Source: an uncultured Candidatus Saccharibacteria bacterium
GTDB lineage: Bacteria; Patescibacteriota; Minisyncoccia; Phycocordibacterales; UBA9973
DNA: 48,448 nucleotides
Direction of reading: 5' to 3'
Assembly (NCBI GenBank): GCA_964446475.1
Contig: CAYUOT010000001.1
Location: 1 to 48,448 of the forward strand
The translations under genes were made by a program, and so were the position numbers. This document shows positions 1 through 48,448 of this stretch, one piece after another (the stretch's first letter is position 1; each line of letters starts with the position of its first letter). The notes below the pieces were generated by a model. The model was given only the letters and a program-made list of their open reading frames with translations, made no database searches and was not told the DNA's origin.

Positions 1-50
1 CTTATCCACGCCGCCAGCGTTCATCCTGAGCTAGGATCAAACTCTACTAA
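1..50 (-). rRNA. rrs: 16S rRNA, 5' end only (gene runs off the left edge)
   Basis: Reverse complement of 1-45 reads AGAGTTTGATCCTAGCTCAGGATGAACGCTGGCGGCGTGGATAAG, the universal 16S 5' region. The exact mature 5' end cannot be determined. Confidence 0.9.
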
Positions 51-201
51 AAAATAGAACGGAACAAAATAAAAAATACTTTATTCCAAACTGGTTGCTC
101 GCAAAAATGCGAGCTAAAAACTTGCTTGATTAATATGATACAAAACTATTTAAATTTCAAAGAAATTAAAACAGTCAGAAACTAATCAGACTGTAGAAAC
201 T

Positions 202-229
202 ATTATATACATCTAGAAAAATAAGTCAA
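202..229 (-). promoter_or_regulatory. sigma70-type promoter for the rRNA operon
   Basis: Minus strand reads TTGACT (229-224), a 16-nt spacer, then TATAAT (207-202), about 150 nt upstream of the 16S 5' end. The leader contains the hairpin GCTCGCA-TTTTT-TGCGAGC (96-115). Confidence 0.7.
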
Positions 230-251
230 TACCCTAAACGACTTTTTTAGA

Positions 252-289
252 TAAATAAAAAACCCTTATAAAATAGCTATTTATAAGGG
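252..289 (-). terminator. intrinsic terminator of the 277-663 ORF
   Basis: 10-bp stem CCCTTATAAA/TTTATAAGGG (263-272/280-289) followed on the minus strand by TTTTTT. The stop codon lies in the loop. Confidence 0.7.
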
Positions 290-663
290 TTAAAAGGAAT
301 AATTATTGCTTTATTTTCTATTTTTCTTTTTTGGGATTTACTATCTTCTTTAATTTTAGAAAATCTTTGATAATATTCTTCACTGGGATTATCATTTTCT
401 AATTCTTCAAAAGATATATCATCTAAATTACTATAATCTTCTGAATCTATTATTTCTTCTCTTTTTAAAATTTCTTTTTCTGATAATTTTTCAAGAATAG
501 AATAATAAGAACCAATGTCTTCTTCTTTTAATTTTTCAAGATATTCTTGAGTTTTTTTATCTCCTAAGTCACAATTATCTATATTAAAAACAAAATCATC
601 AATACTATTTTCTGACTCTTCTTGTTTTGATTTTTTAAAAAATATTTCTCTATTAAAATTCAT
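277..663 (-). CDS. hypothetical acidic (Glu/Asp/Lys-rich) protein
   Basis: 128-aa ORF with its own -10 element and terminator. No recognisable domain. Confidence 0.55.
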   Translation of the reverse strand: MNFNREIFFKKSKQEESENSIDDFVFNIDNCDLGDKKTQEYLEKLKEEDIGSYYSILEKLSEKEILKREEIIDSEDYSNLDDISFEELENDNPSEEYYQRFSKIKEDSKSQKRKIENKAIIIPFNPYK

Positions 664-675
664 TTTTTAATTATA
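664..675 (-). promoter_or_regulatory. -10 element 6 nt upstream of the ATG (leaderless-type)
   Basis: Minus strand: TATAAT (675-670), 6 nt, ATG (663). No Shine-Dalgarno motif. Confidence 0.5.
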
Positions 676-767
676 CTACAAATAAGAGTTTACAAAAAAC
701 TTTTTTTCTGTAATAATCTTATAGTAATATTTTATATTTCATAATATATTGTTTTAGTAAACTAAAT

Positions 768-801
768 GCTCTGTTGGCTGTTTTGGTAGAGCTAAAGCTA
801 G
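768..801 (+). repeat. degenerate copy of the tRNA-Lys 5' half
   Basis: GCTCTGTTGGCTGTTTTGGTAGAGCTAAAGCTAG aligns with the tRNA-Lys start GCCCTGTTAGCTCAGTTGGTAGAGCAGCTCCCT. About 22 of the first 31 positions match. It lies 39 nt upstream of the real gene. Confidence 0.5.
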
Positions 802-839
802 TATACAGTAATAAATTAAATTTTTTAAAAAATAAATAT

Positions 840-912
840 GCCCTGTTAGCTCAGTTGGTAGAGCAGCTCCCTCTTAAGGAGATGGTCGTAGGTTCGACTC
901 CTACACGGGGCA
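840..912 (+). tRNA. tRNA-Lys (anticodon CTT)
   Basis: Cloverleaf: acceptor GCCCTGT/ACGGGGC, D arm GCTC-AGTTGGTA-GAGC, anticodon loop CTCTTAA, T arm GTAGG-TTCGACT-CCTAC. CCA is not encoded. Confidence 0.93.
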
Positions 913-962
913 CAAAATTGTGAGCCCAAAAAGAGTGCACTTCTGCACTCTTTTTCGCTTTT
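913..962. repeat. direct repeat copy 1 (tRNA-Lys trailer plus terminator)
   Basis: 50 nt. The 3' 35 nt (928-962) match 1127-1161 with one mismatch. The 5' 15 nt are diverged (CAAAATTGTGAGCCC versus CAAAAGCGTGAATTT). Confidence 0.8.
928..962 (+). terminator. intrinsic terminator after tRNA-Lys (second copy at 1127-1161)
   Basis: AAAAAGAGTGCA-CTTC-TGCACTCTTTTT hairpin with a T tract. Confidence 0.75.
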
Positions 963-1119
963 GTGAGGCGGAGCGATAATTTTGTCAGCAGACAAAATCG
1001 CGAGCCAGGGTCGTGAAATTTTTCTTTTAACAAAAAGAAAAATATTCCTGACCAAATTAACATCTTTTATAGATAAAAGAAACAAATTTTCAACAGAAAA
1101 TTATGCGTGACCAAAAGCG
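956..1119 (+). repeat. structured intergenic element, long or composite copy A
   Basis: Closing helix CGCTTTTG/CAAAAGCG. 5' end GTGAGGCGGA, then hairpin 973-1001, then GAG. Two AATTTTC-type hairpins follow. The 3' end is ATGCGTGAC. These motifs are shared with 27594-27673 and 21903-21974. Confidence 0.7.
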
Positions 1120-1161
1120 TGAATTTAAAAAGAGTGCATTTCTGCACTCTTTTTCGCTTTT
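1112..1161. repeat. direct repeat copy 2 (duplicated trailer plus terminator)
   Basis: See 913-962. Confidence 0.8.
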
Positions 1162-1361
1162 ATAAAAACTATACAACTTTAAAAATAGAAATTATTCCTT
1201 CTTCTTCAGAAGTAAAACTATTCAGTGGCTGATTATCTAAAAAAAGGTTCTTCATTCTTACTTACACAATTAAAAGCGACCCATAAATAATACTTTTCTA
1301 CAATTGTAAATTTTAAAAAATTAAACTTAACTAAAGATTACAACTTCTAAAAAATAAATCA

Positions 1362-1399
1362 AATAAAAAATCTGGGGGGGTTATCACTCCAGATTTTTT
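1362..1399 (-). terminator. terminator of obg
   Basis: AAAATCTGG/CCAGATTTT stem (1367-1375/1389-1397) followed on the minus strand by a T-rich run. Confidence 0.6.
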
Positions 1400-2414
1400 A
1401 TTTCCTCAACATTTTTACAAATCCATCGATAAGTTTTTTTATAGACTCATCATCATAAAGAGAAAGAGCAAAAACTTTTTTATTTAATTTCTCAAAATCA
1501 TTTTTTATTTTTTCTAATTTTTTCTGCTCTGTCTTTTTGCTTAAATCAAGCATATCTGTTTTAGTGAGAACAATAACTTCATTTTTTTCAATTAATGATT
1601 TATCATAATTCTCTAATTCTTTACGAATCTGTTTGTAAACTTTCATAGAGTTTTCATTCTCAAGAGATACTAAATGTACTAGCATTCGAGTTCTTTTAAT
1701 ATGACGTAAGAATTTTATGCCGAGACCCTTACCTTCTGATGCTCCTTCTATAAGTCCAGGAATATCGGCAATAGTGAAACCAAAGAAATCTCCAAGATTT
1801 GGATCAAGGGTTGTGAATTGATAACTTCCAATCTTAGCAGAAGCATTTGTTATCGCATTTAGTAAAGATGACTTCCCTGCATTAGGAAGACCAACAAGAC
1901 CCACATCAGCAAAAAGTTGTAACTCAATTTTAAAATTTCCTTCTTCTCCATCTTTACCTTTTGTTGCTTTTGTTGGAGTTGTATTTGTAGAAGTTTTAAA
2001 ATTTTCATTTCCATAACCACCAAGACCACCTTTCAATAAAAGTTCTTTTTGCCCAGCAAAATCAAGAGAAATAAAATTTCCACTTTCAATATTTGTTATA
2101 ACTGAACCTACAGGAAATTCAATAATTAGATCTTTTCCATCTTTACCTTTTTTACTTCTACCTTCTCCATCATTACCCCTGTCTGCTTGCCATTCTTTTT
2201 TATGTTTGTATTTAGACAACAGATGAATATCAGAAACAGCCAAAGCATAAATATCGCCACCACGACCACCATCTCCACCGTTTGGACCACCTTTGTCTAT
2301 GAACTTCTCCCGGCGCCATCGAACAACCCCGTCTCCACCGTGACCTGCTTTCGCATAAAATTTTATTTCATCAATAAACATATAATTATGATCTGTGTTT
2401 GTATTTTCTAGCAA
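1398..2414 (-). CDS. obg: GTPase Obg/CgtA
   Basis: Obg N-terminal glycine-rich fold (AKAGHGGDGVVRWRREKF, GGPNGGDGGRGGDIY) plus G domain (GLPNAGKSSLL, DIPGLIEGA, TKTD). The track start is TTG. The ATG at 2381 (MFIDEIKF) is the more likely start. Confidence 0.95.
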   Translation of the reverse strand: MLENTNTDHNYMFIDEIKFYAKAGHGGDGVVRWRREKFIDKGGPNGGDGGRGGDIYALAVSDIHLLSKYKHKKEWQADRGNDGEGRSKKGKDGKDLIIEFPVGSVITNIESGNFISLDFAGQKELLLKGGLGGYGNENFKTSTNTTPTKATKGKDGEEGNFKIELQLFADVGLVGLPNAGKSSLLNAITNASAKIGSYQFTTLDPNLGDFFGFTIADIPGLIEGASEGKGLGIKFLRHIKRTRMLVHLVSLENENSMKVYKQIRKELENYDKSLIEKNEVIVLTKTDMLDLSKKTEQKKLEKIKNDFEKLNKKVFALSLYDDESIKKLIDGFVKMLRK

Positions 2415-2421
2415 TTATAAC

Positions 2422-3342
2422 TTAACTTATTAATGCCTTTTCTGCAAGTTTTAATGCTCCTTCTTTCGTTTTTGTTTCACAAAGGAATCCACTATTATGA
2501 CAAAATTCAATATCATCTATACCCGAAATTACTGCTAATTTTTCTTTATTTAATTCTCCTCTCCAGCTTTTAGGAAAAGGTTTTCGACTTTCTATTGTTT
2601 CTTCGTTTTTTCTAATAGCTTCTATTTTCCAATTATCACTATTGTGTGATGGTAAAATAACATAAACAGGCTCTCTGTATTTTGAAAGAAAATTTTGATA
2701 CAAATATCTAGGCAAATTTGTATTCAAAATAATAATTCTTTTATCTTCTGCTCCAAGAGAACTTTCTTCTATTATTTTTTCACCGTCAATATCATCTTTT
2801 GCAATTTTTATTTCTCTTTTTAATAAATAAACAGCCTTATCTACTTGTCTTTTAAAAATCAAATCAACATTTTTATTTTCTTCTAATTCTTTCCATGTTG
2901 GTTTTTCTGATAAAAATATTTTATTTACATCATAAGGATGAACCCCCTCAAAAATAATTTTGTAGATATCAACACCATTATCAATAGCATCTATTGGGCA
3001 AACCAATTTTCTGTCTATCCTCTCGGCAACTCTAGAATCTTCGCCACAAATTTTTTCACCGAATTTTTTCCAAACCAAACCAAAAGAAGCATAAGGGACG
3101 CCATTGCTCCTTGTCCCTGCCCCACCTTTTTGATGATGATCAAATTTATTCTGATCATCTTCACTTTCTCCTCCAACATCGTAAAGATAATCAGCTTCTT
3201 TAAACAACTCCTTGTCTCTAGTGCGAATTATTTTAATATTCCCTTCTTCTAATATAGAGATTACAGCAGTTGCAAAAATATCATCGGTGTGAAAATCTCC
3301 ATCATGAGTAACAACTTTTTTCTTTTTTTTAAAAATAAACAT
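2422..3342 (-). CDS. MYG1 family (UPF0160) metal-dependent hydrolase/exonuclease
   Basis: THDGDFHTDD, VGG..D....FDHHQ and DAIDNGVD motifs are collinear with the MYG1/GAMM1 family. Confidence 0.88.
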   Translation of the reverse strand: MFIFKKKKKVVTHDGDFHTDDIFATAVISILEEGNIKIIRTRDKELFKEADYLYDVGGESEDDQNKFDHHQKGGAGTRSNGVPYASFGLVWKKFGEKICGEDSRVAERIDRKLVCPIDAIDNGVDIYKIIFEGVHPYDVNKIFLSEKPTWKELEENKNVDLIFKRQVDKAVYLLKREIKIAKDDIDGEKIIEESSLGAEDKRIIILNTNLPRYLYQNFLSKYREPVYVILPSHNSDNWKIEAIRKNEETIESRKPFPKSWRGELNKEKLAVISGIDDIEFCHNSGFLCETKTKEGALKLAEKALIS

Positions 3343-3351
3343 AATATAAAT

Positions 3352-3954
3352 CTAACAATGATCTTTTGTACTAAATAGCTCGACAATAAAAGCAATAATT
3401 TTTTCTAAAATAAAAAATCCTATAAAAAATAATAATAAGAAACCCAAAAAATTACGAACATCTCGACTTATCATTAAAGCTGTATAGCTAAAGAAATATC
3501 CCAAAGAAAGCATTACTGTTGTCCACACAAAAAAAGATAGAATTTCAGCTTTTATAAAAGTCTTAATACTAACCTTATTAAAACCAGCATAAATAACAGC
3601 AAACCAATAAATCCCTAAAATCAAAAACCTAGAAAGAAAAATAGATAAAAATGGTTTATTGATAAAGTTTGGAAAAAAATATTTTATCCTTCTTTCTGTT
3701 TGACAAACAATTTCTTGGTGTGAATGATTATTTCTTAAATAAGAACCAATACTGTAGCCTATAATCGATTTCAAAACACAACCTAAAAATATAGCTACAA
3801 TAACCCAATAAATACTAAATGAATCCAAATGAGAAAATATTCCAGCAATTATAACAACAACTTCTCCTTCTATAAGTACACCCAGCATAACTATCAGATA
3901 TGCAATATTGGCATGCGTTAAAGCAAAATGTTTTATAAAAGAAATAGAAAGCAT
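3352..3954 (-). CDS. DedA-like integral membrane protein
   Basis: 200 aa, multi-pass. The LIEGEVVVIIAGIF and GYSIGSYL pattern resembles DedA/SNARE-associated proteins. Confidence 0.55.
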   Translation of the reverse strand: MLSISFIKHFALTHANIAYLIVMLGVLIEGEVVVIIAGIFSHLDSFSIYWVIVAIFLGCVLKSIIGYSIGSYLRNNHSHQEIVCQTERRIKYFFPNFINKPFLSIFLSRFLILGIYWFAVIYAGFNKVSIKTFIKAEILSFFVWTTVMLSLGYFFSYTALMISRDVRNFLGFLLLFFIGFFILEKIIAFIVELFSTKDHC

Positions 3955-3956
3955 AA

Positions 3957-4322
3957 TTAATCAAGATGAAAAACTTTTGAAAGCAACCAGTTTAAAATAG
4001 AGACAACAAGAGCTCCGATAAAACCAGCATAGAAAGTCTCAACACTAAAACCATCAACAAACGAACCTAAAAACCAAAAAACGGCACCGTTTATAACTAA
4101 AGAAAATAAACCTAGTGTTAAAAGATTAATAGGTAGTGTTAAAATTTTAATTATTGGTTTGATAAACATATTAAATAAAGTTAAACATGCTCCAACAATC
4201 AGAACCGTCCATATTGGCTCAACTGAAATACCAGAAACAAAAGAAAGTTTTGTTGTTATCAAAACCGCCACAGACAAAACAATCCATCTTAAAATTATTT
4301 TCATATTATAAAAATTACACAA
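3957..4322 (-). CDS. small membrane protein, holin-4_2/DUF360 (YvlD)-like
   Basis: 121 aa, 4 TM. PIIKILTLPINLLTLGLFSLVINGAVFW is typical of this family. Confidence 0.7.
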   Translation of the reverse strand: MCNFYNMKIILRWIVLSVAVLITTKLSFVSGISVEPIWTVLIVGACLTLFNMFIKPIIKILTLPINLLTLGLFSLVINGAVFWFLGSFVDGFSVETFYAGFIGALVVSILNWLLSKVFHLD

Positions 4323-4340
4323 ATAAATTTATGTAAAAAA

Positions 4341-4793
4341 TTATTTTAATAATTCATCGACTACTTCTTTAACAATAGAACCATCTGCCTTACCCTTTAG
4401 ATCTTTCATGAGTGTAGACATAAATAAACCTTTCTTTGTAGTATCGATTTCTCCCACCTCAGAAATTTTATTTTTTACGAATTCTTGCACCTCACTCTTT
4501 TCCATAAGCTTAGGAAGAAACTCTTGTAAAATAGTTAATTGACTCTGCTCTTCTTCAACCAAGTCCAATCTATCACCTTTTGTAAATTGCTCTATTGAAT
4601 CTTTTCTTTGTTTTGCTAATCTCGTAATAACGATCAAGGCTTCTTCATCTGAAAGCATATCTTGTGGAGTTTTGCCTTTTACCAATAATTCATTCGTAAA
4701 AGCAGTGACTATTCCACGCATAACCTCCAAACGAAGCTTATCGCCTGATTTCATTGATTCTTTTATATTATCTTTTATTGTTTGATGTAACAT
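4341..4793 (-). CDS. GatB/YqeY domain protein
   Basis: 150 aa. The N-terminal IKESMKSGDKLRLEVMRGI and overall length match YqeY. Confidence 0.88.
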   Translation of the reverse strand: MLHQTIKDNIKESMKSGDKLRLEVMRGIVTAFTNELLVKGKTPQDMLSDEEALIVITRLAKQRKDSIEQFTKGDRLDLVEEEQSQLTILQEFLPKLMEKSEVQEFVKNKISEVGEIDTTKKGLFMSTLMKDLKGKADGSIVKEVVDELLK

Positions 4794-4817
4794 AGTAATT
4801 ATATTGTATCAAAAATA

Positions 4818-4832
4818 TGATAGAATACCAAT
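4818..4832 (+). promoter_or_regulatory. extended -10 element 6 nt upstream of the ATG (leaderless-type)
   Basis: TGaTAGAAT (4818-4826), 6 nt, ATG 4833. No Shine-Dalgarno motif. Confidence 0.55.
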
Positions 4833-5561
4833 ATGAAAAAAATTATATTTTTAGATACAGAGACTACGGGGAATGAACCAAAAAAAGATTTCCTTTGTCA
4901 GTTGGCTTATAAAACAAACGATGAAACTTTTTGCGAACTATACAAACCCCCTGTCCAAATTCCACCTGAAGCTAGTGCTATTACTCATATCTCAAACAAG
5001 ATGGTGGCTGACAAAAACCTATTTAGTGAAAGCAAAGATTATCAAAAAATAAAAAACCTTCTTGAGGATAGTAATTCTGTCATGGTTGCTCATAACAACA
5101 AATTTGATTTTGAAATAATAAAAAAAGAAGGGATAACTCCTGCTAATACAATTTGTACCTTACGAGTTGCAAGATATTTAGACAAAAATAATATAATTCC
5201 TCAATACAAGCTTCAGTTTTTGCGATACTATCTAGACATTGATATAGAAGGAGCCCAAGCACACGATGCTCTTGGCGATGTTCTTGTGCTCGAAAAATTA
5301 TTTGAAAGGTTACTTACTAAAACAAAAGAAGAATACAATTTAAATGATGACGAAGCACTAGAAAAGATGATAGAAATTTCTTCCAAGCCTTCACTTATGA
5401 GTATGTTTAATTTCGGTAAATATAACGGAAAGACAGTGCAAGAAGTTACCAACATTGACCGCGGATATCTCGAATGGATGCTCACCCAAAAAGAACAAAA
5501 TGCAGAAAACGAAGAAGATTGGATATATACTCTTAAATATTATTTAGGAAAACTGATATAA
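4833..5561 (+). CDS. DEDDh 3'-5' exonuclease (DnaQ-like) with a C-terminal small domain
   Basis: Exo motifs FLDTETTG, AHNNKFDF and HDALGDV. The C-terminal FGKYNGKTVQEV..DRGYLEWML motif is also present. Confidence 0.85.
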   Translation: MKKIIFLDTETTGNEPKKDFLCQLAYKTNDETFCELYKPPVQIPPEASAITHISNKMVADKNLFSESKDYQKIKNLLEDSNSVMVAHNNKFDFEIIKKEGITPANTICTLRVARYLDKNNIIPQYKLQFLRYYLDIDIEGAQAHDALGDVLVLEKLFERLLTKTKEEYNLNDDEALEKMIEISSKPSLMSMFNFGKYNGKTVQEVTNIDRGYLEWMLTQKEQNAENEEDWIYTLKYYLGKLI

Positions 5562-5564
5562 AAT

Positions 5565-5604
5565 AAAAAAACCGCGTTTAAATAAACGCGGTTTTGTTTT
5601 TTTT
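5565..5604. terminator. bidirectional intrinsic terminator between convergent genes
   Basis: A run, CCGCGTT/AACGCGG stem, long T run. Confidence 0.8.
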
Positions 5605-5616
5605 ATGAATAAATAA

Positions 5617-7446
5617 TTAAGCAACTTCGAGTTCTTCTTGAAAAACTTCCTCAGCCTCTCCTCTAAAAACTTTTGCTTGAGCTTCAAACATTGAAGCATA
5701 GACTCCACCCCTTCGAACAAGATCTGAGTGATTACCTATTTCTATAACGCCACCATTCTCAAGAACTATAATATTATCGAGGTTTTGAGTGGTGTTAAAT
5801 CTATGAGTAATCACAATCAAAGTCTTATCTCTGGAAGCTTTTGTCATTTGATCAAAAATATAAGATTCTGAAACAGCATCAATCGCTGCGGTAGGTTCAT
5901 CCAATATAGCAACTAATCCATCACGATAAATAACTCTTGATAAAGCAAGTTTTTGGTTCTGCCCCTTAGAGAGTTCTACTCCTCCCTCAAAGTCACGACC
6001 AAGCTGTTGTTTGTATCTATTATCAAATTCATTGATAAACTCTTCTGAACCCGTAAGCACTGCTGACTCTATTATAGAATCCTCATTTAAAGCACCCTCT
6101 GGTCTTCCCATTGCTATTGACTCTTCAATTGTAAAATTATAAGGAACATAGTCTTGCATTAATATTGCAAGATATGAATTCCACTCATTTGGGTCAATAT
6201 CTCTTAGATCTACTCCGTTTACAAGAATCACTCCTTCTGTGGGGTCATATATGCGAGCAAGTAGTTTTACCAAGGTAGTCTTTCCTGCACCATTCTTACC
6301 GACGAATGCAACTTTTTCACCACTTTTAATTACAAAGTTAATGTTTTTAAGTATATACTTATCTCTACCTTCATATTTAAAACTAACATTCCTAAATTCT
6401 ATTTTAGGAGAAGTTTCTAGTTTTAAAGAAATAGTATTTTCTTTTAACTTAATAAATGGTTTTGTATCAAGAACTTCAAAAATTTCATTGACATACAAAT
6501 TCCTCTCAAAAGATTTTGACACATCTGAAAGAATAGAATTTATAGATCCAACAAGTTGCCCTAAGACACTCATAAGAAAAACCATAGCTCCTACAGACTG
6601 TTCACCACTAGAAACCTTCATAACAATAAGATAAAATCCTATTCCTACACCAAGCGCTCCTATGATACTTGCAAAAGCAGAATACAGTAAATTCTTTTTA
6701 TCTGCCTTAAGCTGATCCCTTCTAAACGAAGAGAAAGCATCTCTTGCTATATCCAAAAGCCTACTTGATGACTGAAGAAGTTTAGTTTGAATAATACCAG
6801 TTCTCCCTGTTATATGACTACGAACATGTTGATATTTTTTCTGTCTATCAGTATTTTCAGACCAGATAGTCCACATCTCTGCTCCATATTTCAAATTCAC
6901 AAGGAATGAAGGTATTGCTGTAATTATAATAACTAAATAAATAGTTAAAGATAATTTTGTAGCAATAAAAGAAGTGAGGAGAAATGTTGCAATGTTACCA
7001 AGCGTTCTAATCTGTAATTCAGTAAGTTCCACTATAGGCCAAATATTTCTACGAAAGGCCCTAGTTAAAAGATTTTGGAATTCTGGATTTTCATAATGAC
7101 CCAAATCAATCTCAGTTCTTTTTTTCATAACAAGAATTTCGAGACCCTGTTCATTATCTATCCACCAAATCTTATTTACATAAGCCTGAACCGCAGAAAA
7201 AACTTTCGTTGCAGACCAAACCAGTGCGTACATAACAACTAAACTTAAGGCCAACATTTCGCCACTGCTAATAGAATTAACAGCTGAGTCAACTATTTGC
7301 CCCATTACTTTTGACTGAAAAACTGGCAAAAGCATAGTTGCAACAGTTAGGACAACAAGAGAAACTGTTGTCCAATTAGAAAACTTGAAACTTAGCCCGA
7401 GCGAGCGAACAGAGTTTCTTAAAAAATTTTTTTTCTTTTTTCTCAT
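5617..7446 (-). CDS. ABC exporter, fused permease and ATPase (MsbA-like)
   Basis: 609 aa. N-terminal 6-TM domain, Walker A GKNGAGKTT, signature LSKGQNQ, Walker B ILDEPT. Confidence 0.9.
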   Translation of the reverse strand: MRKKKKNFLRNSVRSLGLSFKFSNWTTVSLVVLTVATMLLPVFQSKVMGQIVDSAVNSISSGEMLALSLVVMYALVWSATKVFSAVQAYVNKIWWIDNEQGLEILVMKKRTEIDLGHYENPEFQNLLTRAFRRNIWPIVELTELQIRTLGNIATFLLTSFIATKLSLTIYLVIIITAIPSFLVNLKYGAEMWTIWSENTDRQKKYQHVRSHITGRTGIIQTKLLQSSSRLLDIARDAFSSFRRDQLKADKKNLLYSAFASIIGALGVGIGFYLIVMKVSSGEQSVGAMVFLMSVLGQLVGSINSILSDVSKSFERNLYVNEIFEVLDTKPFIKLKENTISLKLETSPKIEFRNVSFKYEGRDKYILKNINFVIKSGEKVAFVGKNGAGKTTLVKLLARIYDPTEGVILVNGVDLRDIDPNEWNSYLAILMQDYVPYNFTIEESIAMGRPEGALNEDSIIESAVLTGSEEFINEFDNRYKQQLGRDFEGGVELSKGQNQKLALSRVIYRDGLVAILDEPTAAIDAVSESYIFDQMTKASRDKTLIVITHRFNTTQNLDNIIVLENGGVIEIGNHSDLVRRGGVYASMFEAQAKVFRGEAEEVFQEELEVA

Positions 7447-7559
7447 ATTCTTAATAATTATTTATTTTCAAAGAATTTAATTATATTACTCATTTTATAT
7501 TATACACTATTTTTATAAAAAGTCAATAGAAATAAGACTTATTTAATAAGAATTTTTTA

Positions 7560-7574
7560 TGTTAAAATTAGCCT
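7560..7574 (+). promoter_or_regulatory. extended -10 element 6 nt upstream of the ATG (leaderless-type)
   Basis: TGtTAAAAT (7560-7568), 6 nt, ATG 7575. Confidence 0.55.
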
Positions 7575-8621
7575 ATGCAAACTTTAATTATTATACTTTT
7601 GGTTATTATTATAATTGGTCTTATTGTGATACTTTATTTCTCTTTTAATAAAAATCTTAAAAATGGAAATGGAGAAGCAAACCAATTACTTTTATCACAA
7701 ATAAATGAACTCTCTAGAACTATCGACAACAAACTTGGAGAATCCCAAAAAGAAGTAAATGAAACGATAAGACACCAAACAAACCAATCTCAAAATATTA
7801 TACGAGATATTACAGAGAGACTAACAAGGCTTGATGAACAAAATAAACAAGTTATATCTTTTGCTGACCAATTACAAAACCTACAAGACATACTAAAGAA
7901 CCCGAAGCAACGAGGAATCTTAGGAGAGTACTATCTGGAAACACTTTTAAAAAATGTTATGCCTCCTGGTTCATACCAAATGCAATATTCTTTTCCTGAT
8001 GGAAATATTGTTGATGCTGTAGTTTTTGTAAAAGATAAAATTATTCCCATTGATTCCAAATTTTCACTAGAAAACTATAATCGTATAGTCGAAACAAATG
8101 ACAATCAAGAAAAAGAAAGATTAGAGAAAGTTTTTGTAAATGATTTAAAAAATAGAATAGTTGAAACCTCCAAATATATTCAACCAAAAGAAAATACAAT
8201 GGATTTTGCTTTTATGTTTATTCCACACGAAGCAATTTATTATGATTTACTTATCAATAAGATTGGGGCGATAAACGAAGACACCGAAAACCTTATTCAG
8301 AGAGCTGCAAGTAAACACAAAGTGATTATCGTTTCCCCTACTTCATTCCTTGCATATCTTCAAACAGTACTTCAAGGATTAAAAGCAATGCAAATAGAAG
8401 AGAGTGCAAAAGATATCGTAAAAAGAGTTGGAGAATTAGGAAGCCATTTAAAATCTTATGAAGAATTTCATTCAAAATTAGGAAACGCTCTGTCTACTAC
8501 AATAAACCATTTTAATAAATCAAACAATGAATTCAAAAAAATAGATAAAGACATCATGAGAATAACCGGAGAAACTATTGAAATAGAAAAACTAACACTA
8601 GAGAAACCTCAAGAAGAATAA
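7575..8621 (+). CDS. rmuC: DNA recombination protein RmuC
   Basis: N-terminal TM and coiled coil, then the RmuC core (KQRGILGEYYLE, IPIDSKFSLENY, FMFIPHEAIY). Confidence 0.88.
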   Translation: MQTLIIILLVIIIIGLIVILYFSFNKNLKNGNGEANQLLLSQINELSRTIDNKLGESQKEVNETIRHQTNQSQNIIRDITERLTRLDEQNKQVISFADQLQNLQDILKNPKQRGILGEYYLETLLKNVMPPGSYQMQYSFPDGNIVDAVVFVKDKIIPIDSKFSLENYNRIVETNDNQEKERLEKVFVNDLKNRIVETSKYIQPKENTMDFAFMFIPHEAIYYDLLINKIGAINEDTENLIQRAASKHKVIIVSPTSFLAYLQTVLQGLKAMQIEESAKDIVKRVGELGSHLKSYEEFHSKLGNALSTTINHFNKSNNEFKKIDKDIMRITGETIEIEKLTLEKPQEE

Positions 8622-8625
8622 AAAT

Positions 8626-8657
8626 AAAAAGACTAGCATTAAACACTAGTCTTTTTA
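8626..8657. terminator. bidirectional terminator
   Basis: AAAAAGACTAG...CTAGTCTTTTT hairpin between convergent genes. Confidence 0.75.
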
Positions 8658-10127
8658 TTTATCTAAATCAAAAATTTCATCAATACGAACCTGCTTAACA
8701 AAATCTGGTGTATGAGATATCAAAATCATTGCCCCCTTGTAATCACTTAAGGCCTTGGCTATAACAGGTAAGTGGCGGAAATTTATATGATTGGTTGGCT
8801 CGTCGAGTATTAAAAGTCCTGGTTTTGTAAGCACAAGTTTTGCAAAAGAAACAAGCCCTTTTTGCCCTTCTGAAAGATTCCCTATTCTCGTATGAACCAT
8901 ATCTCCAGTAATTAGAAAACTAGCAGCAGTAGCTCTTATTTTTTGCTCATCTACCTTACCCTCTACTTTTCTGCAAGTGTCAGAAAGAGAATCATAAACA
9001 GTATCATTGAAATCGAGAGTAGAAAAATCTTGACGGTAATATCCTATTCTCACACCATCACCGATAGATACACCCTCTAGTGAACCATTGAAAATTGATT
9101 CGAGTAAAGTACTCTTCCCTATTCCGTTTGGACCAGAAAGCAACAAATGTTTGTTTTTTCTAAGCTTAATATTTGCTTTTATATTTTTAACCTTATGGTT
9201 TTTATAAATAGGAACAGAATTAAATACCACAATATCCCCAATCTGTTCTTCTTGAAATGGAATAGTAAAATTTTTAATTGTTTTATCCTCTTTTCTAACA
9301 TCAACCTTTTCCTCTTCTAATTCTTCCGCCAAATCTCTCATCTTTTTTGCTACTGCACGAAGACCTCCTCCCTTCATAGCAAAAACATTTGCCTGATATT
9401 TCTTTGCCTCTATTTCTTTTTCTAAAAGTGCATTTTTTCTATTTTCTCTTTCCATTCTTGCTGTTATTTGATCCCTAACATCAGTATAGTTACCAACATA
9501 TTGTTCAACTTTTCTTGTATATACATCCAAATAAAGAACTGCGTCTGTGAATTTATTTAAAAATTCGGCATCATGAGAAATAACAATCACAGTCTTTTTA
9601 TACCTTACAAGAAAATCAGTAAGATGAGAGATACCCTCTTTGTCTAGATTGTTTGTAGGTTCATCCAAAAGTAAAATATCTGGATTTTGAATAAGTGCTG
9701 AAGCAAGCAAAAGACGAGCTTGTTGCCCTCCAGAAAAAGAATTAATTTTTCTTTCATGAACATTTTCATGACCCTTCAAATTAACAATTTCAAGAACTTC
9801 ATCTATTCTAGGGTCAATATCATAAATTTTTTCTTTAAAACATTTTTGAAAAAATTCTCTAACAGTAAGATCTAATTCGTCTCTTGGTATAACCTGTCTC
9901 GATGTAGCTATTGTTGTTTTTTGTGCTAAATGTATTTTCCCGTCTTCTGGTTCTAGTGTGCCATTTATTAAATAAAAAATTGTACTTTTCCCAGCACCAT
10001 TTTGCCCCATTATAGTAATCTTCATATGGCGACGAATAGAAAAATCAACCGAATCCAAAATCGGCTTATTGTGTCCATATTCAAAACTAACCTTTTCAAA
10101 TCTTATTACAACTTCTCCGTGTGCCAT
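8655..10127 (-). CDS. ABC-F family ATPase (two ABC domains, no TM domain)
   Basis: Two Walker A motifs (GQNGAGKST, GPNGIGKST), two signature motifs (FSGGQQ, LSEGQK) and a charged linker. Confidence 0.9.
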   Translation of the reverse strand: MAHGEVVIRFEKVSFEYGHNKPILDSVDFSIRRHMKITIMGQNGAGKSTIFYLINGTLEPEDGKIHLAQKTTIATSRQVIPRDELDLTVREFFQKCFKEKIYDIDPRIDEVLEIVNLKGHENVHERKINSFSGGQQARLLLASALIQNPDILLLDEPTNNLDKEGISHLTDFLVRYKKTVIVISHDAEFLNKFTDAVLYLDVYTRKVEQYVGNYTDVRDQITARMERENRKNALLEKEIEAKKYQANVFAMKGGGLRAVAKKMRDLAEELEEEKVDVRKEDKTIKNFTIPFQEEQIGDIVVFNSVPIYKNHKVKNIKANIKLRKNKHLLLSGPNGIGKSTLLESIFNGSLEGVSIGDGVRIGYYRQDFSTLDFNDTVYDSLSDTCRKVEGKVDEQKIRATAASFLITGDMVHTRIGNLSEGQKGLVSFAKLVLTKPGLLILDEPTNHINFRHLPVIAKALSDYKGAMILISHTPDFVKQVRIDEIFDLDK

Positions 10128-10173
10128 ATAGAAACATACTCTACATTATTTTTTAAAAAACACAAAGAGAAAT

Positions 10174-10206
10174 AAAAAAATCAGACAATATTATTGTCTG
10201 ATTTTT
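10174..10206 (-). terminator. intrinsic terminator
   Basis: TCAGACAATA/TATTGTCTGA hairpin flanked by A and T runs. Confidence 0.7.
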
Positions 10207-10217
10207 AGATATATTTA

Positions 10218-10883
10218 TTATTTTTCTTCTACAACCTCAGCTTCTTGTATATTATCATCAATAATATCTTCTTTGTTTGTATTTAATTTAAAATTATAGA
10301 AATCTCTGTAAAGCATTACCATTACAAGCATTCCAATCGGATAAGTTATAAATATTCCTACAAAAACAAAAGCTAAACCTAGGAGAACAAAAAGACCAAC
10401 AAGAAAACTTAACCAAAATAATTTCCATCCAAAACCTTTTGTCATTTCCCAAGAATTTTTTATTGCATCAGAATATTTTTGTTTTTTATCTACAAGTAAG
10501 TAACTAGTAAACATCAATCTTCCCATCAAATAAAGCCCAGGAATAATTAAAAATATTAACCCTAAAAATATAACAAGCCCCATTAATATTGTCGCCCCCA
10601 AAAGATTGAGAAATGTCTCCATTTTTGGAATAGAACTATCAGAAAAAGGCTTAAATTTTGTTTTATTTTTAACAACATCGAGAAGATTGAAAATCCAAAT
10701 ATAAGAGATAAAAATTGTTGCCAAAAATACAAAGATTTTTAAAACGAAATTACCATCCTGACTAATAGAAGATAAAACAATTGTTAAAAGAGTCATCAGT
10801 AAAAACATCCAAAGATTTTCTTTGTATATCACCCAAGATTCTTTTATCTTATCGCAAACCTTAAATGTAAAACTTTTATTCAT
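10218..10883 (-). CDS. hypothetical polytopic membrane protein
   Basis: 221 aa, 5-6 hydrophobic segments, acidic C terminus. Family not assigned. Confidence 0.6.
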   Translation of the reverse strand: MNKSFTFKVCDKIKESWVIYKENLWMFLLMTLLTIVLSSISQDGNFVLKIFVFLATIFISYIWIFNLLDVVKNKTKFKPFSDSSIPKMETFLNLLGATILMGLVIFLGLIFLIIPGLYLMGRLMFTSYLLVDKKQKYSDAIKNSWEMTKGFGWKLFWLSFLVGLFVLLGLAFVFVGIFITYPIGMLVMVMLYRDFYNFKLNTNKEDIIDDNIQEAEVVEEK

Positions 10884-10908
10884 AAAAATATAAATTAAAT
10901 TAATAAAA

Positions 10909-11844
10909 TTATTTGACCATTCTTAATATCAATCTTGTAAAAGGATTAATAAATATTATAAAAATAATAGCAATTATGAGATTAAAAACCAAATGAGAAA
11001 CTGATACTTGCCCAGAAAGTTCTATTGGTATTTTTAAAATCGTCTTCGAAAAAATATCAATAAAAGGTATAAAAATAAGAACACCCAAGAAATTAAACAT
11101 AAAATGAGCCATAGCAACTCTTTTCCCCTTTTTACCTGTAACAACAGAAGCCAAAAGTGCAGTTGTTGTTGTTCCAATATTTGAACCCAATATTATCCCA
11201 AAAGCTTGTCCAAAAGAAAGAAGCCCTCCAGAGACAAAAATAATAACAATACTAGAAACAACCAAACTAGACTGCAAAACAGTAGAAGCAATTAAACCAA
11301 AAATTATTGCAACAAAAATATTGGAGGTTTTTGAAATAAGAGAAATAAAAATTTCACTTTCTTTAAAATATCCTGCTAAAACAGAAATAATAAATAGACA
11401 AGAGAAAACTAAACCAAAATAGAAAATAGATTTTCCTAGATGTTGGTATTTATTATATTTACTTTTAACATTCATCAACAAAAAACCTAAAATTAAAATA
11501 TATGGAGCTAAATTTAATATTTTAAAAGCAACAAGCTGGGTGGTAATAGTTGTACCAATATTTGAACCAATAATAACACCAACACTGTTCGCAAAAGGAA
11601 GAACTCCAGCATCAACCAAAGAAACTAACATAACAGAAACAGCAGTACTGGATTGTAATATAGAAGTCACCCCTGCCCCAACAGCAACAGATTTAAATCT
11701 ATTATTTGTAAATCTTTCTATTAATCCTTTAAATTTATCTCCAGCAAGTGCTTCAACTTGAGAACTAAATTTTTTCATAGCAAAAAGAAAAACAAATATA
11801 ACCGCTATGAGAGATACGATAACTGCAAATGTTGATTGTTCCAT
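10909..11844 (-). CDS. Na/Pi cotransporter family protein (membrane domain only)
   Basis: Duplicated motif LQSS(T/L)AVS and GSNIGTT(I/T)TT, typical of the NptA/PF02690 family. Confidence 0.8.
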   Translation of the reverse strand: MEQSTFAVIVSLIAVIFVFLFAMKKFSSQVEALAGDKFKGLIERFTNNRFKSVAVGAGVTSILQSSTAVSVMLVSLVDAGVLPFANSVGVIIGSNIGTTITTQLVAFKILNLAPYILILGFLLMNVKSKYNKYQHLGKSIFYFGLVFSCLFIISVLAGYFKESEIFISLISKTSNIFVAIIFGLIASTVLQSSLVVSSIVIIFVSGGLLSFGQAFGIILGSNIGTTTTALLASVVTGKKGKRVAMAHFMFNFLGVLIFIPFIDIFSKTILKIPIELSGQVSVSHLVFNLIIAIIFIIFINPFTRLILRMVK

Positions 11845-11899
11845 AATGATTATTATATCATTAAAAAATATAATATTTATTTACTTTTTTAAATAAATA

Positions 11900-11914
11900 T
11901 GTTATAATTTAAAA
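11900..11914 (+). promoter_or_regulatory. extended -10 element 6 nt upstream of the ATG (leaderless-type)
   Basis: TGtTATAAT (11900-11908), 6 nt, ATG 11915. Confidence 0.6.
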
Positions 11915-13156
11915 ATGTTTAAAAAACATGCCGTGAAATTTCGTGTTATTTTCAATGACGCGCATGCCAATTTCCCTAAGAATAATCAAATTCCTCAAGG
12001 TGGAGTTTCTAGTTTTGCGTCTAAATTTTCAAAATACTTCAAAAATCAAAAAGATATAGAGTTAATTTCTCTCCTTTTTTCTCATAATAATGAAAATAAA
12101 AAAATATTTATGAGAAAAAATACTTTTGATAGAAATTATTATGAGCTTGTTTACCCTAGAGAAAAACTTTTAAATAGCTACAAAATCAAGACTACTAAAA
12201 AAGAATATATTCAATTTCTAGAACCTTGGATAAAGGAAACAGAAAATATTCTTTTGGATTCCAATGCAAACTTAGTATTTCTAAATGGATTTGGCTTAAC
12301 AAATTGGATAATGATGGAAGCTGCAAACAGACTAAAAATCCCCTCTATTATTCAACATGCTGGTTTGTGGAAAAAAGAAATAACAACATCAAATGGATAC
12401 TTCTCCCCTTCTATTTCAAAAATATTTTCTGAATTTGAAAAAGAAACTCACACAAAAACATCTTGTCAGATATTTTTAAATGAGTTTAGTAAAAAAGAAT
12501 TTTTTGATATACATAAAATAAAAAAACCAATATTTAACAAGACTAGAATAATACCGCTACCAATAGAAATAAAAAATTACAAAAAAATAAAAATTGAAGA
12601 TAATATAAATATAGGAATAGTTGCCAGATGGGATAGAATTAAAAACCATGGAGCAGTTTATAGACTAGCTAAATATATAGAAAAAAATAAAATAAATTCT
12701 AAAATAAATATTGTTGTTAAGATAAATAATGAAAATGATTTTATTAAAAAATACAGAAAGAGCGTCAATATAATAGAACCAATGAACCCAGACAAGCTAA
12801 AAGGTTTTTATGATAAACAAAATATAATAATAATCCCCTCAAGATTTGATGTTTCTCCAACAGTACTGATGGAAGCAATGCTTAGAGGAAAACCTGTTCT
12901 CGTATCAAACAAAGTTGGATGGGTTTCTGATTTTGAAAAATTTAATCTAAATAATTTAATTTTTGATTACAAAGATAGTGGTAAAAAAATATACGAAAAA
13001 ATAGAAAAATTAATCAGCAATAAAAAACAATATCAGAAAAATTTTGAAAAATTCCAAAATAAAATAATCAAAGAGCATAGCGAAGAAAAAGTATTTTCAA
13101 AGTATTATCAATTATTCAAAGAAACAACAAAATGCCAAATCAAAACAAAAAATTAA
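11915..13156 (+). CDS. glycosyltransferase (GT-B fold, GT4-like), very Lys/Asn-rich
   Basis: C-terminal half has IIIPSRFDVSPTVLMEAMLRGKPVLVS, the GT4 E-x7-E region. Confidence 0.75.
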   Translation: MFKKHAVKFRVIFNDAHANFPKNNQIPQGGVSSFASKFSKYFKNQKDIELISLLFSHNNENKKIFMRKNTFDRNYYELVYPREKLLNSYKIKTTKKEYIQFLEPWIKETENILLDSNANLVFLNGFGLTNWIMMEAANRLKIPSIIQHAGLWKKEITTSNGYFSPSISKIFSEFEKETHTKTSCQIFLNEFSKKEFFDIHKIKKPIFNKTRIIPLPIEIKNYKKIKIEDNINIGIVARWDRIKNHGAVYRLAKYIEKNKINSKINIVVKINNENDFIKKYRKSVNIIEPMNPDKLKGFYDKQNIIIIPSRFDVSPTVLMEAMLRGKPVLVSNKVGWVSDFEKFNLNNLIFDYKDSGKKIYEKIEKLISNKKQYQKNFEKFQNKIIKEHSEEKVFSKYYQLFKETTKCQIKTKN

Positions 13157-14226
13157 AGATTGCTCAAATAGCCCCAGCAGGAACTCCTGTTTCTGCTAAG
13201 CAAAACAAAGCTATATATTCACATATAGCACACCTTGTTGATGGGTTTTCTGACAGAAGACAAGATGTCACACTATTTGGAAATAAAAATTCTGAAGTAA
13301 AAGGTAAAATATCAAGCCCCAAATTAGATGAAAATATAGATTACGAAGAAAATAAAAATGCTTTATCTAGATATGAACAATGGGCGCTACTTTCTGATTG
13401 CTTTCTATCCGCCAAAGAAAAAAAGTTTGACATAATACACAGCCATCTAACAATAATGACAGGGTTTTTCTCTCGAATAATAAAAAAGACACCAACACTT
13501 ATTTCTATACACTCCCCTATAGAAGAATGGATGAAGCCAATACTTCTAAAACACAAAGATGAAAAATATATTTCATTTTCTCTAGCTCAAAGAAAACAAC
13601 TTCCAGAACTTAATTGGTACGCAAATATTTACCATGGAGTTGATACCAATCTTTTTTCTTTTGAAGAAAATCCAGAAGATTATTTTCTTTTTATAGGTAG
13701 AATAACAAAAGATAAAGGAGCTCATGTTGCAATAAATGTTTGCAAAGAAACAGGAGTAAATCTAAGAATTGCAGGAAGAAGCTATAGCACAGAAACTTAT
13801 TGGCATGAAATGATAGAACCACACATAAATGGAACCAGTATTAGATATTTTGGAGAAGTCTCTCTAGAAGAAAAAATACCATTAATTCAAAAAGCAAAAG
13901 CTGTAATCTTCCCAACTTTTTACCAAGAAGCATTTGGATATGTATTAATAGAGGCAATGTCATGCGGAACTCCAGCAATAGCATTCAATAATGGGTCTGT
14001 CCCAGAAATAGTAAAAGATGGAATTACAGGATTTGTTGTAGAAAATGAAGAACAAATGATAGAAGCTATCAAAAAAATAGATACAATAGATAGAAAAAAA
14101 GTTCGAAACAGAGCCGAACAATTTTTTAGTCTAAAGAAAATGGTTTCTCACTATGAAAATGTCTACAAAAGACTTATACAAGATTTAAAATTCAAAGGAG
14201 ACAAAACTATAAAAAACAGCGAATAA
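13132..14226 (+). CDS. glycosyltransferase family 4
   Basis: FPTFYQEAFGYVLIEAMSCGTPAIAFNNGSVPEIVKDGITGFVV. The start overlaps the upstream GT gene by 25 nt. Confidence 0.85.
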   Translation: MPNQNKKLKIAQIAPAGTPVSAKQNKAIYSHIAHLVDGFSDRRQDVTLFGNKNSEVKGKISSPKLDENIDYEENKNALSRYEQWALLSDCFLSAKEKKFDIIHSHLTIMTGFFSRIIKKTPTLISIHSPIEEWMKPILLKHKDEKYISFSLAQRKQLPELNWYANIYHGVDTNLFSFEENPEDYFLFIGRITKDKGAHVAINVCKETGVNLRIAGRSYSTETYWHEMIEPHINGTSIRYFGEVSLEEKIPLIQKAKAVIFPTFYQEAFGYVLIEAMSCGTPAIAFNNGSVPEIVKDGITGFVVENEEQMIEAIKKIDTIDRKKVRNRAEQFFSLKKMVSHYENVYKRLIQDLKFKGDKTIKNSE

Positions 14227-14240
14227 ATCGCTGTTTTTTA
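14211..14240. terminator. bidirectional terminator
   Basis: CAGCGA-ATAAA-TCGCTG hairpin flanked by A6 and T6. It overlaps the stop codon. Confidence 0.7.
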
Positions 14241-14250
14241 TAACAAAAAA

Positions 14251-14988
14251 TTATTTTTTAAAACCCTCCAATGCTTTCAAAATTTCCATTGGGATCATAT
14301 AAACAACAGTATTACTTTGGTCCGAAGACATATCATTGATAGACTGCAAAGTTCTTAAATGAAGAGCCCCAGGAGTTTTCGCAAGCATTTCAGCTGCTTT
14401 TGATAAGTTTTCTGACGCAGCTAATTCTCCTTCTGAGTTAATTATAACGGCTCTCTTTTCTCTTTCTGCTTCTGCTTGTTTCCCTATTGTTCTTTCCAAA
14501 TCTGGAGGCAAACTAACATCTTTTAATTCTACATTTTGAACTTTTAAACCCCATGCGTCCGTCTCTTTATCAACAATCTCCCTAATTCTATCCGCAATTT
14601 TATCTCTACTTGAAAGCAATTCATCGAGAGTAACCTCTCCAACAATATTTCTCATTGTCGTTTGAGCATACTGAGAAATTGCATACCTAAAATCTTCAAC
14701 TTCGATAACAGCTTTTTCTGCTTCACTAACCTTATAATAAATAACAGCATTGACCCTAACAGAAACATTGTCTCTTGTTATTGCGTTCTGATCTGGAACA
14801 TCGACAGCTTTTGTTCTAATATCAACCCTAGCAAAGCTTTGAAATATTGGCCAAACAATACTCCATCCCGGTTCAATTATTGAAGAAAATTTTCCAAGAG
14901 TAAATTTAACACCTCTTTCATATTGATTAATTTGACGAATACTTATCAAACAAATAAAAACAACCGCACCCAAGAAAAAATAAAACAT
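14251..14988 (-). CDS. SPFH/band-7 (stomatin/prohibitin-like) protein
   Basis: N-terminal TM plus SPFH core (YERGVKFTLGKF, TRDNVSVRVNAVIYY, GLKVQNVELKDV). Confidence 0.9.
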   Translation of the reverse strand: MFYFFLGAVVFICLISIRQINQYERGVKFTLGKFSSIIEPGWSIVWPIFQSFARVDIRTKAVDVPDQNAITRDNVSVRVNAVIYYKVSEAEKAVIEVEDFRYAISQYAQTTMRNIVGEVTLDELLSSRDKIADRIREIVDKETDAWGLKVQNVELKDVSLPPDLERTIGKQAEAEREKRAVIINSEGELAASENLSKAAEMLAKTPGALHLRTLQSINDMSSDQSNTVVYMIPMEILKALEGFKK

Positions 14989-15076
14989 ATAAAATAAAAA
15001 TTAGTTATTAATAAATTAATTATATCAAATAGTTGAAAAATAACCATTTTTATTGTATCCTTATATTGTTTTCTAT

Positions 15077-15147
15077 TGGGAGATCGTCTAACGGTAGGAC
15101 AGAGGCCTTTGAAGCCTTTAATCTAGGTTCGATTCCTAGTCTCCCAG
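15077..15147 (+). tRNA. tRNA-Gln (anticodon TTG)
   Basis: Acceptor TGGGAGA/TCTCCCA, discriminator G, anticodon loop CTTTGAA, T arm CTAGG-TTCGATT-CCTAG. CCA is not encoded. Confidence 0.93.
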
Positions 15148-15154
15148 CAAATTA
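15134..15154. repeat. direct repeat copy 1 (last 14 nt of tRNA-Gln plus 7 nt of trailer)
   Basis: TCCTAGTCTCCCAGCAAATTA recurs at 15320-15340 as TCCTAGTCTCCCAGCCAATTA (20/21). Confidence 0.85.
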
Positions 15155-15155
15155 G

Positions 15156-15187
15156 AAAACCCGCTTTCAAAGCGTGGTTTTCTTTTT
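15156..15187 (+). terminator. intrinsic terminator after tRNA-Gln
   Basis: AAAACC(C)GCTT/AAGC(GT)GGTTTT hairpin followed by CTTTTT. Confidence 0.7.
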
Positions 15188-15340
15188 GCTGGGAGAAGCG
15201 AGTAAACTGCTTTACTCGCGTCTAGAAATCGAAGACCTTGAGCTTGGATTTTGAAATGATAATTTCAAAATACGCGAAAGGTGTACTGAACCTGTAAGGT
15301 TCGATAAGTGTACTCACAGTCCTAGTCTCCCAGCCAATTA
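15185..15340 (+). repeat. structured about 150-nt element, divergent relative of the 956/21903/27594 family, ending in a copy of the tRNA-Gln 3' end
   Basis: Closing helix GCTGGGAGA/TCTCCCAGC (15188-15196/15326-15334). Internal hairpins are GCGAGTAAA/TTTACTCGC, ATTTTGAAA(T)/TTTCAAAAT and GAACC/GGTTC. It shares GAGCTTGG with copy C and hairpin-CGCGA-AGG with copy A. Confidence 0.55.
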
Positions 15341-15497
15341 CCATATTAATACATTGAAATATCATAAAAAAAGCCCCGTAATATTACGGGACTGTGAGCC
15401 ATCTCTTTATGACAGTTTATTTTCTTTCCTTGGTAGATATTTAGAACTAGTCTTTGAACTCTACAGGTGTCTTTAGTCATCGAGTGTTGGCTGAGTT

Positions 15498-15777
15498 TTA
15501 AGGTATTAATTCGCAAACTTCTTTTTTAAATTTAAAGTTTCCGCTTGAATAAGGCATCCAGAAATTAGCGGCCTCTTTTTTCCAGAATCCAATAATGCCT
15601 TTATTTCATCAACTCCCCTAACTTGGTATCCCCCTAAATTCGGTTACCAATTTGGAAAGAATCCTGACCTTCAGGAATTGGATTTTCTGCTAAAGGAATT
15701 TCTACTCCAACCCATTGTTTACGAATTTCTTCAGGAGCAAAACTAGGGGGAACCCCTATAATCTTAATTTTAGTCAT
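15498..15777 (-). pseudogene. small conserved-looking gene disrupted by two 1-nt frameshifts
   Basis: ATG 15777: MTKIKIIGVPPSFAPEEIRKQWVGVEIPLAENPIPEGQDSFQIGNR, then TAG at 15636-15634. The reading continues in the -1 frame (LGGYQVRGVDEIKALLDSGK). After the A6 run (15576-15581) it continues in a third frame (KEAANFWMPYSSGNFKFKKEVCELIP, stop 15500-15498). Confidence 0.5.
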
Positions 15778-15918
15778 AAAATAAAGAATTTGTTTATACT
15801 AAGAATATTTTTTTCATGTTACCAAATATGGAAAATTTAATCAATGATACATATTAGCTCCCCATATATTACATCAAAATATGCTACAATAGTAAGAGAA
15901 AATTAATTATATAAAAAT

Positions 15919-17112
15919 ATGTCAAAACAATATTTAATAATAAATACAGGTAGTACTTCTAAGAAATACGCCTATTATGATAATAAGAAAAAAATATACA
16001 GTGCACATTTTGAAATTAGCAAAAACAGTATAATCCTTACAGAGAAGTTTAATAAAATAACTTCTAATAAAAATATAAAAAAAGACAAATATGCTTCTGC
16101 TATAAAATTAGTTATAGATTCTTTAATAAAAGAAAATATTATAAAAAATAAAAATAATATAGATGGAGTAGGTATTAGAATTGTTGCTCCAGGATTATAC
16201 TTTTTATCTAATAAAAAAATTGATAAAAAATATTTAAAATTCGCAAATGAAGCTGTTAAAAAAGTCCCCTTGCATTTAGGTCCAGCCTTAAAAGAAATAG
16301 AAAATATTAAATTATTTTTAGGAGAAAAAATTCCAATTTTTGGAATATCTGATAGCTGTTTTCATTCAACAATACCAGAACATTCAAAACTTTATGCTAT
16401 CCCTATAAAACATACTAAAAAGTTTGGTCTTTATATGTGCGGATACCATGGAATTTCAATTCAATCTGTGATAGATAGATCAAAAAAAATTCTTAAAGGC
16501 AAATTACCAAAGAAAATTATCGTATGTCATCTAGGAGGAGGAGGTAGTGTAACTGCTGTTTTAAATGGTAAAAGTATAGACACCTCTATGGGTTTCACCC
16601 CTTTAGAAGGTCTTGTTATGTCTACCAGGGTTGGAGATATTGATGCGGGTGTTGTAATACAATTATCAGAAAAACTAAAAAAAACAGGCAAAGACCTAGA
16701 GGACTATCTAAATAATAAATGTGGATTACTAGGCCTTTCAGGTAAAAGCGGGGATATGAGAGACTTATTAGAATTAGAAAAAAATGGTCACCTTGATTCT
16801 TCTACGGCAATAAAAGTTTATGTTAATAGAATAAAACAATATATAGGCAAAATGTCAGCTATGCTAGGTGGAGTTGATTTGCTTATTCTTGCTGGAACTA
16901 TAGGAGAAAGATCCCCCATAACAAGAGAAAGAATTTGTGAAGGATTAGAATTTTTAGGAATTAAAATTGATAAAAAATTAAACAACAATTCAAGTGACAC
17001 AGAATGCTCTATAAATAAAAAAGATTCAAAATCCAAAATACTTATAATCAAAACAGATGAAACAGAAGAAATGGCGAAAGAAACACTTAGACTTATTTTA
17101 AATGAAAATTAA
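15919..17112 (+). CDS. ackA: acetate kinase
   Basis: ILIINTGSTSKKY, the HGIS motif region (GYHGISIQ), CHLGGGGSVTA and GLLGLSG match acetate/propionate kinase. Confidence 0.9.
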   Translation: MSKQYLIINTGSTSKKYAYYDNKKKIYSAHFEISKNSIILTEKFNKITSNKNIKKDKYASAIKLVIDSLIKENIIKNKNNIDGVGIRIVAPGLYFLSNKKIDKKYLKFANEAVKKVPLHLGPALKEIENIKLFLGEKIPIFGISDSCFHSTIPEHSKLYAIPIKHTKKFGLYMCGYHGISIQSVIDRSKKILKGKLPKKIIVCHLGGGGSVTAVLNGKSIDTSMGFTPLEGLVMSTRVGDIDAGVVIQLSEKLKKTGKDLEDYLNNKCGLLGLSGKSGDMRDLLELEKNGHLDSSTAIKVYVNRIKQYIGKMSAMLGGVDLLILAGTIGERSPITRERICEGLEFLGIKIDKKLNNNSSDTECSINKKDSKSKILIIKTDETEEMAKETLRLILNEN

Positions 17113-17124
17113 TAAAAAATATTA

Positions 17125-17136
17125 TATAATAAACAT
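17125..17136 (+). promoter_or_regulatory. -10 element 6 nt upstream of the ATG (leaderless-type)
   Basis: TATAAT (17125-17130), 6 nt, ATG 17137. Confidence 0.5.
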
Positions 17137-18177
17137 ATGCAAATAACACAAACAGAAAGACATTTTTTATTCACATTATTAGCTATAGTTTCTGTAGTCG
17201 CACTTTTAATTCTTTACCCATTTTTAACAGTATTTATATTATCAGCAGCTTTTGCTGTTGTTTTATATCCTATATATTTTTGGATTAGAAAACATATATA
17301 TAAAGAGAAATCCTGGATTGCATCATTTCTAACAATTATTATTTTTCTTATAGGATTATGCATCCCCTTATTTTTAATAGGAACTGCTGTTTTCAATCAA
17401 ACTCAAGATGCATATTATTCTATAGTAGCAAATGGAGGGGCTGATAGATTTATAGAAAAAGTTGATAGTTCAGTAAATAGAATTTTGCCTGATGGTTTTT
17501 CTTTTGACACAAGACTAAAAATAACTAATCTCATGGAGTCTTTCGCTGGGAACCTAGCTTCATTTTTTACCTCAACATTCAACACTGTAATAATGTTTAC
17601 AATAATGATTTTGACATTATATTATATGCTAAAAGATGGAGAAAAATGGAGAAAAGGAATAATATCTCTTTTACCTCTTTCTGATACAAATGCTGAAGAA
17701 ATAATAAATAATCTAAAGAGTTCAATAAATAGAGTATTAAAAGGATCTTTTATAATAGCGATAGCTCAAGGTATTCTAGCATGGGTTGGATATACAATAT
17801 TTGGAGTACCACATGCGGCAATATGGGCAGTGGTTGCAGGGATTGCATCTTTTGTTCCAACATTAGGTACATCACTAGTTTCTATCCCCGCGGTTATATA
17901 TCTTTTTATCTCTGGAATGCAACTTCAAGCAGTAGGACTCTTGGCATGGGCAGCTCTACTCATAAGCACAATAGATAACTTATTGAACCCTTATATAATA
18001 TCTAAAGATACAGAAATACCATCATTATTTATATTATTTTCAATATTAGGAGGAATATCACTTATAGGGCCTATAGGAATATTAATAGGTCCATTAGTAT
18101 TAAGCTTACTTTACAGCTTGGTCTCTATATACAAGAAAGAATTAAAAACCAAAATTAATGGAGAAGTATTAAACTAG
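17137..18177 (+). CDS. AI-2E family transporter (PerM-like)
   Basis: 346 aa, 7-8 TM. Has the YYMLKDGEKW and AIAQGILAWVGYTIFGVP pattern. Confidence 0.85.
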   Translation: MQITQTERHFLFTLLAIVSVVALLILYPFLTVFILSAAFAVVLYPIYFWIRKHIYKEKSWIASFLTIIIFLIGLCIPLFLIGTAVFNQTQDAYYSIVANGGADRFIEKVDSSVNRILPDGFSFDTRLKITNLMESFAGNLASFFTSTFNTVIMFTIMILTLYYMLKDGEKWRKGIISLLPLSDTNAEEIINNLKSSINRVLKGSFIIAIAQGILAWVGYTIFGVPHAAIWAVVAGIASFVPTLGTSLVSIPAVIYLFISGMQLQAVGLLAWAALLISTIDNLLNPYIISKDTEIPSLFILFSILGGISLIGPIGILIGPLVLSLLYSLVSIYKKELKTKINGEVLN

Positions 18178-18188
18178 GAAGATTTAAA

Positions 18189-19436
18189 TTAAGAATTATT
18201 GCCTGCAATATATCCTGTAGTCCAACAAATCTGGAGACCAAAACCTCCAGATTTTCTATTTATATTCAACAAATCCCCTGTTACAAAAAGATTATCATAC
18301 AGTTTAGATCTCATAGTCTTTGTATCTATTTCTGTTAAAGGCAATCCACCATCTACAACAACAGCTCTGTCATAGCCCATCAAATTTGTTACATGAATTG
18401 GTAAATTTTTAAAAAGTAAAATTATTTTCCTTCTTTCCTCTTTTGTAATGCTATGAACTTTCTTTTCTAAAACAAAATCAAAAAGTAATTCTAAAGATTT
18501 AGTCATTCCTTCGGGAGAAATTTCTTTTATAACATTTTTAAAAAATTTATTTTTATTCTCATCAAATATTTTAATAACTCTTTTTTCAAGAGAACCTATG
18601 TCTGTATCAGGATATGCATCAATAAAAGCTTCTACCTTTCCAGCTTGTAAAAGAGAGCCTACATAGCTTGCACTATTTAAAATAAGTGGACCAGATAAAC
18701 CAAAATGAGTAAAGAGTATCTTGCCTGTTTTTGAAAACTGTTTTTTGCCATCTAAAAAGAAAGTTATTTTCATAAAAGAAAGAGAAACTCCAGAAGATAC
18801 ATGAACCCATTTATCAGAGACTTCGATTGGAACAACTGAAGGTGTTGGGTTATCAATCTTGTGACCTAAATCTTTCAAAAATTTAAACCCATCACCTGTT
18901 GACCCAGTTTCTGGATGAGAAGTTCCACCAGTAGAGAGAATGAATGATTTAGCAAAAAAATCCCCTTGTTTTGTTTTTACTCCAACTAAATTACCATCAT
19001 TATTTTTTATAAATTTTAAAACCTGACAACCTGTTTTTATTTCTACTTTATTCTTTTCTAGTTCCTTATTTAAAACATTAAAAACATCTAACGCCTTTTG
19101 TGTTTCAGGAAAAGCTCTTTTTCTGGCTTCAACAACAAGAGGTAATCCGAGTTTCTCAAAAAAAGAAAAAGTATCTTTTACTCCAAAAATGGAAAAAGGT
19201 GTATAAAGAAAATCCTTAGACTTTCCATAATTTGAAAGGAGATTGTGAATATCAAACTCAGCATTGGTGATGTTGCATCTACCCCCACCTGTTATTTTTA
19301 ATTTTTCGCCAAGTTTATTATTTTTCTCCAAAAGCAATACTGATTTACCTAAACAAGAAGAAACAACTCCCGCCATCATACCAGAAGCCCCTCCTCCTAT
19401 TATTATTACATCCCAAATTTTATTTTTATTAAGCAT
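18189..19436 (-). CDS. HI0933/YhiN-family FAD-dependent oxidoreductase
   Basis: VIIIGGGASGMMAG dinucleotide fold, GGGRCNITN and GFGLQICWTTGYIAG motifs. Confidence 0.85.
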   Translation of the reverse strand: MLNKNKIWDVIIIGGGASGMMAGVVSSCLGKSVLLLEKNNKLGEKLKITGGGRCNITNAEFDIHNLLSNYGKSKDFLYTPFSIFGVKDTFSFFEKLGLPLVVEARKRAFPETQKALDVFNVLNKELEKNKVEIKTGCQVLKFIKNNDGNLVGVKTKQGDFFAKSFILSTGGTSHPETGSTGDGFKFLKDLGHKIDNPTPSVVPIEVSDKWVHVSSGVSLSFMKITFFLDGKKQFSKTGKILFTHFGLSGPLILNSASYVGSLLQAGKVEAFIDAYPDTDIGSLEKRVIKIFDENKNKFFKNVIKEISPEGMTKSLELLFDFVLEKKVHSITKEERRKIILLFKNLPIHVTNLMGYDRAVVVDGGLPLTEIDTKTMRSKLYDNLFVTGDLLNINRKSGGFGLQICWTTGYIAGNNS

Positions 19437-20478
19437 TAAATATTTTTATTAATGCCATTTCAAGAGGCAAAGAACTTATAACAGAAAATTTCTGAGACTG
19501 ATAGGCATCCAAAAGAATAGATAATGTATTTGATGTAATAAATTCTGGTTTATCTTTTATTAAATCTTCTAAATACAACAAATCACTTTCTTTGATTTGC
19601 TCTTTTACATAGTTTTTTGTATTAGGCGCATAGCGAAGCATAAGTGCAAAACGAAGTTTTGAAAGAATCATCTTTAAATAAATATCCATTTCTATATTTT
19701 GATTGATGGCCTGATTTATAGCAAAAAAACCACGATTTATGTCTTTTTCTTTCAAAGAATTCAAAAACTCATTTACAATTATTTCATTTGGGGCTCCTGT
19801 TATGGCTTCTATTTCTGCTTGAGTAATTTTATTATCTTTTGAAAAAGAAATAACCTTTTGTAGTGTTGAAAGTGCATCACGAAAAGCACCATCTGCTAGT
19901 AAAGCTATAAGCTCTGACCCACCAACTTCTAGTATATATCCTTCTTTCTTGGCAACATTTGTTACAACCTGAGAAAGAATCGCTTCTGTTGGTTTTTTAA
20001 AAACAAAAGTCTGACAACGAGAAACAATAGTTTCAGGAACTTTTGGTAAATCAGTTGTAGCTAAAATAAAAATAACATGTTTAGGTGGTTCTTCAATAGT
20101 TTTAAGAAGAGCATTCCAAGCATCCTTGGTAAACATATGTACTTCATCTAAAATATAAACCTTATACTTGGAATCAAAAGGCATTGTACCAACATTTTCC
20201 TTAATATTTCTAACATCATCAATACCACGATTAGAGGCTGCATCAAGCTCATAAATATCATTGACCGATGTACCAAGTTCTCTTGCGATAATTCTAGCTA
20301 TGGTTGTCTTACCTGTACCACGAGGACCACACAAAAGGTATGCATGCGCAATTTTACCAGATTCAAGCGCTCCACTTATAGCTTTTACGATATGATCCTG
20401 CCCTACAACATCACCCCAACCTTCTGGTCGATATTTTCTATATAAAGCAATATTTTGTTCCTTTTTAGAATCTTTCAT
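19429..20478 (-). CDS. dnaX: DNA polymerase III subunit gamma/tau (short form, domains I-III only)
   Basis: YRKYRP, GPRGTGKTT, ILDEVHM, EEPP and SRC motifs. 349 aa. Confidence 0.9.
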   Translation of the reverse strand: MKDSKKEQNIALYRKYRPEGWGDVVGQDHIVKAISGALESGKIAHAYLLCGPRGTGKTTIARIIARELGTSVNDIYELDAASNRGIDDVRNIKENVGTMPFDSKYKVYILDEVHMFTKDAWNALLKTIEEPPKHVIFILATTDLPKVPETIVSRCQTFVFKKPTEAILSQVVTNVAKKEGYILEVGGSELIALLADGAFRDALSTLQKVISFSKDNKITQAEIEAITGAPNEIIVNEFLNSLKEKDINRGFFAINQAINQNIEMDIYLKMILSKLRFALMLRYAPNTKNYVKEQIKESDLLYLEDLIKDKPEFITSNTLSILLDAYQSQKFSVISSLPLEMALIKIFNA

Positions 20479-20493
20479 TCCATGATTATACCA
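20479..20493 (-). promoter_or_regulatory. extended -10 element 6 nt upstream of the ATG (leaderless-type)
   Basis: Minus strand: TGgTATAAT (20493-20485), 6 nt, ATG (20478). Confidence 0.55.
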
Positions 20494-20514
20494 AATTAAG
20501 AAAAATGATTCCCC

Positions 20515-20543
20515 TTGACTTAATTTAATAAATATTATAAAAT
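20515..20543 (+). promoter_or_regulatory. sigma70 promoter of the 63-aa ORF
   Basis: TTGACT (20515-20520), 17 nt, TAAAAT (20538-20543). Confidence 0.6.
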
Positions 20544-20579
20544 TTTTAAAAATGTAAACTTAATATAGGAGGAATTATA

Positions 20580-20771
20580 ATGAAAATTATCAATCTTTTA
20601 ACAAAAAATATCGTAGGGAAAATAGATATAGCTCTTTCTTCACTACTTTTAGCTTTTGCTATTGAAAAAGAAATACCGATATTATTCGGCTTATCTCTTT
20701 TATTTTTTTGCTTCTTTATTGAAGAAACAATCTGTTATTATTTCAAAGACAAAACCAAAAAAGAGGATTAA
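20580..20771 (+). CDS. small (63 aa) two-TM membrane protein
   Basis: Consensus promoter plus GGAGG (20568-20572) 7 nt upstream of the ATG. This is the only strong Shine-Dalgarno motif I found in the window. Confidence 0.6.
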   Translation: MKIINLLTKNIVGKIDIALSSLLLAFAIEKEIPILFGLSLLFFCFFIEETICYYFKDKTKKED

Positions 20772-20779
20772 TCCTCTTT

Positions 20780-21871
20780 TTATTTTGTCTTTTTTAGAAA
20801 TTCTTTGATTATTTTTTCTACTTCTTTGGAATCTTTGGAATCCATAAGTTTAGTGCGTAACTCCTTCGCACCATCCCAACCATTTACATAAGCTTTGTAA
20901 TGTTTTTTCATTATCGAAAAGTTTTTTACTTTACCCAAAAGTTTTTCATAAAGTTTTGTGTGCTCTATGAGAACTTTTAATTTTTCTTCTATTTGTTTTT
21001 TAGAAATATGACTAATTAAAATTTTCAAGTGGTCTGGCTCTGACTCCCGTCCTCTTCGTCCGAGGACCCGAGAAAATTTTGAATTAGTCATATTTCTTTT
21101 TTTATTAAAAATCCAAGGATTTCCAAATGTCCCCCTACCAATCATTACCCCGTCACAGCCAGTTTCTTTTGCGAGAACTTTCCCATGTTTTAAATCTCTC
21201 ACATCCCCATTACCTATTATTTTAGTTTTAACCCCCATTCTATTCCGTATATCAACGGCTTCTCTTACATGTTCCCAACGTGCAGGCACTAGAGACATTT
21301 CTTTTCTAGTTCTTGCGTGTAAAGTTAGAGCATCAATATCTTGCAAAAGCAAAAACGGAATCCATTCTTCTATCTGATTCTTATTATATCCTATACGGGT
21401 TTTCACTGAAACAGAAATATATTTTCTTATTTTACTATTTTTACTTTTTTCTTTCCTTGCGTCTTCTATTCCATCTTTCACTGCTTGTATTATTTCTCCT
21501 GCACGCTTTATGTCTTTCATCATCGCTGCCCCTGCTCCCTGCTTCTCTACCTTCTTGTCAGGACAACCCATATTGATATCTATTCCATCAAAACCAAGCA
21601 AGGAAACATATTTAGCAGCTTCACGCATTTTTTCAGGATTTGAAGAAAAAAGTTGAACTATTATCGGTCTTTCTTTTTCACTATAAAATAAATCATATTT
21701 AAGACCCTCTCTACCCTCTTTTGAAGCCAAACCATCAGCAGAAACAAACTCTGTCCAAGTCACATCGGGCTTGCCATACTTTACAAGCATGCGACGAAAA
21801 GCCGAGTCAGTAACATCTGCCATCGGAGCCAAAACAAAAAATGGTTTTTTTAATTTATTCCAAAAATTCAT
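20780..21871 (-). CDS. tRNA-dihydrouridine synthase
   Basis: LAPMADVTDSAFRR, DINMGCP, TLHARTR and the Dus TIM-barrel order, plus a C-terminal helical domain. Confidence 0.9.
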   Translation of the reverse strand: MNFWNKLKKPFFVLAPMADVTDSAFRRMLVKYGKPDVTWTEFVSADGLASKEGREGLKYDLFYSEKERPIIVQLFSSNPEKMREAAKYVSLLGFDGIDINMGCPDKKVEKQGAGAAMMKDIKRAGEIIQAVKDGIEDARKEKSKNSKIRKYISVSVKTRIGYNKNQIEEWIPFLLLQDIDALTLHARTRKEMSLVPARWEHVREAVDIRNRMGVKTKIIGNGDVRDLKHGKVLAKETGCDGVMIGRGTFGNPWIFNKKRNMTNSKFSRVLGRRGRESEPDHLKILISHISKKQIEEKLKVLIEHTKLYEKLLGKVKNFSIMKKHYKAYVNGWDGAKELRTKLMDSKDSKEVEKIIKEFLKKTK

Positions 21872-21902
21872 CTGTATCCTAAAAGTTTATGGAATAGTCT
21901 TA

Positions 21903-21974
21903 TCAGAGGAGCTTGGGAGGCTGACGAGCCGAGCACGAGGAATTTTCTAACAAGAAAATATCCGTGTCCTCTGA
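21903..21974 (+). repeat. structured intergenic element, short copy C
   Basis: Closing helix TCAGAGGA/TCCTCTGA. The 18-nt core GGAGGCTGACGAGCCGAG (21916-21933) is identical to 27608-27625. Hairpin ATTTTC-TAACAA-GAAAAT lies at 21942-21959. Confidence 0.7.
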
Positions 21975-22004
21975 GAAGAGCTATTTCAGAAACTTTTCTA
22001 TTCT

Positions 22005-22862
22005 TTATTCAAATTTATATATAACCTTATTATCAAACCTTAGGTCTATATATGAGAGTGTATCATACTTGGAATTGATTTCATTTGCAAATTCTTCTTC
22101 TTTCATAGCTAGGGAAATATCTTCCAGCACTGCATCTAAAGAATCTTCATTTTTCCATATAATTCTTGGATTTATTTTATTTTGTTTTTTCTCTAAGAAA
22201 AGAGAATTTTCCTCTCCGTTCATAACAACATAAACAGGATTTAACCCTAATTTTTTTATATCATCTATAAAACGAATAAATTTATAAAAATAATCTTCGC
22301 TAAAAAGATTTGCACCTGTTGGATCAATTTTATCTATCTGGGAATAAAATTTAAAATAAATATCACCAGAAAAATATGGAGCCTTGTCAAAAATATATCC
22401 ATTGTTATTGACAAAATAACAATTATCACCCAAAAGGGTTTTATTTTCTGGCAAAGAATTTCCACAATATAAATAAGTGCCAGATCTCTCTTTTATTTCT
22501 ATTTTTAAGTTATTAAAACTATTTCTGCTTATTTTTAATTCTTCTATTCTTGGAAATAATTCTAATAAGTTATTATAAATATGATTATGTGGATATATTA
22601 AAAAATTAGACTTATGAAAAATTATAAGATATTTTCCTGAAATTTCTTCATTAACGAAAGAAATAATATCTTTATCATTGATAATATTAACTCCTAAAAC
22701 TTCTATATTATTTATCTTTAATTTATCAATTTTTGTAAAATAAGAAAAACCAACAATAATGATAATCAAAAATATAAAAAAAACCAACAAAAACCCGAAA
22801 AATCTCTTTCGATTTTTACGTCTAATTTCAAGAATTCTTGGAGATGTTGGTATATCTCGCAT
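22005..22862 (-). CDS. FtsQ/DivIB-like cell-division protein (TM plus POTRA)
   Basis: Basic N terminus, one TM, then INNIEVLGVNII..........IEIKERSGTYLY, typical of FtsQ-type POTRA domains. Confidence 0.68.
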   Translation of the reverse strand: MRDIPTSPRILEIRRKNRKRFFGFLLVFFIFLIIIIVGFSYFTKIDKLKINNIEVLGVNIINDKDIISFVNEEISGKYLIIFHKSNFLIYPHNHIYNNLLELFPRIEELKISRNSFNNLKIEIKERSGTYLYCGNSLPENKTLLGDNCYFVNNNGYIFDKAPYFSGDIYFKFYSQIDKIDPTGANLFSEDYFYKFIRFIDDIKKLGLNPVYVVMNGEENSLFLEKKQNKINPRIIWKNEDSLDAVLEDISLAMKEEEFANEINSKYDTLSYIDLRFDNKVIYKFE

Positions 22863-22871
22863 AATAAAAAA

Positions 22872-24134
22872 TTAAGAAATTTTATCCTTACCTAAATATT
22901 TTTGTAAAACTTCTGGAATTTTTATAGAACCATCTGCTTGCTGAAAATTTTCCACCAAAGAAACAAGTATTCTTGGGGTTGGGATAGCTGTACAATTTAA
23001 AGAGTGAGCATAACGAAGCTTACCATCCTCGTCTCTATATCTGATATTAAATCTTCTTGTTTGGAAATCATGGAAATATGATGCTGAAGATATCTCACGA
23101 TATTTACCTTCTTTAGGGACCCAAAGCTCTATATCATATTTCTTCACTTGACCTTGCCCTAAGTCACCACCACAATTTATAACTGTATGATAAGGAATCC
23201 CTAAAGACTCAATAAACTCTTCTGTATTTCTATTTATTTCTTCATGAAAATTTACAGAATTTTGATGACTAGCTTCACAAAGAACAACTTGTTCAAACTT
23301 ATAAAATTCATGAACCCTGATAAGACCTTTTACATCTTTGGAGTGACTTCCTGCTTCTCTTCTAAAACACGGAGAAAAACCAAGATACTTTATTGGAAAG
23401 TCTTTCATGTCCAGAATTTCATCTGCATGAAAACCCATTAGTGGAACTTCTGCAGTCCCAGCTAGTGCATCCCCATCTTGTGTCATATAATAATCTTCTG
23501 TATCCCCTGGCAAATGTCCTGTACCATAAAGATTCGCTTTGCGAACAATAACAGGAGGAATAACAGGAGAAAAACCTTTGTTTCCAAAAAATTCCATCGC
23601 ATAATTCCAAATAGCAAAACAAAGTCTTGCCCCATCCCCAATCAAAAAATACCCACGGAAGCCGTGAACCTTTGCCCCTCTTTCAAAATCTACTATTTTA
23701 AGTCCAGTCATTAATTCAACATGATCTTTGGGTTCAAAATCAAAAACAGTTTTTTCTCCCCAAGTTTTAACTTCTTGGTTATCTTCATCAGTATCTCCAT
23801 CTGGAACAGACATATCTGGAATATTCGGGACTTGAAGCATAAGAGATTGCCAAATAACCATAGTTTCTTTTAAATCAGATTCTTTTTTAACAAGTTCTTC
23901 TTTGACTAATTTCATTTCTCCTATCATTTGAGATCTAACATTAAAATCTTTTTCAACGGCAATAGAATTATTCATCTTGTTTTGTTCACCTCTTAATTTT
24001 TCCACTTCAGAGAGTAATGAAATTCTTTTTTCATCTATCTTAATAAGCTCATCCACTTCAAAAGAACTGTGCTTCTTTTGGACTGCCATTTTAACCAAAT
24101 CTTTATTCTCTTTTATGAATTTAATGTCTAACAT
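22872..24134 (-). CDS. serS: seryl-tRNA synthetase
   Basis: Starts MLDIKFIKEN. Coiled-coil arm plus class II motifs (FRREAGS, GLIRVHEF, GDLGQGQ). The track ORF extends 12 codons upstream to 24170, probably spuriously. Confidence 0.95.
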   Translation of the reverse strand: MLDIKFIKENKDLVKMAVQKKHSSFEVDELIKIDEKRISLLSEVEKLRGEQNKMNNSIAVEKDFNVRSQMIGEMKLVKEELVKKESDLKETMVIWQSLMLQVPNIPDMSVPDGDTDEDNQEVKTWGEKTVFDFEPKDHVELMTGLKIVDFERGAKVHGFRGYFLIGDGARLCFAIWNYAMEFFGNKGFSPVIPPVIVRKANLYGTGHLPGDTEDYYMTQDGDALAGTAEVPLMGFHADEILDMKDFPIKYLGFSPCFRREAGSHSKDVKGLIRVHEFYKFEQVVLCEASHQNSVNFHEEINRNTEEFIESLGIPYHTVINCGGDLGQGQVKKYDIELWVPKEGKYREISSASYFHDFQTRRFNIRYRDEDGKLRYAHSLNCTAIPTPRILVSLVENFQQADGSIKIPEVLQKYLGKDKIS

Positions 24135-24155
24135 ATATATTAGTATAATAAAAAA

Positions 24156-24170
24156 TGATAGAATACACAA
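24156..24170 (+). promoter_or_regulatory. extended -10 element 6 nt upstream of the ATG (leaderless-type)
   Basis: TGaTAGAAT (24156-24164), 6 nt, ATG 24171. Confidence 0.55.
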
Positions 24171-25028
24171 ATGGAAGATATTTACAAACTAAAAGAAATA
24201 CCAGAACTTCTAAGAGAGATTCCACAACCTCCAAAAGTTTTGTATATTAGAGGTAAAACTCCTTCACCTGATATGATATATCTTGCCGTTGTTGGATCTA
24301 GAAAATATACTTCGTATGGGAGAGATATTTGTGAACAACTTATAAAAGGCTTAAAAGATTATCCAATTGTTATTGTCTCAGGGCTTGCACTAGGTATAGA
24401 CAGTATTGCTCATAAAACAGCAATAGAAAATGGACTCACAACAATAGCCTTTCCTGGTTCTGGATTAGATAATAATGTTTTGTATCCTAGATCTAACACT
24501 AAACTAGCAGAAGATATAATAAAAAACGGAGGATGTTTAATATCAGAAATGGAGCCCAATTTTAAGGCAACACTATATTCTTTTCCTCAAAGAAATAGAT
24601 TAATGGCAGGAATTTCCAAAGCAGTACTTATTATCGAAGCTGAAGAAAAGTCAGGGACACTCATCACCGCTCGTATGGCACTCGACTACAATCGTGATGT
24701 TCTCGCTGTCCCAGGATCTGCTTTTTCTTCAAACTCAAACGGCACTAACTGGCTCATCAAACAAGGAGCAACACCTATAACAACAAGCGAGGATATACTG
24801 CTTGCATTAGGGTTTAATATAGAAAAACCAAAATTAGACGACAAGGAAAAATATGCTGACTGCGGGAAAGATGAGATGAAAATAATAGAGCTTCTCCGCG
24901 AACCAATGCCTCGCGACGAACTCATCCGAGAACTCGGAATGGGCGTTGGCTCCGCCAACGCCCTCCTCTCCATAATGGAAATTAAGGAGTTGATTAAAGA
25001 GGAAATGGGAGAGATTAAAAAAATTTAA
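24171..25028 (+). CDS. dprA: DNA-processing protein DprA (Smf)
   Basis: VVGSRKYTSYG, SGLALGIDSIAH, FPQRNRLMAG and TARMALDYNRDVLAVPG. Confidence 0.9.
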   Translation: MEDIYKLKEIPELLREIPQPPKVLYIRGKTPSPDMIYLAVVGSRKYTSYGRDICEQLIKGLKDYPIVIVSGLALGIDSIAHKTAIENGLTTIAFPGSGLDNNVLYPRSNTKLAEDIIKNGGCLISEMEPNFKATLYSFPQRNRLMAGISKAVLIIEAEEKSGTLITARMALDYNRDVLAVPGSAFSSNSNGTNWLIKQGATPITTSEDILLALGFNIEKPKLDDKEKYADCGKDEMKIIELLREPMPRDELIRELGMGVGSANALLSIMEIKELIKEEMGEIKKI

Positions 25029-25267
25029 ACTTTTCTTAAACTTTTTATGATTGAAAAGATTGCTATTATTGCCCAGATTATTTGTAGAGTGAATGCAGGC
25101 CATGCTTGTTGGTAGAAGACATTAAAACCTATCCCGATAGCTCCAAATAAATTCATCAATTGATACTTTTTACTCTCAGCACTAATTTTATTATTAGAAA
25201 CTAAAAAATACGCTAATACTACTAAAAGTGTTCCAACCCAACCAACTATTTGTGAAAATATTTCCAT
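25025..25267 (-). CDS. small (80 aa) three-TM membrane protein
   Basis: Hydrophobicity pattern. The convergent gene overlaps dprA by 4 nt. Family not assigned. Confidence 0.6.
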   Translation of the reverse strand: MEIFSQIVGWVGTLLVVLAYFLVSNNKISAESKKYQLMNLFGAIGIGFNVFYQQAWPAFTLQIIWAIIAIFSIIKSLRKV

Positions 25268-25358
25268 ATTTTAATTATCTCATTTTATATAATAATTAAC
25301 AATAACTTTTTTAAAATTTGCATAAAAATATGATTTCATGTAATACTTGGGGTTAGAT

Positions 25359-27560
25359 ATGAAATTATTAATTGTTGAGTCACCATCAAAAGCAAAAACA
25401 ATCGAGAAATATTTAGACGGCGCCTACACTGTGCGTGCGTCTGTTGGACATATCCGTGACTTACCAAAATCAAACAAAGATGCAATAGATATAAAAGGAG
25501 GATTTATCCCTCATTATGAAATTTCAAAAGGCAAAGAAAAGGTTGTTCATGATTTGAAAGCTCTCGGAGAAAAAGCAAATGAGATAATGCTTGCAACTGA
25601 CCCGGACCGTGAAGGAGAAGCTATCTCTTGGCATTTGAAAGAACTATTAGATGCAGATAAGAAAATCAAAGCTCCTATTAAAAGAGTAACCTTTCATGAA
25701 ATTACAAAAGAAGCAGTAGAAGAGGCCTTAAAAAATCCTCGTGATATAGATCAGGATTTGGTAAAAGCTCAAGAAGCAAGGCGTGTGCTTGATAGACTTG
25801 TAGGCTATGATCTCTCTGGAATTATCTGGAAGAAAGTTCGCTATGGTTTATCCGCCGGGCGAGTCCAATCCCCCGCTCTACGAATCATAATGGAAAGAGA
25901 AAGAGAAATCCGTGCATTTACACCTCTGCAATACTGGGAACTTTCTGGATTATTTGAAACTAATAAAAAAGATAGAATAAATTTATCTTGCATAGAGGAG
26001 CCTCGAGATGAAAAAGTTGTAAATAAAATACTAGAATTAGGAAGAAAAGAAAAGTGGCTTGTAAAAGATTTGAAAGCGAGTGAACAGAAGAGACAACCTC
26101 GTGCTCCATTCACTACTTCTACTCTTCAACAGACTGCGAGTACTCGTCTAGGATTTTCACCTTCACGTACTATGGGGGTGGCTCAGAAGCTTTATGAAGC
26201 AGGTCACATAACTTACATGCGTACAGATAGCACGAACTTAAGTATAGTTGCTCAGAATCAAATACTCGCTTTGGTAGAAAAGAAATATGGAAAAGAATAT
26301 GTACAATCACATGTATATAAAGCAAAATCTAAAAATGCTCAAGAAGCCCACGAAGCGATAAGGCCAACACATATAGAACAAACTCATGCGGGAATGAATG
26401 ATGAACAAAAAAATCTTTATCAACTTATTTGGGAAAGAGTTGTTTCTTCTCAAATGGCTGATGCTAAACTTCTTAAAACAAAAATAACTGCAAATATAGA
26501 GAAAGGAGAAATTCCAGACTTTACTGCCAATGGCTCACGAGTGTTATTTCCTGGTTGGCTTGTATGTGACACAGGAGCTAGAGGAGAAGATATAGAGCTT
26601 CCTGAAGTAAAAATTGGTGATGATCTTAAACTTATAGAATTAGAAAGCAAAGAAAAATTTACTGAGCCTCCAAACCGCTACACAGAAGCAGGACTTATAA
26701 AAGAGCTTGAGTCCCGAGACATCGGTCGCCCTTCTACTTATGCATCCATAATGAAAACTATTGAGGATAGGGGTTATGTCCGCAAAGATGGCAAAACCCT
26801 TTTCCCTACTGATACTGGAGATGTTGTTTCTTCATTTCTTGAAAATAATCTAGGAAATTATATAAGTGACACTTTTACGGCAGAAATGGAAGATGAGCTC
26901 GATGACATCTCAAATGGGAAAAGAGAATATTCAAAAACATTAAATGATTTTTATATTCCGTTCCAAAAAGAAATAAAAGAGAAAGACAAACTTGCAAAAG
27001 CTACAAATATGGGAGAAGCACCTAGAGATATAACATGTCCTAAATGTGATTCAAGTATGATAGTAAAACTCTCAAAAGGTGGTAAGTTTTATTCATGTAG
27101 TAAATATCCAGACTGCGAGGGAGCAAGAACAATAGAGGGTAAAGAACTTGAAGGACCAAAAGAAACTGGAGAAATATGCCCTGCTTGTGGAGATAAAAAG
27201 GGCAAAAACGGAGGAGGTAAACTTGTAATCCGAGAAGGAAGATTTGGGAGTTTTATTTCTTGCTCAAGATACCCAAAATGTAAATTTATTAAACAAGACG
27301 AAGAAGAACTAAAAAAGAAAATGACAGATATCACATGTCCGACATGTGGAAAAGGTAAAATGATGGAACGCAGGGGGCGTTTTGGAATATTTTATTCATG
27401 TAGCAATTACCCAGATTGTAAAAACGCCATAAAAGCAAAACCAACAGGAAATATTTGTGAAATGTGTCGAGCTCTTATGATGAATGGCACAAAAACAATA
27501 CCAGAGAGATGTAGTAATAATAAATGCCCAAATCATAGACCAGATAAATTAAAGAAGTAA
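25359..27560 (+). CDS. topA: DNA topoisomerase I with four C-terminal Zn-ribbon (C4) repeats
   Basis: MKLLIVESPSKAK TOPRIM, the active-site region ITYMRTDS, and four CPxC...CxxC modules. The track start (TTG 25347) is probably four codons too early. Confidence 0.95.
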   Translation: MKLLIVESPSKAKTIEKYLDGAYTVRASVGHIRDLPKSNKDAIDIKGGFIPHYEISKGKEKVVHDLKALGEKANEIMLATDPDREGEAISWHLKELLDADKKIKAPIKRVTFHEITKEAVEEALKNPRDIDQDLVKAQEARRVLDRLVGYDLSGIIWKKVRYGLSAGRVQSPALRIIMEREREIRAFTPLQYWELSGLFETNKKDRINLSCIEEPRDEKVVNKILELGRKEKWLVKDLKASEQKRQPRAPFTTSTLQQTASTRLGFSPSRTMGVAQKLYEAGHITYMRTDSTNLSIVAQNQILALVEKKYGKEYVQSHVYKAKSKNAQEAHEAIRPTHIEQTHAGMNDEQKNLYQLIWERVVSSQMADAKLLKTKITANIEKGEIPDFTANGSRVLFPGWLVCDTGARGEDIELPEVKIGDDLKLIELESKEKFTEPPNRYTEAGLIKELESRDIGRPSTYASIMKTIEDRGYVRKDGKTLFPTDTGDVVSSFLENNLGNYISDTFTAEMEDELDDISNGKREYSKTLNDFYIPFQKEIKEKDKLAKATNMGEAPRDITCPKCDSSMIVKLSKGGKFYSCSKYPDCEGARTIEGKELEGPKETGEICPACGDKKGKNGGGKLVIREGRFGSFISCSRYPKCKFIKQDEEELKKKMTDITCPTCGKGKMMERRGRFGIFYSCSNYPDCKNAIKAKPTGNICEMCRALMMNGTKTIPERCSNNKCPNHRPDKLKK

Positions 27561-27606
27561 GATATAAAAAGAACTCTAAGGATAGAGTTCTTTTGTTTTT
27601 GTGAGA
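27490..27606. repeat. direct repeat copy 1: last 71 nt of the topA CDS, terminator and GTGAGA
   Basis: 117 nt, identical to 27666-27782 except G27561 versus A27737. Period 176 nt. Confidence 0.95.
27566..27600 (+). terminator. topA intrinsic terminator (second copy at 27742-27776)
   Basis: AGAACTCT-AAGGAT-AGAGTTCT hairpin followed by TTTTGTTTTT. Confidence 0.8.
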
Positions 27607-27673
27607 CGGAGGCTGACGAGCCGAGTCGGGGTCGCACAAATTTTCAGCAGAAAATTATGTGTGACCAAAAACA
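27594..27673 (+). repeat. structured intergenic element, short copy B
   Basis: Closing helix TGTTTTTG/CAAAAACA. Order: GTGAGACGGA, hairpin GGCT-GACG-AGCC, GAG, helix GTCGCAC/GTGTGAC bracketing hairpin AATTTTC-AGCA-GAAAATT. The 3' end is ATGTGTGAC. Confidence 0.75.
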
Positions 27674-27782
27674 ATACCAGAGAGATGTAGTAATAATAAA
27701 TGCCCAAATCATAGACCAGATAAATTAAAGAAGTAAAATATAAAAAGAACTCTAAGGATAGAGTTCTTTTGTTTTTGTGAGA
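27666..27782. repeat. direct repeat copy 2 (orphan topA 3' fragment plus second terminator)
   Basis: See 27490-27606. Confidence 0.95.
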
Positions 27783-27817
27783 ATTGTCAAAATTTGTAAA
27801 ATTTTTATTTTTTATTA

Positions 27818-27829
27818 TATAATAAAAAA
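27818..27829 (+). promoter_or_regulatory. -10 element 6 nt upstream of the ATG (leaderless-type)
   Basis: TATAAT (27818-27823), 6 nt, ATG 27830. Confidence 0.5.
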
Positions 27830-29287
27830 ATGAACACAAACCTTTCAAAAATATATTCTGTGATGAAAGATGTAAATAAAGATGATAAAGCATTAATAGA
27901 AAAAGCTTATCATTTTGTAGAAAAAGCTCACAGTAAACAAGACAGAAAAAGTGGAGAACCATATTTTAACCATGTTTTTGCTACAGCTTTTAATCTTGCT
28001 GAATTGGGTATGAGTCCAATAGTTATATGTGCTGGTTTTTTGCACGATGTCTTGGAAGACACAACAATTACAGAAGAAGAATTGCAAAAAGAATTCGGTA
28101 GTGAAATAACATCACTTGTAAAAGGAGTAACCAAACTAGGAACAGTTAAATACAAAGGAATTGAAAGAAATGTTGAAAATTTAAGAAAATTCTTTGTTTC
28201 AATGGCAGAAGATTTAAGAGTTTTAGTAATAAAACTTGCAGATAGATTACACAACATAGAAACTTTAGAATATGTTAGACCAGACAAACAAAAAAGGATT
28301 GCCTTAGAAACATTGGAAGTCTATTCCCCACTGGCAAACAGACTTTCTATGGGTAAGATAAAAGGTAGATTAGAAGATGCTGCTTTTAAATTTGCATACT
28401 CCAAAGAGTATATTGAAGTTAGTAAACTATTAGAAGAGAAAAAAGATGCAAAATTAAAATATCTTTTAGAAGTTAATGATATTCTAGACAAAGAATTAAA
28501 AGAAGCTCATATAAAAAAATACACAATAAACTATCGTCAAAAACACTTATATTCTTTGTGGCTTAAATTAAAAAAATACGATATGGATATCGGTAAGATT
28601 TACGATATTATAGCTATGAGAGTTATAGTCTCATCGATTGCAGAATGTTATCATGTACTAGGAATAATACACGGAAAATGGACACCTCTGCCAAATAGAA
28701 TAAAAGACTATATTGCAACACCTAAAGCAAATGGATACCGAAGTATTCACACAACAATATTTACAGGGACAGGAGGAATTGTAGAAATACAAATAAGAAC
28801 AAAAGAAATGGACGATCAAGCGGAAAATGGTATTGCCGCTCACTTTGCTTATAAAGAAAAGAAAATTGAAGATAAACAACTAAATTGGGTAAAAGAATTA
28901 AGAGAATTAAATTTAGAAGAAAAAGATAAACCTGAAAAATTTTTGGAAACAATAAAAATTAATTTTTTTAAAAACCGAGTTTTTATATTCACCCCTATGG
29001 GAGATATTATAGACTTACCAGAAGGATCTTCTGTAATAGATTTTGCCTATGCAATTCATACAGATATTGGATACCATACACAAGGAGCTCTTGTAAACGG
29101 TAAAAATGTAGCGTTAAATACAAAATTAAAAACTCATGATATTGTAGAAATACAAACAAATAAAAATGCGAAGCCTTCATCAAAATGGCTCGATTTTGCC
29201 AAGACATCTTTAGCAAAAAGAGAAATAAATTCATATTTAAAGGAAAATTCTCTCCTATCTAAATTTCTAACATTTGGAAAAAATTAA
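27830..29287 (+). CDS. rel: RelA/SpoT-family (p)ppGpp synthetase/hydrolase, short form (HD, synthetase and TGS domains)
   Basis: HD motif (HDVLEDT), synthetase region (YRSIHTTI, VEIQIRT), TGS (IFTPMGDIIDLPEGSSVIDFAYAIH). Ends soon after TGS. Confidence 0.9.
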   Translation: MNTNLSKIYSVMKDVNKDDKALIEKAYHFVEKAHSKQDRKSGEPYFNHVFATAFNLAELGMSPIVICAGFLHDVLEDTTITEEELQKEFGSEITSLVKGVTKLGTVKYKGIERNVENLRKFFVSMAEDLRVLVIKLADRLHNIETLEYVRPDKQKRIALETLEVYSPLANRLSMGKIKGRLEDAAFKFAYSKEYIEVSKLLEEKKDAKLKYLLEVNDILDKELKEAHIKKYTINYRQKHLYSLWLKLKKYDMDIGKIYDIIAMRVIVSSIAECYHVLGIIHGKWTPLPNRIKDYIATPKANGYRSIHTTIFTGTGGIVEIQIRTKEMDDQAENGIAAHFAYKEKKIEDKQLNWVKELRELNLEEKDKPEKFLETIKINFFKNRVFIFTPMGDIIDLPEGSSVIDFAYAIHTDIGYHTQGALVNGKNVALNTKLKTHDIVEIQTNKNAKPSSKWLDFAKTSLAKREINSYLKENSLLSKFLTFGKN

Positions 29288-29293
29288 CAGAAC

Positions 29294-29325
29294 AAAAAGC
29301 TAGATTTTCCATCTAGCTTTTTGTT
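29294..29325. terminator. bidirectional terminator
   Basis: AGCTAGAT-TTTCC-ATCTAGCT hairpin flanked by A5 and T4. Confidence 0.75.
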
Positions 29326-30332
29326 TAAATTGAAAAATTATTTATATTATATAAATCATTTTCTGTTTCATTTTTTTCTTCTTCTGATCGGTCATCCATT
29401 AAATCGACATCATCGACTACACCTTCTTCTTTATCTATTAATTTTAAATTCATTCCGCCTTGAGATTCTATATATTTATCTAACATTTCAGTTTTTCCTC
29501 CACCTTTCTCTCTCTTTTCTTTTATCATCCCTAAAATTGTATGTAAGTCATCATTAGTAAAGAAATCTATGGTTATCTGCCCTCCGTTTTCTTTTTTCTC
29601 AATATGGACTCGAGTACCTAGTGTTTCTTGTAATTTTTCTTCCATTTCTGCAATTTCAGGGTCTACAATATACTCCTTTTTCCTAACTTTATCATAAGCT
29701 ATTCTTCGAGCAATTCTCTCTGCTTCTCTAACAGTTATTTTTTTAAAAACAATCTCCTTAAACAAAACCATTTGCTCTTCTGGTCTATCTGAAAGCATAA
29801 GTATTGGGCGAGTATGACCTTCACTAATTTTACCTTCAGAAAGACTATCTAATACTTCTTGTGGAAGAGCCAAAAGTCTCAAGGTGTTTGAAACATATTC
29901 ACGACTCTTGCCCACCTTTTGTCCTATTTGGCCATGAGTAAATTTAAACTCTTCTGCTAATCTCATAAAAGCCCTTGCTCTCTCCACAGGATTTAAATCT
30001 TCTCTTTGTAAGTTCTCGATGATAGCAAGCTCAAGTTTTGCCATATTGTCATCTCCAACACGAATAACTACAGGAACCTGAGCAAGACCAGCAAGCTTTG
30101 AAGCTCTAAGTCTTCTTTCTCCAGCAATAAGCTCATATTCTACGGTCATACCCTCATCTCCAACCTTTTCTATTCGAGAAACAGTAAGAGGTTGAAGTAT
30201 CCCATACTGACGAATTGAATCTGCTAAATCCTTCAAACGAGCTTCATCGAATTCTCGACGAGGCTGAAAAGGATTTGGATTAATTTTATCTACATCTACC
30301 CAAAATATTGAATTACTATAAAGTTGTGCCAT
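29325..30332 (-). CDS. parB: ParB/Spo0J partition protein with an acidic C-terminal extension
   Basis: NPFQPRREF, GILQPL, AGERRLRA and an HTH region. There is no parA on either side. Confidence 0.9.
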   Translation of the reverse strand: MAQLYSNSIFWVDVDKINPNPFQPRREFDEARLKDLADSIRQYGILQPLTVSRIEKVGDEGMTVEYELIAGERRLRASKLAGLAQVPVVIRVGDDNMAKLELAIIENLQREDLNPVERARAFMRLAEEFKFTHGQIGQKVGKSREYVSNTLRLLALPQEVLDSLSEGKISEGHTRPILMLSDRPEEQMVLFKEIVFKKITVREAERIARRIAYDKVRKKEYIVDPEIAEMEEKLQETLGTRVHIEKKENGGQITIDFFTNDDLHTILGMIKEKREKGGGKTEMLDKYIESQGGMNLKLIDKEEGVVDDVDLMDDRSEEEKNETENDLYNINNFSI

Positions 30333-30347
30333 GAACTTATTTTATCA
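30333..30347 (-). promoter_or_regulatory. extended -10 element 6 nt upstream of the ATG (leaderless-type)
   Basis: Minus strand: TGaTAAAAT (30347-30339), 6 nt, ATG (30332). Confidence 0.55.
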
Positions 30348-30369
30348 TATTTAATAAAATTAGTAAGTG

Positions 30370-30398
30370 TTGAAAAAAATATAAATATAATATATACT
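30370..30398 (+). promoter_or_regulatory. promoter of tRNA-Tyr
   Basis: TTGAAA (30370-30375), 17 nt, TATACT (30393-30398), 8 nt upstream of the tRNA 5' end. Confidence 0.65.
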
Positions 30399-30406
30399 AT
30401 TCTTAT

Positions 30407-30492
30407 GCGTCGGTGGCAGAGTGGTCAATTGCAACTGACTGTAAATCAGTCGCCTTCGGGCTACGTAAGTTCGAATCTTACCCGGCGCACCA
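30407..30492 (+). tRNA. tRNA-Tyr (anticodon GTA), long variable arm, CCA encoded
   Basis: Acceptor GCGTCGG/CCGGCGC, anticodon loop CTGTAAA, T arm GTAAG-TTCGAAT-CTTAC, 3' ACCA. Confidence 0.92.
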
Positions 30493-30494
30493 TA

Positions 30495-30529
30495 AAATAA
30501 AACATCTCAAAATGAGATGTTTTATTTTT
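30495..30529 (+). terminator. terminator after tRNA-Tyr
   Basis: AAACATCTCA/TGAGATGTTT hairpin followed by a T-rich run. Confidence 0.7.
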
Positions 30530-30570
30530 ATCCTTGATTTTTGTTATGAAATAAGAGATACTCATCATAT

Positions 30571-31500
30571 ATGTGGTTAAATTTATTAATACTTGGTGGA
30601 TCATTATTTTTATTAATCAAAGGGGCAACGCTTGCTACTAAATACGCAGCCGGAATTGCTAAAAGTTTTCGTTTATCAAAATATGTAGTCGGTTTTATAA
30701 TAGTAGCTGTAATTTCAGTTTTACCAGAGGCTCTTGTTTCTATGAATTCGGCAATAAATGGAACACCAGAATTTGGACTGGGTACACTTTTTGGCTCCAA
30801 TGTTGCTGACTTAACATTAGTATTTTTTATTATTGTTTATATATCGGGGAGAGGAATAAAAGTAGAAAGTAAAATACTAAAAAATAATATAATATATCCA
30901 TTTATTCTTCTTATTCCAATAATTCTTGGAATGGACGGATTTTACTCTAGAGTTGAAGGTGTCGGTCTTTTATTAATTGGTTCTATTTTTTATTTTCTAG
31001 CAATAAGAGGAGGAATGGCAGAAGAAGCAGAAATGGAAGTTGATAAAAAAGATAAACAAAAGAATATAGCATTTTTGCTTTTAAGTATGCTTATACTTCT
31101 AGTAGGCGCCCACTTTGCAGTTGATTCTGCAACAAAACTAGCTGAAGGTGTAGGAATAAATATGATACTTTTTGGAATGTTTACTATAGGATTAGGAACA
31201 ACAATACCAGAACTATTATTTTCATTAAAATCAATCCAGAAAGATGACGACTCTCTTGCTGTTGGAGATATATTAGGTACTGTATTAGCAGACGGAACAA
31301 TTATAGTTGGAATATTGGCAATAATATCTCCATTTTCTTTTCCTGTAAAAATAGTTTATGTAACTGGAGTATTTATGGTTATTGCTTCATTTTTACTATT
31401 TTATTTTATGAGATCAGGCAAAACTTTAACAAAAAAAGAGGCATTCCTTTTACTAGTTTTCTGGGTTTTATTTGCTCTCGTAGAGATATCTTTTAATTAA
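30571..31500 (+). CDS. Ca2+/Na+ antiporter (CaCA family, YrbG-like)
   Basis: Two alpha-repeat regions (PEALVSMNSAINGTPEFGLGTLFGSNVAD and PELLFSLKSIQKDDDSLAVGDILGTVLAD). Confidence 0.85.
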   Translation: MWLNLLILGGSLFLLIKGATLATKYAAGIAKSFRLSKYVVGFIIVAVISVLPEALVSMNSAINGTPEFGLGTLFGSNVADLTLVFFIIVYISGRGIKVESKILKNNIIYPFILLIPIILGMDGFYSRVEGVGLLLIGSIFYFLAIRGGMAEEAEMEVDKKDKQKNIAFLLLSMLILLVGAHFAVDSATKLAEGVGINMILFGMFTIGLGTTIPELLFSLKSIQKDDDSLAVGDILGTVLADGTIIVGILAIISPFSFPVKIVYVTGVFMVIASFLLFYFMRSGKTLTKKEAFLLLVFWVLFALVEISFN

Positions 31501-31504
31501 AAAT

Positions 31505-31541
31505 AAAAAGCTTCCCCAAAAAAAGGGGAAGCTTTTATTTT
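31505..31541. terminator. bidirectional terminator
   Basis: AAGCTTCCCC-A7-GGGGAAGCTT hairpin. Confidence 0.8.
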
Positions 31542-31549
31542 TAATTAAA

Positions 31550-32881
31550 TTACAATAAATCTGAAGCTAATTCAGCCAAATAAGATCTTTCTCCTTTGGT
31601 TAAATTTATATGGGCAAAGATTTTTTGACCTCTCATCCTGTCTGTCATATAAGACAAACCATTCGAAAACTGGTCAAGATACGGTGAGTCAATCTGATTA
31701 ATATCTCCAGTAAAAACAAGTTTTGTTCCTTCTCCTGCACGAGTAATAATTGTCTTGACTTCGTGTGGAGTAAGATTTTGTGCTTCATCAATGATAAAAA
31801 AAGTATTGGAAAGACTACGACCCCTAATATACGCAAGCGCGGTAATTACAAGTTTGTCATTCTTTTCCATTTCATCAACAAAAGTATAATCTTTACTTCT
31901 TGGGTTAAAACCACTTTTAATAACAGCAAGGTTATCAAAGAGTGGTTGCATGTAAGGCCTAATCTTTTCATCAGCATCTCCTGGCAAAAAACCAATATCT
32001 TTATTGCTTAAAGATACAATAGGCCTCGCCAATAAAACTTGTGAATAAGATCCATTTTTAAACTGCTCTAAAGCTGCAGCCAGAGAGAGTAAAGTCTTAC
32101 CTGTCCCAGCCTTACCTGTAGCAGAAATGAGTGAAATCTCAGGGTCAAGTAATGCATCCATCAAAAAAGTTTGCTCTGAGTTTAAAGGCTTTATTCCATA
32201 AGAATTTTTCTTTTCTACCCTTTTAAAAAAATTATCAGATGAATATCTAGCCAAAGCAGATTTTTCAGCAGATAAAATAAAATACTGATTTACAAGAGGT
32301 TTTTCAGTTACTCCAGAATCAATAAAACTCAGAGAATTGTCTTTGTAAAGAGAATCGATAGCAGACAAGCTAATCATCTCTTTACCAACACTCCTAGAAA
32401 AAATATTGACATCGATAACTTTGTCATTCTTGTAATCTTCAACACTAATCCCTAACGATTTACCTTTCATTCGAAGATTAATATCTTTTGTTACAAGAAC
32501 AACCTCCAGTTCTGGGTTTTGATTTTTACAATGCTCTGCCACCGATAATATTCGATGATCTGGAGTATCATCTGTAAAAGATTTTTTAATCTTTTCTGAA
32601 ATAGATATTCCACTTACAATCTTTAAAATGCCTTTCCCTTTCCCAAGAGATATACCCTTGTCATCAACATCTTTCCCTTCTGTAATCTCATCAAGCAGTC
32701 GAACAAATTCTCTTGCTTGATAATTAATCGTATCATTGCCTTTTTTGAATTTGTCTAACTCCTCCAATACAATAATCGGAAGATTTACATCATTCTCTTC
32801 AAACGACAAAATAGACTTGTGATCATGTAAAATCACATTTGTGTCAATGACAAAAATCTTTTTTTTCTCTTTCCTTGCCAT
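31550..32881 (-). CDS. PIN-domain plus PhoH-like ATPase (YlaK-type)
   Basis: N-terminal PIN (FVIDTNVILHD), C-terminal PhoH (GKAGTGKT, IIDEAQN). Confidence 0.9.
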   Translation of the reverse strand: MARKEKKKIFVIDTNVILHDHKSILSFEENDVNLPIIVLEELDKFKKGNDTINYQAREFVRLLDEITEGKDVDDKGISLGKGKGILKIVSGISISEKIKKSFTDDTPDHRILSVAEHCKNQNPELEVVLVTKDINLRMKGKSLGISVEDYKNDKVIDVNIFSRSVGKEMISLSAIDSLYKDNSLSFIDSGVTEKPLVNQYFILSAEKSALARYSSDNFFKRVEKKNSYGIKPLNSEQTFLMDALLDPEISLISATGKAGTGKTLLSLAAALEQFKNGSYSQVLLARPIVSLSNKDIGFLPGDADEKIRPYMQPLFDNLAVIKSGFNPRSKDYTFVDEMEKNDKLVITALAYIRGRSLSNTFFIIDEAQNLTPHEVKTIITRAGEGTKLVFTGDINQIDSPYLDQFSNGLSYMTDRMRGQKIFAHINLTKGERSYLAELASDLL

Positions 32882-32950
32882 AATATTCAGTTTTTAATTA
32901 ATACTCTATTTTTGTTTATTATATTATGATTTTTAAATTTTGTCAATTTT

Positions 32951-32972
32951 AAAAGCCTCATCTGAGGCTTTT
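32951..32972 (-). terminator. terminator of clpB
   Basis: AAAAGCCTCA/TGAGGCTTTT hairpin. Confidence 0.65.
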
Positions 32973-32982
32973 AAAATTTTAC

Positions 32983-35655
32983 TTATTTAATTAATTTCTT
33001 TTTTGTTTTTAAATCTTTCTTATTTGCATCAACAGAGATGTTTCCATCTTCATTCAAATAAACATAAACTGTTTTTATTTTTCCTGTTAGACTTTTTATT
33101 ATTAACCCAGCAATAGGGTTAAGTATTTTATCTTGGATTAATCTTGAAATTGGCCTAGCTCCATAATGTGGGTCATAACCTTCTTTTGCTACATAGTCCA
33201 AAACCTTTTCATCTATATCTAGTAATATTCCTTTACCTAGAAGTCTTTTAGTAATAATATTTATTCTTAAATCTACTATCTTCCTTATATTTTCCATAGA
33301 AAGAGTATCAAAAACAAGAACATCATCTAACCTATTTAAAAATTCTGGCCTAAAATAATCTTTGAGTGATTCTAGCACTTTATCTTTTGTTTGTTCATAT
33401 TCTTCTTTTTTTGTGTTATTAGTAAAACCTAAAGTCTCCATCTTTTCTATAAACTGAGATCCTATATTTGATGTTAAAATTATTATTGTATTTTTAAAAT
33501 TAACGACTCTTCCCTTTCCATCAGTCAAACGTCCCTCATCTAATACCTGAAGAAGTATGTTAAATATTTCAGGATGTGCTTTTTCTATTTCATCAAATAA
33601 AATAACAGAATATGGTCTATGACGGACAGCTTCTGTTAAACTACCAGATTCATCATAACCAACATATCCAGGAGGAGAGCCTACAAGTTTAGACACACTA
33701 TGTCTTTCCATATACTCACTCATATCAACTCTTATTAAAGCTTTTTCATCATCAAACATAAATTCAGCTAGTGCTTTTGTTAATTCTGTTTTACCAACAC
33801 CAGTAGGTCCCAAAAAAATAAATGAACCTATCGGTTTATTGGGATCAGAAATACCAACACGATTCAAGCGAACAATATTTGATATTTTTTCAATGGCACC
33901 ATCTTGACCAATAACTCTATTTCTAAGAATATCTTCCATCATTGATAACTTTTTTCTTTCTTCTTCCATCATCTTGTTTACAGGAACGCCTGTCCAACGA
34001 GAAACAACAAAAGCAATATCATCTGTAGTAATATCTTCTTTCAAAATTCTTCTAGATTTTTGAAGTTTTTTGAGTTTAACTAACTTTGATTCTAATTTAG
34101 ATTGAAATTCAGGTATTTTCCCATAACGAATTTCTGCAGCAAGAGCAAGATCCGACTTCATTTCAGCAGCCTCACCTTCTATTCTCAAAGATTCCAATTC
34201 TTTTTTTATTTTACGAATTTCAACAACTATTTCTTTTTCATTGTTCCATTTAAGTTCTAACTCTCTTGTTTTTTCTTTAAGATTAGCTATTTCTTTATCT
34301 ATGTCTTTGACTCTATCTTTGGCATGCTTATTATTTTCACTTCTTGAAATTTCTTTTGAAAGAGCTTCTTTTTCAATTTCAAAACGCATAATTTTTCTAT
34401 GAGCCTCTTCTAATTCTTGAGGTTTATTTTCCAGAGCAAGACGTAATGATGAAGATGCTTCATCTATCAAATCAACGGCTTTATCTGGAAGATATCTATT
34501 TGTTATATATCTAGAACTTAAATTTACCGCAGAAATTATTGCATCATCTGTAATGCGAACTCCATGGAATAATTCATATTTTTCTTTTAATCCTCTAAGT
34601 ATAGCAATCGCATCATCTATATTGGGTTCATCTATATAAACCGGTTGGAAACGACGAGCCAATGCTGGATCTTTTTCTATATATTTTTGATATTCCTTAA
34701 GAGTTGTTGCTCCTATCGCTCTGAGCTCTCCTCTTGCAAGAGCTGGTTTTAACATATTTGAAGCATCAAGAGACCCTTCTGAACTACCAGCACCAACAAT
34801 AGTATGGATTTCATCGATAAAAAGGATAATCTTTCCGTCCATCTTTTCTATTTCTTTCATTATACCTCTCAATCTCTCTTCAAATTCTCCTCTATATTTT
34901 GTTCCAGATAAAAGAAGCCCTAGATCTAAAGAAACTATCTCTTTGTCTTTTAAACTTTCTGGGACGTCATTTTTAGCTATACGAATAGCTAAAGCTTCTG
35001 CTACGGCTGTTTTACCTGTTCCTGCTTCACCAATCAAAATTGGATTATTTTTGGTCCTACGAGAAAGAATCTGCATCATTCTCATTATTTCTCCATCTCT
35101 ACCTATAACAGGATCAAGCTTGTCTTGTCTTGCAAGATCTGTAAGATTGCGCGTAAACTTTATAAGAAGCTTAGGTTTTTTAGGTAAATTAATCTCCCCT
35201 TCTTTTTTGTTATCACGAAAAATTCCTAAAATCTCAATTATTTTTTCTTTATTAATTTTAAAACGCATTAATAAATTTTTAGCTTCTCCTTCAATTTCCA
35301 ATAGAGATAAAAATAAATGCTCTGTGCCAACAAATTCATCTTTTAAAGAAGTAGCGACTTTTACAGAGTTTTCTATTGCCTGAGCTAGATCAGGAGTAAG
35401 ATAAATTTGGTATGAAGGAGATACGGTGTTCCTGCTCTCTGGAGACTCTATCATTTCATCCAAATTATCAAATAAAAGATTTGTATCAATATCTATTTTG
35501 TCTAAAATAGATACAATAAGAGAATCTTCTTGTATTAAAAGGGCTGTTAATAAATGCAAAGAATTGACATGGTTTTCTCCACGCTCTATAGCTAACTCAT
35601 GAGCTTTCCTTATCACTTCTTTTGCTTTAGTTGTAAAATGATTAAATGGTGGCAT
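32983..35655 (-). CDS. clpB: ATP-dependent chaperone ClpB
   Basis: Clp N domain, two AAA+ modules (GEAGTGKT, GPTGVGKT) and a long M-domain coiled coil between them. Confidence 0.95.
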   Translation of the reverse strand: MPPFNHFTTKAKEVIRKAHELAIERGENHVNSLHLLTALLIQEDSLIVSILDKIDIDTNLLFDNLDEMIESPESRNTVSPSYQIYLTPDLAQAIENSVKVATSLKDEFVGTEHLFLSLLEIEGEAKNLLMRFKINKEKIIEILGIFRDNKKEGEINLPKKPKLLIKFTRNLTDLARQDKLDPVIGRDGEIMRMMQILSRRTKNNPILIGEAGTGKTAVAEALAIRIAKNDVPESLKDKEIVSLDLGLLLSGTKYRGEFEERLRGIMKEIEKMDGKIILFIDEIHTIVGAGSSEGSLDASNMLKPALARGELRAIGATTLKEYQKYIEKDPALARRFQPVYIDEPNIDDAIAILRGLKEKYELFHGVRITDDAIISAVNLSSRYITNRYLPDKAVDLIDEASSSLRLALENKPQELEEAHRKIMRFEIEKEALSKEISRSENNKHAKDRVKDIDKEIANLKEKTRELELKWNNEKEIVVEIRKIKKELESLRIEGEAAEMKSDLALAAEIRYGKIPEFQSKLESKLVKLKKLQKSRRILKEDITTDDIAFVVSRWTGVPVNKMMEEERKKLSMMEDILRNRVIGQDGAIEKISNIVRLNRVGISDPNKPIGSFIFLGPTGVGKTELTKALAEFMFDDEKALIRVDMSEYMERHSVSKLVGSPPGYVGYDESGSLTEAVRHRPYSVILFDEIEKAHPEIFNILLQVLDEGRLTDGKGRVVNFKNTIIILTSNIGSQFIEKMETLGFTNNTKKEEYEQTKDKVLESLKDYFRPEFLNRLDDVLVFDTLSMENIRKIVDLRINIITKRLLGKGILLDIDEKVLDYVAKEGYDPHYGARPISRLIQDKILNPIAGLIIKSLTGKIKTVYVYLNEDGNISVDANKKDLKTKKKLIK

Positions 35656-35733
35656 ATTTTTTAATTTAAATAAAAATTAATAATACAATAAATGTGGCTA
35701 GGACAGATTAACACAAATCAATAAAATAATGAA

Positions 35734-36309
35734 TTAATTTTCTTCTTTTTCTTGAGGAGCCTCAATATTACTATCTAATTCTTTTTTATCATCTATTTTT
35801 TTATCTTCATTGTCTGAACTATTATTATTTTTTGATTCATTTACTATTTTTAAAATAATAAATCCATTTTCAAATTTTTTTAAAACAATAGAATTAAATT
35901 TTACATCCCCCAATTCTACTAAATAATTATCTTCTCCTTTATCAATTATACTATTATCAACTAAAATAAGTCCCACATCAGAAACTAAAACACCTTCACC
36001 TAGCAATTTTTCTTCATTAGAAAAATTAGAATAGACTTTCACTAAAATATCTCCTTCTATCATAGAAACAGTATCTTTGCCTTTGTTTTCTATAACACTA
36101 TCTATAACTTTTGCATCTTCTGAAACTGTTGTTACTTTTTCTATTGTTCTTTGTATTACATTATTTACAGTATAAGGCACGCTTTTTGGGGCTTGATTCA
36201 TTAAAGAAACGGTAACAATCCCAGTTGCAATAGACACAACAAAAGTTATTAATAAGGTAACCAAAATAAGCTGATGTTTATTGAGTTCTTTAATATCTTT
36301 ATTTTCCAT
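35734..36309 (-). CDS. hypothetical membrane-anchored protein
   Basis: 191 aa, one N-terminal TM, acidic/Asn-rich C terminus. No recognisable domain. Confidence 0.55.
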   Translation of the reverse strand: MENKDIKELNKHQLILVTLLITFVVSIATGIVTVSLMNQAPKSVPYTVNNVIQRTIEKVTTVSEDAKVIDSVIENKGKDTVSMIEGDILVKVYSNFSNEEKLLGEGVLVSDVGLILVDNSIIDKGEDNYLVELGDVKFNSIVLKKFENGFIILKIVNESKNNNSSDNEDKKIDDKKELDSNIEAPQEKEEN

Positions 36310-36350
36310 GTTTTCTATTATAACACAATATTAATTATGAAAATATAAAC

Positions 36351-37616
36351 TTAAGTATTTTTAAAATTCTTATATTTCAAAAGTATTTTTTCTAAAGATG
36401 AAACTAAATAATCTATATCTCTTTTTATAGTATGGCGACCAAGAGAAATACGAATAGATCCAGAATTTTCACCAGAGCCTGTTTCGGAATTTTCTGCTGT
36501 TCGTATTGCTTTGATAACATAAGACCCTCCATCTTCTCCACTCTGACAAGCACTTTTTTCTGAAACACATATTCCTTTTGCGTCTAATTCTACAACAATA
36601 AGCTCACTTGATAATCCTATTATTGAAATATTTATATTGTTTGGCAATCTTTTTTCCCTATCTCCATTTAAAATTATTTCGTATCCGATTTTTTTAAGCC
36701 CCAGTATTCTATCTATTGCATAGTTTCTTATTTTTATAAGTCTTTTACTTTCTTTTTCTTTAATTTTTTCTGTAATATCGAGAGCTTTTGTAGCACCAAC
36801 AATATTTGCTAAATTTTCTGTTCCTGATCTTAATCCAAATTCTTGCCCTCCTCCACCGTAAATATTAGAAATTTTTACTATCCTTTTTTTATATAAAAAT
36901 CCAACACCTTTTGGCCCATAAATTTTTGAACTATTAAAAGACATCATATCTACACCCAGTTTTTCAATATTTGATATAAATAAATAATTTATTGCCTGAC
37001 ATGCATCTGTATGAAAAATCGGAAAATTAGTGTTAATAGAAAAGAAATCAGAAGATACCTTTTCCAATTTTTGTTTTCTAAAATGCCTTATTTCTTTTGC
37101 AATTTCTTGTATGGGCTCAATTGTTCCTATTTCGTTGTTAGCATAAATAACAGAAACAAGAATGGTATTTTCTTTTAAAGCATTTCTTATATCTTTTGAA
37201 TTTATCAAACCATCTCTATCTGGATTCACATAAGTTATTTCCGCCAGGCCTTTATTTTCCAAAAATTTACAATTTTCAAGAACAGCCGGGTGCTCTATCG
37301 AAGTAGTTACTATATGTGGAACACAATTATTATTTAAAGAATGAAAATTATAAATAATTCCCAAAATGGCCAAAGCATCACTCTCTGTTCCGCTCCCTGT
37401 AAAAATTATTTCACTGTTATGAGCATTTATATGTCTCGCTATTTTATTTCTACAATCAAATAAAATATTATTTGCATTAATCCCATAAGAATGTATCGAA
37501 CTAGGATTAGCAAAATCCTTGCTTAAATTTTTAATAATATCTTTTAACACAATTCTATCTATTGGAGTTGATGCTGCATTGTCTAAATATATTATTTTCT
37601 TTTTCTTAAACATCAT
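36351..37616 (-). CDS. cysteine desulfurase (class V aminotransferase, NifS/IscS-like)
   Basis: YLDNAASTP, HTDACQA, SSKIYGPKGVG (PLP Lys) and SACQSG (catalytic Cys loop). Confidence 0.9.
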   Translation of the reverse strand: MMFKKKKIIYLDNAASTPIDRIVLKDIIKNLSKDFANPSSIHSYGINANNILFDCRNKIARHINAHNSEIIFTGSGTESDALAILGIIYNFHSLNNNCVPHIVTTSIEHPAVLENCKFLENKGLAEITYVNPDRDGLINSKDIRNALKENTILVSVIYANNEIGTIEPIQEIAKEIRHFRKQKLEKVSSDFFSINTNFPIFHTDACQAINYLFISNIEKLGVDMMSFNSSKIYGPKGVGFLYKKRIVKISNIYGGGGQEFGLRSGTENLANIVGATKALDITEKIKEKESKRLIKIRNYAIDRILGLKKIGYEIILNGDREKRLPNNINISIIGLSSELIVVELDAKGICVSEKSACQSGEDGGSYVIKAIRTAENSETGSGENSGSIRISLGRHTIKRDIDYLVSSLEKILLKYKNFKNT

Positions 37617-37637
37617 AATTATAATAATAACATACAG

Positions 37638-37666
37638 TTGTAAAAAAAGCCTTATTAGTATATACT
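37638..37666 (+). promoter_or_regulatory. promoter of the DUF4446-infB-rbfA operon
   Basis: TTGTAA (37638-37643), 17 nt, TATACT (37661-37666), 10 nt upstream of ATG 37677. Confidence 0.6.
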
Positions 37667-37676
37667 CTTTAGAGTT

Positions 37677-38126
37677 ATGATAAATTCTATTTTGATATAT
37701 ATATTATCTTTTGTTGTACTAGTCCTAATTATATGGATTATTTATACAGAGGCCAGATTTAAAAAGTTTTTTGCAGGGACAAAGGCTAAAGACCTTGAAG
37801 AGGTAATGACCACAATAAACAAACAAATGGAAGAAATATCCTCTCTACAAATTAAAATTAACAAACACCTATCTATAGTAGATAAAAGATTAGATCAAAA
37901 TATCAGAAATATTGAAACAATTAGATTTAATCCTTTTGGGGATGCTGGAAGTAATCAAAGTTTTGCAATGTCATTTTTAAATGACGAAGGGAACGGAGTA
38001 ATAGTTTCTAGTTTATATGCAAGAGATAGAATGAGCATATTTGCTAAACCTATAAAAAACGGTAAATCTGATTTTGATTTATCTAATGAAGAAAAAGAAG
38101 TATTAAATAAATCAATAAAAAAATAA
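37677..38126 (+). CDS. DUF4446 family protein
   Basis: N-terminal TM. RFNPFGDAGSNQSFAMSFLNDEGNGVIVSSLYARD is characteristic of this family. Confidence 0.8.
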   Translation: MINSILIYILSFVVLVLIIWIIYTEARFKKFFAGTKAKDLEEVMTTINKQMEEISSLQIKINKHLSIVDKRLDQNIRNIETIRFNPFGDAGSNQSFAMSFLNDEGNGVIVSSLYARDRMSIFAKPIKNGKSDFDLSNEEKEVLNKSIKK

Positions 38127-38127
38127 A

Positions 38128-39642
38128 ATGAATAAAAATAATGAAAAAAATAATGAAATATCAAGATCTCCAGTAGTTGTTGTTATGGGTCATGTTGATC
38201 ATGGAAAATCAACACTTCTTGATTATATTCGTAAAACTAATATTGTCTCATGTGAAGCTGGAGGTATTACTCAATGTATAAGTGCATATGAAGTAAACCA
38301 CAAAACTGAAAATGGAGAAACAAAAACAATAACATTTTTAGACACACCTGGACATGAAGCTTTTTCTAAAATGAGAGAAAGAGGTGCTAGTGCGGCTGAT
38401 ATTGCTATTTTAGTGGTTTCTGCAGAAGACAGTGTAAAAGCACAAACAATCGAAGCATACAATACAATAATAGAAAGCAAAACTCCATATATTGTTGCAA
38501 TAAACAAAATAGATAGACCAAATGCAAATATAGAAAAAACAAAAATGGATTTGGCAGAAAAAGGCATCTATTTAGAAGGAATGGGTGGGGATATTTCCTA
38601 TGTATTAATATCGGCAAAAGAAGGGACAGGAATAAATGAATTACTAGATATGATAATTCTAGTTTCAGATATGGAAAACTTTACTGGAACAAAAGAAAAA
38701 AATGCTAGTGGAGTAATAATAGAATCAAAAAGAGACCCACAAAGAGGAGTTTCTGCTTCTTGTATTATTAAAAATGGAACATTAAAACAAGGAATGTTTG
38801 TTGTATCAGGAGAATCAATAGTGTCTGTTAAAATGATGGAAAGTTTTTTAGGCAAGCCAATAAAAGAAGCGACTTTTTCATCCCCAATTCGCCTAACAGG
38901 ATTTGATAATATTCCAGAAGTAGGTAGTGAATTCAATTCTTTTGACTCAAAAAAAGAAGCAGAAAATTATATAAAGGAAATAAAAGAAATAAATAATAAT
39001 TTAAACTCAAAAAATAAAAAAGAAGAATTGGATGCCCAAAAAACTATTCCGATAATTATAAAAACAGATGTTTCTGGATCTGTCGAAGCAATAGAAAAAG
39101 AAATTAGTAAAATAAACAATGAAGAATTATCTTATAAGATAATATTATCTGGAGTGGGTGCTATAAATGAAAATGATTTAAAAATGGCAAGTATCAATAA
39201 AGATAGTCTTGTGCTTGGTTTTAATGTAAAAATAGAAAATGGAGCTAGAGATTTAAATGAGTCACTAAAAGTAAAAACTGAAATTTTTAATATCATTTAT
39301 AAATTAACAGACTTCCTAAAGGAAACTGCTGAAGAAAAAAGACCTAGACAAGAAACAACTGAAGTTTTAGGTGGACTAAAAGTATTGAAAACTTTTGGAG
39401 AAACAAAAGGCAAACAAGTCATAGGAGGAAAAGTTATAAACGGTAAAATTTCACAAAATTCAAATGTAAGAATAATTAGAAGAGATCATGAAATTGGTAT
39501 AGGAAAAATTGCTGAAATACAAACAAATAAAATTAAAGTTAAAGATGTAGAAGAAAATTGCGAGTGCGGTATTCTTATTGATTCAAAAATAGAAATAGCT
39601 GGGGGTGATGTATTAGAAGCATTTATAATAACCTTTAAATAA
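38128..39642 (+). CDS. infB: translation initiation factor IF-2 (no N-terminal domains)
   Basis: The G domain starts at residue 14 (PVVVVMGHVDHGKSTLLD, DTPGHEAF, NKID). Followed by domains II, C1 and C2. Confidence 0.95.
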   Translation: MNKNNEKNNEISRSPVVVVMGHVDHGKSTLLDYIRKTNIVSCEAGGITQCISAYEVNHKTENGETKTITFLDTPGHEAFSKMRERGASAADIAILVVSAEDSVKAQTIEAYNTIIESKTPYIVAINKIDRPNANIEKTKMDLAEKGIYLEGMGGDISYVLISAKEGTGINELLDMIILVSDMENFTGTKEKNASGVIIESKRDPQRGVSASCIIKNGTLKQGMFVVSGESIVSVKMMESFLGKPIKEATFSSPIRLTGFDNIPEVGSEFNSFDSKKEAENYIKEIKEINNNLNSKNKKEELDAQKTIPIIIKTDVSGSVEAIEKEISKINNEELSYKIILSGVGAINENDLKMASINKDSLVLGFNVKIENGARDLNESLKVKTEIFNIIYKLTDFLKETAEEKRPRQETTEVLGGLKVLKTFGETKGKQVIGGKVINGKISQNSNVRIIRRDHEIGIGKIAEIQTNKIKVKDVEENCECGILIDSKIEIAGGDVLEAFIITFK

Positions 39643-39646
39643 TAAA

Positions 39647-39970
39647 ATGGCTGAATTTAGAAAAGAAAAAATTAAAGAAAGAATAAGAGAATTATCTGCA
39701 ATGTTTATAGAAAAAGAAGCCGGTAGAACATCTCTAATAACAATAACAAGAATAGAAATGTCCCCAGACGATAAGAAAGCTAAAATAATGATTAGTGTTC
39801 TTCCCCGTGAAAAAGAAAAGGCAGCTTATGGATTTATCAAAAGAAATCTTGGAGATCTTCGTAAATATATTTCAAAAAATCTAAAAATAAACCCAATCCC
39901 CTATTTAGATGTTTCTATTGATGAAGGGGAAAAAAATAGACAAAAAATTGACGACCTACTTAGAGGATAA
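39647..39970 (+). CDS. rbfA: ribosome-binding factor A
   Basis: 107 aa downstream of infB, with an RbfA KH-like pattern (ITRIEMSPDDKKAKI). Confidence 0.88.
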   Translation: MAEFRKEKIKERIRELSAMFIEKEAGRTSLITITRIEMSPDDKKAKIMISVLPREKEKAAYGFIKRNLGDLRKYISKNLKINPIPYLDVSIDEGEKNRQKIDDLLRG

Positions 39971-40006
39971 TTTCTAGCAAAAAATAAAATTTTTTGCTAG
40001 GATATG

Positions 40007-40038
40007 TTAATATAAAATAAGGCGTGGTAGCCAAGTGG
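40007..40038. repeat. direct repeat copy 1: 14 nt of leader plus the first 18 nt of tRNA-Cys
   Basis: TTAATATAAAATAAGGCGTGGTAGCCAAGTGG is identical to 40116-40147. Confidence 0.9.
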
Positions 40039-40129
40039 CATGAGCGAAGCGAAAATGAATAAGACAGAGAAAGATCTCTGCTGTAAATAAAATAAAAAGA
40101 TATCGATAGGAAAAATTAATATAAAATAA

Positions 40130-40201
40130 GGCGTGGTAGCCAAGTGGTAAGGCAGAGATCTGCAAAATCTCCATACGGCGGTTCAATTCCGCCCCACGCC
40201 T
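40130..40201 (+). tRNA. tRNA-Cys (anticodon GCA)
   Basis: Acceptor GGCGTGG/CCACGCC, discriminator T, anticodon loop CTGCAAA, T arm GGCGG-TTCAATT-CCGCC. Confidence 0.93.
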
Positions 40202-40202
40202 C

Positions 40203-40230
40203 AAAAAAAAGAGGGTAAAACCCTCTTTTC
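40203..40230. terminator. bidirectional terminator (tRNA-Cys and the minus-strand membrane gene)
   Basis: A8, AGAGGG-TAAAA-CCCTCT, TTT. Confidence 0.75.
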
Positions 40231-40577
40231 TAAATTTTTTCTCTGTCAGGTGCCTGATTATTAAACAAACCAACTTGGATAAGGAGTAAAACAATTAATA
40301 CAAAAAGTAATAAACCAATATATCCTATCGATGTAAAGATAAGAGCAATCACCCAAGAAACAGCACCAAACAGATAAACAGATGCATTTTGAAATCCATT
40401 ATTAATTAAAGAAAATATCCCATGAATCAAAAATGAAAACGATACATAAAAAAACAACAAAAACCATGGATTTCTAATATTTTCAAAAGAAATAATAGAA
40501 ATTACATACAAAAAAGCAAGAATGCCTAAAATTAAATACGCAATTCGAAACCAGAATCTATAAATAAATCTTACCAT
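40230..40577 (-). CDS. hypothetical 4-TM membrane protein
   Basis: 115 aa, hydrophobic. Ends at the terminator. No family assigned. Confidence 0.55.
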   Translation of the reverse strand: MVRFIYRFWFRIAYLILGILAFLYVISIISFENIRNPWFLLFFYVSFSFLIHGIFSLINNGFQNASVYLFGAVSWVIALIFTSIGYIGLLLFVLIVLLLIQVGLFNNQAPDREKI

Positions 40578-40640
40578 GACTATAATAATTTAAATTAAAC
40601 ATTCAAAAAATTTAATATAACAATACTACTAAAATAAAAT

Positions 40641-40669
40641 TTGTCAATATAAAAATTTTTTGCTATAAT
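40641..40669 (+). promoter_or_regulatory. promoter of tRNA-Leu
   Basis: TTGTCA (40641-40646), 17 nt, TGcTATAAT (40661-40669), 13 nt upstream of the tRNA. Confidence 0.7.
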
Positions 40670-40682
40670 ATTCTCATAACAT

Positions 40683-40766
40683 GCTGGGGTGGCGAAATTG
40701 GTAGACGCACTTGCCTTAGGAGCAAGCGGAAGTGATTCCATGGAAGTTCAAGTCTTCTCCCCAGCA
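40683..40766 (+). tRNA. tRNA-Leu (anticodon TAG), long variable arm
   Basis: Acceptor GCTGGGG/CCCCAGC, anticodon stem-loop CTTGC-CTTAGGA-GCAAG, T loop TTCAAGT. Confidence 0.92.
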
Positions 40767-40964
40767 CAGATTAAAAATAAGTAACATTTTTACTTATTTT
40801 TTTGCTAAAGAAATAAGTAAAAAAAGAAAGATGATTATCCAATAAAAGATAGAAAAATAATGATTTTAGATAAAATCCCCTTTTAATATAAAACTCCTCA
40901 TTTTTAAATCAAATAAATTCACATATTTCAAATAATTCACAAGATTGCATTTATCTCTCTTTTG

Positions 40965-40979
40965 TGATACATTATATAT
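40965..40979 (+). promoter_or_regulatory. extended -10 element 6 nt upstream of the ATG (leaderless-type), with a -35 element
   Basis: TTGCAT (40945-40950), 17 nt, TGaTACATT (40965-40973), 6 nt, ATG 40980. Confidence 0.55.
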
Positions 40980-41213
40980 ATGACAATTATTGCTACTATA
41001 TTACCTTATATACAGATAACCCTTGCAATCATTTTGGTTGTTGCTGTTTTATTTCAGCACTCAGAAGCAGGAGCGGGAGGAGCCTTTGGTGGAGGCGACG
41101 GAGCTGGACTTCATCATACAAGACGTGGTTTTGAAAAATTTATATTTATAACAACAATCGTTATAGGTTCCCTTTTTGTAATGTCTGCAATAATTGCGAT
41201 ATTCATAAAATAA
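40980..41213 (+). CDS. secG: preprotein translocase subunit SecG
   Basis: 77 aa, two TM, with the Gly-rich loop LFQHSEAGAGGAFGGGDG. Confidence 0.85.
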   Translation: MTIIATILPYIQITLAIILVVAVLFQHSEAGAGGAFGGGDGAGLHHTRRGFEKFIFITTIVIGSLFVMSAIIAIFIK

Positions 41214-41234
41214 ACTATTTTTAAGGTTTATCTC

Positions 41235-41246
41235 TAAGATGCTTTT
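41235..41246 (+). promoter_or_regulatory. -10 element 6 nt upstream of the ATG (leaderless-type)
   Basis: TAAGAT (41235-41240), 6 nt, ATG 41247. Confidence 0.45.
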
Positions 41247-43049
41247 ATGCATAAATTTATAAAATTTATTAAGGAATTTAATGTTCCAAAGAAAAAAGAA
41301 TTTTTATCTGCTATTAAATCTTTATCAAAAAAAGACTTCATATTTTTTTCTATATTAATAGTGATATCTATTATATCCGTAGTTTTGATATTATTTAGAA
41401 TAAATAATTATTTTATGGTCAGTGTCCCGCAAAAAGGAGGAGAGATAAATGAAGGAATCATAGGGACAACAACAGTAATAAACCCAGTACTTGCTCAATC
41501 AGATGCAGACAAAGATTTAGTTGCTTTAATATTTTCCGGACTTATGAGAAAAGATGAGAATGGTAATTTTATTGAAGATTTAGCCGAAACCTATTCAGTT
41601 TCAAATGATGGTAAAATTTATACTTTTATATTAAAAAATAATTTAAAATTTCATGATGGAACATTAGTTACAGCAGATGATATTATTTTTACTATAGAAA
41701 AAATAAAAGACCCATTGGTTAAAAGCCCCAAAAAAAGTAGCTGGGATAATGTAGATATAATAAAAAAAGATGATTTAACTATTTCTTTTGAATTAAAAAA
41801 TCAAGATATTTCGTTTATGGATAAAACAACAATAGGGATACTGCCATCCTCTCTTTGGAAAAATGTTAATATCCAAGAATTTAATATTTCAAATTTAAAT
41901 ACAAAACCAATAGGAACAGGACCTTATAAGCTCATAAAAACTTATAAAAACAAAGACGGTATTCCTCAAGAATATAGATTAAAATATTTTAAAAATTTTT
42001 CTTTAGGAGAACCAAATATCAAATATATAAATATTCTATCTTTTTCAAATGGAGAAGAGTTGCTAAAAGCACTATCTAATGGAAAAATTAATCAAGCTGG
42101 TGGAATAAGTCCAGAATCTTTAGAAAAAATAAAATTATCAAATTACAAAATAAATACATCCACACTATCTAGGACTTTTGGTTTATTTTTTAATAATAGT
42201 CAAAATAAAATTTTTGAAGATCCTGCTATTATAAAAGCAATAAATAAAGCTCTTAATAAAGATTTTATAGTCGATGAAGTTTTAAAAGGTTATGGAAATG
42301 CAATAAATAGCCCTATTCCACAAAATATTTCTAATAAAGAAAATGATTATAGTTTTTCTTTATCTGAAATAGAAGAAGCAAAAGAATTACTCAAAAAATC
42401 TGGATGGAAAGATGGAGAAGATGGGATAATGGAAAAAGGAGGAAAAATAACAACAACAAAAATAAAAATCGTTAAAGGTAAAAAAATCACAGAGACATCA
42501 ACAATAGATCTCGGACAGATTACGAAATTATCTTTTTCAATAACAACAGGAGATACAGCAGAACTAAAACAAGCAGTATCTATAATAAAAAATCAATTAA
42601 TAAAAATAGGTATAGATGTTAATATTGATAAAGTATATGAAACAGGGCAACTAACTCAAATCATAAGAAATAGAGAATATGATGCTTTATTTTTTGGACA
42701 AACCATAAAACAAGAATCTGATCTATACTCTTTTTGGCATTCATCTCAAAGAATAGACCCAGGACTTAATATAGCAATGAGTAACAATAAAAACATAGAT
42801 AATATACTTGAAACAGTACAAAAAACACCAGAAATTAAAAATAGAATACCTCTTTATCAGAAACTGGAAGAAGAATTCATCAAAAACCCTCAATCTGTTA
42901 TGACATATTCCCCTAAATATATATACATAACACCTAAAACATTTAATAATATAAAAATAAACAATCTAAATAATTCATCGGATCGTTTTAATACTGTTTA
43001 TAAATGGTATGCAAAAGAAGATCGAGTTTGGAAAATATTTACAAAATAA
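41247..43049 (+). CDS. ABC-type substrate-binding protein, family 5 (peptide/nickel type), TM-anchored
   Basis: The N-terminal TM is not a lipobox. The SBP_bac_5 pattern is present (LAETYSVSNDGKIYTFILKNNLKFHDGTLVTADDIIFT). No permease or ATPase genes are adjacent. Confidence 0.85.
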   Translation: MHKFIKFIKEFNVPKKKEFLSAIKSLSKKDFIFFSILIVISIISVVLILFRINNYFMVSVPQKGGEINEGIIGTTTVINPVLAQSDADKDLVALIFSGLMRKDENGNFIEDLAETYSVSNDGKIYTFILKNNLKFHDGTLVTADDIIFTIEKIKDPLVKSPKKSSWDNVDIIKKDDLTISFELKNQDISFMDKTTIGILPSSLWKNVNIQEFNISNLNTKPIGTGPYKLIKTYKNKDGIPQEYRLKYFKNFSLGEPNIKYINILSFSNGEELLKALSNGKINQAGGISPESLEKIKLSNYKINTSTLSRTFGLFFNNSQNKIFEDPAIIKAINKALNKDFIVDEVLKGYGNAINSPIPQNISNKENDYSFSLSEIEEAKELLKKSGWKDGEDGIMEKGGKITTTKIKIVKGKKITETSTIDLGQITKLSFSITTGDTAELKQAVSIIKNQLIKIGIDVNIDKVYETGQLTQIIRNREYDALFFGQTIKQESDLYSFWHSSQRIDPGLNIAMSNNKNIDNILETVQKTPEIKNRIPLYQKLEEEFIKNPQSVMTYSPKYIYITPKTFNNIKINNLNNSSDRFNTVYKWYAKEDRVWKIFTK

Positions 43050-43060
43050 AAAAATAATAT

Positions 43061-44995
43061 ATGACAGAAAGAAAAATAATAAACAGTATTAAAACACAAA
43101 ACATTAGAGTTTTAAACAGAGAACATAACAACAACATTTCTACAGATAGAAAAAATAGAAACTCAAATAATAGAACTCAAGTTGGTAAAAAAATATCAAA
43201 AAGTAGCTATCAATATGCAAACAATAAGGGTGGACGTAAATCTAACATTCTTCCCCCTCAAGATAAAAACAAAAATATAATTAATAAAAAGAAAAATAAT
43301 ACCATAAATAAAGTAGAAAATGGTGTTATAAGAATAATACCATTAGGTGGAGTTGAAGAAATCGGGAAAAACATGACGGCTATTGAAATCGGGAATGATA
43401 TTATTGTAATAGATGCTGGTATGCAATTCAAAACAGAAAGCACTCCAGGAATAGATTATATTATACCTAATACAACATATCTCGAAGAAAACAAAGATAG
43501 AGTTCGTGCAATGTTTGTAACACATGGACACCTAGATCATATTGGTGGAATACCCTTAGTTATGAGTAGAATAGGCAACCCTCCTCTTTATTCAAGAAAT
43601 CTAACTGTTCTCATGATAAAAAAGAGACAAGAAGAATTCCCACATTTACCTCCTCTAAATTTAAATATTGTAGAAAAAAATTCATCTGTATATGCTGGAG
43701 ATATAAAAATTAGATTTTTTGGAGTAACACACACAGTCCCAGATTCTATGGGAATAATAATAGAAACACCATATGGTTTAATAGTAACCCCTGGGGATTA
43801 TAAATTAGACCAGATAGATGGTGTAGTCCAACCAGAAGAAGAAAAAGAATATTCTATTTTTGACAAAGAAAAAGTTTTACTTCTTATGACTGATTCAACA
43901 AATGTTGAAAATGAAGGATATGCCCTATCAGAATCGAAAGTTCACGAAGGACTAGGAAATTTAATCAAGCAAATAACAGGAAGAACTATTATCGCAGCTT
44001 TTGCTTCTCACATAACACGTATTGTAAAAGTAGTAGAAATAGCTGAATCTCTTGGTAAAAAAGTAGCATTAGATGGTAGATCTCTAAAAACAAATATGGA
44101 GGTTTGCGAACAAGCTGGAATATTTAAACCTAAAAAAGGAACAATTATTCCTATTGAAGAAGTTGATAATTATGCCCCAAATAAAGTAATAATTTTAATG
44201 ACAGGGGCTCAAGGAGAAGAATTTGCTGCGCTAGGAAGAGCTGCTAGTAAAACTCATAAAAAATTTAATATAAAATCAGGAGACACTATTATTCTGTCTG
44301 CATCCATTGTTCCAGGGAACGAAATGGCTGTTCAGGGATTAAAAGACAACCTTTCTCGTCATGGAGTTAGAATAATTAGCTATAGAACAAGTGAAGAATA
44401 TATTCACGCAACAGGACACGGAAATCAAGAAGATATTAAATGGCTACACAGAAAAACAAAACCTAAATTCTTTATACCAATACATGGGCATCATTCAATG
44501 CTAGTTAAACACAAAGAGCTTGTAATATCATGGGGTATGTCAGAAGAAAATATTATTGTGCCTGACAACGGATCTATCATTGAAGTGATAGAAAATGGGA
44601 ACAAGATTATAATGAGAAAAGAAAAAGTCCCATCTGGACCAATGATGGTAGATGGATTTTCTGTTGGAGATGAACAAGATGTTGTTATTAGAGACAGAGT
44701 AATGCTAGCACAAGATGGGATGTTTGTTTTAATAGCAACAATCGATGGAGGAACAGGAAAACTTAGAAAATCCCCAGACATAATATCTAGAGGTTTTATC
44801 TATTTAAAAGAAAATCAAGAACTTCTTCATCAAGTTAGATTAATAATTAAAAAAACAATAGAGGACGAAACTAGAGGACTCAAACCTATAGATTTTGATT
44901 TAATAAAAACAAGTTTAGGAGATAATATTTCTAAATTCTTATTTCAAAAAACAGCAAAAAGACCTTTGGTTATACCAGTGCTATTGAGTATTTAA
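43061..44995 (+). CDS. rnj: ribonuclease J with an N-terminal Asn/Lys-rich extension of about 89 aa
   Basis: Metallo-beta-lactamase HGHLDHIGG, beta-CASP and a C-terminal domain. The canonical start equivalent is IRIIPLGG at residue 90. Confidence 0.93.
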   Translation: MTERKIINSIKTQNIRVLNREHNNNISTDRKNRNSNNRTQVGKKISKSSYQYANNKGGRKSNILPPQDKNKNIINKKKNNTINKVENGVIRIIPLGGVEEIGKNMTAIEIGNDIIVIDAGMQFKTESTPGIDYIIPNTTYLEENKDRVRAMFVTHGHLDHIGGIPLVMSRIGNPPLYSRNLTVLMIKKRQEEFPHLPPLNLNIVEKNSSVYAGDIKIRFFGVTHTVPDSMGIIIETPYGLIVTPGDYKLDQIDGVVQPEEEKEYSIFDKEKVLLLMTDSTNVENEGYALSESKVHEGLGNLIKQITGRTIIAAFASHITRIVKVVEIAESLGKKVALDGRSLKTNMEVCEQAGIFKPKKGTIIPIEEVDNYAPNKVIILMTGAQGEEFAALGRAASKTHKKFNIKSGDTIILSASIVPGNEMAVQGLKDNLSRHGVRIISYRTSEEYIHATGHGNQEDIKWLHRKTKPKFFIPIHGHHSMLVKHKELVISWGMSEENIIVPDNGSIIEVIENGNKIIMRKEKVPSGPMMVDGFSVGDEQDVVIRDRVMLAQDGMFVLIATIDGGTGKLRKSPDIISRGFIYLKENQELLHQVRLIIKKTIEDETRGLKPIDFDLIKTSLGDNISKFLFQKTAKRPLVIPVLLSI

Positions 44996-44997
44996 AA

Positions 44998-46161
44998 ATG
45001 TCAAAAATTAAAAATATATACATACTTTCATTTATATTTTCTCTTCATATTGCAATTCCTGCATATATAAATTCAACATTCCTAACAAATTTTATAGAAG
45101 AAAAATTTGTTGGTATCCTATACACAATAGCTTCCGTTTTAACGTTAATTCTTTTATCTAAAAGTTCTACTTTTTTGCAGAACTTTGGTAACAAAAAATC
45201 AATACTTATTTTTCTTACTATAAATATAATATCTCTAATTGGACTTATATTTTCAAGGAACTCCGCATTAATAGCTATGTCCTTTATTCTTTTCCTAGCG
45301 ACTAACACTCTTACCTTTTTTTGCATGGATATATTTATAGAACACTTTAGCTCCACAGAAAAAACAGGAAAAACAAGAGGTCTATATCTTACAATATTAA
45401 ATACAGCTTATATGTTGTCCCCTCTTATTGCCGCATTTATAATAACAAAAGAAGGAGGATATAAATCAATCTATATATTAGCATTGATAATGATAATAAT
45501 TATGACCTTAGGGGTTTTATTTTCTGTCAAAAACTTTAATGATAGAAAATACAAAAGATTCCCATTTTTCCAAACATTCAAAGAATTACTAAAAAATAAA
45601 AGCCTAGAAAAAATAGTCTATATAAATTTTTTATTACAATTTTTCTATGCATGGATGGTTGTTTATACTCCAATATACCTATATGAACATATGGGTTTTA
45701 ATTGGGAACAAATAGGTTTAATATTTACTATAATGTTGGCTCCTTTTGTTATTCTTGGGTTACCTATTGGTGTTCTTATTGATAAATATAATATAAATAA
45801 AAAGAAAATTTTAAATATTGGCTTTTTATTTTTAGTCATCTTTACTTCAATTATATTTTTTATAAACACAAATAATATAATACTTTGGGCTATTATTTTA
45901 TTTATGACTAGAATAGGAGCAAGTCTAATAGAAACAACAAGTGAAATATCTTTCTTTTCTCAAACAGGAGACGAAGATGCTTCTCTTATAGGATTATACA
46001 GAGACATGAGCCCTATTGCTTATATAATAGCACCAGCTTTAGCTACGGTAGTATTTTTGATTTTCCCTTTTAAATATCTGTTTATTATATTAGGGTTAAT
46101 AATGAGTTTCGGGTTTATTATTATAAATAAAATAAAAAAAGAAGATGCAATTTCCCATTAG
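44998..46161 (+). CDS. MFS transporter
   Basis: 387 aa, about 12 TM in two bundles of six. Confidence 0.8.
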   Translation: MSKIKNIYILSFIFSLHIAIPAYINSTFLTNFIEEKFVGILYTIASVLTLILLSKSSTFLQNFGNKKSILIFLTINIISLIGLIFSRNSALIAMSFILFLATNTLTFFCMDIFIEHFSSTEKTGKTRGLYLTILNTAYMLSPLIAAFIITKEGGYKSIYILALIMIIIMTLGVLFSVKNFNDRKYKRFPFFQTFKELLKNKSLEKIVYINFLLQFFYAWMVVYTPIYLYEHMGFNWEQIGLIFTIMLAPFVILGLPIGVLIDKYNINKKKILNIGFLFLVIFTSIIFFINTNNIILWAIILFMTRIGASLIETTSEISFFSQTGDEDASLIGLYRDMSPIAYIIAPALATVVFLIFPFKYLFIILGLIMSFGFIIINKIKKEDAISH

Positions 46162-46846
46162 AATAAATAAATATCTAGCAGAAAAAAAACTTTCAACCAG
46201 AAGAGGTGCTGATCTTTTAATAGAAAAAGGGTTAGTTTTTGTTAATGGGAAAAAGGCAAGACTTGGAGATTTGATAGAAAAAGATGACAAAATTATTTTA
46301 GATAAAAAAGCAGAAAAAAAATATTTTTATTATGCTTATAATAAAAATATAGGTGTATCAACAAATAAAGATAACAAATCTAAAGATATATTAAGTGTGA
46401 CAAAATTCCCAAACAAAGTATTTCCTATTGGTAGATTAGATAAAGATTCGCATGGTTTAATAATATTAACAAATGATGGAAGAATAACAGATAGACTACT
46501 CTCCCCTAAATACATACACGAAAAGGAATATATTGTAAAAGTTGAACCAAATTTTACAGATAAATTTATAGAGCTTATGTCAAATGGTGTCCGTTTTGAC
46601 AATTACATAAGTAAAAAATGTAAAGTTTGGAGAAAAGATAAATCGAAAAATATTTTCCATATAATACTAACTGAAGGTAAAAAAAGACAAATAAGAAGAA
46701 TGTCTGAAGCCCTTCACCACAAGGTTATCGACCTAAAGAGAATAAGAGTGATGAACATAGAATTAGGAAAGATAAAAGATGGTGAATTTAGAGAAATAAT
46801 AGGTGAAGAATTAGAAGTATTTTTAAAACTCTTAAAGATAAAATAA
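46145..46846 (+). CDS. rRNA pseudouridine synthase (RsuA/RluB/RluF family)
   Basis: S4 domain (RINKYLAEKKLSTRRGADLLI) plus the catalytic motif GRLDKDSHGLIILTNDG. Confidence 0.9.
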   Translation: MQFPIRINKYLAEKKLSTRRGADLLIEKGLVFVNGKKARLGDLIEKDDKIILDKKAEKKYFYYAYNKNIGVSTNKDNKSKDILSVTKFPNKVFPIGRLDKDSHGLIILTNDGRITDRLLSPKYIHEKEYIVKVEPNFTDKFIELMSNGVRFDNYISKKCKVWRKDKSKNIFHIILTEGKKRQIRRMSEALHHKVIDLKRIRVMNIELGKIKDGEFREIIGEELEVFLKLLKIK

Positions 46847-46875
46847 AAACTCCGCATTTGCGGAGTTTTTATTTT
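46845..46875. terminator. bidirectional terminator
   Basis: AAAAACTCCGC-ATTT-GCGGAGTTTTT. Confidence 0.8.
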
Positions 46876-46881
46876 ATAAAA

Positions 46882-47082
46882 CTATTTAGCAATGTAAGGA
46901 ATCAAACCCATAAACCTTGCTCTCTTTATTGCAATAGATAATTTTCTCTGATTTCTTGCAGTGACATCTGTTCTTCTTCGAGACATTATTTTTGCATTAG
47001 GAGATAGAAATCTTTTTAAAAGTTCTATATCTTTATAGTCTATATGTTTTATATTATTTGATGAAAAATAATCTTGTTTCAT
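46882..47082 (-). CDS. rpsR: 30S ribosomal protein S18
   Basis: IDYKDIELLKRFLSPNAKIMSRRRT...RKLSIAIKRARFMGLIPY. Confidence 0.95.
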   Translation of the reverse strand: MKQDYFSSNNIKHIDYKDIELLKRFLSPNAKIMSRRRTDVTARNQRKLSIAIKRARFMGLIPYIAK

Positions 47083-47121
47083 AATTTTTAATTTTTTATT
47101 TTATAAACTTTATAATTTCAA

Positions 47122-47568
47122 CTAAAACGGTATATCTTCTATATTAATCTGCTCTTCAGGGTAATCAATAGTGTCAACATCTTCGGTTGCAGGTCTTGAA
47201 TCTGGCGTGTTCGTTGACGAAGGTGAACTAGACCCACTTGTTTTATTACCAAATTGAATAGTATCAGCAATAATCTCTGTTCTATATTTCTTACTATTTG
47301 TAGCTGGATCATCCCAACTCCTAGTTTCAATCCTTCCTTCTACTAATATTTGATTACCTTTTTTCATATAAGTAGCAACATTTTCTGCTGTCCTACCCCA
47401 AACTACTATATTATGATAATCTGTTTTTTCTTGTTTTACCCCATTAGAATCTTTATAGACTCTATTTGTTGCTAATCCAAAAGTACAAACTTTATTGCCT
47501 GAAGCAATAGCTTTGAGTTCAGGATCACGAGTTAAATTACCAATAAGGATTACTTTGTTTAGATACAT
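47122..47568 (-). CDS. ssb: single-stranded DNA-binding protein
   Basis: OB fold (NKVILIGNLTRDPEL, HNIVVWGR) and the C-terminal acidic tip DIPF. Confidence 0.95.
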   Translation of the reverse strand: MYLNKVILIGNLTRDPELKAIASGNKVCTFGLATNRVYKDSNGVKQEKTDYHNIVVWGRTAENVATYMKKGNQILVEGRIETRSWDDPATNSKKYRTEIIADTIQFGNKTSGSSSPSSTNTPDSRPATEDVDTIDYPEEQINIEDIPF

Positions 47569-47678
47569 ATAAATAAATTTTAAAGTTAATAGTCATAAAG
47601 TATAAAGTTTGACTTTGAACTTTATAATCCTTACAACTTTCTACTAACATTATAACCTTTTACTAAAACAAAATACAA

Positions 47679-48188
47679 TTAAGCAACTAGTGCATCTATT
47701 TCTTTATCAATAACCTCTTCATCGATAACTTCCTCACTAGATGAAACAACAGAATCCTGAGTCTTAGCTGAGGAAACTCTACGCTTTTCACCTCCTCTAT
47801 ATGCACGCTTTTGAGAAATAGTATTTTCTCTAACAGTTTTAATCAAAAGATAACGTATTATCTTTTCATTTTTATCTAAGGCTTCTTTTATAACTTGAGC
47901 AGATTCTGGAGTACACTCAAACTTAATCCAACCAAAATAACCATAAGAAAACTTTTGTTTCTTGTTGTTAATAGATCTAGTCATTTCATAAGACAATTCC
48001 ATCATCTTAGGAAATTCTTCTGATATAAAAGAAACATTATTTGAAGAAAGAAAATCTTTAAAAGCAGTAACTTCCCCTGCAAGATTTTCTTCAGCAATTG
48101 TAGGAACCATATGATAACCTACTTCATAAACACAAAGACGAGAATCTTCTTTTGATTCATCTTCTGTTATTTTTTTAACTTTAGCCAT
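47679..48188 (-). CDS. rpsF: 30S ribosomal protein S6 with N- and C-terminal extensions
   Basis: First gene of the rpsF-ssb-rpsR order. The S6 core is YEVGYHMVP...YFGWIKFEC. Confidence 0.85.
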   Translation of the reverse strand: MAKVKKITEDESKEDSRLCVYEVGYHMVPTIAEENLAGEVTAFKDFLSSNNVSFISEEFPKMMELSYEMTRSINNKKQKFSYGYFGWIKFECTPESAQVIKEALDKNEKIIRYLLIKTVRENTISQKRAYRGGEKRRVSSAKTQDSVVSSSEEVIDEEVIDKEIDALVA

Positions 48189-48290
48189 TATAACATGCGT
48201 AAAAACGCTTTAATAATTACTTTTAATAAATGCTCCGCTATGGACCTGTGTGTACCGGCTTCAGGGCCGGAACAAACGAAACATATAGAC

Positions 48291-48319
48291 ACAATAGCAA
48301 AATAAGGACTAAATGTCAA
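48291..48319 (-). promoter_or_regulatory. promoter of the rpsF-ssb-rpsR operon
   Basis: Minus strand: TTGACA (48319-48314), 17 nt, TATTGT (48296-48291). This leaves a leader of about 95 nt. Confidence 0.65.
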
Positions 48320-48329
48320 AAACAAATGA

Positions 48330-48356
48330 AGCGAGGCCTACGGCCTCGCTCTTTTT
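48330..48356. terminator. GC-rich hairpin terminator downstream of the repeat-protein gene
   Basis: AGCGAGGCC-TAC-GGCCTCGCT with T-rich sequence on both strands. Confidence 0.65.
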
Positions 48357-48367
48357 GAAATTACCTT

Positions 48368-48448
48368 TTAAATAGCTGGTTCTACTGGAGCTACTGGTTC
48401 TACTGGAGCTACTGGTTCTACTGGAGCTACTGGTTCTACTGGAGCTAC
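48368..48448 (-). CDS. C-terminal end of a protein carrying (VAPVEP)n repeats (partial, runs off the right edge)
   Basis: Open to the window edge on the minus strand: (VAPVEP)x4-A-I-stop, with TAA at 48370-48368. Followed by a terminator hairpin. Confidence 0.45.
   Translation of the reverse strand, partial: VAPVEPVAPVEPVAPVEPVAPVEPAI
48377..48448. repeat. perfect 18-bp tandem repeat, four full units, truncated by the window edge
   Basis: TGGTTCTACTGGAGCTAC x4, with an internal 9-bp sub-period (TGGTTCTAC / TGGAGCTAC). Confidence 0.95.

Follow-up and report, generated by a model that had tools for sequence, protein, structure and literature searches.

In the DNA analysed here (the whole stretch of 48,448 nt, hereafter the window), the 3' end of topA is present twice, and the two copies bracket a 59-nt insert which, judged from sequence comparison, belongs to a structured-RNA-like mobile element family that appears to be widespread in and specific to Patescibacteria and previously undescribed. 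On balance, we favour the view that this Patescibacteria-wide non-coding element is guided by its arm to specific sites, and that its insertion there either delivers or creates a replacement gene end. The genomes of CPR/Patescibacteria are tiny, and few mobile elements have been recognised in them. The element described here forms an abundant, phylum-wide, and protein-less repeat family, which can enter essential genes (topA, tRNAs, and rplK) without inactivating them.

A repeat search of the window revealed a direct repeat of 117 nt, the two copies of which (H1 and H2; Table 1) are spaced 176 nt apart and identical at 116 of 117 positions (99%); alignment placed their sole mismatch (G27561 versus A27737) one base past the topA stop codon. 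The 117-bp duplication, the 59-nt insert, and the single G/A difference of the original prediction were all reproduced, as was the proposed order of an intact topA, the element, and a second tail with a second terminator. H1 comprises the final 71 nt of topA including TAA, the terminator-like hairpin, and then the tail GTTTTTGTGAGA, while H2 repeats the tail ORF TKTIPERCSNNKCPNHRPDKLKK with its stop. Because two near-identical 117-nt copies of the gene end bracket the element, the essential topA gene remains intact. In the window, dprA adjoins topA. Readthrough or an in-frame ORF into the second tail was ruled out, since the tail spacing of 176-178 nt is out of frame and the topA frame meets a TGA before it reaches tail 2. 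In L133/L135, a 53-aa ORF was called across the element and tail 2, and it uses another frame.

Table 1 Features of the topA-rel region and the other element copies in the window.
Feature	Position	Strand	Description and basis
Element copy A	960..1125	+	long-P3 subfamily, with a further P4-like hairpin (1083-1105); follows tRNA-Lys; CM match 985-1060, 27.6 bits
Element copy C	21905..21978	+	intergenic, upstream of dus; closing stem CAGAGGA/TCCTCTG; CM match 54.5 bits
topA	25359..27560	+	intact, 733 aa, terminates within H1; Pfam Toprim/Topoisom_bac/Zn_ribbon_Top1; translation; identical protein P0001
Junction sequence CACAAAAACAA	27488..27498	+	encodes T-K-T-I within the conserved GTKTIPERC motif; forms the 5' side of the long-range helix with the arm; MFE pairing with 27593-27603
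H1, repeat copy 1	27490..27606	+	topA tail, stop codon, terminator-like hairpin, arm, GAGA; repeat search
Terminator-like hairpin 1	27567..27594	+	12-bp stem followed by a T-rich tail; terminator scan
5' arm TTGTTTTTGTG	27593..27603	+	reverse complement of 27488-27498; 9-nt pairing with the H2 start (27666-27674); followed by the junction AGA (27604-27606)
59-nt insert, element core	27607..27665	+	CM R1 match 27603-27673, 91.3 bits, E=9.5e-26; fold z=-4.9; covariation over 85 copies
H2, repeat copy 2	27666..27782	+	second topA tail, stop codon, terminator-like hairpin, arm, GAGA; A at 27737; repeat search and alignment
Terminator-like hairpin 2	27743..27770	+	within H2; terminator scan
rel promoter-like site	27794..27823	+	TTGTAA-18-TATAAT, beyond the duplication; promoter scan
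rel	27830..29287	+	gene downstream; HD_4, RelA_SpoT, and TGS domains

The insert itself has no second occurrence in the window at ≤3 mismatches. The 18-mer GGAGGCTGACGAGCCGAG, by comparison, gave more than 117 exact matches among GTDB representative genomes, nearly all of them in Patescibacteria, and a covariance model found 151 copies in 666 kb of loci and three in the window, the latter all on the + strand; genomes carry several copies each. In the predicted fold of the core, P2 (27605-27607 with 27625-27627) encloses a GGA/GA internal loop and the hairpin P3 (27611-27622), and a GG linker (27628-27629) leads to P4, a long AU-rich hairpin (27630-27666) with the loop AGCA. Across an alignment of 85 family copies, 95.4% of cells were paired, as against 79% after shuffling, with compensatory changes in 16 of 23 pairs and a conserved G.U pair on the + strand. 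These data suggest that the element is active as a folded single strand of the + sense, most likely RNA. On viral contigs, the P2-P3 module alone was seen on one phage contig, together with one further chance match.

Flanking duplications are a frequent but not a constant companion of the family. Direct duplications of 13-117 nt flank about 30 of 120 copies, the duplicated segment being a conserved gene end (a tRNA from the T-loop to its 3' end, the rplK end, or the topA tail), whereas about 60% of copies have no detectable flanking duplication. Within the window, copy A is flanked by a diverged duplication of about 50 nt of tRNA trailer and terminator (906-958 versus 1112-1161), and no flanking duplication was found at copy C. 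H2 begins directly after the last hairpin of the element, which is P4 or, in longer copies, the extra P4-like hairpin; a clear adjacent P1 helix is seen only in the subfamily lacking an extra 5' hairpin.

A long-range helix is predicted between the ends of the repeat. The inverted repeat that had been noticed at the repeat boundaries is real and coincides with the ends, but it is 11 bp rather than 8 nt long and its first base lies 2 nt upstream of where the direct repeat begins. This arm-junction helix is part of the MFE fold of 27484-27690 (z=-6.1). The duplication starts at 27490, within GGCA^C (^ marks the junction), and the arm is the reverse complement of CA^C plus 8-12 nt, with compensatory changes across lineages; the covarying arms of other lineages include AATAGTTTTTGTG, GATAGTCTTCGTG, and GGATTGTCTTTGTG. 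By this comparative evidence, the inverted repeat is not incidental and appears as a conserved, covarying helix of 11-14 bp between the 5' arm of the element and the junction. The target consensus is GG[CT][AT]^C[AG]A; it occurs in the topA codons for GTKTIPERC as well as in the T-loop of tRNAs and at a tRNA 3' end.

Five or more lineages (L114/L130, L131/L133/L135, L137/L138, L141, and L132) have an element at this one topA codon, and two element subfamilies are involved. Counting tRNA and rplK gene ends as well, the layout is found in many other CPR lineages. In L131/L133, L137, L141, and L132, the two topA tails have diverged from each other. For the lineages tested (L131/L133, L137, and L132), H1 and H2 differ at 13-21 nt, almost all synonymous, and contain 0-4 nonsynonymous codons against 10-13 expected under neutrality (P<1e-5); such near-exclusively synonymous differences in three other lineages indicate that the second copy is not simple junk. 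H2 of L141 is an intact alternative topA tail, while that of L130 has a premature stop. The duplication ends at the stop codon or just past it in L131, L141, and L130, and the native terminator and the rel promoter sit after H2 in L141 and L130. Furthermore, the orthologous H2 copies of L133 and L137 are identical at 54 of 59 positions in a conserved block (82.6% over the whole tail), compared with 60% in the adjacent intergenic DNA. The second tail had been described as an orphan, a label that may be wrong, for in L133/L137 this copy is as conserved as coding sequence. This coding-type conservation of a second gene tail may point to RNA-level or frequent DNA-level tail switching.

An assembly artefact or a collapsed strain mixture, with the second copy absent from any single molecule, is extremely unlikely, although the window is a MAG contig and one sister-sample contig carries a single copy. 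The independent Logan contig L001 (SRR8925824, the matching sample) is 100% identical to the window and begins at 27753, which is where the first 31-mer reaches a base after H2; a break exactly at the repeat boundary is expected of a de Bruijn branch at a true repeat and thus argues against an artefact. The same is argued by the independent assembly, in other lineages, of the layout of two tails around the element with diverged copies (at least six other datasets), and H1 and H2 in the window are themselves distinguished by one SNP.

Comparison with relatives revealed a single-copy allele on contig L002 from the sister sample (SRR8925826), exactly 176 nt shorter, and an empty site in all four nearest TopA relatives (82-88% aa). 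Both observations support the earlier suggestion that the event is recent, and the two alleles show that it is still polymorphic. Its direction (insertion, or deletion via recombination between H1 and H2) is not fixed by one SNP or by the strain divergence around the site. Since L002 retains the arm and GAGA footprint, which relatives without the element lack, its single-copy allele may have arisen by reversion or preserve an old footprint, and need not represent a naive empty site. Homologous recombination is active, as shown by SNPs that fall in clustered tracts when the two strains are compared.

Neither a recombinase, a reverse transcriptase (RT), nor a transposase was found in the window or recurring beside element copies, and no integrase was found in the window or recurrently across 117 loci (the insert being only 59 nt). 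ORF clustering around 120 copies gave no recurrent neighbouring mobility gene, only housekeeping neighbours (rplK, nusG, infB, and others). Rfam 15 contained no match to the element and returned only tRNAs, rRNA, and RNase P (window and 15 loci at the gathering threshold; 27400-27900 and one full-length copy at E≤10). No description of the element turned up in the literature, whether searched by topic or by sequence.

Several known element classes were considered and rejected. A classical IS or MITE does not fit a duplication length of 13-117 nt, as against a fixed 2-14 bp target-site duplication (TSD), in agreement with the original prediction that the duplication is much longer than that of a classical transposase; moreover, the element ends are not mutual inverted repeats, the arm pairs with the flanking target, and no transposase was present in the window or recurrent near copies. 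Group II introns, including class C, gave no Rfam match, and the element is 59-110 nt long compared with at least about 400 nt with domains I-VI and GUGYG/AY boundaries. For self-cleaving ribozymes (hammerhead, twister, pistol, hatchet, and HDV-like), there was no Rfam 15 match in the window or full-length copies, and the fold places CUGACGAG in the loop of a hairpin instead of at a three-way junction. Readings by eye of CUGACGAG and GAGCCGAG as hammerhead, group II domain V, K-turn, or box C/D were rejected because P2 and P4 covary around the hairpin, which puts those bases in a loop or stem. A diversity-generating retroelement was rejected on the single G/A difference outside the CDS, the lack of an RT in the window, and repeats running past the CDS. 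TIGR-Tas arrays, described as tandem 36-nt guide units beside Tas genes, do not match the element either.

In the mechanism that we favour, members of the family would insert in a site-specific manner, choosing short conserved sequences close to where conserved genes end, and insertion would be accompanied by a second copy of the segment from the insertion point to beyond the gene end. The outcome would be the order of gene, tail copy 1, element, and tail copy 2, with the gene left intact. Pairing of the arm with the junction would pick the site and bring the two ends of the tail-plus-element unit together; this guiding role, the travelling of the unit with a tail, and the nature of the intermediate and the enzyme are what we infer from the comparisons. 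In the window, a 176-nt tail-plus-element unit may have entered the resident tail by Campbell-like or homologous recombination, within a population that is naturally transformable and recombines; alternatively, the core may have been inserted with in-situ copying of 111-117 nt. Among the three mechanisms originally offered, integration of a homology-carrying molecule gains real comparative support from the diverged, mostly synonymous tails and from the native terminator after H2 in L141 and L130; cassette integration, in-situ duplication, and template switching are each candidate mechanisms. Several observations stand against the favoured reading, among them the lack of a recombinase, RT, or transposase in the window or recurring beside copies, the roughly 60% of copies with no detectable flanking duplication, and the restriction of a clear adjacent P1 helix to one subfamily. 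Both H copies in the window and the single-copy allele end in arm plus GAGA, so that a cassette entering a naive site is insufficient by itself without an older footprint or an in-situ event. In addition, the arrangement in L133 and L137 looks vertically inherited, yet H2 is conserved, which a pure model of a displaced native tail does not predict.

We regard it as possible, but rather unlikely, that the core alone was inserted by a copy mechanism (widely staggered breaks, template switching, or target-primed (reverse) transcription), with microhomology joins (left, GAGA/GTGAGA; right, C/CAAAA) and gap repair duplicating the 111-117 nt between the breaks. The near identity of H1 and H2, both with native-looking terminator sequence, is consistent with such an in-situ event, as is a left junction that overlaps the usual 5' junction of the element (GAGA^CGGAGG) by 4-6 nt, with similar overlaps in L035, L095, and L099. 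Duplications of highly variable length (13-117 nt), with a constant 3' end and a variable 5' end, likewise resemble the products of target-primed reverse transcription (TPRT), and insertion with long target duplication is known in other bacteria without mobility genes (PMC2853133). However, the diverged tails of L131, L137, and L132 are unexplained by in-situ duplication unless later recombination is added, as is the fact that in L131, L141, and L130 the duplication reaches the stop codon and stops there or shortly beyond. An RT gene (in the window and near copies) and an A-tail are both absent, and recurrence at an identical codon would require a site-recognition step anyway. It is quite improbable that tail 1 and the element form an intron-like, excisable unit, the ends of which are drawn together by the arm-junction helix and the removal of which at the RNA (or often DNA) level links the topA body to tail 2, with both tails used and under coding selection. 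The frame-preserving, near-exclusively synonymous changes in H2 of L131, L137, and L132, the intact tail of L141, and the excess conservation of H2 over intergenic DNA in L133/L137 would all fit this; so would an arm that spans the 5' junction by 2 nt and matches the tail 2 start like an internal guide, and targets that are highly conserved sites of essential genes, as with homing introns. On the other side, the element is very small and matches none of the known ribozyme or intron families, H1 is under coding constraint too, H2 of L130 has its premature stop, and a search for tRNA genes split by the element and lacking an intact copy upstream found none.

Beyond the favoured arm-guided insertion, we tentatively consider a bolder possibility, to which we give limited credence: gene tail and element together may be a new self-contained CPR homing element, a folded single strand of about 150-180 nt in which a programmable arm-target helix closes a three-way junction, sets the two ends of the unit side by side, and guides insertion into conserved sites of essential genes, possibly also excision or splicing, with no element-encoded protein, with the spare gene end as insurance, and with both topA tails functional. 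If so, the element would be a device for recombination or splicing under nucleic-acid guidance. Covariation in the arm-junction helix suggests that sites are chosen by nucleic-acid guidance, and, if the machinery is found, this could be a compact programmable insertion system. Insertion with long target duplication is poorly understood, and the family offers a concrete, repeatedly sampled model of it. In practice, the repeats cause short-read assemblies to break at gene ends and produce spurious small ORFs.

Among known systems, SINE/non-LTR retroposition and retrozymes share with this family small, non-autonomous, structured RNA-like repeats, variable duplications with a constant 3' and a variable 5' end, and a fold of their own that brings the unit ends together and would permit circularisation. 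A variable TSD and junction microhomology were found here, as TPRT predicts, but H2 follows the last hairpin directly with no A-rich or simple-repeat tail, and no RT was found in the window or near copies; unlike those elements, the present one is bacterial and has no RT partner, A-rich tail, or recognised self-cleaving ribozyme. Restriction-modification gene units inserted with long target duplication (Nobusato/Furuta/Kobayashi, PMC2853133) carry repeats of 46-423 bp that often overlap a gene 3' end, and they lack mobility genes and occur mostly in naturally competent bacteria. The likeness extends to long, variable direct repeats, both of which align to one and the same copy in a relative's genome; in the window, the repeats exceed 30 bp (117 nt), L002 has a single copy (176-nt difference), and mobility genes are absent. 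Their cargo, however, is kilobase-sized, protein-coding, and non-repeated, in contrast to a multi-copy structured non-coding element of 59-110 nt with a site-matching arm and repeated use of the same conserved sites.

The layout of gene body, element-borne end, element, and displaced native end is also that of integrative elements (phages, ICEs, and genomic islands) that enter the 3' part of a tRNA or protein gene and bring a replacement gene end in their attP; there the repeats run from the crossover, often in the T-loop, to the gene 3' end, and the copies may diverge yet stay gene-like. Gene-end reconstitution of this kind is seen here at topA, the tRNA T-loop, and rplK, with tails that are diverged but coding-like. 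Unlike integrative elements, this element is non-coding, two to three orders of magnitude smaller, and without an integrase; its repeats are up to 70% diverged, and its site recognition is apparently by nucleic-acid pairing. In this last respect it resembles group II introns (EBS/IBS), IS200/IS605 (guide tetranucleotides), and the IS110 bridge RNA, although it lacks a matching RNA family, intron domains, and an associated protein, and those elements lack a target duplication of 20-117 nt. Set against an IS200/IS605-derived PATE, for which subterminal hairpins, insertion 3' of a tetra- or pentanucleotide without target duplication, and a TnpA in the genome would be expected, the observations point both ways, for the family has hairpins and a preferred junction motif but also long duplications. 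Like the guide-using elements, it has hairpin-rich ends read as single strands, and a position behind terminators is known from class C group II introns too; it also carries an internal short sequence that matches the target at the insertion point by complementarity and varies as the target varies.

The topA–rel region of the window carries one 117-nt direct repeat (99% identity, spacing 176 nt), each copy of which comprises the last 71 nt of the topA coding sequence including the TAA stop codon, a terminator-like hairpin and the tail GTTTTTGTGAGA. Alignment of the two copies (H1 and H2) revealed a single mismatch, G27561 versus A27737, one base past the topA stop codon, and the 59-nt insert between them occurs only once in the window at ≤3 mismatches. 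The original prediction had described exactly this repeat, mismatch and insert, and the sequence bore it out.

Coordinates of the topA–rel repeat, its neighbours and the element copies in the window
Feature	Position	Strand	Remark
topA	25359-27560		Toprim, Topoisom_bac, three Zn ribbons
H1 (tail 1)	27490-27606		repeat search
Hairpin in H1	27567-27594		terminator-like; terminator scan
Insert (core of element copy B)	27607-27665	+	
H2 (tail 2)	27666-27782		repeat search
Hairpin in H2	27743-27770		terminator-like; terminator scan
Promoter-like site	27794-27823		good; before rel, just beyond H2; promoter scan
rel	27830-29287		just beyond H2
Element copy A	~960-1125 (region 906-1161)	+	downstream of tRNA-Lys (840-913)
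Element copy C	21905-21978	+	133-nt spacer between FtsQ/POTRA-like gene and dus, strand opposite both genes

From SRR8925824, Logan contigs L001 and L120 match the window at 100% identity, and L001 starts at 27753, with the first 31-mer holding the base after H2. A de Bruijn assembler stops a contig where a repeat end can be continued in two ways; the reads therefore contain both repeat junctions. In another sample of that study (SRR8925826), contig L002 spans the passage from topA to rel with a single H, being shorter by exactly 176 nt. It represents a very close strain, showing 3 mismatches in 2683 nt upstream of the site and 43 mismatches in 3063 nt downstream, the latter clustered in tracts. 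Over the compared interval (window 24924-30728), these SNP clusters lie at 28118-28192, 29919-30168 and 30596-30690, as mosaic tracts in rel, parB and beyond, and such a pattern bears the signature of homologous recombination within this population. The four nearest TopA relatives, P0002 (L121), P0004 (L124), P0059 (L142) and P0119 (L144), with 88%, 87%, 84% and 82% TopA identity, have short topA–rel spacers (57, 34, 43 and 69 nt, respectively), none of which contains the element. With L002 single-copy and these relatives element-free, the two-copy state is young and polymorphic.

The insert belongs to a widespread family. A BLAST search against the window returned two diverged relatives, copy A downstream of tRNA-Lys and copy C upstream of dus, and the 18-mer common to the window copies, GGAGGCTGACGAGCCGAG, was found at more than 117 loci (a lower bound) in a search that took a single genome for each GTDB species. 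Among the matches listed, nearly all were in Patescibacteria (Paceibacterota, Nomura-, Zambryski-, Kaiser- and Taylorbacteria, and bins labelled Saccharibacteria), often with multiple copies per genome, while about ten in GC-rich genomes outside this group seem to be chance matches. In the fold supported by an alignment of 85 copies, the 3-bp helix P2 surrounds an internal loop of invariant sequence GGA/GA and the hairpin P3 (4 bp); a GG(G) linker then leads to P4, an AU-rich hairpin of 16 bp whose loop is ANCA. In this alignment, 95.4% of the cells were paired, whereas column shuffles reached 79% and slid registers 34-49%, and 16 of the 23 pairs showed compensatory changes. Since a G.U pair is conserved at one P4 position (67/85 copies), the folded strand is the + strand. 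The covariance model built from these copies matched the window three times, always on the + strand (B, 91 bits; C, 54 bits; A, 28 bits), and recovered 151 copies from the fetched loci, which total 666 kb. Neither Rfam (even at E≤10) nor a full-text literature search on the sequence or such a motif yielded a matching family or description.

Several loci (L011, L099, L035, L024, L032, L047 and L088) hold dense clusters and nested or compound forms, with up to six model matches in 2.4 kb, extra hairpins within P4, a preceding variant unit CGGAG-CGUGACGACG-CGAG and additional conserved 5' modules, among them TTGTCATCC-hairpin-GTGAG-hairpin-GCAAGA. A tRNA-rich viral contig (IMGVR_UViG_3300025122_000042; L139, 14 tRNA genes in 14 kb) has at ~5117-5134 the P2-P3 part of the core, GGCGG-GGAGGCTGACGAGCCGAG-CCG, with the AU-rich P4 missing. 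GC-rich variants adjoin tRNA 3' ends in L004 and L074, from a bin labelled Pacearchaeota archaeon (DAOLWP01; DPANN), which may be misassigned or may mean that the family extends past bacteria.

Direct repeats on both sides were detectable in about 30 of 120 copies, ranging from 13 to 117 nt with that of the window as the longest, and more sensitive alignment lengthened several to 50-90 nt. The downstream repeat starts directly after the last hairpin of the element (P4 itself or, in longer copies, an additional P4-like hairpin), and the upstream boundary varies among copies. These repeats span the tRNA T-loop (GGTT|CRA...) to just beyond the tRNA 3' end (L052, L084, L037, L044, L024, L004, L015), the initial ~25 nt of a tRNA together with the region upstream of it (L035, L066, L090, L095, L076), or the last five rplK codons in nine species (e.g. 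L028, L033, L091), and their junctions have the motif GG[CT][AT]|C[AG]A in common. The repeat-element-repeat layout is a habit of the family. ORF clustering around all copies detected no recurrent reverse transcriptase, integrase or transposase, and the window contains housekeeping genes only, with no mobility genes. In copy A, P3 is a long hairpin and a second P4-like hairpin is present (1083-1105). A diverged ~50-nt duplication covering the tRNA 3' trailer and terminator (~906-958 vs 1112-1161) flanks this copy and begins immediately past the tRNA-Lys 3' end (GGGGCA|CAAAA); the copy's arm CGCTTTTG pairs with CAAAAGCG 3' of the element. Copy C shows no flanking duplication, is closed by a 7-bp stem from flanking sequence and is present unchanged in L120. 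At L076 (7650-8000, minus strand), a tandem pair of identical 157-nt units, each consisting of the tRNA 5' 23 nt, the element and a 44-nt spacer, precedes an intact tRNA; this array shows that the unit can amplify, via unequal crossing-over or repeated integration.

Further topA cases were collected with a pattern joining the core to the K-T-I codons (three metagenome contigs), from L114 and by TopA homologue look-ups. In all of them the element lies at one point, between GGCA and C in the codons G-T|K-T-I-P-E-R-C: L114/L130 (TopA ~70% identical to relatives of the window's), L131 = L133 = L135 (P0024), L137/L138 (P0026), L141 (P0038, long-P3 subfamily) and L132. The layout in every lineage is topA body, tail 1, stop, short 5' module, core, P4, tail 2 and stop; a native-looking terminator follows tail 2 rather than tail 1 in L141 and L130, as does the rel promoter in L141. 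In all topA cases the 5' module ends in an arm whose sequence is reverse-complementary to the insertion junction, 2 nt of the preceding body included. The arm and junction are TTGTTTTTGTG and CACAAAAACAA in the window, AATAGTTTTTGTG and CACAAAAACTATT in L131/L141, GATAGTCTTCGTG and CACGAAGACTAT(T/C) in L130 (last base mismatched), and GGATTGTCTTTGTG and CACAAAGACAATCC in L132, so that several positions changed together on both sides across lineages. Equivalent arms are complementary to the T-loop in L052 and L044 and to the rplK end in L033. The predicted fold of 27484-27690 comprises a long-range arm-junction helix, then P2-P3 and P4 (dG -53.9 kcal/mol, z=-6.1). In the subfamily without the extra 5' hairpin, the arm could also pair with the first bases past P4 to give a three-way junction, the longest adjacent helix averaging 5.2 bp versus 3.6-4.1 bp in controls.

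The second topA tail had been regarded as an orphan, and that of L130 is cut short by a premature stop codon (CCA to TGA). In contrast, the two tails differ mainly at synonymous sites in L131, L137 and L132, where 13, 19 and 21 nt differences of tail 2 from tail 1 include 0, 4 and 3 nonsynonymous codons, against 9.7, 13.3 and 13.0 expected if neutral (P<1e-5 each). The second tails of L133 (2869-3135), L137 (3635-3908), L141 (3376-3648) and L132 (element 493-561) keep the topA frame intact and differ from their own first tails almost exclusively by synonymous changes; in L133, L137 and L141, a conserved serine is AGT in tail 1, as in the window clade, and TCA in tail 2, as in other element-free relatives. 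Such synonymous-biased, lineage-mixed tails are expected if the element arrives with a foreign topA tail that displaces the resident one. The original prediction of an integrating molecule carrying the homology fits this divergence and the serine codons; what it leaves unaccounted for is the conservation of tail 2 between L133 and L137. These two share the entire arrangement, with TopA 96% identical and segment identities of 84-88% (topA body), 88.8% (tail 1), 90% (5' module), 96.6% (core to P4), 82.6% (tail 2) and 60% (downstream spacer), which look like vertical inheritance. Because their second tails differ mainly synonymously (9 synonymous, 4 nonsynonymous codons; conserved block 54/59 identical), coding-type constraint seems to have persisted on tail 2 since the insertion. 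This constraint could possibly arise from frequent overwriting by recombination with element-free strains, from frequent excision making tail 2 the working tail, or from RNA-level removal of tail 1 and the element. Simple readthrough into tail 2 is excluded, as a TGA precedes it in the topA frame and the tails are out of phase. Gene callers place a 53-aa ORF, not in topA's frame, over the element and second tail (L133 2960-3121, L135 3011-3172), probably a spurious gene made by the element.

At the window's site, the arm and GAGA end H1, H2 and the single-copy allele L002 alike, and are absent from all four element-free relatives; relative to L142, the single-copy allele has ~35 extra nt at this position. 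These observations fit an older footprint into which a new 176-nt unit (core, P4 and H, or H, core and P4) recombined, and also fit a single-copy allele that reverted by recombination between H1 and H2; the short allele carries G at the H1/H2 SNP, like H1, though this is one SNP only. What can be said is that a 176-nt unit of topA tail and element was recently gained or lost by recombination within H, at a site repeatedly targeted by the family in a recombining population. DprA is encoded adjoining topA. The founding event would more probably have been Campbell-like integration of a tail-plus-element molecule; a less favoured option is an in-situ copy via staggered breaks or template switching at the microhomologies GAGA and CAAAA.

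Classical IS elements and MITEs, group II introns, known ribozymes, DGRs and integrase-bearing islands were rejected, the element failing the defining tests of each. We consider it rather unlikely that the tail-plus-element unit represents a truly novel device for homing or splicing guided by nucleic acid. Insertion with long target duplication, reported in naturally competent bacteria with restriction-modification units as the cargo (PMC2853133), has the same outcome as the topA arrangement, as do integrative elements carrying a replacement gene end. Unlike both, however, the cargo here is a tiny, multi-copy, structured element encoding no protein, with a covarying arm complementary to its target and the same conserved sites reused across a superphylum.

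Follow-up and report, generated by a model that had tools for sequence, protein, structure and literature searches.

Three loci in the 48,448-nt stretch of DNA analysed here (the window) are copies of a structured RNA module of about 64 nt that is found across Parcubacteria/Paceibacteria and represents a previously uncatalogued family, widespread in the Parcubacteria (CPR). One arm of the module, P2, is by its sequence a miniature of the helix 77/78 (H77/H78) junction of 23S rRNA, that is, of the L1 stalk. Under the explanation that we prefer, tentatively and at somewhat short of an even chance, the three copies, denoted A, B and C, would be an RNA module derived from an L1 operator and spread by non-autonomous insertion that duplicates the flanks. 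The copies and their parts are:

27594-27673, + strand: interval of the original prediction, copy A with its closing helix P1
27604-27667, + strand: copy A of the module (covariance model R1, 91 bits, E=6e-22; fold z=-4.4)
27605-27607/27625-27627: outer stem of P2 in copy A, followed by the internal loop GGA/GA and the hairpin 27611-27614/27619-27622 with the loop GACG
27630-27666: P3 in copy A, an A/U-rich 16-bp hairpin with the loop AGCA and a bulged A at 27657
21915-21970, + strand: copy B of the module (covariance model R1, 48.5 bits, E=8e-11)
956-1119, + strand: copy C, matched by covariance model R1 at 990-1054 (28.4 bits) and 1083-1105 (20.5 bits); repeat family D18
967-1006: P2 in copy C, with GGC/GCC in place of GAC/GUC and a longer hairpin, 973-1001
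~1009-1053: P3-like hairpin in copy C
1066-1084: extra hairpin in copy C
1082-1111: second P3 half in copy C

The covariance model was built from 73 homologues in other genomes and then run on the window, where A, B and C, all on the + strand, were the only convincing matches; the match of all three loci to one model confirms the original prediction that they are copies of one element. The 18-mer reported there, GGAGGCTGACGAGCCGAG, is exact at 21916-21933 and 27608-27625 (0 matches in 100 shuffles), and the conserved AUUUUC hairpin is present within a 3' module, AATTTTC-NNNN-GAAAATTATGYGTGACC, at 1085-1112 and 27639-27666 (none in shuffles). By sequence reading, copy B has the same 18-nt core as copy A and a shorter P3; the second P3 half of copy C is 94% identical to copy A. 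Overall, the three copies are quite diverged from one another within this one genome. Fold stability at the window loci exceeds that of shuffled sequence (z from -3.1 to -6.2).

The exact 18-mer occurs at more than 117 genome loci (designated here by L numbers), nearly all of them in Patescibacteria and often several per MAG, and the covariance model recovers 152 copies in 100 loci, some with an altered core sequence. Among 114 distinct copies, 96.2% of the cells pair, compensatory changes are found at 21 of the 23 base pairs, all 4 base pairs in the core hairpin covary, and a covariation score of 0.556 compares with 0.188 obtained from shuffles and a maximum of 0.12 from slid controls; the underlying alignment was fitted to the model and leans towards structure, and an independent MAFFT alignment gave similar results. 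The prediction of a multi-copy, structured element is thus upheld, with many further copies outside the window and compensatory changes that bear out selection for pairing. The claim that it fits no known family stands as well: at the gathering threshold, Rfam 15 detected only tRNAs and one SSU rRNA in the window and 20 loci, a permissive Rfam scan of copy A gave chance-level matches only (E above 0.2), and no match emerged when the literature was searched for the sequence and for tRNA-linked repeats of CPR. The CPR/Patescibacteria make up a large part of bacterial diversity and their non-coding RNA repertoire is almost unknown; here, an abundant, strongly covarying RNA family is missing both from Rfam and from the literature searched.

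The element folds into a three-way junction in which unpaired purines are conserved, and it also occurs in a circularly permuted topology. In P2, the outer stem and the hairpin covary and the GGA/GA loop is constant, and the 18-nt core is unchanged across many genera. A conserved G-U pair is present in 83 of 109 copies (A-U in 22), and 46 of the 48 copies located within 260 nt of a tRNA or tmRNA gene lie on the strand of the tRNA; the wobble pair and this co-orientation together point to an element that is read as RNA on the + strand.

The invariant part of P2, GGAGGCU/AGCCGA (7+6 nt), is identical to E. coli 23S rRNA around 2124-2130 and 2158-2163, at the H77/H78 junction, to which ribosomal protein L1 binds and which L1 operators on rplK/rplA mRNAs imitate: GGUGG-GA-GGCU...AGCC-GA-CCUUGAAAUA-CCACC in E. 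coli corresponds to C-G-GA-GGCU-GACG-AGCC-GA-G in the core. On a phage contig (L001), the 18-mer hairpin adjoins a longer copy of the L1 stalk; a 23S gene was considered for this contig and rejected, as it has only a short L1-stalk-like segment. The element lies directly at the stop codon or 3' end of rplK in 9 loci and, additionally, in L138, and these are the oldest-looking copies. Neither the H77/H78 likeness nor the rplK-end copies figured in the original prediction.

In phyla with the order rplK-operator-rplA, L1 operators lie at the 3' end of rplK (PMC3616713). The same scan that yielded the module detected in other bacteria the canonical operator, GUGGGAG-hairpin-ACCAC, between rplK and rplA, with 4-7 nt ahead of the ACCAC at the individual sites (L132, L139, L150, L159, L172 and L199). 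L1 sites are characterized by a stem and an internal loop with a G-A pair and an unpaired purine (PMC3616713). The module has such a stem and loop, with conserved flanking pairs as in the rRNA, the 5' side of the loop consisting of a 1-nt bulge plus GA and the 3' side of GA only. Like the L1 operator, then, it combines a short stem, a purine internal loop with a G-A pair and an unpaired purine, and a hairpin beyond. It differs from the operator in that it has neither the GUGG/CCAC stem nor the 4-12 nt 3' junction strand of canonical sites, its own stem being variable and 3 bp long; in that the conserved 16-bp hairpin P3 is always added; and in that a genome has many copies of it, located at tRNAs, tmRNAs, terminators and elsewhere. 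Window copies A, B and C and the tRNA-linked majority lie neither in an rplK leader nor in an rplK-rplA spacer. Furthermore, rplA never follows rplK in the Parcubacteria-like loci examined, so the module, unlike the operator, has no rplA downstream, and a large group of Parcubacteria (OD1-L1) is reported to be without L1 (PMC5220378; 10.1101/2022.01.07.475337). Because of these last two observations, the natural ligand may be absent. The invariant arm copies the L1-stalk junction in a group for which the loss of L1 and, in places, of helix 78 has been reported, which makes the fate of ribosomal protein operators after the loss of their protein directly testable.

In the window, these flanking features were identified:

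27490-27606, + strand: first flanking direct repeat of copy A, 117 nt, 99% identity, spacing 176, family D2 (repeat search)
27666-27782, + strand: second flanking direct repeat of copy A, with gene end and terminator duplicated at a displaced position
21890-21987, + strand: extended imperfect closing stem of copy B, in which GGAATAGTCTTATCAGAGGAGC pairs with GTCCTCTGAGAAGAGCTATTTC (sequence reading and fold)
913-962, + strand: first flanking direct repeat of copy C, 50 nt, 86% identity, spacing 199, family D12
1112-1161, + strand: second flanking direct repeat of copy C, a second terminator copy

The first repeat of copy A comprises the final 71 nt of a topoisomerase-like ORF with a Zn-finger C-terminus (25347-27560), the terminator hairpin 27569-27593, and TGTTTTTGTGAGA; the two repeats differ at one base, with A at 27737 in the second and G at 27561 in the first. 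One strand of helix P1 of copy A is TGTTTTTG (27594-27601), the U-tract that follows the upstream gene's terminator; the other is CAAAAACA (27666-27673), formed by the opening bases of the second repeat. At copy C, the first repeat consists of trailer and terminator, starting at the final base of tRNA-Lys (840-913), and the closing helix pairs CAAAAGCG, the leading 8 nt of the second repeat, with CGCTTTTG at 956-963. In both cases, the closing helix joins two successive copies of a long host direct repeat, the end of the first pairing with the start of the second. Long-stem copies similar to copy B are also found at L007, L012, L014, L046, L060 and L067. In exact-protein look-ups aimed at empty sites for the window's own copies, contigs of the same organism were short ones only, breaking at the repeats or copies, and one Logan contig begins inside the 27666-27782 repeat.

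The original prediction held that every copy is enclosed by a helix and that these helices pair despite their different sequences. The helices are exact at 956-963/1112-1119, 27594-27601/27666-27673, 21903-21910/21967-21974 and 15188-15196/15326-15334, so the first claim is accurate for the window; family-wide, it fails, with only about 30 of 110 copies closed by P1 and about 69 of 110 preceded instead by a local hairpin, X. The differing helices do not count as covariation, because these stems are made locally from duplicated or inverted host flanks, such as terminator U-tracts, tRNA 3' ends and gene ends. An assembly artefact is an unlikely source of this R-U-R architecture, given that the same layout is seen in dozens of independent assemblies. 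The template and variable repeats of a DGR were also considered for copy A and rejected: the G/A difference does not fall within the ORF, the vicinity has no reverse transcriptase, and copy C's differences are not A-specific.

Across the family, direct repeats of at least 12 nt flank 29 of 94 copies compared with 1 of 90 controls, and inverted flanks of at least 9 nt were detected for 17 copies and 1 control; the direct repeats span 12-117 nt. For about 42% of the copies, a tRNA or tmRNA gene lies within 260 nt, and the element is linked, tightly and in the same orientation, to tRNA, tmRNA, rRNA-spacer and rplK loci. At tRNA, tmRNA and rplK loci, the architecture can be written R1-spacer-Rbar-module-R2, where R1 and R2 are the direct repeats and Rbar the inverted copy. 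The 3' portion of a tRNA is repeated directly on both sides of the insert, for example, CAAGTCTCCTCCCCAGCACA that is common to L037, L052 and L084, and the same pattern is seen at L064, L044 and L015; such repeats run from the T-loop to the tRNA 3' end plus 2-8 nt. Other inserts are located within partial tRNA copies, at the D-arm/position 26, in the D-loop or in the T-loop, and these interrupted copies lack the 3' half and adjoin an intact tRNA. Empty and filled sites coexist: L028 and L138 have the element at the rplK 3' end, which in L124-L128 is empty. Tandem units are found in L076, and both tandem and nested arrays occur. The copy at the tRNA-Leu locus is conserved across genera (L037, L052, L084), as are rplK copies. 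Clustering of the ORFs in about 110 flanks of 8 kb produced only housekeeping families (UvrA, L11, NusG, LepA and others), with no recurrent transposase, reverse transcriptase or integrase. Two further candidates were discarded: PBS-like priming by mature tRNA, since the inverted copies match the gene including its non-CCA trailer rather than the CCA-tailed tRNA (L112, element D of the window), and insertion into RNase P RNA or tmRNA at loci of the L006/L039 type, for which Rfam and ARAGORN gave no support.

Under the preferred explanation, the module would go back to the L1 operator that lies where rplK ends, and would have spread by a non-autonomous insertion or duplication process. Its site would be just 3' of a hairpin (a terminator, a gene end, or the 3' end of a tRNA or tmRNA), and it would be bracketed by 12-117 nt of neighbouring host sequence, copied directly and in many cases in inverted orientation as well, a duplication that would leave the neighbouring gene intact. 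The copies would then be transcribed with, or beside, genes of the translation apparatus. The third helix is provided either by a local upstream hairpin or by a closing helix built from the flanks. The module itself is most likely a protein-binding RNA domain, recognized by L1 or by another reader of the H77/H78 junction. Given the divergence of the copies within a genome and the conservation of loci across genera, long-term retention fits better than recent transposition. No mechanism is known by which a target would be duplicated over 12-117 nt and its flank also be copied in inverted orientation. The linkage to translation loci suggests that either the genes of the translation apparatus are subject to a new layer of control or the element is a flank-copying mobile element of a new kind.

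A rival explanation is a purely selfish repeat, in which the fold would serve the element's own propagation, through an RNA intermediate and a reverse transcriptase acting in trans or through a top-strand ssDNA hairpin, with no role for the host and with the L1-stalk likeness a relic or a coincidence. Dispersal in many copies, empty sites, flank duplications far in excess of the controls, and tandem and nested arrays all agree with this, as do the 99% identity of the copy A repeats, which implies a recent event, and the breaking of same-organism contigs at the copies. However, the surroundings of the copies have no recurrent reverse transcriptase or transposase, the invariance of the core across many genera implies a conserved partner, the rplK and specific-tRNA copies persist across genera, and copies within a genome have diverged with compensatory changes rather than remaining near-identical as after a burst. 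On balance, we consider a purely selfish repeat unlikely, if with a real chance of being correct.

A second rival is a programmable cis-acting RNA switch, in which Rbar would pair either with the 3' end of the neighbour (R1, that is, the tRNA acceptor/T arm or the rplK stop region) or with the decoy R2, the junction, with or without a protein, would decide between the two, and tRNA maturation or rplK expression would be coupled to ribosome status. The recurrence of the same architecture at tRNA, tmRNA and rplK, the prediction of both pairings family-wide (hairpin X in 69 copies, P1 in 30), the co-orientation with the neighbouring gene and a sensor arm resembling a ribosomal protein operator are what such a switch would show. 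Yet many copies follow an intrinsic terminator, which makes co-transcription with the neighbour uncertain; R2 has decayed and the pairing is lost at several rplK loci, such as L073; and copy B is antisense to both of its neighbours. We regard the switch as doubtful. Similarly limited credence is due to a broader scenario, in which a miniature L1 stalk, seated in a three-way junction whose third helix consists of one inverted and one direct copy of the neighbour's 3' end, would be the sensor of a programmable cis device that targets each copy to the adjacent tRNA, tmRNA or rplK transcript and masks, in alternation, this transcript or a decoy, and/or the element would spread by an undescribed process that copies flanks both ways (a candidate being snap-back extension of terminated transcripts with template switching), all in a lineage without L1.

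The remaining explanations are less likely. The copies might be scars of tiny integrative elements, left when integration, whether site-specific or homologous, into the 3' end of a tRNA, a tmRNA or another gene produced attL/attR-like repeats, the module being cargo or an arm of a degraded island or phage. Repeats extending from the T-loop to the tRNA 3' end plus 2-8 nt resemble classical tRNA att sites, tmRNA genes are targeted too and the host gene stays intact, as with known tRNA/tmRNA integrative elements; moreover, a phage contig carries the 18-mer, and the 5'-type structure P-x1-U-x2-S-tRNA is that expected from a single crossover with a small circle. Unlike those elements, the inserts are just 60-250 nt long with no integrase nearby, an extra inverted tRNA end is left unexplained, and non-tRNA sites are used, the terminator U-tracts of A and C and the long A/T palindromes of the B type not being att-like; the strong selection on RNA structure also argues against scars, which we deem improbable.

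An ssDNA hairpin substrate for a recombinase or transposase (attC-, REP/RAYT- or IS200/IS605-like), read in DNA rather than RNA, would account for a structure that is kept while the stem sequence varies, and the strand asymmetry also fits a single-stranded top strand with G-T wobble tolerated. It is very improbable in view of a tandem G-A internal loop and conserved tetraloops typical of RNA tertiary motifs, a core equal to an rRNA junction, an orientation that tracks the transcription of neighbouring tRNAs, and the lack of a recurrent Y1/HUH transposase or integron integrase nearby. Hardly any likelihood attaches, either, to a small self-cleaving ribozyme or intron-like insert that leaves host RNAs (tRNA D-loop or T-loop, mRNA ends): the three-way junction with unpaired purines, the permuted topology and the insertions inside partial tRNA copies are in its favour, but no Rfam ribozyme or intron family matched, the truncated tRNA copies stand beside an intact tRNA so that splicing is unnecessary, group I and II introns are far larger than the element, and no conserved cleavage-site context was found. 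Specifically, a group I, group II or tRNA intron, which would interrupt an otherwise complete gene and have a catalytic core or a BHB motif, was rejected on the incomplete tRNA copies, the 64-nt size and the lack of a family match, and hammerhead, twister, pistol and hairpin ribozymes because their consensus features do not fit the sequence. A kink-turn has a 3-nt bulge followed by tandem sheared G-A pairs between the C stem and the NC stem; in P2, tandem GA/GA pairs are possible, but the bulge is a single G, so a canonical kink-turn was rejected too.

Several known systems share parts of this picture. With REP/BIME, ERIC, Correia/NEMIS, RUP, Rickettsia palindromic elements and MITEs, the module has in common that it is short, non-coding, multi-copy, rich in stable hairpins, often co-transcribed at gene ends, and present or absent among relatives. 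In contrast to MITEs and IS-derived repeats, it has no family-wide terminal inverted repeats, no target duplication of fixed length (12-117 nt here) and no partner transposase family in the approximately 110 8-kb flanks; its flanking stems are copied from each local target, both direct and inverted, and it shows extensive compensatory covariation around an invariant rRNA-like core. GOLLD and ROOL are tRNA-adjacent ornate RNAs. The association with tRNA genes and the inserts at D-arm and T-loop positions are shared with these and with archaeal mobile tRNA introns, whose transposition is described in Thermoproteales (PMC10714607); unlike the introns, the module interrupts tRNA copies that are truncated pseudo-copies, and unlike GOLLD and ROOL, it is much smaller and matches neither in Rfam. 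TIGR-Tas systems, tandem dual-spacer arrays beside a Nop-domain Tas gene in CPR and phages (PMC12045711), were rejected given that the copies are dispersed singly, with no array, Tas gene or recurrent adjacent protein family.

Two more loci in the window are relevant to the wider class:

15188-15337, + strand: element D (fold z=-6.2; no match to covariance model R1)
39980-40088, + strand: upstream duplicate of tRNA-Cys, a partial copy with the promoter and the first 18 nt of the tRNA; family D8

Element D was originally proposed to be a more divergent copy of the same module, which is not the case, there being no match to the covariance model; it is a member of the same wider class of tRNA-flanking modular elements, without this module. 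Its layout is tRNA-Gln (15077-15148), a terminator, an inverted tRNA 3' end, the hairpin GCGAGUAAACUGCUUUACUCGC, a module M2 that consists of GACCUUGA-hairpin-GAAAGGUGUAC, the hairpin GUGUACUCAC, and a direct tRNA 3' end, CCTAGTCTCCCAGC, which follows the same tRNA 3'-end repeat pattern as the loci described above. The modules of D are common to L038, L040, L056, L064, L075 and L115 and are also present after rplK in L131 and L175. In practice, the repeats of the module family break assemblies and give rise to pseudo-tRNA fragments and duplicated gene ends that pipelines will misannotate. At the second locus, the partial copy of tRNA-Cys is followed by an insert with the family-associated motif UGAGCGAAGCGAA and a hairpin, and the intact tRNA-Cys is located at 40130-40202; the same motif is seen again in P3 variants of the family.

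Direct reading of the four loci bore out all coordinates of the original prediction, which had described a recurrent structured intergenic element with a shared 18-mer, an AUUUUC hairpin and closing helices that always pair. GGAGGCTGACGAGCCGAG, the 18-mer, occurs without mismatch at 21916 and 27608 (chance expectation, none), the 3' module AATTTTC-N4-GAAAATTATGYGTGACC is present at 1085 and 27639, the closing helices are exact in 4 of the 4 loci, and each copy folds far more stably than shuffled sequence (z -3.1 to -6.2). Three of the loci are members of a ~64-nt RNA module:

27604-27667, plus strand: module copy A
27490-27606 and 27666-27782: 117-nt direct repeats flanking copy A, 99% identical (family D2)
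25347-27560: ORF upstream of copy A, with a Zn-finger C-terminus
21915-21970, plus strand: module copy B
956-1119, plus strand: module copy C
913-962 and 1112-1161: 50-nt repeats flanking copy C, 86% identical (family D12)

Each 117-nt repeat comprises the final 71 nt of the ORF upstream, its intrinsic terminator and TGTTTTTGTGAGA, so that the 8-bp closing helix of copy A is formed by the terminal U-tract of repeat 1 and the initial 8 nt of repeat 2. The repeats around copy C start at the last base of tRNA-Lys and include its terminator; the 133-nt spacer that contains copy B is flanked by two minus-strand genes, of which one is Dus, and the copy is enclosed by an imperfect stem of ~20 bp. Two Logan assemblies of the same organism end within these elements: one (L120) starts at window 27753, inside the downstream repeat of copy A, and the other (L122) ends near 21937, inside copy B. 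The assemblies are independent; the elements fragment short-read assemblies.

A scan for the exact 18-mer with one genome per species produced, among the matches listed, >117 stretches, nearly all from Patescibacteria (Paceibacterota, Nomura- and Zambryskibacteria, and MAGs labelled Saccharibacteria) and commonly with several copies per MAG; the few matches outside CPR, in genomes of high GC content, resemble chance hits. In an alignment of 73 copies built without structural guidance, 96.9% of the cells are paired, 16 of the 23 pairs show compensatory change, and the covariation score is 0.47 (shuffles, 0.175; slid controls, no higher than 0.114). The covariance model derived from this alignment recovered 152 copies among 100 loci and, in the window, copies A, B and C only. 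Many of the matches differ in the core hairpin (GGCA/UGCC, GCGC/GCGC, GACU/AGUC, GCAC/GUGC, AGAC/GUCU), always retaining C-GGA...GA-G and usually the GACG loop. Covariation is seen in 21 of 23 pairs, including 4 of 4 in the core hairpin, across 114 distinct copies, in an alignment that was fitted with the model and is therefore biased towards structure. Compensatory changes in the module pairs and the existence of further copies support the original reading of a structured, recurrent element. The functional strand is placed on plus by two results: one pair is G-U in 83 copies and A-U in 22, and, of the 48 copies lying no more than 260 nt from a tRNA or tmRNA gene, 46 are co-oriented with it. 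In one locus (L099, 5597-6109), four module-like matches are located in the interval from the 16S rRNA gene to tRNA-Ile and shortly past tRNA-Ile; therefore, the family also occupies the rRNA operon spacer.

The E. coli 23S gene, read directly, contains GGUGG-GA-GGCUUUG...GGAGCC-GA-CCUUGAAAUA-CCACC, which spans helix 77, the GA junction and the helix 78 base in the L1 stalk. The module core, C-G-GA-GGCU-GACG-AGCC-GA-G, agrees with the H77/H78 junction in sequence and structure and is the same junction with the same first four H78 pairs, capped by a tetraloop. Unlike the canonical L1 operator, the core has neither the GUGG/CCAC stem nor the long junction strand and, for this reason, does not qualify as that operator. 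In a viral locus, the 18-mer hairpin lies immediately 5' of a segment sharing 96% identity over 28 nt with E. coli 23S rRNA:

IMGVR_UViG_3300025122_000042, 4950-5150, minus strand: phage contig with an L1-stalk-like RNA

This RNA, which is longer than the 18-mer hairpin fused to it and carries the 3' strand AGCCGACAGUGAAAUACCACCC, directly follows genes for a P-loop kinase and a metallophosphoesterase, is surrounded by six tRNA genes, and may be a phage-borne L1-stalk mimic. Taken together, the data show that the module is a strand-specific RNA with structure under selection, its invariant arm being a miniature L1-stalk junction.

A metagenome scan with an L11 alignment yielded 80 loci; in ordinary bacteria, rplK is followed by the canonical operator GUGGGAG-hairpin-ACCAC and then rplA, the arrangement that Fu et al. 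(PMC3616713) describe. The module is found at the rplK stop codon in nine genome loci, laid out as follows:

last L11 codons (5' arm of a hairpin); inverted copy (3' arm); module; direct copy of these L11 codons, decayed

No rplA follows rplK in the Parcubacteria-like loci L020, L028, L033, L051, L073, L075, L091, L092, L097, L124-L131, L138 and L175. In its place stands a terminator alone, the module, a second module (M2), or both modules: L124-L128, with the terminator only, are empty sites, L138 carries the module, and L131 and L175 carry M2. The rplA-less rplK loci fit the loss of L1 reported for OD1-L1, a large Parcubacteria group (PMC5220378); H78 is reported to be missing in some CPR (10.1101/2022.01.07.475337).

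Across contexts, the recurrent order is R1, spacer, Rbar, module, R2, where R1 is host sequence and Rbar and R2 are its inverted and direct copies. R1 can be the final rplK codons, the end of a protein gene with its terminator, or a tRNA or tmRNA 3' end that starts near C56 of the T-loop and extends 2-8 nt beyond the gene. Pairing of Rbar with R1 gives a hairpin just upstream of the module, and pairing with R2 gives the closing helix; minimum-free-energy folding of 110 copies predicts the former in 69 and the latter in 30. Direct flanking repeats of at least 12 nt are present in 29 of 94 copies and in 1 of 90 shifted controls; for inverted flanks of at least 9 nt, the counts are 17 copies and 1 control. 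In a 5' variant (L035, L066, L090, L095, and L076 with three tandem units), the module lies within a partial tRNA copy, made from the first 24-45 nt, that precedes the intact tRNA. The window contains a module-less example:

39980-40088: partial tRNA-Cys duplicate with insert
40130-40202: intact tRNA-Cys

Here, a duplicate of the tRNA-Cys promoter and of the first 18 nt of the tRNA lies 109 nt upstream of the intact gene (83% identity), and the partial copy runs into an insert with the motif UGAGCGAAGCGAA, also present within variants of P3, the A/U-rich module hairpin, in L035, L077 and L082.

The fourth locus was predicted to be a divergent relative; its coordinates and closing helix are exact, and it does not match the covariance model:

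15077-15148: tRNA-Gln, followed by a terminator
15188-15337: element D, in the order inverted tRNA 3' end, conserved hairpin GCGAGUAAACUGCUUUACUCGC, M2, small hairpin GUGUACUCAC, direct tRNA 3' end

The closing helix of D thus consists of inverted and direct copies of tRNA-Gln's own 3' end, the small hairpin sitting within the T-loop copy. M2, GACCUUGA-hairpin-GAAAGGUGUAC, forms the body of D and of L075; it begins with GACCUUGA, and its first 8 nt are identical to the 3' strand at the H77/H78 junction in 23S rRNA. The modules of D recur 3' of a tmRNA gene (L056) and of rplK (L075, L131, L175).

The module fails the class tests for a MITE, a known Rfam family, a k-turn, an intron and a TIGR array; Rfam 15 has no description of it, and none was found in the searchable literature. 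We rate it as resembling in kind an r-protein operator mimic and an interspersed structured repeat; we know of no precedent for the flank-copying architecture.

The module occurs once per genome behind rplK, where operators classically lie, and much more often at tRNA, tmRNA, rRNA-spacer and terminator sites, where insertion duplicates the adjoining sequence, so that the neighbor remains intact. We tentatively favor, with somewhat less than even confidence, an RNA domain that binds protein, derives from an operator and has spread by a non-autonomous process in which flanks are copied; its ligand, its effect on neighbors and its copying mechanism would be putative parts of this reading. A purely selfish repeat and a programmable switch among Rbar, R1 and R2 are compatible with this reading and overlap it rather than excluding it. 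Scars of tiny integrative elements would account for the flanking repeats, which match the repeat pattern of tRNA att sites; integrase is absent, and the 8-kb flanks contain housekeeping genes and no recurrent transposase, reverse transcriptase or integrase. A hairpin for ssDNA recombination would share the pairing and tolerate the wobble pair, and the shared orientation with neighboring tRNAs counts against it. The last rival is a ribozyme or intron; the intron test failed.

At the window end (48376-48447), at least 8 units of a 9-nt tandem repeat, CTGGTTCTA/CTGGAGCTA, continue past the boundary and may encode a Gly/Ser/Thr/Ala-rich repeat protein.
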